A stretch of DNA of 22,149 nucleotides from an uncultured archaeon (lineage in GTDB: Archaea > Aenigmatarchaeota > Aenigmatarchaeia > CG10238-14), in the NCBI GenBank assembly GCA_964392445.1, contig CAYMPD010000019.1, forward strand, positions 1 to 22,149, written 5' to 3'. Shown here in pieces: positions 1-22,149 of this stretch. The position numbers and the translations under genes are program-made. Within the stretch, counting starts at the first letter, position 1. Each line of letters opens with the position of its first letter. The notes beneath the pieces were generated by a model. It did no database searches. It saw nothing but the letters and a program-made list of their open reading frames with translations, and was not told the DNA's origin.

Positions 1-1447
1 TAGCCCCCCTCGCGGAACCCAAATTTGACATTCCCATTAAGAGAGCGCCTCATTTAGACTCCACTCGGATGGCTTGACGGGCGGTGTGTGCAAGGCACAG
101 GGACATATTCGACGAACGATAATGACGTTTGTCTACTAGAAATTCCAGCTTCGCGAGGTTGAGTTACAAACCTCGATCCGTACTTAGTATAAGTTTAAGA
201 GATTGGCTTCCCCTCTCGGGGTTGCAACTCATTGTCTCATACATTGTAGGCCGCGTGTAGCCGGGGAAATTCGGGCCATACTGACCTACCGTCGCCTCCA
301 CCTTCCTCTGGTTTATCACCAGCGGTCTCCTATGAGTGCACTCTTGCGAGTTAGCAACATAGGATGGAGATCTCGCTCGTTAACGGACTTAACCGCACGC
401 TTCACAGTACGAGCTGACGATGGCCATGCAACTCCTCTCAGCTTGTCTGGTAAACCCTTCAGATTGACCTTCATCCTGCTGTCGATCCCCGTGAGATTTC
501 CGGCGTTGGATCCAATTGAACCGCAGCCTCCACTTCTTGTGTGTGCCCCCGCCAATTCCCTTAAGTTTCAACCTTGCGGTCGTAATTCCCAGGTGGCCCA
601 CTTAACACCTACGCTCCGGCACAACAAACCCTCGTAAGGTTTGTAGCACCAAGTGGGCATCGTTTACGCCTAGGACTAACGGGGTATCTAATCCCGGTCG
701 CTACCCTAGGTTTCGTCCCTCACCGTCGAACCTGTTCTAGGTGGACGCCTTCGCCACTGGTGGTCCCACTGGGATTATAGGATTTTACCCCTCCCCCAGC
801 AGTACCTCTACCCTCTCCCAGTCCCAAGTCTAGCAGTATCCCCAGCAAGCCTACTAGTTTTCCAGTAGATTTCACTAGGGACTTACAAGACCGGCTACGG
901 ACGCTTTAGACCAACTAATACCGGATACCACTTGAGGCGCAGGTATTACCGCTTACCGTTCTAAGAGTTATTAAACTCCCTAGAATGGCGGCTGGCACCT
1001 GTCTTACCCACCTCTTATTCTCCGAGCGATTTTGACTCGGTAAAAGCTTATGCAAAGCATAAGCACTCCAGATCCCCCCATCGTGCGTTAACACAGTGTG
1101 AAGGTTCCGCGCCTGCTGCGTCCCGTAGGACCTGGATTCATGTCTCAGAATCCATCTCTGGGCTTCCACTCTCATGGCCCATACCCGTTATAGCTTTGGG
1201 GGTACATTACGCCCCCAACAGGCTGATAAGGTGTAGTCCCATCCTAAAGCAACGGATTTTTCGGACGTTTTATCATTCCAGACCAAAACGTCTATCAGGT
1301 ATTAGCCTCAATTTCTCGAGATTATCCCTGACTTTAGGGTAGGTTAACTACATATTACTGAGCAGTACGTCGAGTCCCGAAGACTCTCAACTTGCATGGC
1401 TTAGTCGGATCCGGATAGCGGTATCCTCCGGCAGGATCAACCGGAAT
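1..1447 (-). rRNA. rrs: 16S rRNA, archaeal (3' end, roughly 50 nt including the anti-SD, lies outside the window)
   Basis: Minus strand begins ATTCCGGTTGATCCTGCCGGA at 1447. Conserved blocks: CCTACGGGACGCAGCAGGCGCG, GTGCCAGCCGCC/GCGGTAATAC, ATTAGATACCCCGTTAGTCC, AAACTTAAGGGAATTGGCGG, GCACACACCGCCCGTC. The window starts just inside the 1492R site. Confidence 0.99.
953..986 (-). other. 34-nt hairpin-type archaeal BHB intron in the 16S rRNA 530 loop (between E. coli-equivalent C526 and G527)
   Basis: Sense RNA reads GUGCCAGCCGCC[AUUCUAGGGAGUUUAAUAACUCUUAGAACGGUAA]GCGGUAAUAC. The intron folds into an 11-bp stem with one bulged G and a UAAU loop. Exon GCCG pairs with intron CGGU as the 4-bp central helix, flanked by 3-nt bulges CC|A and AA|G. 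Confidence 0.92.
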
Positions 1448-1591
1448 TGGTTTGGTTATTAAATCACACCACTTCTTATACATCTCACTAACAAATCTCA
1501 CCAACTAGGACTACAAACTTAAGTCAAACTCAAGCTTGGCATATAACTCTCCCAACTGATCATAGAGTTCAAACAAAATATAATTGGAAAG

Positions 1592-1607
1592 TATTTAAAA
1601 GTTTTCC
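1592..1607 (-). promoter_or_regulatory. rRNA promoter, proximal (BRE + TATA)
   Basis: Minus strand GGAAAAC-T-TTTAAATA, about 145 nt upstream of the mature 16S 5' end. Confidence 0.65.
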
Positions 1608-1632
1608 AAGGTGTTAATATTACTATTATAGA

Positions 1633-1650
1633 TATTTAAATACTTTTTTG
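1633..1650 (-). promoter_or_regulatory. rRNA promoter, distal (BRE + TATA)
   Basis: Minus strand CAAAAAAGTA-TTTAAATA, 41 nt upstream of the proximal TATA box. Confidence 0.45.
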
Positions 1651-1772
1651 GAGGATTATTTTTAGTTTACATGCCTTCTTATGTTATTTGCTAAACTAAT
1701 CATTTTTTCCTCATCTTACTTAGAAAACCTCCTACATCACCTATTTAATTTATAACTCCTAATTAATTTTTT

Positions 1773-2600
1773 ATGAGAAAAATTGTATTTTTTTTATTAA
1801 TTATTCTTTTGTTACCTTCACTAGTTTTAGCTGGGACCATTTCTTTGACAACCTCTGTTACCAGCGATGTTCTAACAACTGATCAGGGCGAAATTGGGGT
1901 TACTTTGACGAATTCTGGTAATGAACCTGCTTACAATGTACAATTATCTTTGATTACGGATTACTTTACTTCTGACCCTGTTCACGTGGGAACCTTGGAT
2001 ATTAACCAACCTTACAAAACTAATATTAGTTTAGAGGCTGCCGGGGATTTAAAAGAAGGGAATTATCCTCTTGTTTTGATGACTGAGTATGCGGATGCTA
2101 ATGGTTATCCTTTTTCATCTGTCTCTCCGATTACTTTGACTTATAAAAATCCTTATCCTTCTCGAGTAACTGGTGTATTTGAAAGTATAGAACTTAGTGG
2201 TAAGAGGACTAAAAACCTTGTTTTGAAACTTAAGAACATGGATCAGGTTGAACATGATGTTGATTTAGAATTAGTTCTACCCAATGAGCTTTCTTCAGAC
2301 ATGACTGAAAAGTCTGTTCAAGTAGGATCTAAAGAAGAAAAAGAACTTGTTTTTAAGGTTTCTAATTTTGCTGGATTGGATGGAAGTACTTATGTTGTGC
2401 TTGCTGTAGTTGAGTATGAGGACGAATATCATCATTCTAGTTTGGCTAGCGGCATGGTTAGTATTGTTGAAGAGAAAACCTTTAATTTCCCTCAATGGTT
2501 ACCTATAGGAATTGCCGGGGTATTAGTTCTAGTTTTTGTAGGATACCAATTAAAATCTAAATTCACAATTAAAGTAGAAACAGAAAGCAAAGATACTTAA
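1773..2600 (+). CDS. Secreted, C-terminally anchored cell-surface protein with Ig-like beta-sandwich domains (COG1361/S-layer-associated-like)
   Basis: Signal peptide MRKIVFFLLIILLLPSLVLA, beta-rich repeats such as VTLTNSGNEPAYNV and EYADANGYPF, and a C-terminal TM helix WLPIGIAGVLVLVFVGYQL followed by a basic tail. Confidence 0.7.
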   Translation: MRKIVFFLLIILLLPSLVLAGTISLTTSVTSDVLTTDQGEIGVTLTNSGNEPAYNVQLSLITDYFTSDPVHVGTLDINQPYKTNISLEAAGDLKEGNYPLVLMTEYADANGYPFSSVSPITLTYKNPYPSRVTGVFESIELSGKRTKNLVLKLKNMDQVEHDVDLELVLPNELSSDMTEKSVQVGSKEEKELVFKVSNFAGLDGSTYVVLAVVEYEDEYHHSSLASGMVSIVEEKTFNFPQWLPIGIAGVLVLVFVGYQLKSKFTIKVETESKDT

Positions 2601-2647
2601 GATATTTTAGATAAATAATTGAGGAGATAACCATTAAAAGTGATAAA

Positions 2648-3010
2648 ATGCATCTGTTAGCAATAGTGGGGGTATGTATAATATTTGGAGTAGTTGGACA
2701 ACTTTTAATTAAAAAAGGTATGGATATTGTAGGTGAAGTTTTTATAAAAGATCTATTTACGGCCAAATTCTTCAAAATGGTATTTCAAAAATACGTCTTC
2801 ATTGGAATTTCACTTTACGCTCTTTCGTCTATATTGTGGATGGTTGCTTTATCTAGGGGTGAATTAAGTTATTTATACCCTCTAATAGGTGTTGGATACA
2901 TTTTCACTGCCGTACTTGCCTGGATATTTTTCAAAGAAAATTTAACATTGATAAGGTTTAGTGGTATAGTATTAATCTCCATTGGAGTTTTTCTTGTGGT
3001 TTTTAAATGA
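2648..3010 (+). CDS. EamA/SMR (DMT superfamily) 4-TM small transporter, ArnE/ArnF-like flippase candidate
   Basis: 120 aa with four hydrophobic helices and the motifs GQLLIKKG, LSRGELSYLYP and FFKENLT. Confidence 0.8.
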   Translation: MHLLAIVGVCIIFGVVGQLLIKKGMDIVGEVFIKDLFTAKFFKMVFQKYVFIGISLYALSSILWMVALSRGELSYLYPLIGVGYIFTAVLAWIFFKENLTLIRFSGIVLISIGVFLVVFK

Positions 3011-5118
3011 TTGAAAAATTGAAGTCGAATAAAGAGAATTTAATTAATTTGTTAGTCTTAATTTCAATATTTATCTTCATACTAACTTACTTCGACCCAA
3101 AATATATTTTGTCGGAAACAACAACCTCTGGAGGTGACATGGCATCTGATTTCTATCCACTTCACTACCTTAAAAATTATCTAATACCAAATCTTAAACT
3201 TGTTGGCTGGGCTCCTGGTTGGTATGGTGGAATTCCAATGTTTCAGTTTTATTTTCTTCCTACTTTTCTGATTATGACTGGCTTGAGTTATATTATACCA
3301 CTTGAGATAAGCTTTAAAATCGTGACTTTACTTGGAACTTTTCTCTTGCCTGTAATGAGTTATTTTTCCTTTAAATACATGAAATTCAAGTTTCCTATTC
3401 CGGCTGTAGCTGCAACATTCACTCTACCTTTTCTTTTTATGGAAGCGAATTCAATGTGGGGAGGTAATATACCAAGTACTTTAGCAGGGGAATTCTCGCA
3501 TAGTTTTGGGCTAGCTTTTTCTATTCTTTTTCTTGGTTCTCTTTACAGGGGTTTGAAAGAAAATAAAAATTGGATAAGAAACTCGATGATTTTTTCGATA
3601 GTTACTTTGAGTCATATTTACACGGCTTTTTTTGCATTATTCTCTTCCACTTTCCTACTCATCAAAAGTTTCTTTGAAAAAAAATTCTGGAAAACATTTT
3701 CTTACTTCTTCAAAACTTATTTCTTGGCATTTCTACTTGTTGTATTTTGGGCTATACCTTTTGTTCTTAATATGACATACACAACACCGTATAGAGACAG
3801 TTGGAAGGTGGGTTTGGAAAAGATACTACCCGTCCCTATAAATTATTTTAGTGTTCTTAGTAGTATAACAGTAATATTAGGAATTCTTAATAAAGACAAA
3901 AGAATTATGTTTTTGGGGTATAGTGTAGTAATCTCATTATTATTCTTTTTTGTTGCAGAAAGTATTAACCTCATAAATATAAGATTTATTCCTTTTGTTC
4001 AACTTTTAGTTATGTTAATACCTGCTTGTCTTCTTGATTTTGAGTTGTTTTCAAAGGTGAAATTTCTAAAGAAAATGGTAAAATCTTTAAGTCACTGGAC
4101 CATACCTTTGATAATTTTATTTTTAACTGTTTACTTTGTTCAGAATAGTACCACTTACATCAAACATTGGGTCAAATGGAATTATGAAGGGTTTGAAGGA
4201 AAGCATACTTGGAGTGAATATAAAGGTGTGAATGATTTTGTTGCTGGTGATTTTTCTGATCCTCGGGTAGTTTATGAACATTCCGACAAATATAACCAGT
4301 TTGGGACTCCCCGGGCATTTGAATTATTACCATACTTTTCAGGTAGATCTACTCTAGAAGGCCTCTTTATGCAGTCTAGCATATCCTCACCCTTTGTCTT
4401 TTATATACAATCAGAAATTGGGGAACAGCATTCCTGTCCTTTTTGGAATATCTACAAATGTGCTAGTTTTAACTTGACGATGGGGACAAAACACTTGGAA
4501 ATGTTTAATGTTGAACATCTTATAGTTAGAAGTGATAAAGTAAAAAACGAAATTCAAAACTTCCCAGAATATACTTTTCTTGAAAGTGTGGGTGATATAG
4601 AGATTTATGAATTGTCCACAAACAAAGACAAATATGTAATTGTTCCTGATTATAAACCTGTCCTTTATGATGGTAAGGATTGGAAGAATTTCTTCTATGA
4701 TTGGTTTAAAGGATATGATTTACTTGATGTTCCGATAATAAAAACTAAGGATAAAATACAAGGACTTCAAGGGATAGAAGAGTTGAGTGATATAGATAAA
4801 GTTCCTCTTGGTAGTGAAGCATGTGTTCTTAACGAGCAAATATTAAATGAAGAAATTAAATTTACAACAAATTGCCTCGGTAAACCTCATATCGTCAGAA
4901 TATCTTATCACCCTAACTGGAAAGTACAAGGTGCTAACAAAATTTATCTAGTTTCACCTTCATTTATGTTAGTTTTTCCAGAGAATAATGAAGTCAGAAT
5001 GTGGTATGGAACGAGAATGATTGATATTATTGCCTTTGGACTTACTTTAATTGGAATTCTTTTCCTAATCTACACTTTCTTGAATAACCATAATGTTATC
5101 AAATTTCTAAAACGATAA
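3007..5118 (+). CDS. Multi-TM GT-C-like membrane protein (6-pyruvoyl-tetrahydropterin synthase-related / YfhO-like) with a large extracellular C-terminal domain
   Basis: GGDMASDFYPLHYL loop after TM1, WAPGWYGGIPMFQFY, about 12 TM segments, a soluble domain, and ISYHPNWKV near the C-terminus. ATGA overlap with the upstream gene. Confidence 0.7.
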   Translation: MIEKLKSNKENLINLLVLISIFIFILTYFDPKYILSETTTSGGDMASDFYPLHYLKNYLIPNLKLVGWAPGWYGGIPMFQFYFLPTFLIMTGLSYIIPLEISFKIVTLLGTFLLPVMSYFSFKYMKFKFPIPAVAATFTLPFLFMEANSMWGGNIPSTLAGEFSHSFGLAFSILFLGSLYRGLKENKNWIRNSMIFSIVTLSHIYTAFFALFSSTFLLIKSFFEKKFWKTFSYFFKTYFLAFLLVVFWAIPFVLNMTYTTPYRDSWKVGLEKILPVPINYFSVLSSITVILGILNKDKRIMFLGYSVVISLLFFFVAESINLINIRFIPFVQLLVMLIPACLLDFELFSKVKFLKKMVKSLSHWTIPLIILFLTVYFVQNSTTYIKHWVKWNYEGFEGKHTWSEYKGVNDFVAGDFSDPRVVYEHSDKYNQFGTPRAFELLPYFSGRSTLEGLFMQSSISSPFVFYIQSEIGEQHSCPFWNIYKCASFNLTMGTKHLEMFNVEHLIVRSDKVKNEIQNFPEYTFLESVGDIEIYELSTNKDKYVIVPDYKPVLYDGKDWKNFFYDWFKGYDLLDVPIIKTKDKIQGLQGIEELSDIDKVPLGSEACVLNEQILNEEIKFTTNCLGKPHIVRISYHPNWKVQGANKIYLVSPSFMLVFPENNEVRMWYGTRMIDIIAFGLTLIGILFLIYTFLNNHNVIKFLKR

Positions 5119-5765
5119 AGAGACTCGTCTATTATGTTGAATTTACTCTTTCTTGTATCATGACAAATAGTCGGTATTTGGGTTATTTTTTTACCCTCTT
5201 TTTCTACCCAATAAGTTATTTCATAAACATATGCAGAACCCTTGTCTATATGACCCAAGTATTTTTCAATATCTTTTTTTCTGAATCCTTTAGCTCCCAT
5301 TGAATAATCCTCATACTCTAACCCAAGAATTGTTTTAGTCAACCAAATGAATGTATTACTCGCAAAAACCCTGTACCATTGTCTATTTTGTTCACCAACC
5401 CTCTTAGAACCTATTACTATGCTGTTTTCATCGAGTAGTTTTAAACATCTAGGAACAAAATCCAATTCTATGCTTAGATCCATGTCAAGAGAGATTATTT
5501 TATCATAGGAAGAATTTTTTACACCTTCTCTAAAAGCAAAACCGACATAGCCTTTCTCTGATATAGAAAATATTTTAAATTTTTTTGGATATTTTTTTTC
5601 TATTTTACTTCCTATTTCGACTGTTTTATCTGTACTACCATTATCTACAACTATTATTTCGAAGTTTTTAGAGATTTTTTGGAGATACTTAATTAGCTTA
5701 TCCGTATTTTCAACTATTAGTTCTTCTTCGTTGTAAACTGGGATTATTATTGTGAATTTCTCCAT
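5070..5765 (-). CDS. GT2 glycosyltransferase, dolichol/polyprenol-phosphate sugar synthase-like
   Basis: IIIPVYNEE, VVDNGSTDKT, SLDMDLS (DxD), VIGSKR and DYSMGAKGF motifs. Confidence 0.9.
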   Translation of the reverse strand: MEKFTIIIPVYNEEELIVENTDKLIKYLQKISKNFEIIVVDNGSTDKTVEIGSKIEKKYPKKFKIFSISEKGYVGFAFREGVKNSSYDKIISLDMDLSIELDFVPRCLKLLDENSIVIGSKRVGEQNRQWYRVFASNTFIWLTKTILGLEYEDYSMGAKGFRKKDIEKYLGHIDKGSAYVYEITYWVEKEGKKITQIPTICHDTRKSKFNIIDESLYRFRNLITLWLFKKV

Positions 5766-5832
5766 GTGAACACTGTAATAGGTTGTGGGATTAGATTTAT
5801 AAAACTAATTTATCGATTCTAATAAGATTAAA

Positions 5833-7425
5833 TTATTTACCCGATAGGATCCAAAGCTTTGTAGTTTCAGGGGAAGGTAAATAGGTCAAGTTATTGTATT
5901 CTCTATATAATTTCCAACTTGTATCCAACTCATCTTTAAAATAATTCAACCTAAAACCACTTTGGTGTCCACCATAGTGTACACAACTACCTAGACCTGT
6001 AATCAAAACCGTTCCATTAGGAAAACCGCTTTGATGTTTATTTAACCAAGTTTCATATTCTGTCACATGGTGAGTATCGTAAATAGTTACAATATCTGCA
6101 TCAACATCTTTCAAATATATCTCTCTTAAGAAGAAACTTAACCAAGCTTCTGGGATAATTTTAGGTGGAGATAACAACTTTATATCTCTTATAATCTTTA
6201 AAATGGATTCACGATAAATCCTCCCCGGTAATGTAGCCTCTTTGACTTGAATAATATTTAAAAAGATGAGAGAGACGAATAACAATAATAAAATAATTCT
6301 TTGTATTATTTCTTTTTTAAATTTGAAAATATATTTATTGGAAAATTCACTGAAATCTAAAATCAATTTTACTATATGAAGTGTCATGGGAAAGGATAAG
6401 GGGGTAAGATAACGAAAAATTCTCGGGGCAGAATAGTATTGGTCAAACTTAAAGGTATTTGGGAAGAAATTTAGAAGGAGAAAGAAAGTTACATAATAAC
6501 TGAATAATATATAATCTAATTTATCAAATTTGTAATTTATTTTTAGGAGTTTTTTGGAAAAGAAAATTAAGAAAATTTTAATACAAATTAAGAAAATTAA
6601 AAGCGAAGGTATTATCCCAAAAAGTGTGGTACTAAATTCAGATCCATTAAATAAAAAATTGGGATAGATCATAAATAAAGTCTTTAGATAACTTTTGTTA
6701 ACGGGATATGTTGCAGCATGATTTGTTATAAAAGGTAAAAATCCCCCTATCCTTATTTTCCAATAGATACTTGTAATTAAATGTAAGAGGAAGCTAGTAA
6801 TGAAACAACTTAAAGCCCCTTTTATCCATCCTTTCCTAATTAGCTGAAACATATAGTAAATAAACAGGACAGGAAACACGTAAACAACCCACAATTTTAC
6901 ATAGAATGCAATCCAAAGAAGAAAACCTGTTATTATTCCTTGAAAAATTGGTTTTTTCTCCAAAATAATAAAGAAAAGTATCGCTATAGAAAGTATCCAA
7001 CTGAATATCAGATCGTTTGCCCTTAATCCCCCTATTAAAACTTCAAAAGGAGCAGAAGATATAAGAAGTGAACCCAAAAAAGAATTAAATGTTTTATATG
7101 ATTTATAAGTGAGGATTAGATACCCAATTAGTGGTATACTTGAAGACATAAGTATAGTTGGAAGAAAAAATGTCATTTCTGATATACCAAATAATTTGAA
7201 AAATACTAGATTAAATAACCAAACTCCAAAACGTAAATGTAATTGATCTTTTAAATTTGGTCCATTTAATAAGACATGCTTTACAGTGGCGAATTCTTGT
7301 AGGTCATCACATAATATGAAACCAGAAAAAAAATGTATTCTTAGAGTATAAGAGAAAAGAAAAATAATTGCTGGTATTATTATGTATTTGAAAGACTTTC
7401 TATTATCAATTTTCTCAAAAATCAC
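5833..7425 (-). CDS. GT-C fold membrane glycosyltransferase (ArnT/PMT-like)
   Basis: GTG start. Acidic CDDLQE loop after TM1, about 11-13 TM helices, PRIFRYLTPL motif and a soluble C-terminal domain. Confidence 0.7.
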   Translation of the reverse strand: MIFEKIDNRKSFKYIIIPAIIFLFSYTLRIHFFSGFILCDDLQEFATVKHVLLNGPNLKDQLHLRFGVWLFNLVFFKLFGISEMTFFLPTILMSSSIPLIGYLILTYKSYKTFNSFLGSLLISSAPFEVLIGGLRANDLIFSWILSIAILFFIILEKKPIFQGIITGFLLWIAFYVKLWVVYVFPVLFIYYMFQLIRKGWIKGALSCFITSFLLHLITSIYWKIRIGGFLPFITNHAATYPVNKSYLKTLFMIYPNFLFNGSEFSTTLFGIIPSLLIFLICIKIFLIFFSKKLLKINYKFDKLDYILFSYYVTFFLLLNFFPNTFKFDQYYSAPRIFRYLTPLSFPMTLHIVKLILDFSEFSNKYIFKFKKEIIQRIILLLLFVSLIFLNIIQVKEATLPGRIYRESILKIIRDIKLLSPPKIIPEAWLSFFLREIYLKDVDADIVTIYDTHHVTEYETWLNKHQSGFPNGTVLITGLGSCVHYGGHQSGFRLNYFKDELDTSWKLYREYNNLTYLPSPETTKLWILSGK

Positions 7426-7458
7426 TTTAACACCAATTTTCTAATTTAAATCTAAACA

Positions 7459-8808
7459 TTATCCAATAAACCTCAAAAACAACTTAAATTGTTTAAATAA
7501 TAACTTCGGGTTTTTAAAAATTCTAGGTAATATATAACTTGGTCTCAAATAAAACTGAATAAAGCCTTTGTTGGTCATTTTTTTAAGAAAATCCTCGGAA
7601 TGCTCGACCGAATAGAAAGTTGGAAATAATTCCTTTAGACTCCCTTCAGCCATTTTGTAAAATTCTGTCCCTGGATATGGTGTTGCGATGTGAAAAGAAA
7701 CATAATCCGGATTTAATTGCTTAGCAAATTCGATAGTCATTTTCATATCTTCTTCGGTCTCGGTAGGAAACCCCATCATCATAAAACAAGCACTTTCTAT
7801 CCCAGCTTTTCTTGTCATTTCTATCCCAGCTTTAATCTTTTCCAAACTGGTGTTTTTTTTAATTATCTTCATTATTCTCGGTGACCCGGTCTCGACCCCA
7901 AAATGTATAAGCTTACATCCTGATCTTTTCATTTTTTCAAGAAGTTCAGGGTTCAAAGAATCTGCTCTTGTTTGGCAAGTCCATTCCAGATCATAATTTT
8001 TTTCTATTAAAAAGTTGCATATTTTTTCTACAAAATTTTTGTCTATTGTGAACTCCAAATCAAAGAAGTAAAGATTTTTTACCCCAAATTTTTCCACAGA
8101 TAATTGGATTTCTTTTTTAATATTTTCAAGTGGTTTTTTTCTGTATTTATTTCCGTACATTATTTTTTTCGCGCAGAAGATGCATTGATAAGGACAACCA
8201 CGACTAGCCTCCAGTAAAGAAAAATTCTCTCCCATTAACTCATAATAATATTTGTCCATAGGAAGTAATTCTAAGGCAGGTGGAGGCAAATCTTTCAAAT
8301 CCGTAAGATCCCTGGGTTTATTAAAAACAATTTTACCTTTTCTCCTATAAGCAATTCCTTTTATTTTTGATATGTCTTTATTTTTACATATTTCTAGTAC
8401 AGTTTCCTCGGGTTCTCCGATAATGGCGGCGTATACAGTTAATTCATTTAAAATGGTTTCTGGTCTCATTCCAACATGGGTACCCATAATTATCGTTTTT
8501 TTGTTATTCTCTAGGATTTTTTTTACAAGTCCCAGAAAGGGGTTAATATTCAAATGAGGACACTGCCATCTATCCAAGGACGAAGATGTTACAAGTACTT
8601 TATCGAAATTTTTACACTTATTAGAAATTTCATCATTACTTAAACCTTCGACATTATTATCAAGAATTTCTACCTTGAAATTATTGTTTCTTAAAATTGA
8701 AGCCATAATAGCTAAATCGATTGGGGGCCAAAGTCTTGGGTTTCTCCATGCTCTTTTCTTTTTATATTCAAAAGTGGGGTTAATTAATAATATTTTTTGT
8801 TTTTTCAT
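7459..8808 (-). CDS. B12-binding domain radical SAM protein (class B methyltransferase-like)
   Basis: N-terminal LLINP...WPPIDLAIMAS cobalamin-binding domain, SRGCPYQCIFC (CxxxCxxC), GVETGS, MMGFPTET and TPYPGT. Confidence 0.9.
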   Translation of the reverse strand: MKKQKILLINPTFEYKKKRAWRNPRLWPPIDLAIMASILRNNNFKVEILDNNVEGLSNDEISNKCKNFDKVLVTSSSLDRWQCPHLNINPFLGLVKKILENNKKTIIMGTHVGMRPETILNELTVYAAIIGEPEETVLEICKNKDISKIKGIAYRRKGKIVFNKPRDLTDLKDLPPPALELLPMDKYYYELMGENFSLLEASRGCPYQCIFCAKKIMYGNKYRKKPLENIKKEIQLSVEKFGVKNLYFFDLEFTIDKNFVEKICNFLIEKNYDLEWTCQTRADSLNPELLEKMKRSGCKLIHFGVETGSPRIMKIIKKNTSLEKIKAGIEMTRKAGIESACFMMMGFPTETEEDMKMTIEFAKQLNPDYVSFHIATPYPGTEFYKMAEGSLKELFPTFYSVEHSEDFLKKMTNKGFIQFYLRPSYILPRIFKNPKLLFKQFKLFLRFIG

Positions 8809-8814
8809 AATTCT

Positions 8815-9738
8815 TCAACTTTTTTGATGTTTTCTCTTAAACCACTCAACCGTCTTCCTCAATCCATCTTCAATCTTCCATTCAGATTCCCATTCCAACT
8901 CTTTCTTGATTTTATTATAACTAAGACAACTTCTCACCTGCTCCCCTGGTTTAACTGGACCGTGAACTTCTTTGATAGGTTTACCCAATAACTCAACTAT
9001 CTTTCTAAATAACTCATTAACATTCGTTTCAATCCCAGTGCTTACATTAAAAATTCCATTAGTATTCTTTTCAAATGCTAACATATTTGCTTTAACCACA
9101 TCTTTTACATAAACATAATCTCTTGTCTGCTTACCAGAACCGTTGATGATAGGTTGATCTCCACTAAGTATCTTATCGATGAATATGGCAATTACTCCCG
9201 CCTCGCCTTTCGAGTTTTGCCTGGAACCATAGACATTAGAATATCTAAGTGAAACAAAATCTATACCATGAACTTTTTTGTAAAATTGAAGGTACTTTTC
9301 TATTGAGAGTTTTGCTATACCATAAGGACTAGAAGGTTGCTCTTCTTCTATTTCAGATGTTGGTATCTTAACATCATTACTATAAACCGCCGCTGTTGAA
9401 GAAGAGATTATCTTCCTACTTTTGAATTTCCTCATATTTTCAAGAATATTTAATGTACCTAGGATGTTGGTATTAGCATCGGAAATGGGGTTATTGATAG
9501 ATTTCCTTAAGTCTATTTGAGCGGCTAGATGAAAAACAACTTCAGGTTTTGTCTTTCCAAAAATATCAGAGATATCATCAGTTATATTTCTCTTATAAAA
9601 ATTAGCTTCTGGATTCAAATTATTCCTGTTACCTGCGGATAAATCATCAATAACACTTACTTGATGTCCTTTTTGTATTAATGCATCTACAACATGACTC
9701 CCTATAAATCCAGCTCCACCTGTAACTAGAATTCTCAT
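8815..9738 (-). CDS. NAD-dependent NDP-sugar epimerase/dehydratase (UDP-glucose 4-epimerase-like)
   Basis: ILVTGGAGFIGSH, HLAAQ, SSTAAVY, YGIAK (YxxxK), LRYSNVYG and RDYVYV. Confidence 0.95.
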   Translation of the reverse strand: MRILVTGGAGFIGSHVVDALIQKGHQVSVIDDLSAGNRNNLNPEANFYKRNITDDISDIFGKTKPEVVFHLAAQIDLRKSINNPISDANTNILGTLNILENMRKFKSRKIISSSTAAVYSNDVKIPTSEIEEEQPSSPYGIAKLSIEKYLQFYKKVHGIDFVSLRYSNVYGSRQNSKGEAGVIAIFIDKILSGDQPIINGSGKQTRDYVYVKDVVKANMLAFEKNTNGIFNVSTGIETNVNELFRKIVELLGKPIKEVHGPVKPGEQVRSCLSYNKIKKELEWESEWKIEDGLRKTVEWFKRKHQKS

Positions 9739-9779
9739 TTAGCTCACCAATTATCAATAGTAAGCCTAACTTTAAACTA

Positions 9780-11555
9780 TTAACTCATGAAATACTTACC
9801 CTCTTCTTTCTGTTGTTGATCCAATTGTGAATCTAACTTGTTAGCGCGAGGACGACCAGTGGTTTCATCTCTCCTGAAAGTAACTCCCACTTCCTCCAGG
9901 AACTTGTTAAAAGCATTTTCAACCCTTTCTGGTTCTTCTGCGTGTCCCTTGATTCCAGGTTTTCCCAAGAATACCATAGCTCTGTCAGAAATTTGACTCA
10001 AAAACAGAAGGTCATGATCGATTATTAATGCCGAATTTTCTTGTGTTTCAACCAATCTCCTTACCATTTTTGCCAGATTCAATCTTTGTTCAACATCCAT
10101 AAAAGCAGAGGGTTCATCCAAGAGATAAACATCCGACTTTTGACTCAAAGCTACAGCTACAGCCGTTCTTTGCAACTCCCCACCCGAAAGATTATTAACC
10201 TCTTTTTCAAGCAACTTATCTAAACCTAGAGGACGGAGTATTCTTGACTTGTAATCACCCGTACCAAATTCGCTTGTTGTGGATCTTAGAAGTTCTCTAA
10301 CCGTTCCATCAAAATCAGTTTTGGGGTATTGAGACTTGTAAGAAACCTTAACTTTACCATCTATTTTTCCTTTATCTTGTTTTATTTCCCCCGCTAGGAT
10401 TTTTGCTAGGGTTGTTTTTCCGAGGGCATTAGCACCAAGTATTCCTAGAACTTCTCTTTTGTAGATTTTTCCTTCTATAACTGTTAATTCAAAATCCCCG
10501 AGTTTTTTCTGGATATTATCAAAACTTATTATTTGTTGTATCCCAGACTTTTTCTCGATGAAAGTGGATTCGAAGGTAATAGGTTCAGGTCTTATTCTAA
10601 CGTTGTCTTCCTTGATATAACCATCTAAAAATGCGTTAATACCTACTCTGACCGAGTAAGGACTTGAAATGATACCATAAACCCCAGGAACACCGTAGAA
10701 GATGTGGATATTGTCGGCGAGAAAGTCCAACGTAGCCAAGTCATGATCAACTACCATAACCGACTTATTTTCACATAATTCCTGGATTGCTTTGGATATT
10801 TCTAATCTTTGGAAAACGTCGAGAAAACTAGTGGGTTCGTCAAAGTAATAGATATCCGCATCTTTTGCTAATGTAGCTGTAATCGCAACTCTTTGCAATT
10901 CTCCTCCTGAAATTTTATCGATATCATGGTCAAGGATTCTTTCAATGTCAAATCTTTGGATTAGGTCGTTTAAAATTCCTCTTTCATCGGTCTTATCAAG
11001 AAGTTTGGACACTTTTCCCTTGAAATTGAACGGGATTTTATCAACCCTCTGAAGTTTGTAAGATACTTCCATCTCTTTGTTTTCAAGTTTTTCCAGGTAA
11101 TTTTGAAGTTCTGTACCCCTAAACATTCTTACTACCTCTGACAAATCAGCTTCTTTCTCCTTACCCAGATTAGGTTTCAAATGACCTGATAGGACCTCCA
11201 AAGCCGTAGTTTTACCGAGCCCGTTTGAACCAACAAGTCCAACTATTTTGCCTGGGGTTGGGAATGGAAGCCTGTAAAGAACAAATTGATTCTTACCGAA
11301 CCTATGAATGGGGGCCTCTTCTAACTGTTGAGGGAGATTAACCACATGCAAAGCCTTATAACCCGCTTTATCGCATTTACTCACACATAACCCACAGCCT
11401 ATACACAAACCCTCGTCAATAATCGGAAACCCTGTCTTTTCATCAATAACCACACACTCTTCACCCTTTCTGTTGATCGGGCATACTTTCTTGCAAAGAT
11501 AACCACATTTATCTCTTTTACATAAATCCCTGTTAACTGAAGCTATTCGGGTCAT
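9780..11555 (-). CDS. abce1: ABCE1/Rli1 ribosome recycling ATPase with N-terminal Fe-S domain
   Basis: CX4CX3CX3CP and CX2CX2CX3C cysteine clusters, two NBDs (GSNGLGKTT and GANALGKTT, two SGGELQR signatures, FDEP and LDEP), and the C-terminal TFRRD..TGRPRANK. Confidence 0.98.
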   Translation of the reverse strand: MTRIASVNRDLCKRDKCGYLCKKVCPINRKGEECVVIDEKTGFPIIDEGLCIGCGLCVSKCDKAGYKALHVVNLPQQLEEAPIHRFGKNQFVLYRLPFPTPGKIVGLVGSNGLGKTTALEVLSGHLKPNLGKEKEADLSEVVRMFRGTELQNYLEKLENKEMEVSYKLQRVDKIPFNFKGKVSKLLDKTDERGILNDLIQRFDIERILDHDIDKISGGELQRVAITATLAKDADIYYFDEPTSFLDVFQRLEISKAIQELCENKSVMVVDHDLATLDFLADNIHIFYGVPGVYGIISSPYSVRVGINAFLDGYIKEDNVRIRPEPITFESTFIEKKSGIQQIISFDNIQKKLGDFELTVIEGKIYKREVLGILGANALGKTTLAKILAGEIKQDKGKIDGKVKVSYKSQYPKTDFDGTVRELLRSTTSEFGTGDYKSRILRPLGLDKLLEKEVNNLSGGELQRTAVAVALSQKSDVYLLDEPSAFMDVEQRLNLAKMVRRLVETQENSALIIDHDLLFLSQISDRAMVFLGKPGIKGHAEEPERVENAFNKFLEEVGVTFRRDETTGRPRANKLDSQLDQQQKEEGKYFMS

Positions 11556-11591
11556 AAGTAGTAATTAGTGATTATGAAAGTTTATAAGTAT

Positions 11592-11756
11592 TTAGAAGTG
11601 AATTTTGTTCTTCCTATAATTTTCAAAAAGTGCGTTAATGAATTCCTTTTGTTTTGAACTCCACTCCTCGTTAGATGATCGAAAAATATGATCTACCCAG
11701 ATTCTAGTAAACCTGGATTTCTCCTGAATTAGTTCTTGTTTTAGTTTATCGTCCAT
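11592..11756 (-). CDS. Small hypothetical protein (54 aa), below the ORF-track cutoff
   Basis: MDDKLKQELIQEKSRFTRIWVDHIFRSSNEEWSSKQKEFINALFENYRKNKIHF*, preceded by the SD-like GGGGCGTGAAA and helical, protein-like in composition. Confidence 0.65.
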   Translation of the reverse strand: MDDKLKQELIQEKSRFTRIWVDHIFRSSNEEWSSKQKEFINALFENYRKNKIHF

Positions 11757-11800
11757 TTTCACGCCCCTATAATAATATCTACATCCACGCCTATAATAAC

Positions 11801-12073
11801 CTAAAAAATCTTGTAAGGAATTTCATAATACTCAGAAATTATGTCAACTATCTCTTTCTTCATTTTTGGGTTCAAAGATACTTCTGTCCCATAATGTGTT
11901 GGTTTTGATAAAATTAGGTCTTCTTTTATCATCTCTTCTGCAACTTTTTTTATCTGTTTCGCTTCATGTTTAGGTCTTCCCTTCGATAAATTATCAAAAC
12001 TAGTGTGTTTTCCTCCCCAATATCTGTGTCTCAGGAGTTTGAAAAGAACCCAAGCCCTTAACTTTTAACTCAT
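11801..12073 (-). pseudogene. Small wHTH-like hypothetical gene with an in-frame TAA at codon 3
   Basis: ATG AGT TAA AAG TTA AGG GCT TGG... translates as MS*KLRAWVLFKLLRHRYWGGKHTSFDNLSKGRPKHEAKQIKKVAEEMIKEDLILSKPTHYGTEVSLNPKMKKEIVDIISEYYEIPYKIF*. The 87 codons after the stop are open and protein-like. TATA-like TTTATATT about 22 nt upstream of the ATG. Confidence 0.6.
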
Positions 12074-12117
12074 ATATTAATTTTATTTCTATTAAATATA
12101 AATTATATGTTAAAATA

Positions 12118-12138
12118 ATTTTACAATAAACGTAAAAT
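12118..12138. promoter_or_regulatory. Inverted repeat ATTTTAC-N7-GTAAAAT, candidate operator in the divergent promoter region
   Basis: Perfect 7-bp inverted repeat abutting the TATTTATA box (12138-12145) of the wHTH gene. Confidence 0.4.
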
Positions 12139-12168
12139 ATTTATACTAGTAAACCCACTAAATGGTCT

Positions 12169-12498
12169 ATGGGAGAAGAATCGATACTAATTGAATTGTT
12201 TGGAAAAACACCAGAACTAAGAATGCTGGACTTCTTAATAGAAAATAACATATTCGACTTCACCAAAACAGAAATAGCCGAAGGGTCAGGAATATCAAGA
12301 CCGACCCTGTATAAAGTATGGGAAAAATTAGTAAAAACGGGACTAGTAGTAAAAACAAGAAAAATAAACAGAACTCAGTTGTACAAAATAAACCTAGAAT
12401 CGCCGATAGTCAAAAAACTTATGGAAATGGAAATGAGATTCAGTTTGGAAGGACTTGAAGATGAAGAATATGAATCAAGACCAGTAGGAGTTAGATAA
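12169..12498 (+). CDS. Winged helix-turn-helix transcriptional regulator (ArsR/MarR-like)
   Basis: FTKTEIAEGSGISRPTLYKVWEKLVKTGLV helix-turn-helix and TRKINRTQLYKIN wing. TATA box about 24 nt upstream suggests a leaderless mRNA. Confidence 0.85.
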   Translation: MGEESILIELFGKTPELRMLDFLIENNIFDFTKTEIAEGSGISRPTLYKVWEKLVKTGLVVKTRKINRTQLYKINLESPIVKKLMEMEMRFSLEGLEDEEYESRPVGVR

Positions 12499-12503
12499 GT
12501 CTT

Positions 12504-13004
12504 TTACTCAAAAACTATCTCAGCATCCACACTAAAAATAGATTTAACAATCTTAGAGAATTTTTCGGGTTCTATAGGCAATCTGCCTTCCTCAGAAGAC
12601 GGTATTTTTACCTTATATTGATCTTTTTCCCCGTAAAAGACGTTTATTCCAATTATAGGCGTAGAATAGAATATTTCCTCGACAAAATCCTCAAGTGAAG
12701 ACATTTCAGAAACAACACGAATCTGCTTCCCCAAACTTTTACTTAACCTCTCAGCCATCCCACCATCTTTCCCGATGATTTTTGAGGCATTTTTCCTATC
12801 GGTCATTATCAGAATCATGTTATTACTATTAACCACACGATCAATCTCAGCATCTTTAAGAATCTCGTATTTTTTACTTATCCTATTGAGAAGTCTGAAC
12901 ATTTTGATTTCATCTATTTTAATAAGTTTATCTCCTACTTTTCGCGCGCAGGAGTCACATAAGAGTTCATTCTTCAAACATGCTTTACAGATGGGGAACT
13001 TCAT
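12504..13004 (-). CDS. Archaeal NusA-like KH-domain protein with N-terminal Zn finger
   Basis: CKAC...LLCDSC zinc knuckle and the KH GxxG loop IIGKDGG. Confidence 0.75.
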   Translation of the reverse strand: MKFPICKACLKNELLCDSCARKVGDKLIKIDEIKMFRLLNRISKKYEILKDAEIDRVVNSNNMILIMTDRKNASKIIGKDGGMAERLSKSLGKQIRVVSEMSSLEDFVEEIFYSTPIIGINVFYGEKDQYKVKIPSSEEGRLPIEPEKFSKIVKSIFSVDAEIVFE

Positions 13005-13028
13005 GGGTAATAATTGTGTTTAAAAAAA

Positions 13029-13037
13029 CTTATAAAT
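13029..13037. promoter_or_regulatory. Candidate bidirectional TATA element
   Basis: CTTATAAAT reads TTATAAAT on + and TTTATAAG on -. Its ends are each 25 nt from a divergent ATG (13062 and 13004). Confidence 0.45.
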
Positions 13038-13061
13038 TAATCGAATCGAATTATTCTAATA

Positions 13062-13430
13062 ATGACAAAGAAAAAGAAATTCAGTGATAGTGTGAGATAT
13101 GCTTTAAGAGGTATTGCTCACGGTATATCATCGGAAAGAAACGTTAAAATCCAAGTTTTGATTGGGGTGGTAGTAATATTCCTCGCTGCTTATTTGGGTA
13201 TCTCTAAACTTGAATTTATCCTAATTATCTTCGCAGTCTTCCTGGTTATAATACTAGAACTTGTTAACACGACTTTAGAAAGGCTAATTGACAAAATCCA
13301 TCCCAAGTATGATAAGGATTACGAAAAAATCAAGGATTTGATGGCTGGAGTTGTATTTTTAGGGGGTTTATTGGCTGTTTTGGTTGGGTTTTTGATTTTG
13401 TTTGAGCCTCTGGTTTCTTTGGTTTTCTAG
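13062..13430 (+). CDS. dgkA: Prokaryotic diacylglycerol/undecaprenol kinase family (DgkA)
   Basis: SVRYALRGI..ERNVKIQ, ELVNTTLERLID and KIKDLMAGVV motifs with three TM helices. Confidence 0.88.
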   Translation: MTKKKKFSDSVRYALRGIAHGISSERNVKIQVLIGVVVIFLAAYLGISKLEFILIIFAVFLVIILELVNTTLERLIDKIHPKYDKDYEKIKDLMAGVVFLGGLLAVLVGFLILFEPLVSLVF

Positions 13431-13488
13431 TTTCCGAGAGAATTAAACCTTTTAAATATTCCACTCCAATAATCTAGAGTTGATAATC

Positions 13489-13872
13489 ATGGAAGAGAAG
13501 GTTTTCACAATAAACCTCAGGAAGGAGACTTTAAAGACTCCTAGATATCATAAGTCCAATCGGGCTATTAACATTATCAAGAATTACTTGGAAAAACACA
13601 TGAAAACCGATGACATTACAATAGGATCATCACTTAACGAACAAATCTGGAAAGGGGGAAGTCAACAAATCCCAGCAAAAATCAAGATTAAAGCAATAAA
13701 AACAGACGATGGGAAGGTTACAGCAGAACTATGGGGACAAGTTTTTGAAGAAGAATTTAAACCTGAAACAGAAAAAATTGAAGAGAAAAAAGAGAGTAAA
13801 ACCGAAAAGAAAGAATCTAAATCTGAAAAGAAGACTGAAGAAAAACCTAAACCCAAATCATCCAACAAATAA
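13489..13872 (+). CDS. rpl31e: 50S ribosomal protein L31e with K/E-rich C-terminal extension
   Basis: FTINLRK..TPRYHKSNRAINIIKNYLEKHMK and LNEQIWKGG..IPAKIKIK. The ATG at 13489 is preferred over the TTG at 13480, with TTTAAATA at 13451-13458. Confidence 0.93.
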   Translation: MEEKVFTINLRKETLKTPRYHKSNRAINIIKNYLEKHMKTDDITIGSSLNEQIWKGGSQQIPAKIKIKAIKTDDGKVTAELWGQVFEEEFKPETEKIEEKKESKTEKKESKSEKKTEEKPKPKSSNK

Positions 13873-14049
13873 CGCATACTTTCCTGGCTTATCTATTCCA
13901 AGAACTTCTGCAATTTCACTTTCCTTAGGATCATTGATTATCACAACGCCCTTCCAACTTGCTGATAAATCTTTACTTCCACAATTAGGACATACCTTCT
14001 CGGTGGTAAACATCTTACAATTCCTGCAAACATATTTTCTTTTTGCCAT
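13858..14049 (-). CDS. spt4: Transcription elongation factor Spt4 (RpoE'')
   Basis: CRNC...CPNCGS zinc ribbon, WKGVVIINDP.ESEIA and PGKYAL. Confidence 0.95.
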   Translation of the reverse strand: MAKRKYVCRNCKMFTTEKVCPNCGSKDLSASWKGVVIINDPKESEIAEVLGIDKPGKYALFVG

Positions 14050-14055
14050 TAATTA

Positions 14056-14628
14056 TCACTTCTTAGATTTTTTTGCCTTCTTCTTGGCTTTTTCCTTCTC
14101 TTGTTCTATCCAGTGAAAAGCTCCCAAGTGGGGTTGTCGCATAGTTAAACCAATTTTATTCTCCTTACTGGGTAGCATAGAGACTGAAATAATTCTCGCA
14201 CGTACAGGATCTCCTTCCTTCAGAGTCTTCTTACTCTCTTTACCAAGGAAAATCGAATTCTTCTCATCAAAACTAACATAATCATCCATTAATTGGGACA
14301 CGTGAACCAAACCATCAACCGGCCCAAACCTTATAAAAGCTCCAAATTCAGTGTTATCAATCACGTCTCCAATAACAACTTCATGTGTTTCTGGTTTAAA
14401 AGTAAGTAGTTCAAAAGTCACGGGATAATGAATAGTTGGGTCTTCAGGGAGTATCTTACCTTCCCCTATTTCCTTGATTTTAGTCACAACCAACCCTTTT
14501 CCAAATCTTCTATCCAATTTCTCTTCGTATTTATCAGCTATACTTTCCTTTACAGATTTTTTCAATCCCATACCAAACTTATTTGGGGGAACTTTGATTA
14601 TTGTTTTAATTGCTACTAATCTATACAT
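14056..14628 (-). CDS. rpo7: RNA polymerase subunit Rpo7 (RpoE')
   Basis: IKVPPNKFG, FGAFIRFGPVDGLVHVSQLMDD (S1 domain) and KIGLTMRQPHLG. Confidence 0.97.
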   Translation of the reverse strand: MYRLVAIKTIIKVPPNKFGMGLKKSVKESIADKYEEKLDRRFGKGLVVTKIKEIGEGKILPEDPTIHYPVTFELLTFKPETHEVVIGDVIDNTEFGAFIRFGPVDGLVHVSQLMDDYVSFDEKNSIFLGKESKKTLKEGDPVRARIISVSMLPSKENKIGLTMRQPHLGAFHWIEQEKEKAKKKAKKSKK

Positions 14629-15165
14629 CTATTCACCAAATTTTTCGTTATACATTTTCATGGATTTTTCAATTGTTTTTTTAGCTTCTTCAGCGTTTTC
14701 CCATGATTTTACTTTAACCCATTTACCCGGTTCCAAATTCTTCATAGTTTCAAAAAAGTCTGAAATTTCCTTTCTAACGTGTCCTGGTATATCTCCAATA
14801 TTCTTAATTTCACTGAATCTGGGGTCTTCGGTAGGTATTACAACTAACTTGTCATCTTTTCCCTTCTCATCCTTCATCATCATCAACGCAACCGGCCTCG
14901 CTTTTAATACACACCCAGGGAAAGTAGGATAATTGGTCAAAACTAAAACGTCAATTGGATCTCCATCATCATACCAAGTTTGTGGAAGAAAACCATAATC
15001 TCCCGGATAAAAAACAGCTGAATGTAAAACTCTGTCTAATTTAAATATTCCCTTTTCGTTATCATATTCGTACTTATTACAAGAACCTTTCGGTATCTCG
15101 ATTACAACATTAATTTCATCAGGTGCCTTTTTTCCAATTGGTACATCGTGAAGTAAATTCATCAT
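14629..15165 (-). CDS. ppa: Family I inorganic pyrophosphatase
   Basis: EIPKGSCNKYE, LDRVL, YPGDYGFLPQT, DGDPIDVLV and DDKL. Confidence 0.98.
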   Translation of the reverse strand: MMNLLHDVPIGKKAPDEINVVIEIPKGSCNKYEYDNEKGIFKLDRVLHSAVFYPGDYGFLPQTWYDDGDPIDVLVLTNYPTFPGCVLKARPVALMMMKDEKGKDDKLVVIPTEDPRFSEIKNIGDIPGHVRKEISDFFETMKNLEPGKWVKVKSWENAEEAKKTIEKSMKMYNEKFGE

Positions 15166-15542
15166 CTCATCTCCAAACGTTTTTCCGCTCTTAAATAAAT
15201 TACTTGTATACTTTTATTTTTTAACCTTTTAATTAGTTCTCTATCATTGGTTGCCACTAAAGTATTTTTCTGGTCAGCTAAGTCTACTATTGAGTCGTCT
15301 ACGTTGTTTTTTAGGTCTTTTATTACTTTGATATCATGTTTTTCTATCATTTCTAAACCTATTTTAGCGGCTATAGAGTGCTTTCCTTCCTTATTAGTAA
15401 GTTTCTCTAGTTCTCTACTGACTCCTTCGAGTACGATATATTCCTTCTCTCCCGGTACTAAGTGATCAATTTGGTCAAAAATATCCACTCCAAACTGATA
15501 AGGTATTGTTAAAAAATTAGTGTCTAGTACGATTTTTTTCAT
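15162..15542 (-). CDS. PIN-domain nuclease (Fcf1/Utp24-like)
   Basis: IVLDTNFL, VDDSIV and VATNDRELIKRLK acidic PIN motifs, in the conserved position downstream of aIF2-gamma. Confidence 0.92.
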   Translation of the reverse strand: MKKIVLDTNFLTIPYQFGVDIFDQIDHLVPGEKEYIVLEGVSRELEKLTNKEGKHSIAAKIGLEMIEKHDIKVIKDLKNNVDDSIVDLADQKNTLVATNDRELIKRLKNKSIQVIYLRAEKRLEMR

Positions 15543-15581
15543 GAATTTTATTAGTAGTTGGAATTTTTAAATAAGAAATAT

Positions 15582-16817
15582 CTAACTTTTCAAAACCCCG
15601 TATCCAATTAACCTCCATCTTCCCCTAATCTGACGAGAAATAACGACTCTTTCACCATCATCAGCGCAAATAGGTAGCTTAAGTGTTAACTCAATTCTTT
15701 TATCACCCAATTTTGTAACCATCCCAACAGATCTCCCTGTTCCTACATTAATCATTAAAGCCTCATTCAGACCAATATTCTCCACTTTCATATCCTCCTT
15801 AGCACCAACTACTCTTTCAAGTAAATTCAAATCTAAAGTAATTTTTTCAAGTGTTTTTGGTAGTTTTCCGGGCAAGCCAACTACGCTCCCAACAAGACCA
15901 TCTGCTTTTGTCAATGCAGGATCTAAACCTGTCATTATTCCCAGTAATCCTCCAGCCCCCGCCTCTTCGAGATTTTCTCCAGCCTTTTCCATTGATTTTA
16001 TCTTTGTTGTTATCGGTTCCCAATTATCTTCTACCTTCACACCAGGCTTTAATTGGATTTCCTGACCTTGTTCAAGCTTCCCTTCAATTATCGATCCTCC
16101 AATAACTCCGCCGACTAAAGTCTTAATTTCAGAACCAGGTTTATTAACGTCAAAACTCCTTGCAACATACATCTTAGGATCTTTGGATAAGTCTCTTTTT
16201 GGCGTGGGTATATTTTCTTGGATGGCTTCGATTACATACTCAATATTTACTCTTCTCATCGCCGAAACTGGTATTATTGGAGCATCCTCAGCAATTGTTC
16301 CTTTAACAAAATCCTTGATTTCTTTGTAACTTTCTTTTATTCTCTCCTCATCGATAAGATCAATCTTATTCTGAACAATAATTATGTTTTTTATTCCAAC
16401 TACATCCAAAGCTGTTAAATGTTCACGTGTCTGGGGAGAAGGACATTTTTCATTTGCAGAAATAATAAGTATAGCTCCATCTATCAATGCAGAACCAGTT
16501 AAAACTACGGCCATAAGGCTCTCATGTCCAGGGGTATCAACAAAAGAAACCGTTCTTTGAATCTCACAATCCTCAAAACATTTAGGACATTTTTTATTTG
16601 TACAATAAGACTTGCATTTTTTACAATGGTAGAAGGTTGCATCTGCGTATCCTAGCCTAATCGAAATTCCACGTCTTATTTCCTCAGAATGAGTATCGGT
16701 CATCTTACCTGTTATTGCTTGGGTTAGAGTGGTTTTCCCATGATCAACATGTCCCAATAATCCAATATTAACTTCAGGTATTGTTTTTGGGTTGATTTTT
16801 TTACCGAACTTCATCAC
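15582..16817 (-). CDS. eif2g: Translation initiation factor aIF2 gamma subunit
   Basis: GHVDHGKTT, RGISIRLGY, zinc-binding cysteines, DTPGHE, QNKID, RSFDVNKPG and RWRLIGYG. Confidence 0.98.
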   Translation of the reverse strand: MMKFGKKINPKTIPEVNIGLLGHVDHGKTTLTQAITGKMTDTHSEEIRRGISIRLGYADATFYHCKKCKSYCTNKKCPKCFEDCEIQRTVSFVDTPGHESLMAVVLTGSALIDGAILIISANEKCPSPQTREHLTALDVVGIKNIIIVQNKIDLIDEERIKESYKEIKDFVKGTIAEDAPIIPVSAMRRVNIEYVIEAIQENIPTPKRDLSKDPKMYVARSFDVNKPGSEIKTLVGGVIGGSIIEGKLEQGQEIQLKPGVKVEDNWEPITTKIKSMEKAGENLEEAGAGGLLGIMTGLDPALTKADGLVGSVVGLPGKLPKTLEKITLDLNLLERVVGAKEDMKVENIGLNEALMINVGTGRSVGMVTKLGDKRIELTLKLPICADDGERVVISRQIRGRWRLIGYGVLKS

Positions 16818-16818
16818 C

Positions 16819-17535
16819 TTATTCTGTTTTATCTTTAAGATATTCTTTCATACCTTTTCTGTCCTTATTCTTCTTTTCCACTTCTAGAATTTTCTTGTAA
16901 TTGGGATCATCCATTTTTTCTATCTTTTTCTTTGCGTCTGGAATGCTGTTATTGGAGAGGATTTTTTTGTAATTGGGTCCTTCTTTTTTTTCTTCCTTTT
17001 CCTCTTCCTTCTTTTCCTCTTTAGGTTCTTCCTTCTTTGGTTTTTCCTCGGGTTTCTTTTCTTTTTCCTTTACTTCTTCTTTTTTCTTCTCTGGTTTTCT
17101 CTCTTCTTCTTTTGACTTATCTTTTTTTTCTTCCTTAGGAGCTTCTTTAGGTTCTTCCTTTCCCATTAATGCCGGCAAACTTTTAGAGCCCTCTTTAATA
17201 ACCTTACAATTAACCTGAACAATGTTCTTACTTATAGTATTCCCAGCAACCATCTTTCTTTTTCTCATACCTGCTCTCTTTGGATGAAATCCGGGTGGGT
17301 GTGAAAGCACTATTTTCTTCCTACCCATTCCATGAAGTTGCGGGTGCATTGGGAATCCATCTTTATCTGTTCCACCAGTTATTTTGATCTCATAACCAGG
17401 TAAACCTATCAAATCACCATTAAATTTATCTCCAATCTTTTTACCAACTAATCCTGCAGCCTTGCTTTGATCCACTTCTAGGTTATAACTCTTCCTAGTT
17501 TTTGGATTTGCAATCACAAATTTAAACGAAGCCAT
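16819..17535 (-). CDS. rps6e: 30S ribosomal protein S6e with a long K/E-rich linker and an extra C-terminal helical domain
   Basis: S6e core LVGKKIGD, KITGGTDKDGFPMHP, RKRKMVAGN and VQVNCKV (aa 1-120), then about 115 extra residues. Confidence 0.95.
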   Translation of the reverse strand: MASFKFVIANPKTRKSYNLEVDQSKAAGLVGKKIGDKFNGDLIGLPGYEIKITGGTDKDGFPMHPQLHGMGRKKIVLSHPPGFHPKRAGMRKRKMVAGNTISKNIVQVNCKVIKEGSKSLPALMGKEEPKEAPKEEKKDKSKEEERKPEKKKEEVKEKEKKPEEKPKKEEPKEEKKEEEKEEKKEGPNYKKILSNNSIPDAKKKIEKMDDPNYKKILEVEKKNKDRKGMKEYLKDKTE

Positions 17536-17595
17536 ATTTTTATCACCATTTATTTAATAACTCTATGAATTAGAAGATTTAAAATTAATAAGTGT

Positions 17596-18531
17596 TTACC
17601 CCAGTTTCTTACAAAAATGCTTCACAACATCATAATACTTCTTTTGGCTTAATTCAATGATTTTTCTAATTTGTTCCTCATCATGCCCTGACCTTAATTT
17701 AAGCATCTCTCCTAGGATTTCGTCCCCTTTTTTCTTTATAATTTCTGGTGTTTCTATTTTCGCCAATTTTTTCAATTCCTTATACCACTTAATCTTGAAC
17801 ATCTTAAAAGTAACCCAACTCATATTCAGACCAATATAGGTTAGAAAAGCGTCATCTAGGACATGTTTCTGATCTTCTTTCAAGGCTTTTATTATGTCTT
17901 CTTCTGTATATTTTATGTTTTTAGCATCTTTTAACGAAAGTCTGTAATTTTCGTATAATTCCTCATCATACCCAAAACTCATTGCACGACTATTAGCAAA
18001 TATATCTTTTATGTAAAGTACTGTGGTACTGGTCACACGCACAAAGGACACGAATAACCTCTCTATGGTAAATGGCTTAACTTCTTTGTGACTTTCAAGT
18101 AATTTAATTATATTCTCCCCGGATTTATCTATTTCTTCTTCAATTTCATCTTCTATACCATCAAGTTTATTTAACAAGTGCATTAACTCGTGTGCGAAAA
18201 GGCCCTCAATCGCGTTGTAATTCATCTCCTCGAATATTTCTTCACTGGCATTTAGCATGATTATAGGAGTCTTTCCTTTTACCCAATAAGTGAAACTGGG
18301 GACGTTCTCTGTTATCCATTCCCTGAATTCTCCATGTCTCCTCACCTTTACTTTAGGTAGAAGAATTTCTTTCGCTATTTTAACTGGGTTAGTTGTTACG
18401 TATATTTCTATTTTCTCTAGATTTTTGACATGCGATCTTTTATCGAACTCCTTGAGAACTTTAGTTATAACGGTAGAAATGGTCCTGGCCTTTTGACCCT
18501 TTAAATCAATTCTCTTTACCACTTCAAGCAT
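17596..18531 (-). CDS. Hypothetical protein with an HEXXH zinc-metallopeptidase motif
   Basis: 311-aa soluble ORF. GLFAHELMHLL (HEXXH at 18178-18192) is preceded by the beta-strand PIIMLN, as in zincins. Confidence 0.55.
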   Translation of the reverse strand: MLEVVKRIDLKGQKARTISTVITKVLKEFDKRSHVKNLEKIEIYVTTNPVKIAKEILLPKVKVRRHGEFREWITENVPSFTYWVKGKTPIIMLNASEEIFEEMNYNAIEGLFAHELMHLLNKLDGIEDEIEEEIDKSGENIIKLLESHKEVKPFTIERLFVSFVRVTSTTVLYIKDIFANSRAMSFGYDEELYENYRLSLKDAKNIKYTEEDIIKALKEDQKHVLDDAFLTYIGLNMSWVTFKMFKIKWYKELKKLAKIETPEIIKKKGDEILGEMLKLRSGHDEEQIRKIIELSQKKYYDVVKHFCKKLG

Positions 18532-18589
18532 GAGTATTATTATCGGAGTCTGAAAATATATTTATTCGAACTTTTGCACCTATAATTAA

Positions 18590-18599
18590 CTTATAAATA
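18590..18599 (+). promoter_or_regulatory. TATA box of the four-gene frameshift operon
   Basis: CTTATAAATA ends 31 nt upstream of ATG 18631, leaving room for a short leader with the SD-like GTGTGA. Confidence 0.55.
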
Positions 18600-18630
18600 C
18601 CTGCGGACTATAGAATAGAGTGTGAGGAAA

Positions 18631-18865
18631 ATGACTGGTGAATTAGTTTGGTTTACCAAATTCAGCTCAAAAAGTGTTTAGAGTTTTATCTAGATCACCC
18701 TCGCTTTCTCAAAAAGAAATTAAAAATAAGACTGGGTTATCTATTCGTTCTGTGAAGGGTTCTTTGAAACTGCTTAGAGAAGAGGATATTGTTGAGGAAA
18801 TGCCTGTTTTTGAGGATATGAGAAGGAAGAAGTATGTTTTAAGAGGTGGAGGGAATGAAAGGTGA
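18631..18865 (+). CDS. Small wHTH regulator, 77 aa when assembled through a +1 frameshift at GTT-TGG (18646-18651)
   Basis: Frame 0 gives MTGELVWFTKFSSKSV* (stop 18679-18681). A +1 shift gives MTGELV-GLPNSAQKVFRVLSRSPSLSQKEIKNKTGLSIRSVKGSLKLL..., restoring an LPxSAxxV first helix typical of small archaeal wHTH proteins. The ORF track calls only 18674-18865. Confidence 0.75.
18637..18651 (+). promoter_or_regulatory. Recoding motif copy 1: GGTGAA-TTAG-TTTGG
   Basis: In-frame GGT GAA TTA GTT TGG after ATG 18631. The long ORF is in the +1 frame. Confidence 0.8.
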
Positions 18866-19548
18866 ATGTGTTTGGCGTTATAGGAGGATTGGGACCAGAA
18901 GCTACATCCAAATTTTACTTAGATGTTATTAGAAGATTTATTGAAAAATATGAATATTACCCACAAATGTTGATAGATAACGTATCTTTTCCCCAAAGAT
19001 TGGAACAAGAAATAATTCGAGACTGTAGGAATGAAAATGAAATATTGCCTTTTCTAATAAAAAGCGTAAAGAAATTAAACAAAAGTGGGGTCGATTTTCT
19101 AGTTATACCCTGTAATACTTTGCATATTTTTATTGAAGAATTAAGAAGAAAATCAGAAGTTCCTATACTAAGTATTGTTGACGAGACTACAAAAAAAATA
19201 AAACAAAAAGGATACGAAAGAATAGGTCTATTAGCAACTTCTAAGACTGTAAAATCAGAATTATTTGAAAATAGCTTTGAAATGATTCTCCCAGAGGATG
19301 AAGAACAGGATGAAATCTCTAGAATAGAACTTCGAATACTAAGGAATCAGGCTGCCCAGGAAGATAAAATTTTTATGGAGAATATCATTAAAAAGTTGAA
19401 AAATCAAGGTTCTGATGCTATAGTAGTTGGTTGTACCAATCTGCATCAGGTAATAGATACCAATGAGAATAAAATCGATATAATTGATACTTTGGAAGTT
19501 TTGATTGATTCTAGCTTTAAAAGAATGATAAGAGGTGAGTCGAAATGA
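18855..19548 (+). CDS. Aspartate/glutamate racemase family protein, 230 aa when assembled through a +1 frameshift at GTT-TGG (18870-18875)
   Basis: GVIGGLGPEAT, catalytic cysteine pair IPCNTLH and VGCTNL, and IGLLAT. SD GAGGTGG (18843-18849) precedes ATG 18855. Frame 0 stops at 18930-18932. The track uses GTG 18862. Confidence 0.85.
18861..18875 (+). promoter_or_regulatory. Recoding motif copy 2: GGTGAA-TGTG-TTTGG
   Basis: In-frame GGT GAA TGT GTT TGG after ATG 18855. Confidence 0.8.
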
Positions 19549-19899
19549 CTGGTGAAAGTTTTTGGGAGAGTTATAAGAACAAGAAGTGATCCAGCTCAAG
19601 GAGTTGCTAGAAGAAGAGCGCAGTATAGAGATGGACATGAACCTAGAATAACTAGAATTGATCCTTATGAAACCCTTAGTGAAAGAGAAAGAGAAATTTT
19701 AACACATATAGCTAGTGGTGGTTCTCATTATTTTGGAAATGTTACTCGTGCTCTCGGATTAGGTATAGGTTCTATAGATTCAGTTGGTCAAACGATGAGA
19801 TCAATGGTTTATAGACTTACTGGTGGAAAAAGACGGGGTGCCAGTACTGATAATCTTAGATATATTGCCAGAATGGCGAAATCAAAAGGTTTAATATAA
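19545..19899 (+). CDS. Hypothetical protein with a degenerate LuxR-like HTH, 117 aa when assembled through a +1 frameshift at TTT-TGG (19560-19565)
   Basis: ATG 19545 overlaps the racemase TGA (ATGA) and follows SD GAGGTGA (19532-19538). Frame 0 gives MTGESFWESYKNKK*. The +1 ORF contains LSEREREILTHIASG...ALGLG..SV...RL...ARMAKSKGLI. Confidence 0.65.
19551..19565 (+). promoter_or_regulatory. Recoding motif copy 3: GGTGAA-AGTT-TTTGG
   Basis: In-frame GGT GAA AGT TTT TGG after ATG 19545. Confidence 0.8.
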
Positions 19900-19912
19900 G
19901 AGGTGAAGAAAA

Positions 19913-20303
19913 ATGAGAAAAATAGGTGAATATATTTGGGGTTCTGGAAGATGGGATATTAGGACCGGAAAGAATCTTTGTCGTCAGAGGGGTTGAAGAG
20001 CCAGACTATTCCGATTATTCTTTCGGTAAAGTAAGGGGAAGTATAGGTGCTGGTTTAAGTGGTACCTTGTATTCTCGTGAAATACCAATAAGAAGATTTA
20101 TTATCGAATTGGGAATAGATGGGGAAGATTATCGAATTGGTACTAGAGTTCCTCTTGAATCCATAGACACAAGAGAATCATTTGATGGTATTCTACCAAG
20201 AGATTTAGATAAGATTAGAAAGTTAGTGGGTAAAAAAATCGTTATGAGATCGATAAAACCCTATAATTCACGGACTATAAGAAAATTAGCAAGGAAAAGA
20301 TAA
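19913..20303 (+). CDS. Hypothetical protein, 129 aa when assembled through a +1 frameshift at ATT-TGG (19934-19939)
   Basis: SD GAGGTGA (19900-19906) lies 6 nt before ATG 19913. Frame 0 gives MRKIGEYIWGSGRWDIRTGKNLCRQRG*. A +1 shift gives MRKIGEYI-GVLEDGILGPERIF... Confidence 0.6.
19925..19939 (+). promoter_or_regulatory. Recoding motif copy 4: GGTGAA-TATA-TTTGG
   Basis: In-frame GGT GAA TAT ATT TGG after ATG 19913. Confidence 0.8.
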
Positions 20304-20327
20304 TTTTACCTTTTCTTTTTTATTTTT
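20304..20327 (+). terminator. Oligo-T tract, candidate archaeal intrinsic terminator between the operon and ybaK-trpS
   Basis: TTTTACCTTTTCTTTTTTATTTTT directly follows the TAA at 20301-20303. Confidence 0.5.
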
Positions 20328-20347
20328 CAAAAATCTAAGTGATAAAC

Positions 20348-20836
20348 ATGTCATTCGTCGAGAAAAAAATCAAAAAACTATTGGAAGAGAAAGGGATAGA
20401 ATACAAGGAATACGAACACGAACCAGTTTACACCTGCGAAGTAGCTGATAAAGTAAGAAAAGGGATAAAAAGTGAAGACAAAGATGACTTCAAAAAAGGA
20501 GGAATAAAAAATCTACTTTTCCAAAAAAGAGGTGGAGAATTCATCATGGTCCTAGGTCCAGGAGATCAGAAAATAGATGAGGATAAGATAAAAGAACTGG
20601 AAGGGACTAAATTTATGAAGCTAGCAAAACCAAAAAGCGTGCAAAGGATAGTAGGTTGTAAAATAGGATGTGTTCCTCCATTCGGCCATAAGAGAAAAAT
20701 AAAAACTTACCTTAACAAAGAATTACTAGAATACGATTATCTGTACTTCAACCCAGGAAATCATTCCAAGACAATCAAAATTAAAGCTAAGGATTTACTT
20801 AAGTTAATTGAAAATCCAATAATATATGAGGGATAA
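20348..20836 (+). CDS. YbaK/ProX (INS superfamily) aminoacyl-tRNA deacylase
   Basis: YEHEPVYTCE, IKNLLF (conserved Lys) and GCKIGCVPPFG (GxxxP loop). The ATG at 20348 is preferred over GTG 20339. Confidence 0.9.
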   Translation: MSFVEKKIKKLLEEKGIEYKEYEHEPVYTCEVADKVRKGIKSEDKDDFKKGGIKNLLFQKRGGEFIMVLGPGDQKIDEDKIKELEGTKFMKLAKPKSVQRIVGCKIGCVPPFGHKRKIKTYLNKELLEYDYLYFNPGNHSKTIKIKAKDLLKLIENPIIYEG

Positions 20837-20837
20837 T

Positions 20838-21962
20838 ATGCCTGAATATCTAGTTACACCATGGGAAGTTAAAGGAAATGTAGATTATGATAAGCTAATT
20901 AAAGAATTTGGGACAGAAAAGATAGATAAAAAACTCTTGAAAAGGATAAAAAAACAGACAGAAAAATTGCATCACTTCCTAAGGAGAGGTATATTTTTCT
21001 CGCATAGAGACATGAATTGGGTTCTAGATGAATACGAAAAAGGAAATAAATTCTACTTATACACAGGCCGAGCACCATCAGGTCCAGTTCATCTAGGACA
21101 TTTGATACCATGGATTTTCACAAAGTGGTTGCAAGACAAGTTCGATGTTAAATTATTGTTCCAGATACCGGACGAGGAAAAGTACTTGTTCAAAGATAAG
21201 TTAACCCTAGAAGACACAAAAAAATGGGCCTATGAAAATATTCTTGACATAATTGCAGTGGGATTTGATCCTAAGAAAACAATGATATTTTTGGACACGG
21301 AATACGCTAAAACTATGTACAAACATGCTTGTAAAGTTGCAAAACACATAACCTTCTCAACTACTAAAGCAGTATTCGGACTAAAGAATTCAAATAATAT
21401 TGGAGAGATTTTTTACACAGCTATGCAATCAGTACCTGCATTTTTACCGAGTATAAGAGAAGGGAAAACAACTCCATGTCTAATACCCTATGCTATTGAT
21501 CAAGATCCACATTTCAGAATTACAAGAGATGTTGCTCCATTACTTGATTATCCAAAACCCGCGGCTTTGCATTGTAGATTCTTACCAGGTTTACAAGGGA
21601 TGTCCGAAGAAGGGAAGATGTCATCTTCTGTTGAATCAACCTGTATTTTTACGACTGATAAACCCAAAGAAGTCAAAGAAAAAATTATGAAGCACGCTTT
21701 TTCTGGGGGGAGAAGAAATGTTGAAGAGCATAGGAAATTGGGAGGGAATTCTGATGTGGATGTTTCTTATCAATGGTTAACATTCTTTGAAGAAGATGAT
21801 AAAAAACTGAAGAAAATATACGAAGATTACAAATCTGGCGACTTACTCACTGGGGAATTAAAACAAATTCTTGTGGATAAATTGAATGAATTTTTAAAAG
21901 AACATCAGAAAAGACGTGAGAAAGCTAAAGATAAATTGGAAGAGTTTATGTTGAGGGATTAG
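20838..21962 (+). CDS. trpS: Tryptophanyl-tRNA synthetase, archaeal/eukaryotic type
   Basis: VTPWEV, FLRRGIFFSHRD, YTGRAPSGPVHLGH (HIGH), IPYAIDQDPHFR, KMSSS (KMSKS), HAFSGG and LLTGELK. Start at ATG 20838 (SD GAGGGA) or 20826. Confidence 0.98.
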   Translation: MPEYLVTPWEVKGNVDYDKLIKEFGTEKIDKKLLKRIKKQTEKLHHFLRRGIFFSHRDMNWVLDEYEKGNKFYLYTGRAPSGPVHLGHLIPWIFTKWLQDKFDVKLLFQIPDEEKYLFKDKLTLEDTKKWAYENILDIIAVGFDPKKTMIFLDTEYAKTMYKHACKVAKHITFSTTKAVFGLKNSNNIGEIFYTAMQSVPAFLPSIREGKTTPCLIPYAIDQDPHFRITRDVAPLLDYPKPAALHCRFLPGLQGMSEEGKMSSSVESTCIFTTDKPKEVKEKIMKHAFSGGRRNVEEHRKLGGNSDVDVSYQWLTFFEEDDKKLKKIYEDYKSGDLLTGELKQILVDKLNEFLKEHQKRREKAKDKLEEFMLRD

Positions 21963-22149
21963 GGTTCAGTTAAGTATTGGAAATTTATATAAAGAATATT
22001 TTTATTTCGTTTTTAAAATATTTTTAAACTGGAATTTGGGGTTAGGTGGGGATTTTAGGAGGGGTAGTGGACTATTTAAAAGTTACTTTTTATTTGACTG
22101 TGGGACAAAAATAGTTAATCAATCTTCCAACACAATGACATAAGCCCTG

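What the first reader, a model, noticed from the sequence alone, without database searches (positions are those of the whole stretch)
953..986. 34-nt BHB intron in the universally conserved 530 loop of 16S rRNA, inside the 515F/519R primer site
Seen: the insertion falls exactly between C526 and G527 (E. coli numbering) with unambiguous boundaries. It has a textbook BHB: central helix GCCG/CGGU, bulges CC|A and AA|G, an 11-bp intron hairpin, and further exon pairing 516-519 with 529-532 after one A-C mismatch. The intron 3' end (CGGUAA) mimics the exon sequence it displaces. Established: archaeal rRNA introns are removed by the tRNA splicing endonuclease EndA, and G530 is essential for decoding, so splicing must occur. 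As I recall, published archaeal 16S intron catalogues (mainly Thermoproteales) do not list this position, which needs verification. There is no homing endonuclease ORF, so this is a minimal or remnant intron.
Basis: partly seen in the sequence, partly recalled or inferred. Interest (0 to 1): 0.82.

Follow-up and report, generated by a model that had tools for sequence, protein, structure and literature searches.

The report
Mini-intron splitting the 16S 530 loop
The only 16S rRNA gene of this small DPANN archaeon (Aenigmatarchaeota) is split in its decoding "530 loop" by a 34-base intron of the ordinary archaeal, enzyme-spliced kind; it is a gene-less leftover of a mobile intron, sits at a site I could not find catalogued, recurs in about 50 related species, and breaks the binding site of the widely used 515F survey primer.

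Summary
The 16S gene lies on the minus strand (window 1-1447). It carries one 34-nt insertion (953-986) exactly between C526 and G527.

The insert forms a canonical bulge-helix-bulge (BHB) motif:
- a 4-bp central helix, G521-G524 paired with intron CGGU;
- 3-nt bulges CC|A and AA|G;
- an 11-bp inner hairpin with one bulged G.
Cutting after the second base of each bulge restores the universal GCCGCC-GCGGUAA.

Inserts of 23-45 nt at the same site occur in 51 species-representative DPANN genomes (Micrarchaeota, Aenigmatarchaeota). All 48 distinct inserts start with A, 46 carry CGGU, and the hairpin covaries.

Two relatives carry 920-928-nt introns at the same site with matching ends and a LAGLIDADG homing endonuclease. 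The mini-intron is therefore best read as a deletion remnant.

The genome encodes one EndA and one RtcB, has one 16S copy, and has a perfect BHB intron in its 23S.

Splicing is inferred, not shown. The site is absent from the Thermoproteales catalogue of 13 loci and from every paper I could search. This scan has already reported the same kind of DPANN rRNA mini-intron at other sites on other DNA. Verdict: a new site and new lineages for a known kind of element, of moderate interest.

The parts
1..1447 (-). 16S (SSU) rRNA gene. Its 3' end (model positions 1431-1478) is cut off by the contig end. It is the only 16S copy found in the genome.
   Evidence: cmscan RF01959, 1333.6 bits, model 1-1430. 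Whole-genome search finds only this locus.
953..986 (-). 34-nt BHB mini-intron between C526 (window 987) and G527 (window 952).
   Evidence: 35-vs-1 insertion in the cmscan alignment. Sequence read. Homologous inserts at the same site in relatives.
989..992 (-). 5' exon strand of the BHB central helix (G521 C522 C523 G524).
   Evidence: Pairs 4/4 with intron CGGU.
986..988 (-). 5' bulge C525-C526|A(i1). The predicted 5' cut falls between window 987 and 986.
   Evidence: BHB geometry. Intron base 1 is A in 48/48 distinct homologous inserts.
959..985 (-). Intron hairpin (helix h'): 11 bp with one bulged G and a UAAU loop.
   Evidence: RNAfold. Constrained fold. The equivalent helix covaries across 48 inserts.
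955..958 (-). Intron strand of the central helix (CGGU).
   Evidence: CGGU in 46 of 48 distinct homologous inserts.
952..954 (-). 3' bulge A-A|G527. The predicted 3' cut falls between window 953 and 952.
   Evidence: BHB geometry. Joining the two exons restores GCCGCCGCGGUAA.
947..951 (-). 3' exon strand of the outer helix h. C528 is mismatched with A520. G529, G530, U531 and A532 pair with C519, C518, G517 and U516 (window 994-997).
   Evidence: Four pairs after skipping one position. All these bases are invariant, so no covariation test is possible.
946..998 (-). 515F primer site (E. coli 515-533), split by the intron into 12 nt (998-987) and 7 nt (952-946).
   Evidence: Sequence GTGCCAGCCGCC...GCGGTAA. 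Primer positions are from established knowledge.

Best explanation
The 34 nt are an archaeal protein-spliced (bulge-helix-bulge) intron in the pre-16S rRNA of an Aenigmatarchaeota (DPANN) archaeon.

Structure in the precursor. Exon bases G521-G524 pair with the intron's CGGU. The intron's own 11-bp hairpin stacks on one side. Exon pairs 516-519/529-532, continuing into the helix-18 stem, stack on the other. This leaves two 3-nt bulges on opposite strands.

Splicing (inferred). The tRNA-splicing endonuclease EndA cuts after the second base of each bulge, that is after C526 and after intron base 34. RtcB then joins C526 to G527 and probably circularises the intron. This restores the universal 530 loop before it folds into its pseudoknot.

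Origin. The intron is a homing-endonuclease-less deletion remnant of a mobile, roughly 920-nt LAGLIDADG intron that targets this site. In a single-copy rRNA gene, deletion can shrink the intron only down to the smallest unit that EndA still recognises.

Shown: the insertion, its BHB geometry, conservation and covariation across homologues, the full-length relatives, and the presence of EndA and RtcB. Inferred: that cleavage and ligation actually occur, and the order of events.
For: 1. Exact insertion at 526/527.

2. Canonical BHB: 4-bp helix, 3-nt bulges, cuts that regenerate the consensus. About 1 in 10,000 shuffles of the insert matches it.

3. Inserts of 12-42 nt at the same site (observed lengths 23-40 nt) in 51 DPANN 16S genes among GTDB species representatives. 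By NCBI title these are 29 Micrarchaeota, 10 Aenigmatarchaeota, 2 labelled Nano-/Woesearchaeota and 10 unnamed archaea. In addition, 23 of 371 genomes of the window's phylum carry an intron there.

4. Across 48 distinct inserts: base 1 is A in 48/48, CGGU is present in 46/48, and inner-helix pairs 1-6 are paired in 249/288 cells. Shuffling gives 174 +/- 6.5, and 0 of 2000 shuffles reach the observed value. Pairs 3-5 each use 5-6 different standard pair types.

5. Full-length versions at the same site. G008 has 928 nt (BHB 4/4, 13 inner pairs, 309-aa ORF, LAGLIDADG_3 E=1.7e-10). G335 has 920 nt (284-aa ORF). The two proteins are 40% identical. The G335 intron shares its first 13 nt and its UGCCAU...ACGGUAA end with the 33-nt mini-intron of G319.

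6. The genome has EndA, RtcB, many intron-containing tRNA genes, only one 16S gene, and a perfect BHB/LAGLIDADG intron in its 23S.

7. On a 16S tree the intron is clustered by clade but patchy within the genus: G000, G001 and G004 have it, G002 and G003 do not. This fits inheritance with occasional precise loss or gain.
Against: - No RNA data: removal and ligation are not demonstrated for any member of this intron family.
- The outer helix starts with an A520/C528 mismatch next to the 3' bulge, so the motif is not a strict hBHBh'. All its bases are invariant, so it cannot be tested by covariation.
- The MFE fold prefers a register shifted by 3.6 kcal/mol.
- The only EndA has Thr where the catalytic Lys of characterised EndAs sits. 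It aligns to K334 of the M. kandleri enzyme (PMC5829648). The whole order shares this feature, and these genomes also need EndA for their tRNA introns.
- No long form with the window genus's own ends (AUUCU...AGAACGGUAA) was found. Descent from a HEG-bearing intron is therefore inferred from relatives.
Confidence: 0.88

Rival explanations
1. EndA excises the insert but the halves are not religated, so the mature 16S rRNA is fragmented at the 530 loop. This would resemble bacterial intervening sequences, which are removed without ligation.
For: Nothing here tests ligation. Fragmented rRNAs exist in other organisms (general knowledge).
Against: RtcB is encoded. Characterised archaeal rRNA BHB introns are ligated (PMC4496867). 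A nick between C526 and G527 would cut the 530 pseudoknot in the decoding centre.
Confidence: 0.05
2. The 34 nt stay in the mature rRNA as a lineage-specific expansion hairpin of the 530 loop.
For: DPANN and CPR rRNAs are unusual, and no transcript data exist for this organism.
Against: A retained hairpin would not need an invariant first A, an invariant CGGU that pairs with the exon, or two 3-nt bulges placed so that excision regenerates the universal sequence. Insert length varies from 23 to 45 nt, and reaches 928 nt with an ORF at the same position. Close congeners lack it entirely.
Confidence: 0.03
3. Assembly or binning artefact, or an rRNA pseudogene.
For: The gene lies at a contig end of a 54-contig MAG.
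Against: Homologous but non-identical inserts occur in two congeneric genomes from independent studies and in 8 JGI contigs from several samples. The gene scores 1333.6 bits over model positions 1-1430 and is the only 16S in a 94.9%-complete genome.
Confidence: 0.01

Closest known systems
Small (<50 nt) hairpin-forming BHB introns of Thermoproteales, Desulfurococcales and Aigarchaeota 16S rRNA genes (Jay & Inskeep 2015, PMC4496867)
   Same: A non-coding hairpin under 50 nt in a highly conserved 16S segment. A BHB motif forms at the exon-intron junctions. HEG-encoding introns occur at the same or neighbouring loci. Universal primer sites are interrupted.
   Different: The locus, 526/527 in the 530 loop, is not among their 13 loci. 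The hosts are mesophilic, AT-rich DPANN lineages (Aenigmatarchaeota, Micrarchaeota), not thermophilic TACK archaea. The host EndA is a single 180-aa protein with a DPANN-type loop, not the (alpha-beta)2 enzyme.
LAGLIDADG-encoding BHB introns of archaeal rRNA genes (for example the 16S introns with homing endonucleases listed in PMC4496867; 23S introns of Desulfurococcus and Pyrobaculum, from my own knowledge)
   Same: The full-length forms at this site in relatives G008 and G335 are of this type: a BHB core plus a two-motif LAGLIDADG ORF. This genome's own 23S carries one.
   Different: The window's element has lost the ORF entirely (34 nt), so it cannot home by itself.
Canonical archaeal tRNA introns (BHB at 37/38)
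   Same: The same recognition motif, and presumably the same enzymes (EndA, RtcB), which this genome encodes.
   Different: The host RNA is rRNA. No sequence similarity to any other locus of the genome, tRNA introns included (blastn-short).
Insertions in rRNA genes of CPR bacteria (PMC11270868)
   Same: Small-genome episymbiont lineages whose rRNA genes are riddled with insertions, often carrying LAGLIDADG genes, that defeat universal primers.
   Different: Those are bacterial, often group I/II-like or of unknown removal mechanism. This one has the archaeal BHB signature.

Membership tests
Archaeal BHB (EndA-spliced) intron | 4-bp central helix flanked by two 3-nt bulges on opposite strands | tested here: met
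   G521-G524 pairs with intron CGGU. Bulges are CC|A and AA|G. The same holds in 46/48 distinct homologous inserts.
Archaeal BHB (EndA-spliced) intron | Cuts at the symmetric bulge positions join the exons into the functional (consensus) RNA | tested here: met
   Removing window 953-986 gives GUGCCAGCCGCCGCGGUAAUAC, identical to intron-less congeners and to the Rfam consensus.
Archaeal BHB (EndA-spliced) intron | Flanking helices h (exon-exon) and h' (intron) for a strict hBHBh' motif | tested here: inconclusive
   h' is 11 bp and covaries in homologues. h has 4 pairs, but only after an A520/C528 mismatch next to the bulge, and its bases are invariant.
Archaeal BHB (EndA-spliced) intron | Host encodes the splicing endonuclease and the RtcB ligase | tested here: met
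   EndA is 180 aa with PF02778+PF01974. RtcB scores 581.9 bits. Caveat: EndA has Thr at the position of the catalytic Lys.
Archaeal BHB (EndA-spliced) intron | Intron absent from mature RNA; excised intron often circular | not testable with these tools
   No transcript data. A species-specific scan of JGI contigs found nothing.
Mobile LAGLIDADG homing intron | Encodes a homing endonuclease | tested here: not met
   34 nt with no ORF. Relatives G008 and G335 do encode one at the same site. The window's element is therefore a derivative, not a mobile intron.
Group I / group II self-splicing intron | Catalytic RNA core (over 200 nt, Rfam models) | tested here: not met
   Only the SSU rRNA model matches in the window at gathering score. 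34 nt is far too short.

The most novel reading that the evidence does not exclude
The 526/527 mini-intron is not just decaying junk. It is kept by selection across DPANN phyla. One possible role is occupying the homing site, which makes the single rRNA gene immune to cleavage by the site-specific LAGLIDADG endonucleases circulating in these communities. Another is making small-subunit maturation depend on EndA, as an assembly checkpoint at the decoding centre. A lineage-specific EndA that has lost the canonical catalytic lysine and gained a Lys-rich loop would be part of that co-adaptation.
Probability: 0.1. Interest if true: 0.7.

Novelty: new member of a known kind. Interest (0 to 1): 0.42.

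Why it matters
Practical. The intron splits the 515F/519R site, the most used 'universal' 16S target. At least 51 species-level DPANN lineages, mostly Micrarchaeota and Aenigmatarchaeota, carry it. These lineages are expected to be missed or under-counted by V4 amplicon surveys and may confuse automated 16S extraction.

Biological. It adds the 530 loop of the decoding centre to the list of archaeal rRNA intron sites. It also extends that list from thermophilic TACK archaea to mesophilic DPANN. Long HEG forms, mini forms from 45 down to 23 nt and empty sites occur within one phylum (the 928-nt form, the window's 34-nt form and empty sites within one family), which makes a compact natural series for studying the homing cycle and the minimal substrate of EndA.

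It is not a new mechanism.

Tried and rejected
1. Transcript or empty-site evidence. A species-specific 52-nt exon pattern ending at C526 found 0 JGI contigs. I therefore have neither spliced RNA nor an intron-less allele of this species.

2. A long, HEG-bearing form with the genus-type ends. The scan with AGACAGGTGCCAGCCGCCATTCT gave 8 contigs, all mini-introns of 33-34 nt.

3. blastn-short finds only the intron itself plus chance 11-15-nt matches, so I rejected this here.

4. Rfam gives no family for the insert and no group I hit in the 16S or 23S.

5. The unconstrained MFE does not draw the BHB. It prefers a GCC/GGU register. I treated this as a limitation of energy models for bulges, not as evidence against the BHB.

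6. The BHB boundaries of the roughly 787-nt 23S insert could not be resolved; there are several weak candidates.

7. Castelle et al. 2015 (Curr Biol), which may list DPANN 16S insertions, is not held. Five full-text searches gave no paper that names a 526/527 or 530-loop intron.

8. Hit L036 (Acidilobaceae) and 11 bacterial hits of the pattern scan lack 16S context and lack a BHB. I treated them as chance matches; about 8 are expected from my own estimate.

9. I did not determine how many genomes of the phylum have an assembled, intron-less 530 loop. The 25/371 figure therefore counts pattern matches among all genomes, two of which look like chance.

Full report
**What is there**

The window's first 1447 bases encode, on the minus strand, an archaeal 16S rRNA (Rfam RF01959, 1333.6 bits, model positions 1-1430; the 3' end is cut by the contig end). 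The alignment shows one sizeable insertion, 35 nt against one model position, between UGCCAGCCGC and GCGGUAAUACC.

On the RNA strand the sequence reads GGUGCCAGCCGCC | AUUCUAGGGAGUUUAAUAACUCUUAGAACGGUAA | GCGGUAAUACC. GTGCCAGCMGCCGCGGTAA is the 515F primer and covers E. coli positions 515-533 (established knowledge). The insert (window 986->953) therefore lies between C526 and G527. The junction cannot slide, because the bases on either side of both junctions differ.

**Structure**

A direct test of BHB geometry gives:
- a 4/4 central helix (G521-G524 with intron bases 29-32, CGGU);
- two 3-nt bulges, C525-C526-A1 and A33-A34-G527;
- an inner hairpin of 11 bp with one bulged G and a UAAU loop;
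- an outer helix 516-519/529-532, after an A520/C528 mismatch, which continues into the helix-18 stem.

Cutting after the second base of each bulge and joining the exons gives exactly the universal sequence found in intron-less congeners.

Only 21 of 200,000 shuffles of the insert reproduce a 4/4 central helix with at least 5 inner pairs. The free MFE (-27.6 kcal/mol) is a register-shifted variant; the BHB-constrained fold is -24.0 kcal/mol.

**Who carries it**

The genome is a 1.2-Mb, 54-contig, 94.9%-complete MAG. Its congeners are named Candidatus Aenigm(at)archaeota in GenBank (L035 = G004, L050 = G001).

Among 61 relatives, 40 have the 16S region assembled and 9 of these carry an insert at precisely this site:
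- G000, G001 and G004 in the window's genus (34, 32 and 33 nt);
- five species of another family (23-37 nt);
- G008 (928 nt).

G002 and G003, in the same genus, have none.

A pattern scan of one genome per GTDB species (GTGCCAGCMGCC-N12-42-RCGGTAATAC) returned 63 loci. Of these, 51 are DPANN 16S genes. By NCBI title they are 29 Micrarchaeota, 10 Aenigmatarchaeota, 2 labelled Nano-/Woesearchaeota and 10 unnamed archaea. The other 12 lack 16S context and lack a BHB.

Within the window's phylum, 25 of 371 genomes match exon+AK. Of these, 23 are real introns (21 mini, 2 long). Eight JGI metagenome contigs carry the genus-type mini-intron, seven of them identical to the G004 allele. The element is therefore not an assembly artefact.

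**Comparative support for the BHB** (48 distinct inserts)

- The first base is A in all 48.
- The strand pairing with the exon is CGGU in 46.
- The last two bases vary (AA, AC, AU).
- The first six inner-helix pairs are formed in 249 of 288 cells, against 174 +/- 6.5 when 3' partners are shuffled (0 of 2000 shuffles reach the observed value).
- Pairs 3-5 each use 5-6 different standard pair types.

The sequences are related, so the shuffle count overstates significance. Even so, the hairpin sequences differ completely between clades while the geometry is kept.

**Origin**

G008 (same family) has a 928-nt insert at the same site. It starts AUGCUAGUAG and ends GUUAGCACGGUAA, with a BHB of 4 central and 13 inner pairs. 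It holds a 309-aa ORF with two LAGLIDADG-type motifs (LAGLIDADG_3, E=1.7e-10), and the ORF runs 47 nt into the 3' exon.

G335 has a 920-nt intron with a 284-aa homologue, 40% identical over 271 residues. Its ends, AUGCUAAUGGCAG... and ...UGCCAUUAGGACGGUAA, match the 33-nt mini-intron of G319 (AUGCUAAUGGCAGUUUUGCCAUCAACACGGUAA). The mini-introns are therefore best read as internal-deletion derivatives of a mobile intron family that targets 526/527.

On a 16S tree with the intron removed, the trait is clustered. All seven members of one clade have it. Within the window's genus it needs at least two changes, and G008's HEG-bearing copy sits in an otherwise empty clade. The 'same class' rows of that tree were chosen because they have the intron, so only the order-level part is unbiased.

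**Machinery**

The genome has one EndA homologue (180 aa, N-terminal plus catalytic domain, alpha4-like in architecture) and one RtcB. It has many tRNA genes with predicted introns.

Its 23S gene is 4554 nt against a 2987-position model and holds two large inserts:
- a 703-nt intron with a perfect BHB (4 central, 14 inner, 5 outer pairs) and a LAGLIDADG ORF;
- a roughly 787-nt insert with a 254-aa ORF of no Pfam family, whose boundaries I could not resolve.

One oddity concerns EndA. Aligned to the M. kandleri enzyme (5x89), it keeps the Tyr, the His and the recognition Arg, but has Thr where the catalytic Lys (K334; PMC5829648) lies. The whole order has Thr, Ser or Ala there, together with a Lys-rich 8-residue insertion between Tyr and His that resembles the DPANN 'L3' loop. 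These genomes depend on EndA for their tRNAs, so the enzyme is presumably active, but how is unknown.

**Mechanism** (inferred)

1. The BHB forms in the pre-rRNA.
2. EndA cuts after C526 and after intron base 34.
3. RtcB ligates C526 to G527 and probably circularises the intron.
4. The 530 pseudoknot can then fold.

No RNA evidence is available. A species-specific scan of JGI contigs found nothing.

Rivals are unlikely: excision without ligation (about 5%), retention as an expansion hairpin (about 3%), artefact (about 1%). The conserved cut geometry, the length range from 23 to 928 nt, the empty sites in congeners and the independent assemblies all argue against them.

**Comparison with the literature**

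- Small (<50 nt) hairpin BHB introns in 16S genes are a described class in Thermoproteales, Desulfurococcales and Aigarchaeota. The 13 catalogued loci do not include 526 (PMC4496867).
- A 2022 paper summarising archaeal 16S insertions lists only Crenarchaeota, Aigarchaeota and Micrarchaeota, the last at site 1093 (PMC8784108).
- That DPANN 16S genes can contain introns, and that BHB introns coexist with group I introns in DPANN rRNA genes, has been said in general terms (PMC7906910; PMC6125680; PMC5498576).
- I found no paper naming this site. Castelle et al. 2015 could not be read.
- Earlier notes of this scan report the same kind of DPANN rRNA mini-intron at other sites on other genomes.

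**Verdict**

This is a real, canonical BHB mini-intron. It represents a new site and new host lineages for a known kind of element. It has practical weight because it splits the 515F site in about 50 species-level lineages. I rate it of moderate interest.

Noticed in passing
L099:1501-6054 (= G000 contig C10:31610-36163, minus strand; outside the window): The genome's 23S rRNA gene is 4554 nt against a 2987-position model. It holds a 703-nt intron (L099:3442-4144) with a perfect BHB (4 central, 14 inner, 5 outer pairs) and a 212-aa LAGLIDADG ORF. It also holds a second insert of about 787 nt (~L099:4426-5212) with a 254-aa ORF that matches no Pfam family; I could not resolve that insert's BHB. 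No group I model matches.
   Followed up: partly
L004:1474-2016 (-) (= G000 contig C6; outside the window): The only EndA of the genome has Thr at the position of the catalytic Lys of characterised splicing endonucleases (RLAQNIRT against RLAHSVRK). It also has an 8-residue Lys-rich insertion between the catalytic Tyr and His. The position is Thr, Ser or Ala in the 20 of 30 relatives' EndA loci where my motif search matched, and some of these have Lys one residue later.
   Followed up: partly
L018, L021, L024-L028, L030, L033, L034 (16S genes of relatives in families f2, f3 and f5): The otherwise universal G527, the first base of the 3' exon, is A in several Aenigmatarchaeota clades (ACGGTAATAC or ACGGTAAGAC). 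This holds both with and without the intron. In the carriers the 3' bulge is AA|A or AC|A.
   Followed up: no
G036, G040, G042, G044 (16S genes of family f5 relatives; query positions ~507-509 of window:700-1300:-, i.e. opposite window ~793): These relatives have a further insertion of about 110-130 nt in the 16S gene at another site, seen as split BLAST matches. G025 and G032 matches stop at or before the 526/527 site, so they may hold long introns or contig breaks there.
   Followed up: no
L031:307-1236 (-): The LAGLIDADG ORF of the 928-nt intron in G008 does not stop inside the intron. It reads 47 nt into the 3' exon of the 16S rRNA, so its C-terminus is encoded by rRNA sequence. The 254-aa ORF of this genome's 23S insert likewise appears to run about 20 nt past the approximate insert boundary.
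   Followed up: no
whole genome G000 (aragorn -i): About 20 of 48 predicted tRNA genes are called with introns of 12-74 nt, several at non-canonical positions. Two calls have 4-base anticodons. The aragorn intron calls were not verified.
   Followed up: no

Follow-up and report, generated by a model that had tools for sequence, protein, structure and literature searches.

Introduction

In attenuation of the trpL type, codons for the operon's amino acid are placed in a very short leader ORF, and the signal is how fast the ribosome passes them. The T-box, found upstream of synthetase genes in bacteria, is a structured RNA to which uncharged tRNA binds directly; in this way, uncharged cognate tRNA raises synthetase and biosynthesis genes, and specificity lies in one codon-like triplet. 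A change of reading frame is used in prfB, the gene of bacterial RF2, in which the functional ORF, in the +1 frame, comes after a short zero frame (PMC5009743). An SD-like element is located a few nucleotides upstream, the P site holds an NUU codon followed by U, and the A site holds UGA, which is read by RF2, the product of the gene itself. In “hungry codon” frameshifting and at the Ty1 site CUU_AGG_C, a P-site codon of the CUU type slips when the aminoacyl-tRNA for the A site is limiting, these cases being either errors provoked by starvation in the laboratory or expression at a set ratio that depends on a rare tRNA (PMC5009743). In the ketolide-induced ermC leader, shifted ribosomes pass the leader stop and open the downstream gene; here an antibiotic triggers a -1 shift, with neither a cognate codon nor a trans-frame protein (PMC5009743). 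The natural use of starvation-induced shifting was considered unclear in a 2016 review of recoding (PMC5009743), and according to a 2021 review a single -1 case is all that has been confirmed for cellular genes of archaea, with no +1 case demonstrated (PMC8211752).

Here, four consecutive genes, each behind a short leader cassette, were analyzed in a contig from an uncultured archaeon of the Aenigmatarchaeota; the window is the whole stretch of 22,149 nucleotides. It is highly probable, from the pattern of the sequences, that the cassette is a prfB-like programmed +1 ribosomal frameshift triggered by scarcity of the cognate charged tRNA, and hence a sensor of amino-acid shortage. As in prfB, a short zero frame with an SD-like element and a P-site NUU followed by U (CUU in 34 of 70 curated cassettes) precedes a functional ORF in the +1 frame. 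In contrast to prfB, the A site holds a sense codon read by tRNA (UGG, UGY or UAY), the spacer to the GGUGA element is 4 nt, the hosts are archaea, several cassettes stand in series within one operon, and the regulated genes would be regulators, enzymes, tRNAs and synthetase operons; Pfam and NCBIfam identified no release factors among the products of the cassette genes. The tiny leader ORF with a codon of the operon's amino acid recalls attenuation, but only one sensing codon is present, at a constant distance from the SD-like element, the readout would be a change of frame, and the leader overlaps the structural ORF, for which a separate gene start is missing in the 18 of 70 cassettes that have no canonical start before TTT. 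As with the T-box, uncharged cognate tRNA would lead to higher expression of synthetase and biosynthesis genes, and one triplet would set the specificity, whereas the proposed reader is the ribosomal A site; an Rfam gathering scan of the window returned 16S rRNA only, with no T-box or other family. The ermC leader resembles the cassettes located before tRNA-Cys/cysS and tyrS. A search of the literature found no publication describing such an amino-acid-sensing frameshift cassette.

Results

Anatomy of the four cassettes

A search of the window with GGTGAANNNNTTTGG gave matches at 18637, 18861, 19551 and 19925, all on the forward strand. The fixed bases GGTGAA-N4-TTTGG occur four times in the window, as compared with 0.02 expected from shuffles, which agrees with the rarity claimed in the first-pass annotation (about 0.01 under uniform composition). 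Throughout the genome (1,215,121 bases) they are restricted to those four sites, with 4 forward and 0 reverse occurrences. The ATGs at 18631, 18855, 19545 and 19913 are all in frame with GGT GAA NNN NTT TGG. Frame 0 closes after 16, 25, 14 and 27 codons in copies 1 to 4, respectively, and from TTT the +1 frame carries long ORFs; the range of 14-27 codons and the onset of the real ORF in the +1 frame at TTT had both been proposed beforehand, and they hold for all four copies. The P-site codons are GTT, GTT, TTT and ATT, each followed by T.

All features given below lie on the forward strand. The leader of cassette 1 (18631..18681; MTGELVW..., 16 codons then TAG) is served by an SD-like GTGAGG recognized in the sequence at 18622..18627. 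Its core (18637..18651), located by motif search and by complementarity to the 16S tail, consists of the internal SD-like GGTGAA, 4 nt, the P-site GTT at 18646-18648 and the sensing codon TGG at 18649-18651. In cassette 2, the SD GAGGTGGAGGG at 18843-18853 precedes a leader of 25 codons (18855..18932; MKGECVW...), the core (18861..18875) combining GGTGAA with GTT at 18870-18872 and TGG at 18873-18875; the stop TGA of gene 1 (18863-18865) falls within this core. Cassette 3 has the SD GAGGTGA at 19532-19538, a leader of 14 codons (19545..19589; MTGESFW...) and a core found by motif search at 19551..19565, with GGTGAA, TTT at 19560-19562 and TGG at 19563-19565. Its ATG overlaps the upstream TGA as ATGA, as noted earlier. 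Cassette 4 has the same SD, GAGGTGA, at 19900-19906, followed by a leader of 27 codons (19913..19996; MRKIGEYIW...) and a core at 19925..19939, again from motif search, with GGTGAA, ATT at 19934-19936 and TGG at 19937-19939. The SDs are located approximately 6 nt from the ATGs; the spacing of 5-6 nt stated for every copy in the first-pass annotation does not apply to copy 1, where GTGAGG ends 3 nt before the ATG. Junction peptides predicted for the trans-frame products include MTGELVGLPNSAQK, GECVGVIGGLGPEATSK and IGEYIGVLEDGILGPER.

Genes of the cluster

The first +1 ORF (18647..18865) encodes a small winged-helix regulator (Pfam HTH_24), and the trans-frame product predicted for cassette 1 has 77 aa. 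Immediately upstream, TAG at 18644-18646 closes the frame, in which the first canonical start is GTG 18674, and the gene callers disagree on its start. The second (18871..19548) encodes an amino-acid racemase of the Asp/Glu racemase family (Pfam PF01177, 9.7e-34; NCBIfam TIGR00035). The third (19561..19899) and fourth (19935..20303) encode proteins of 112 and 122 aa, to which Pfam and NCBIfam assign no family, with weak leads only from the atlas, those for the 112-aa protein being HTH-like. The 122-aa protein has blastp matches in the congeners G001 and G004, both of which keep it at the same operon position. Subsequently, a YbaK-like aminoacyl-tRNA editing-domain protein with an ordinary start (20348..20836; Pfam PF04073, 1.5e-25) and tryptophan--tRNA ligase (20826..21962; NCBIfam NF008927, 530 bits, the cut-off being 478) complete the same-strand cluster. 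The last gene is therefore the cognate of all four UGG sensing codons. In every case the cassette genes were truncated or mis-started by the gene callers.

The internal SD-like element

GGTGA complements the 16S 3' tail GGATCACCTCCT exactly, in agreement with the pairing to the anti-SD suggested earlier, the agreement concerning complementarity only. The peptide encoded by the element varies (GE, GD, GG, SD, SE, SG, CG) while the RNA stays GTG- or G-rich. GGCGA variants in genus g9 showed no covariation of the anti-SD, the 16S tail being standard. The further idea, borrowed from prfB, that a short spacing strains the ribosome was dropped as unsupported, because the 4 nt of the cassette fall within the 4-7 nt that separate GGTGA from ATG across the genome.

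Conservation across the phylum

Among 371 genomes of the phylum (Aenigmatarchaeota-type DPANN), 57 matches were obtained as compared with 7 in reversed controls, and the extended pattern gave 33 matches against 3 within the order. The scan of related genomes thus extended the cassette from one operon to the phylum, with the frame relationship retained. A curated set of 70 distinct cassettes is the basis of the counts below. TTT and a U-initial sensing codon were both fixed by the search patterns, so the invariance of these two features is partly built in. The start codon lies 0, 3, 6 or 9 nt upstream of the element and always in frame, frame 0 comprises 7-37 codons, and the +1 ORF starts at TTT. 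P-site codons are CTT in 34 cassettes, GTT in 26, TTT in 6 and ATT in 4. An exception is the first Tyr cassette of G147 and G148, in which the +1 frame has 7 codons only.

The proposed sensing codon and its cognate gene

The sensing codon names the amino acid of the genes that follow. UGG precedes TrpRS, TrpB2 and TrpE; UGU or UGC precedes CysRS, CysK and tRNA-Cys; UAU or UAC precedes TyrRS, TyrA and tRNA-Tyr, the cognate genes being identified by Pfam and NCBIfam. The match between codon and cognate gene covers 35 loci in 23 genus-level lineages, among which no sensing codon was paired with a non-cognate gene, and the concordance at genus level (23/23) corresponds to a rough P of 9e-11. Cys codons stand upstream of CysRS in 16/16 genomes, Trp codons upstream of TrpRS in 15/17, plus TrpB2 and TrpE, and Tyr codons upstream of TyrRS in 4/4, with tRNA-Tyr likewise downstream of the codon at two of these loci. 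The present genome holds Trp, Cys and Tyr cassette sets. Both synonymous codons are used among the 70 cassettes (TGT 12, TGC 16; TAT 3, TAC 2), indicating that it is the meaning of the codon that is conserved and not its bases. The earlier idea that UGG is slow to decode is strengthened, since the position switches to Cys or Tyr codons together with the cognate synthetase operon.

Exceptions are a Trp cassette in G248 with no TrpRS within 7 kb and six MAGs outside the phylum sample, in which a Cys-type regulator adjoins pyrBI and not CysRS. With a base other than G after TTT, 52 matches were found as compared with 35 in reversed controls (hand count), which is not a clear enrichment. Phe, Leu or Ser sensing codons were rejected, the matches besides the Tyr cases being in-ORF noise. 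Two Leu-like leaders were seen in G011. TTTGA, which would place the stop UGA in the A site, was also rejected, its matches having neither an upstream SD nor an aminoacyl-tRNA synthetase context.

In three lineages (G005/G014, G001/G004 and cluster C4 of this genome) the +1 frame is open across a downstream tRNA gene, for which the chance under the null, for one frame, is 1.4% with 75 nt upstream and 14% with 15 nt. This suggests that ribosomes travel in the +1 frame. In cluster C13 of this genome, ARAGORN and Rfam detected no tRNA-Cys, and only a T-arm-like hairpin was seen.

Alternative explanations

The gene callers place the starts at the GTG inside GGTGAA, in which case the ATG frames would be overlapping uORFs and no recoding would occur. 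Such a start is formally possible in 52 of the 70 cassettes, including window copies 2-4, and MNVFGVIGG would be a plausible N-terminus for the racemase, yet this explanation is very unlikely. A GTG start is impossible in many cassettes: 14 of 70 have a stop directly before TTT, after GTG-AAN, in the +1 frame, where about 5 would be expected without constraint and 0 with a GTG start, and the +1 frame of 18 lacks any canonical start. The GTG-AAN-stop cases include copy 1, which reads GTG AAT TAG as described before, its orthologues in G001 and G004, and the racemase of G016; stops are not avoided in the codon before TTT, which drifts between TAG, CTG and CAG among orthologues. Distances from the SDs to the GTGs are 13-19 nt (13 and 19 nt in copies 3 and 4, as stated previously), in contrast to those to the ATGs. 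Furthermore, starvation would then reduce expression, the GTG being hidden beneath the ribosome that stalls on the uORF, so that control would run the wrong way, and the frame-0 codon naming the cognate synthetase would be left unexplained. The first-pass annotation had likewise judged the GTG starts a poor explanation, a judgment that the stops and the missing starts support. Three other readings of the start region were rejected. TAG as a sense codon conflicts with its role as an ordinary stop, with which 187 of the 949 long ORFs of the genome end; TTG within TTTG (SD + 6 nt) is not in the frame of any main ORF; and read-through of copy 1 by a four-letter codon fails at a second GTTT.

If the leaders sensed by stalling only, as in attenuation or ermC, the main ORFs would begin by non-canonical initiation or re-initiation with no frameshift. 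This is unlikely, even though attenuation is typically recognized by a short leader that contains a cognate codon and a trans-frame protein is needless where cassettes precede tRNA genes or have short +1 frames. The main ORF is invariably in +1 and begins exactly at the slippery U, conserved protein sequence starts right at TTT, tRNA genes do not close the +1 frame, and the same 18 of 70 main ORFs have no ATG, GTG or TTG from the last stop to TTT. Loss of one U at TTT by transcriptional slippage or editing would bring the mRNA itself into frame and yield the same protein, but it is extremely unlikely: the T run is of only three (GTTTG or CTTTG) in 60 of 70 cassettes, all runs known to us to slip in transcription are far longer, and neither the cognate codon nor the SD-like element would be explained. 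There is a similarly slight chance that the motif has no translational role and serves in the DNA as an operator for the winged-helix regulators encoded alongside. Winged-helix genes are its most frequent carriers and it is repeated within operons; against this, it is always in frame behind an SD and ATG, its variable position behaves as a codon (synonymous TGT/TGC, TAT/TAC), and its strand polarity in the genome is strict. Almost no credence is given to assembly indels or pseudogenes, although single-base frame breaks close to gene starts are typical of assembly errors. The identical frame relationship is seen again in dozens of MAGs that were assembled independently and belong to many families, with downstream ORFs intact and conserved and with sequence variation around the fixed cassette positions.

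Discussion

The programmed +1 frameshift can be described as a sequence of steps. The ribosome would initiate at the SD-served ATG and read 4-7 codons. With the P site on NUU (Val, Leu, Ile or Phe), GGUGA(A), which is located 4 nt upstream, could base-pair with the 3' tail of the 16S rRNA, and the A site would then hold the single codon of the operon's amino acid, UGG in the window. When charged tRNA-Trp is plentiful, UGG would be read and frame 0 would terminate a few codons on, giving no protein. When it is scarce, the A site would remain empty, and the peptidyl-tRNA may re-pair from NUU to UUU, with GGN as the next codon. The shifted ribosome would subsequently run in the +1 frame through the regulator, the racemase and the two further proteins towards the ybaK-like gene and trpS. 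At other loci of the genome and phylum, the same role would fall to UGU/UGC before CysK, tRNA-Cys and CysRS, and to UAU/UAC before tRNA-Tyr, TyrA and TyrRS. The slip, its dependence on charged tRNA and the stimulatory role of the SD-like element are what we infer from the arrangement of the sequences; the downstream genes would probably benefit through coupling or relief of polarity. Control in this direction makes sense, as starvation would lead to more product.

More generally, it is likely that hungry-codon +1 frameshifting has become a general evolved amino-acid sensor in archaea, equivalent to what T-boxes and attenuators are in bacteria. Its targets would be the genes of synthetases, salvage enzymes, regulators and even tRNAs, ribosomes would translate through tRNA genes to the next cistron, and one codon swap would set the specificity. 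If true, this would be the first natural regulated frameshifting that reads the supply of charged tRNA, previously seen only as the laboratory error of “hungry codons”. It would also mean that automated gene starts are wrong for cassette genes, and synthetic biology might draw on it for compact switches that respond to amino acids. To our knowledge, it is poorly understood how the expression of synthetase and amino-acid salvage genes is matched to amino-acid supply in archaea; the cassette would be a simple answer to this question of control, with a built-in rule of specificity.

Cassette architecture and protein starts

Within the window, the 15-mer GGTGAA-N4-TTTGG matches the + strand four times (at 18637, 18861, 19551, and 19925), whereas dinucleotide shuffles predict 0.02 matches, and a whole-genome pattern search found it absent from the remainder of the 1.2 Mb genome. 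The four equivalent copies with main ORFs in the +1 frame, as described in the first-pass annotation, are thus borne out. Each 15-mer is in frame with its own upstream ATG (18631, 18855, 19545, and 19913, + strand), which has its own SD. The frame 0 peptide reads M..GE-x-[V/V/F/I]-W in copies 1 to 4, with lengths of 16, 25, 14, and 27 codons, respectively, and the main long ORF of every copy lies in the +1 frame from the overlapping TTT. The ORF of copy 1 encodes a small winged-helix protein and that of copy 2 an amino-acid racemase of the Asp/Glu family, and those of copies 3 and 4 encode proteins of 112 and 122 aa. Last in this same-strand cluster come a gene for a YbaK-like editing domain and then tryptophan--tRNA ligase. 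Elsewhere in the window, the - strand carries a ribosomal protein S6e-like ORF with a long Lys/Glu-rich C-terminal extension (16819-17535) and an archaeal 16S rRNA gene (1-1447) whose 3' end is cut by the contig start; its missing 3' tail (GGATCACCTCCT) was found at the end of contig 31.

Initiation at the annotated GTG codons had been considered a poor explanation, and this objection holds. Copy 1 reads GTG AAT TAG, as do its orthologues in two congeners and the racemase of a further relative, G016. TAG is an ordinary stop in this genome, terminating 187 of 949 long ORFs, and the equivalent codon is CTG and CAG in the orthologues of G012 and G019. Among 70 curated, distinct cassettes from relatives, the +1-frame codon immediately before TTT is a stop in 14; about 5 would be expected from base frequencies were that codon free, and none were it codon 3 of the protein. 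Furthermore, the +1 frame of 18 of the 70 lacks any ATG, GTG, or TTG, and the upstream start codon stands 0, 3, 6, or 9 nt from the internal element, in frame in every case. Protein conservation begins exactly at TTT both in the regulators (FGLP[K/N]SA.K..) and in CysK (F[A/V]...L[I/V]GNTP), and gene callers chose a different internal start in each orthologue. Judged from the sequences, GTG is not the start of these genes. It can also be observed that the base after ATG is A in 53 of 70 cassettes (ATGA; cassette position -13), which puts TGA in the +1 frame at its very start and frequently creates an overlap with the preceding gene's stop codon.

Distribution among prokaryotes

The frame relation recurs in the scan of this and related genomes that had been proposed. 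The pattern ATG-N3-GGTGAA-N4-TTTG gave 33 matches (reversed controls, 3) in the order, sampled by 118 genomes, and 57 (reversed controls, 7) in the phylum, sampled by 371; TTT and a U-initial sensing codon (the frame 0 codon after NUU) were set by the search patterns, which accounts for part of their invariance. When each prokaryotic species was represented by a single genome and the pattern was tightened to require an upstream SD, a global scan returned 27 matches. Cassette logic was present in 12 of 12 comprising 11 matches on archaeal-labelled contigs (Ca. Aenigmatarchaeota or Aenigmarchaeota, Nanobdellati, Ca. Nanohaloarchaea, or unclassified) and one on a Campylobacterales-labelled contig. 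The remaining 15 were scattered bacterial matches without frame logic. By this distribution, the organism carrying the window belongs with DPANN archaea of the Aenigmatarchaeota type.

Sensing codon and cognate pathway

The sensing codon is not universally Trp; Cys and Tyr codons also occur. Cys cassettes (TGT or TGC) precede CysK, small regulators, tRNA-Cys, and other genes, and lie upstream of cysteine--tRNA ligase on the same strand in 16 of the 16 genomes with enough sequence. For TGG cassettes, 15 of 17 genomes have tryptophan--tRNA ligase downstream; a TrpB-like enzyme and a fragment of anthranilate synthase also follow cassettes of this type. TAT/TAC cassettes are upstream of tyrosine--tRNA ligase in all four genomes, one locus having intervening prephenate dehydratase and dehydrogenase genes and two an intron-containing tRNA-Tyr. 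All three sets occur in this genome. The four window cassettes run towards TrpRS; contig 13 carries a pair of Cys cassettes (14398 and 15412) ahead of CysK and CysRS, and the single Tyr cassette, on contig 4 (38694), is followed by tRNA-Tyr, a racemase paralogue, a YbaK-like gene, and TyrRS. No cross-match with a non-cognate pathway was seen among the Cys, Trp, and Tyr loci, and codon and pathway agree in 23 of 23 lineages at genus level (rough P 9e-11). Since both synonymous codons are in use for Cys and for Tyr among the 70 cassettes, the amino-acid meaning of the codon is what is conserved.

There are exceptions. In one relative, G248, no TrpRS lies within 7 kb of a Trp-type regulator, and six global-scan MAGs (L066, L071, L079, L081, L085, and L087) carry a Cys-type regulator beside pyrBI instead of CysRS. 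In these MAGs, labelled Nanohaloarchaea, Nanobdellati, or Aenigmatarchaeota, the 67-aa regulator lies between aspartate carbamoyltransferase genes and an isopropylmalate/citramalate-synthase-like gene; the Campylobacterales-binned contig in this group is probably misbinned. Candidates with sensing codons for other amino acids were inspected, none convincing. Two cassette-like leaders in G011 (contig 26; L117:131-706) have a Leu codon at the sensing position (TTG; CTC after CTT), upstream of a winged-helix gene adjoining SAM-cycle genes (AhcY, MTAP-like) with no LeuRS nearby.

The Trp operon (window 18631-21962) and the Tyr operon (contig 4, 38366-42070) have a paralogous layout of small HTH gene, amino-acid racemase, YbaK-like editing domain, and synthetase, and the racemase is linked to TrpRS in many relatives also. 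This layout tentatively suggests a module for the salvage or editing of D/L-aromatic amino acids.

The +1 frame across tRNA genes

Where a cassette is followed by a tRNA gene, frame 0 closes before the tRNA and the +1 frame stays open across all of it, ending at or beside the next start codon. In G005 and G014 the +1 stop is 5 nt upstream of cysS; in the congeners G001 and G004, coordinate arithmetic places the end no more than ~30 nt from where the next cassette starts. At the tRNA-Tyr of this genome the +1 frame is likewise open. Over the 46 predicted tRNAs of this genome, the share of frames free of stops across the tRNA and 75 nt upstream is 1.4%; with 15 nt upstream, it is 14%. From these open frames, ribosomes seem to proceed in +1 also at loci that call for no protein product.

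On contig 13 of this genome (about 14398-15412; L091:2399-3413), a +1 ORF of 333 codons with two LAGLIDADG-like motifs is opened by a second Cys cassette (ATGGCCGGGGAATTAGTTTGC) and ends as ATGA on the CysK cassette; shortly before the end of the ORF lie a T-arm-like hairpin and an acceptor-like 3' end. Two congeners have the equivalent cassette followed by an ordinary tRNA-Cys. An intron with an endonuclease may interrupt a tRNA-Cys in this region, where ARAGORN and Rfam both found no tRNA. In G147 (contig 4; L167:1532-1960), and identically in G148, the +1 frame of the first Tyr cassette has 7 codons only and ends in a UGA that overlaps an AUU; this AUU is in frame with an AbrB-like ORF. Lacking a canonical start, the AbrB-like ORF crosses the intron-containing tRNA-Tyr and terminates immediately ahead of the second Tyr cassette's ATG, an arrangement that could be a chain of termination-reinitiation events.

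Proposed mechanism

The dipeptide encoded by the internal element varies (GE, GD, GG, SD, SE, SG, and CG), and its bases stay GGTGA, GGGGA, AGTGA, or GTGG, a pattern by which the element is taken to act as RNA. In sequence, GGTGA is perfectly complementary to the 16S 3' tail, confirming the complementarity to the archaeal anti-SD that had been claimed. The spacing between element and P-site codon is 4 nt; because start codons in this genome lie 4-7 nt from GGTGA, a range that includes this value, no prfB-like strain is claimed. The ribosome could, on this spacing, pair at GGTGA while NUU occupies the P site. CUU, the P-site codon of prfB, is the commonest here (34 of 70).

The most economical model is that, as the A site awaits a scarce cognate aminoacyl-tRNA, the peptidyl-tRNA slips by +1 and moves from NUU to UUU; we infer both the slip and its dependence on tRNA charging, with the SD-like element presumably contributing. 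A 2021 review lists one confirmed frameshift only in cellular archaeal genes, a -1 case (PMC8211752). A 2016 recoding review regards hungry-codon shifting as a starvation error of unclear natural use, and names prfB, antizyme, and the ermC leader as sensor-type cases (PMC5009743). Full-text literature searches on frameshifting in DPANN or Aenigmarchaeota, and on archaeal synthetases controlled by frameshifting, gave no relevant result. For the downstream cistrons, the gain from such a slip may lie in direct synthesis of a regulator or enzyme, in coupling to the next start, or in relief of polarity.

Follow-up and report, generated by a model that had tools for sequence, protein, structure and literature searches.

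The window analysed here, a stretch of 22,149 nucleotides from the genome of an uncultured DPANN archaeon of the Aenigmatarchaeota, contains four genes on the + strand that are followed by genes coding for a YbaK-like protein and for tryptophan-tRNA ligase (trpS). The likely promoter of this group is found at 18575..18599 (+ strand), ~32 nt before the first ATG, where a TTTGCACCTATAAT element precedes a TATA-like CTTATAAATA; the block is kept upstream of the first cassette gene in the related genomes G001, G004 and G009. At the head of each of the four genes is a short cassette carrying a TGG codon, and the long ORF is found in the +1 frame. The first cassette, with its frame-0 leader ORF (MTGELVWFTKFSSKSV, closed by a stop codon), occupies 18631..18681. 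The putative shift site GTT_TGG (18646-18651) leads to a +1 ORF (18650..18865) that codes for 71 amino acids after the shift, a small winged-HTH regulator according to weak HTH_24/MarR-type matches, whose orthologues in G001, G004, G009 and g9 also bear the cassette. Cassette 2 and its +1 ORF (18855..19548; ATG at 18855, TGG at 18873-18875, frame-0 stop at 18930-18932) code for an Asp/Glu-type amino-acid racemase (PF01177, 117 bits; TIGR00035, 158 bits), the commonest cassette carrier adjoining trpS in relatives. Gene 3 (19545..19899) joins a TTT_TGG cassette (TGG at 19563-19565, frame-0 stop at 19587-19589) to a +1 ORF of 111 amino acids, possibly an HTH protein, for which searches of Pfam, NCBIfam and the ESM Atlas gave weak HTH leads only. 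Gene 4 (19913..20303), with an ATT_TGG cassette (TGG at 19937-19939, frame-0 stop at 19994-19996) and a +1 ORF of 121 amino acids, found no match in the same resources; its homologues carry the cassette in G001 and G004 and are without it in G009. The four trans-frame products total 553 amino acids without a single Trp and the YbaK-like protein is likewise Trp-free, as counted in the original prediction.

The cassettes are compact, 21 nt long, and have the layout SD-ATG-x-GGTGAA-NNN-NTT-TGG. The window has four copies of the motif GGTGAANNNNTTTGG (18637, 18861, 19551 and 19925, all on the + strand), compared to an expectation of 0.02, and a genome-wide count confined it to these four sites in the whole 1.2-Mb genome. 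The earlier observation that UGG is the A-site codon of every putative shift site is confirmed. Each copy has its own SD before an ATG with which the TGG is in frame, and frame 0 closes 14-27 codons past that ATG. The 16S rRNA 3' end of this genome is GAUCACCUCCU and GGTGA serves as SD 4-7 nt before ATGs genome-wide. In most cassettes the GGTGA, complementary to the 16S 3' end, is also found 4 nt ahead of the P-site codon, and the weaker variants GGCGA, GGGGA and AGTGA occur. No significant RNA fold was detected in the four cassette regions or in the spacer preceding ybaK (z-scores from -1.35 to +1.16), leading to rejection of a 3' stimulatory structure and of attenuator hairpins. A scan of the window at Rfam gathering thresholds yielded the SSU rRNA only and no T-box.

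Gene 4 and ybaK are separated by a 44-nt spacer (20304..20347, + strand) featuring T-rich tracts (T4, T4, T6, T5) and then an SD-like GTGAT at 20340-20344. The oligo-T tract described originally at 20304-20327 is T-rich, with a longest run of T6, and the reported lack of a TATA box for ybaK also held, TTTAWA, TTATAW and WTATAA being absent within 20100-20347. The spacer is longer than typical for coupling. A candidate internal promoter at 20262-20290 (CCTATAATT...CGGACTATA), similar to the operon promoter, was discarded because this segment encodes a conserved KPYNSRT peptide and shows no nucleotide conservation in G001 or G004. The YbaK-like protein (20348..20836, + strand) has a tRNA_edit domain (PF04073, 90 bits, cut-off 25.5), and trpS (20838..21962, + strand) is identified by NF008927 (530 bits, cut-off 478) and TIGR00233 (299 bits, cut-off 177). 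The claim that a tRNA deacylase and TrpRS are encoded next in the same orientation stands for TrpRS and for the tRNA_edit domain but not for YbaK at equivalog level, the score against the Cys-tRNA(Pro) deacylase equivalog TIGR00011 being 62 bits, under the cut-off of 153. The trpS ATG at 20838 is 1 nt past the end of ybaK; translation might instead start from an ATG at 20826, but the amino termini of relatives favour 20838.

Verified UGG cassettes number 39, in 20 genomes of two Aenigmatarchaeota families. Frame 0 ends 1-31 codons after the TGG in this set and the +1 ORFs have 65-452 codons. Every P-site codon is an NTT with a T after it (GTT in 23, CTT in 9, TTT in 4 and ATT in 3), and orthologues differ by synonymous frame-0 changes (Leu TTA/CTA/CTT, Cys TGT/TGC). 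The +1 products contain 4 Trp in 6494 residues versus 1.18% genome-wide, a depletion of ~20-fold. Synteny of cassette genes and trpS, on which the original prediction had made itself dependent, extends to relatives: 17 genomes from at least 10 genera have trpS downstream in the same orientation, although they do not represent 17 independent events because kin inherit synteny by descent. Other strict-motif matches in the family genomes, away from trpS loci, failed the anatomy test and are attributed to chance. Cassettes are also carried by TrpB2 in relatives (NF009057, 640 bits) and, in G076, are found on or before trpE of a full trpE-apt-GDCBA-trpS operon and on the aspartate kinase gene heading an archaeal aro operon.

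Versions of the cassette or leader whose codon is one for Cys, His, Pro, Asn, Leu or Tyr are located ahead of cysS, hisS, proS, asnS/gatCAB, leuS and tyrS. This pairing with matching synthetase genes suggests an archaeal mechanism, so far unpublished, for detecting a shortage of charged tRNA. All five stand-alone leaders have a +1 ORF whose end reaches or overlaps the start of the gene under control. Relatives also have tandem double His cassettes, the second located in the +1 frame of the first, so that gating in series does exist. Pattern matches that proved to be ordinary genes were removed, namely LeuRS amino termini (L190, L193), a site internal to aEF-2 (L197) and a DNA-methylase site (L194).

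No trp genes are detectable in the genome, making the organism an apparent Trp auxotroph. UGG is not rare (11.8 per 1000 codons) and there is at least one tRNA-Trp gene, which means that sensing has to depend on charging rather than on scarcity of the tRNA. We infer from this computational analysis that expression of each of the four genes depends on a programmed +1 ribosomal frameshift similar to those of RF2 and Ty1. Ribosomes would initiate at the well-placed SD-ATG, translate five to seven codons and arrive at the site, where NUU would occupy the P site and UGG the A site, with the SD-like GGUGA 4 nt upstream of the P-site codon. When Trp-tRNA(Trp) is plentiful UGG would be decoded and translation would reach a stop 8-19 codons later. 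When it is scarce the peptidyl-tRNA would slip from NUU to UUU, GGN would be decoded and the real protein would be made. It is quite likely that the cassettes sense the supply of Trp-tRNA(Trp). The ybaK-trpS pair most likely belongs to the same transcription unit as the four genes, at its distal end. Frameshifted ribosomes would keep the mRNA translated and in this way increase ybaK-trpS expression, by translational coupling and/or protection from oligo-U/FttA termination; an FttA/aCPSF1 orthologue is encoded in the genome. Control of ybaK-trpS by coupled read-through is a plausible, tentative proposal. It is consistent with the tight or overlapping gene junctions in relatives and with stand-alone leaders whose +1 ORF ends at the regulated gene start. 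The four genes acting as a serial 'AND-like amplifier' is a speculative idea. The original interpretation is borne out in part. As a whole, the explanation combining Trp-gated +1 frameshifts and coupled ybaK-trpS is considered likely. The operon would then be the Trp member of a codon-programmable family of frameshift leaders found in Aenigmatarchaeota ahead of cognate aaRS, tRNA and biosynthesis genes.

The cassettes might instead sense Trp-tRNA but gate only their four genes, with ybaK-trpS expressed independently, from an own promoter or by constitutive read-through, and adjoining the operon by functional clustering. The T-tracts of the spacer could simply be the operon terminator, and trpS, which has no cassette of its own, codes for a TrpRS with 6 Trp that is not suited to Trp-free translation. 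Furthermore, several relatives have trpS but no cassette operon (G003, from the same genus, the g4 genomes and G010). We nevertheless regard this arrangement as unlikely. A TATA-like motif is missing from the region upstream of ybaK, while the SD-like GTGAT before the ybaK ATG is kept in three genomes, G001 and G004 included, which implies a 5' leader. The T-tract is found in G001 (T6) but not in G004, whose spacer has just 27 nt. In g9, G076 and g10 the operon gene before trpS either overlaps it or directly adjoins it, and in the trp and aro operons the cassette is present on the first one or two genes only, so the signal must somehow pass to those downstream.

A set ratio is common among programmed frameshifts, and frameshifting at these sites could be constitutive or just tolerated, UGG being a convenient slow codon without any amino-acid sensing. 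This is improbable because, in the case of seven amino acids (W, C, H, P, N, L and Y), the A-site codon fits the synthetase or pathway adjoining it and because Trp is strongly depleted in the products. It is likewise improbable that the conserved M-x-G-E-x-(V/I/F/L)-X is a stalling leader peptide whose downstream ORF is accessed by re-initiation or non-canonical initiation, without slippage. Gly-Glu is kept at the amino-acid level through synonymous GGT/GGC/GGG and GAA/GAG codons and, since the internal SD is weak in some variants (GGCGA, AGTGA), the conserved element could work as the peptide M-x-G-E; stand-alone leaders without a fused ORF also exist. However, the main ORF invariably occupies the +1 frame and is open directly from the site onward, where a start codon is missing; the P-site codon is NUU in every case; and ribosomes can read the second of the tandem His cassettes only if they have shifted +1 at the first. 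A GTG start within GGTGAA provides plausible amino termini for genes 2-4 (in the racemase, MNVFGVIGG agrees with the profile from its position 3), but absence of recoding, whether by such a start or through pseudogenes or assembly errors, is scarcely credible: a TAG at 18644-18646, after the GTG, closes the +1 frame of cassette 1 and makes this start impossible there, +1-frame stops within 10 of the 39 verified cassettes exclude it, GTG is missing altogether from the g9 variants GGCGAA and GGGGAG, the upstream SD is spaced for ATG rather than GTG, and the anatomy is kept in 20 independently assembled genomes.

Other candidates were rejected. The TTG of TTTGG is in the wrong frame to act as a start. 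A quadruplet-decoding tRNA finds no counterpart among the ARAGORN predictions, whose 4-base 'anticodons' gact and ggag match none of NUUU, UUUG and UGGN and probably both belong to intron-containing tRNAs. Transcriptional slippage was set aside as the T runs have merely 3-5 nt and their length is not conserved.

How archaea sense shortage of amino acids or of charged tRNAs and how they regulate aaRS and biosynthesis genes is largely unknown. To our knowledge no T-box or classical leader-peptide attenuator is described in archaea, and literature searches likewise found none; these searches also returned no published description of the cassette. Aenigmatarchaeota may, on a somewhat favourable balance, use a general codon-programmable aminoacyl-tRNA sensor. 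It would be composed of an SD-ATG leader with NUU and one sensor codon that, when hungry, causes a +1 shift yielding a protein or translation up to the next start, operons of synthetase, tRNA and biosynthesis genes being switched on via coupling and protection from FttA/oligo-U termination. A 2016 review on recoding stated that 'no examples are known' of starvation-specific trans-frame proteins made by hungry-codon frameshifting (PMC5009743). The cassette appears to produce such proteins, has a sensor codon exchangeable among the seven amino acids and lends itself to stacking in series. If this is true, it would be the first natural use of hungry-codon frameshifting for that purpose and an archaeal functional counterpart of bacterial T-boxes and attenuators. 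In the apparent auxotroph studied here the genes indicated as responsive to Trp shortage are those of a regulator, a racemase, two unknown proteins, an editing protein and TrpRS. Confirmation would provide a mechanism open to direct testing and a rule by which gene calls in DPANN genomes could be corrected, such genes being given wrong starts or annotated as fragments there. It would also offer synthetic biology a portable part for expression that responds to amino acids.

The bacterial prfB gene combines a short frame-0 ORF, a CUU P-site codon that re-pairs on UUU, an upstream SD-like element, a slow A-site codon and a product in the +1 frame (PMC5009743). The cassettes share the short frame-0 ORF, the slippery NUU, the slow A-site codon and an apparently functional +1 product, most of them have a GGTGA a few nt upstream as a candidate SD-like element, and in both systems efficiency is expected to rise when the decoder of the A-site codon is scarce. 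In prfB that codon is a UGA stop read by RF2, whereas here it is the sense codon UGG, or others in sister cassettes, read by an aminoacyl-tRNA. The cassette differs also by its archaeal host, by its modular reuse on many unrelated genes, several times per operon, and by the position of the gene supplying the decoder (trpS), which is downstream and not itself shifted, the synthetase gene being usually without a site. Yeast Ty1, ABP140 and EST3 (CUU_AGG_C, with a hungry rare Arg codon) similarly feature P-site NUU slippage driven by a slowly decoded A-site sense codon. In yeast the slowness results from a constitutively rare tRNA, giving a set ratio, whereas the codon used here is common and changes in step with the pathway under regulation, implying that the charging level is what is sensed. 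As proposed for the cassettes, attenuation of the trpL, hisL and pheL type and T-boxes sense charged tRNA to switch on aaRS, trp or aro genes, with codons of the cognate amino acid in short leader ORFs. The cassettes differ from attenuators in having no terminator/antiterminator hairpin, the read-out being a change of reading frame, and from T-boxes by lacking that RNA. Frameshifting in E. coli pheL appears incidental (PMC5009743). Antizyme differs in being eukaryotic, in shifting at a stop codon and in responding to a small molecule (polyamine) rather than to aminoacyl-tRNA supply, but it resembles the proposed system in that the frameshift acts in a metabolic feedback loop as sensor and effector at once.

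The window has four copies of the motif GGTGAANNNNTTTGG, all on its + strand, at 18637, 18861, 19551 and 19925, versus 0.02 copies expected by shuffling. A search of the whole 1.2-Mb genome, which is 94.9% complete and of which the window is one entire 22-kb contig, gave no copy beyond these four. Each of them belongs to a cassette with a good SD (AGGTGA or GAGG) 3-6 nt 5' of an ATG, 1-3 codons between this ATG and the sequence GGT GAA NNN NTT TGG, and a stop in the frame of the ATG (frame 0) 14-27 codons past it. In the +1 frame a long ORF begins exactly past the T of TGG. The +1 ORFs of genes 1-4 code for a small winged-HTH (wHTH) protein, an Asp/Glu-type racemase and two proteins without assigned function; predicted trans-frame junction peptides join, for example, MTGELV to GLPNSAQK and MKGECV to GVIGGLGPEATSK. 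All the observations from which the original prediction set out hold, including the 553 Trp-free residues of the +1 products and the Trp-free YbaK.

Pattern searches of 23 genomes of the family and 118 of the order, with each retrieved locus then inspected, verified 39 UGG cassettes led by an ATG; they are spread over 21 loci in 20 genomes, which belong to two families. The remaining strict-motif matches in the family lack the in-frame ATG, short frame 0 and long +1 ORF of the cassette and are therefore attributed to chance.

The GTG within GGTGAA lies in the +1 frame and was hence weighed as a candidate start codon for the long ORFs, which would dispense with a shift. This reading fails because in gene 1, as in 10 of the 39 verified cassettes, the GTG is followed by a TAG, because the wHTH orthologue of genus g9 has GGCGAA or GGGGAG at this position, without any GTG, because the spacing of the upstream SD suits the ATG instead, and because the codon 5' of the P site varies synonymously in frame 0 among orthologues (Leu TTA/CTA/CTT, Cys TGT/TGC). 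Spacers between GGTGA and ATG are 4-7 nt as a rule in this genome, whose 16S rRNA 3' end is GAUCACCUCCU. The 16S rRNA gene of the window (1-1447, - strand) is truncated by the end of the contig, at position 1430 of the 1478 in the model, and its 3' end, with the anti-SD, is found at the end of contig C31 of the same genome.

The reading preferred here is a +1 shift at the sensor codon. The +1 frame holds a long ORF in all 39 cassettes and the P-site codon is invariably NTT (GTT 23, CTT 9, TTT 4, ATT 3). Fold analysis of the cassettes gave no prominent 3' RNA structure, and a tRNA gene scan of the genome found no tRNA fit for quadruplet reading. Two tRNA-like genes of ~95 nt to which ARAGORN assigns 4-base 'anticodons', gact and ggag (C4 59547-59641 and C18 11036-11129), are probably mis-parsed intron-containing tRNAs. 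GGUGA might act as an SD or, equally, through the encoded Gly-Glu. Frameshifting, its dependence on Trp and an effect on trpS are proposed here purely from comparative sequence evidence.

A further argument for the shift comes from a His leader that is found in tandem in three genera (loci L160, L162 and L184 of genomes G010, G008 and G013, respectively), with CAY sensor codons. Relative to the first cassette, the second GGTGAA-TTA-GTT-CAC is in the +1 frame, and an AbrB/SpoVT-like regulator of 69-78 aa, coded upstream of hisS, is reachable only via two successive +1 shifts. This arrangement makes sense only if ribosomes truly shift; read in this way, the tandem His cassettes show that serial gating exists.

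Searches in which the A-site codon was relaxed brought up the same leader, with the peptide M-x-G-E-x-(V/I/F/L)-X, with other codons (a putative similar leader family, ATGAARGGTGGA / MKGG, belongs to a salt-loving nano-archaeon). In counts that are lower bounds, only GGTGAA-type patterns having been scanned, Cys leaders (UGU/UGC) have cysS downstream in seven of seven relatives, and on contig C13 of the genome studied here one precedes a cysteine-synthase-like PALP enzyme gene with cysS directly after; His leaders (CAC/CAU) are found in seven relatives before a HisRS-like gene or before genes upstream of hisS, Pro leaders (CCA) are followed by tRNA-Pro and proS in at least four relatives, and a Leu leader (CUA) is followed by leuS in one. 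Asn leaders (AAU) go with asnS or non-discriminating aspS in relatives and with gatCAB in this genome, where a Tyr leader (UAC) on contig C4 is followed by tRNA-Tyr and a racemase / YbaK-like / TyrRS module. It is very unlikely that chance would match sensor codon and synthetase for seven amino acids. Some pattern matches proved to be ordinary genes, namely LeuRS N-termini (L190, L193), an internal site of aEF-2 (L197) and a DNA-methylase site (L194).

The Cys cassette of C13 (15412-17730; L159:3413-5734) reads ATG ACT GGT GAA TTA GTT TGT. Its frame 0 codes MTGELVCQG before the stop, its +1 frame has a TAG, and the gated ORF is the 297-aa PALP enzyme. After a second, degenerate Cys leader (C13 14398-15412; L159:2399-3413), ATG GCC GGG GAA TTA GTT TGC, come a LAGLIDADG-type ORF and a tRNA-like acceptor/T-arm, possibly with a GCA anticodon, for which ARAGORN makes no call; a homing endonuclease seems to have interrupted a leader-tRNA(Cys) unit here. 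The Asn leader (L201; C4 62802 to 59624, minus strand) codes MHGECFNLV before its stop, with sensor codon AAT. Its +1 stop overlaps the gatC start codon (ATGGTAG), gatA and gatB follow, and T6 and T5 tracts lie past the leader stop, ahead of gatC. The Tyr region (L200; C4 38450-42070) carries, in this order, a wHTH gene, the Tyr leader (MKGECFYFFIFPW before the stop, sensor codon TAC), an intron-containing tRNA-Tyr, two small ORFs, a racemase paralogue, a YbaK-like paralogue and TyrRS, in parallel to the Trp operon. The racemase / tRNA_edit / aaRS trio is thus present twice in the genome, and it may handle D-aromatic amino acids.

Synteny between cassette genes and trpS, whose absence the original prediction had named as grounds for its rejection, is found in 17 genomes, where a same-strand TrpRS gene lies downstream in the same tightly packed block; three further cassette loci are cut short by a contig edge, too early to judge linkage. 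The TrpRS proteins belong to two types with 30-35% identity to each other, both confirmed as trpS. The trpS neighbourhood is kept despite the change of cassette-bearing genes from genus to genus (wHTH, racemase, GNAT, a small 'GISKKELK' protein, ParB_N-like and unknowns). The locus is flanked by a conserved divergent 311-aa gene, so it is orthologous family-wide and the linked genomes are not independent cases. Some close relatives, namely G003, genus g4 and G010, have trpS without the cassette operon; the system is thus dispensable. The Trp operon of g9 (L022:4032-6541 in G012) also codes a formamidase-family protein, a B3_4-domain protein and one of 325 aa whose domain resembles the TrpRS C-terminus, and G001 (L021:4602-6410) has a 602-aa fusion of a B3_4 domain with TrpRS. 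G016 has both TrpRS types (C29 and C76; L024 and L039; ~35% identity), the second copy being preceded by genes homologous to those for the 325-aa and formamidase-family proteins.

The cassettes are linked to tryptophan also by the genes that they precede. G013 has, among its cassette genes, one for a tryptophan synthase beta of the TrpB2 type (NF009057, 640 bits). In G076 (L111) a small gene that comes first and trpE (TIGR01820, 528 bits) both carry the cassette, heading the operon trpE-apt-trpG-trpD-trpC-trpB-trpA-trpS-pheS in which most neighbours overlap or abut. On this contig, ~12 kb further upstream (L146), another UGG cassette is on an aspartate kinase gene that heads an archaeal shikimate operon (asd, ADH synthase, DHQ synthase II, aroD, aroE, aroK, aroA, aroC, pheA). 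Only 4 of the 6494 residues coded by the +1 ORFs of the 39 cassettes are Trp (0.06%), the mean in long ORFs of the window's genome being 1.18%; with one representative per protein family, ~3 Trp are observed vs ~26 expected. Neither trpE, G, D, C, B, A nor trpB2 was detected in that genome, so the archaeon is probably a Trp auxotroph, as had been supposed.

How the frame decision could reach ybaK-trpS is suggested by other cases. In all five stand-alone leaders examined, that of gatC included, the +1 ORF extends as far as the regulated gene's start codon, its end being at most 10 nt away, and the frame-0 stop lies ~40-150 nt further upstream. In the trp and aro operons the cassette is on the first one or two genes only and seven to ten genes follow with overlapping junctions. 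Since these genes, too, presumably have to be under that control, some polarity must transmit the frame decision; it may pass by termination-reinitiation coupling, by shielding nascent RNA from termination, or by both. In the window, gene junctions 1/2 and 2/3 overlap, the trpS ATG is 1 nt past the stop of the preceding tRNA_edit (YbaK-like) gene, the SD-like GTGAT before ybaK is kept in three genomes, and the 250 nt upstream of ybaK hold no TATA-like motif, features that would fit co-transcription. The T-rich spacer between gene 4 and ybaK measures 44 nt here, 37 nt in G001 and 27 nt in G004; its T6 and T5 tracts recur in G001 and are absent from G004, which is compatible both with a partial terminator and with the plain end of an operon. 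The genome encodes an orthologue of FttA/aCPSF1, which acts with U-tracts in archaeal termination (PMC8716108, PMC11616081). Frameshift-coupled attenuation of ybaK-trpS would be consistent with all these features, a tentative reading that we rate slightly below even.

Fold analysis revealed no attenuator hairpins in the cassette regions and spacer, an Rfam scan showed no T-box in the window, and full-text literature searches found no published description of such a system. The reference review on recoding says that for hungry-codon frameshifting giving starvation-specific trans-frame proteins 'no examples are known', and it rates pheL frameshifting as incidental (PMC5009743). The cassette has the layout of the bacterial prfB/RF2 site (SD, short spacer, CUU_UGA), with a putative internal SD and with UGG as the presumably slowly filled A-site codon, and the proposed working would be alike, an A-site decoder being set against P-site slippage aided by this putative SD. 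It is not strictly of the prfB family, however, because a sense codon occupies the A site and the gene reached by the shift does not code for the decoder. A shift driven by a hungry sense codon would bring it close to yeast Ty1 (CUU_AGG), while its purpose would be shared with bacterial trpL-type attenuators and T-boxes.
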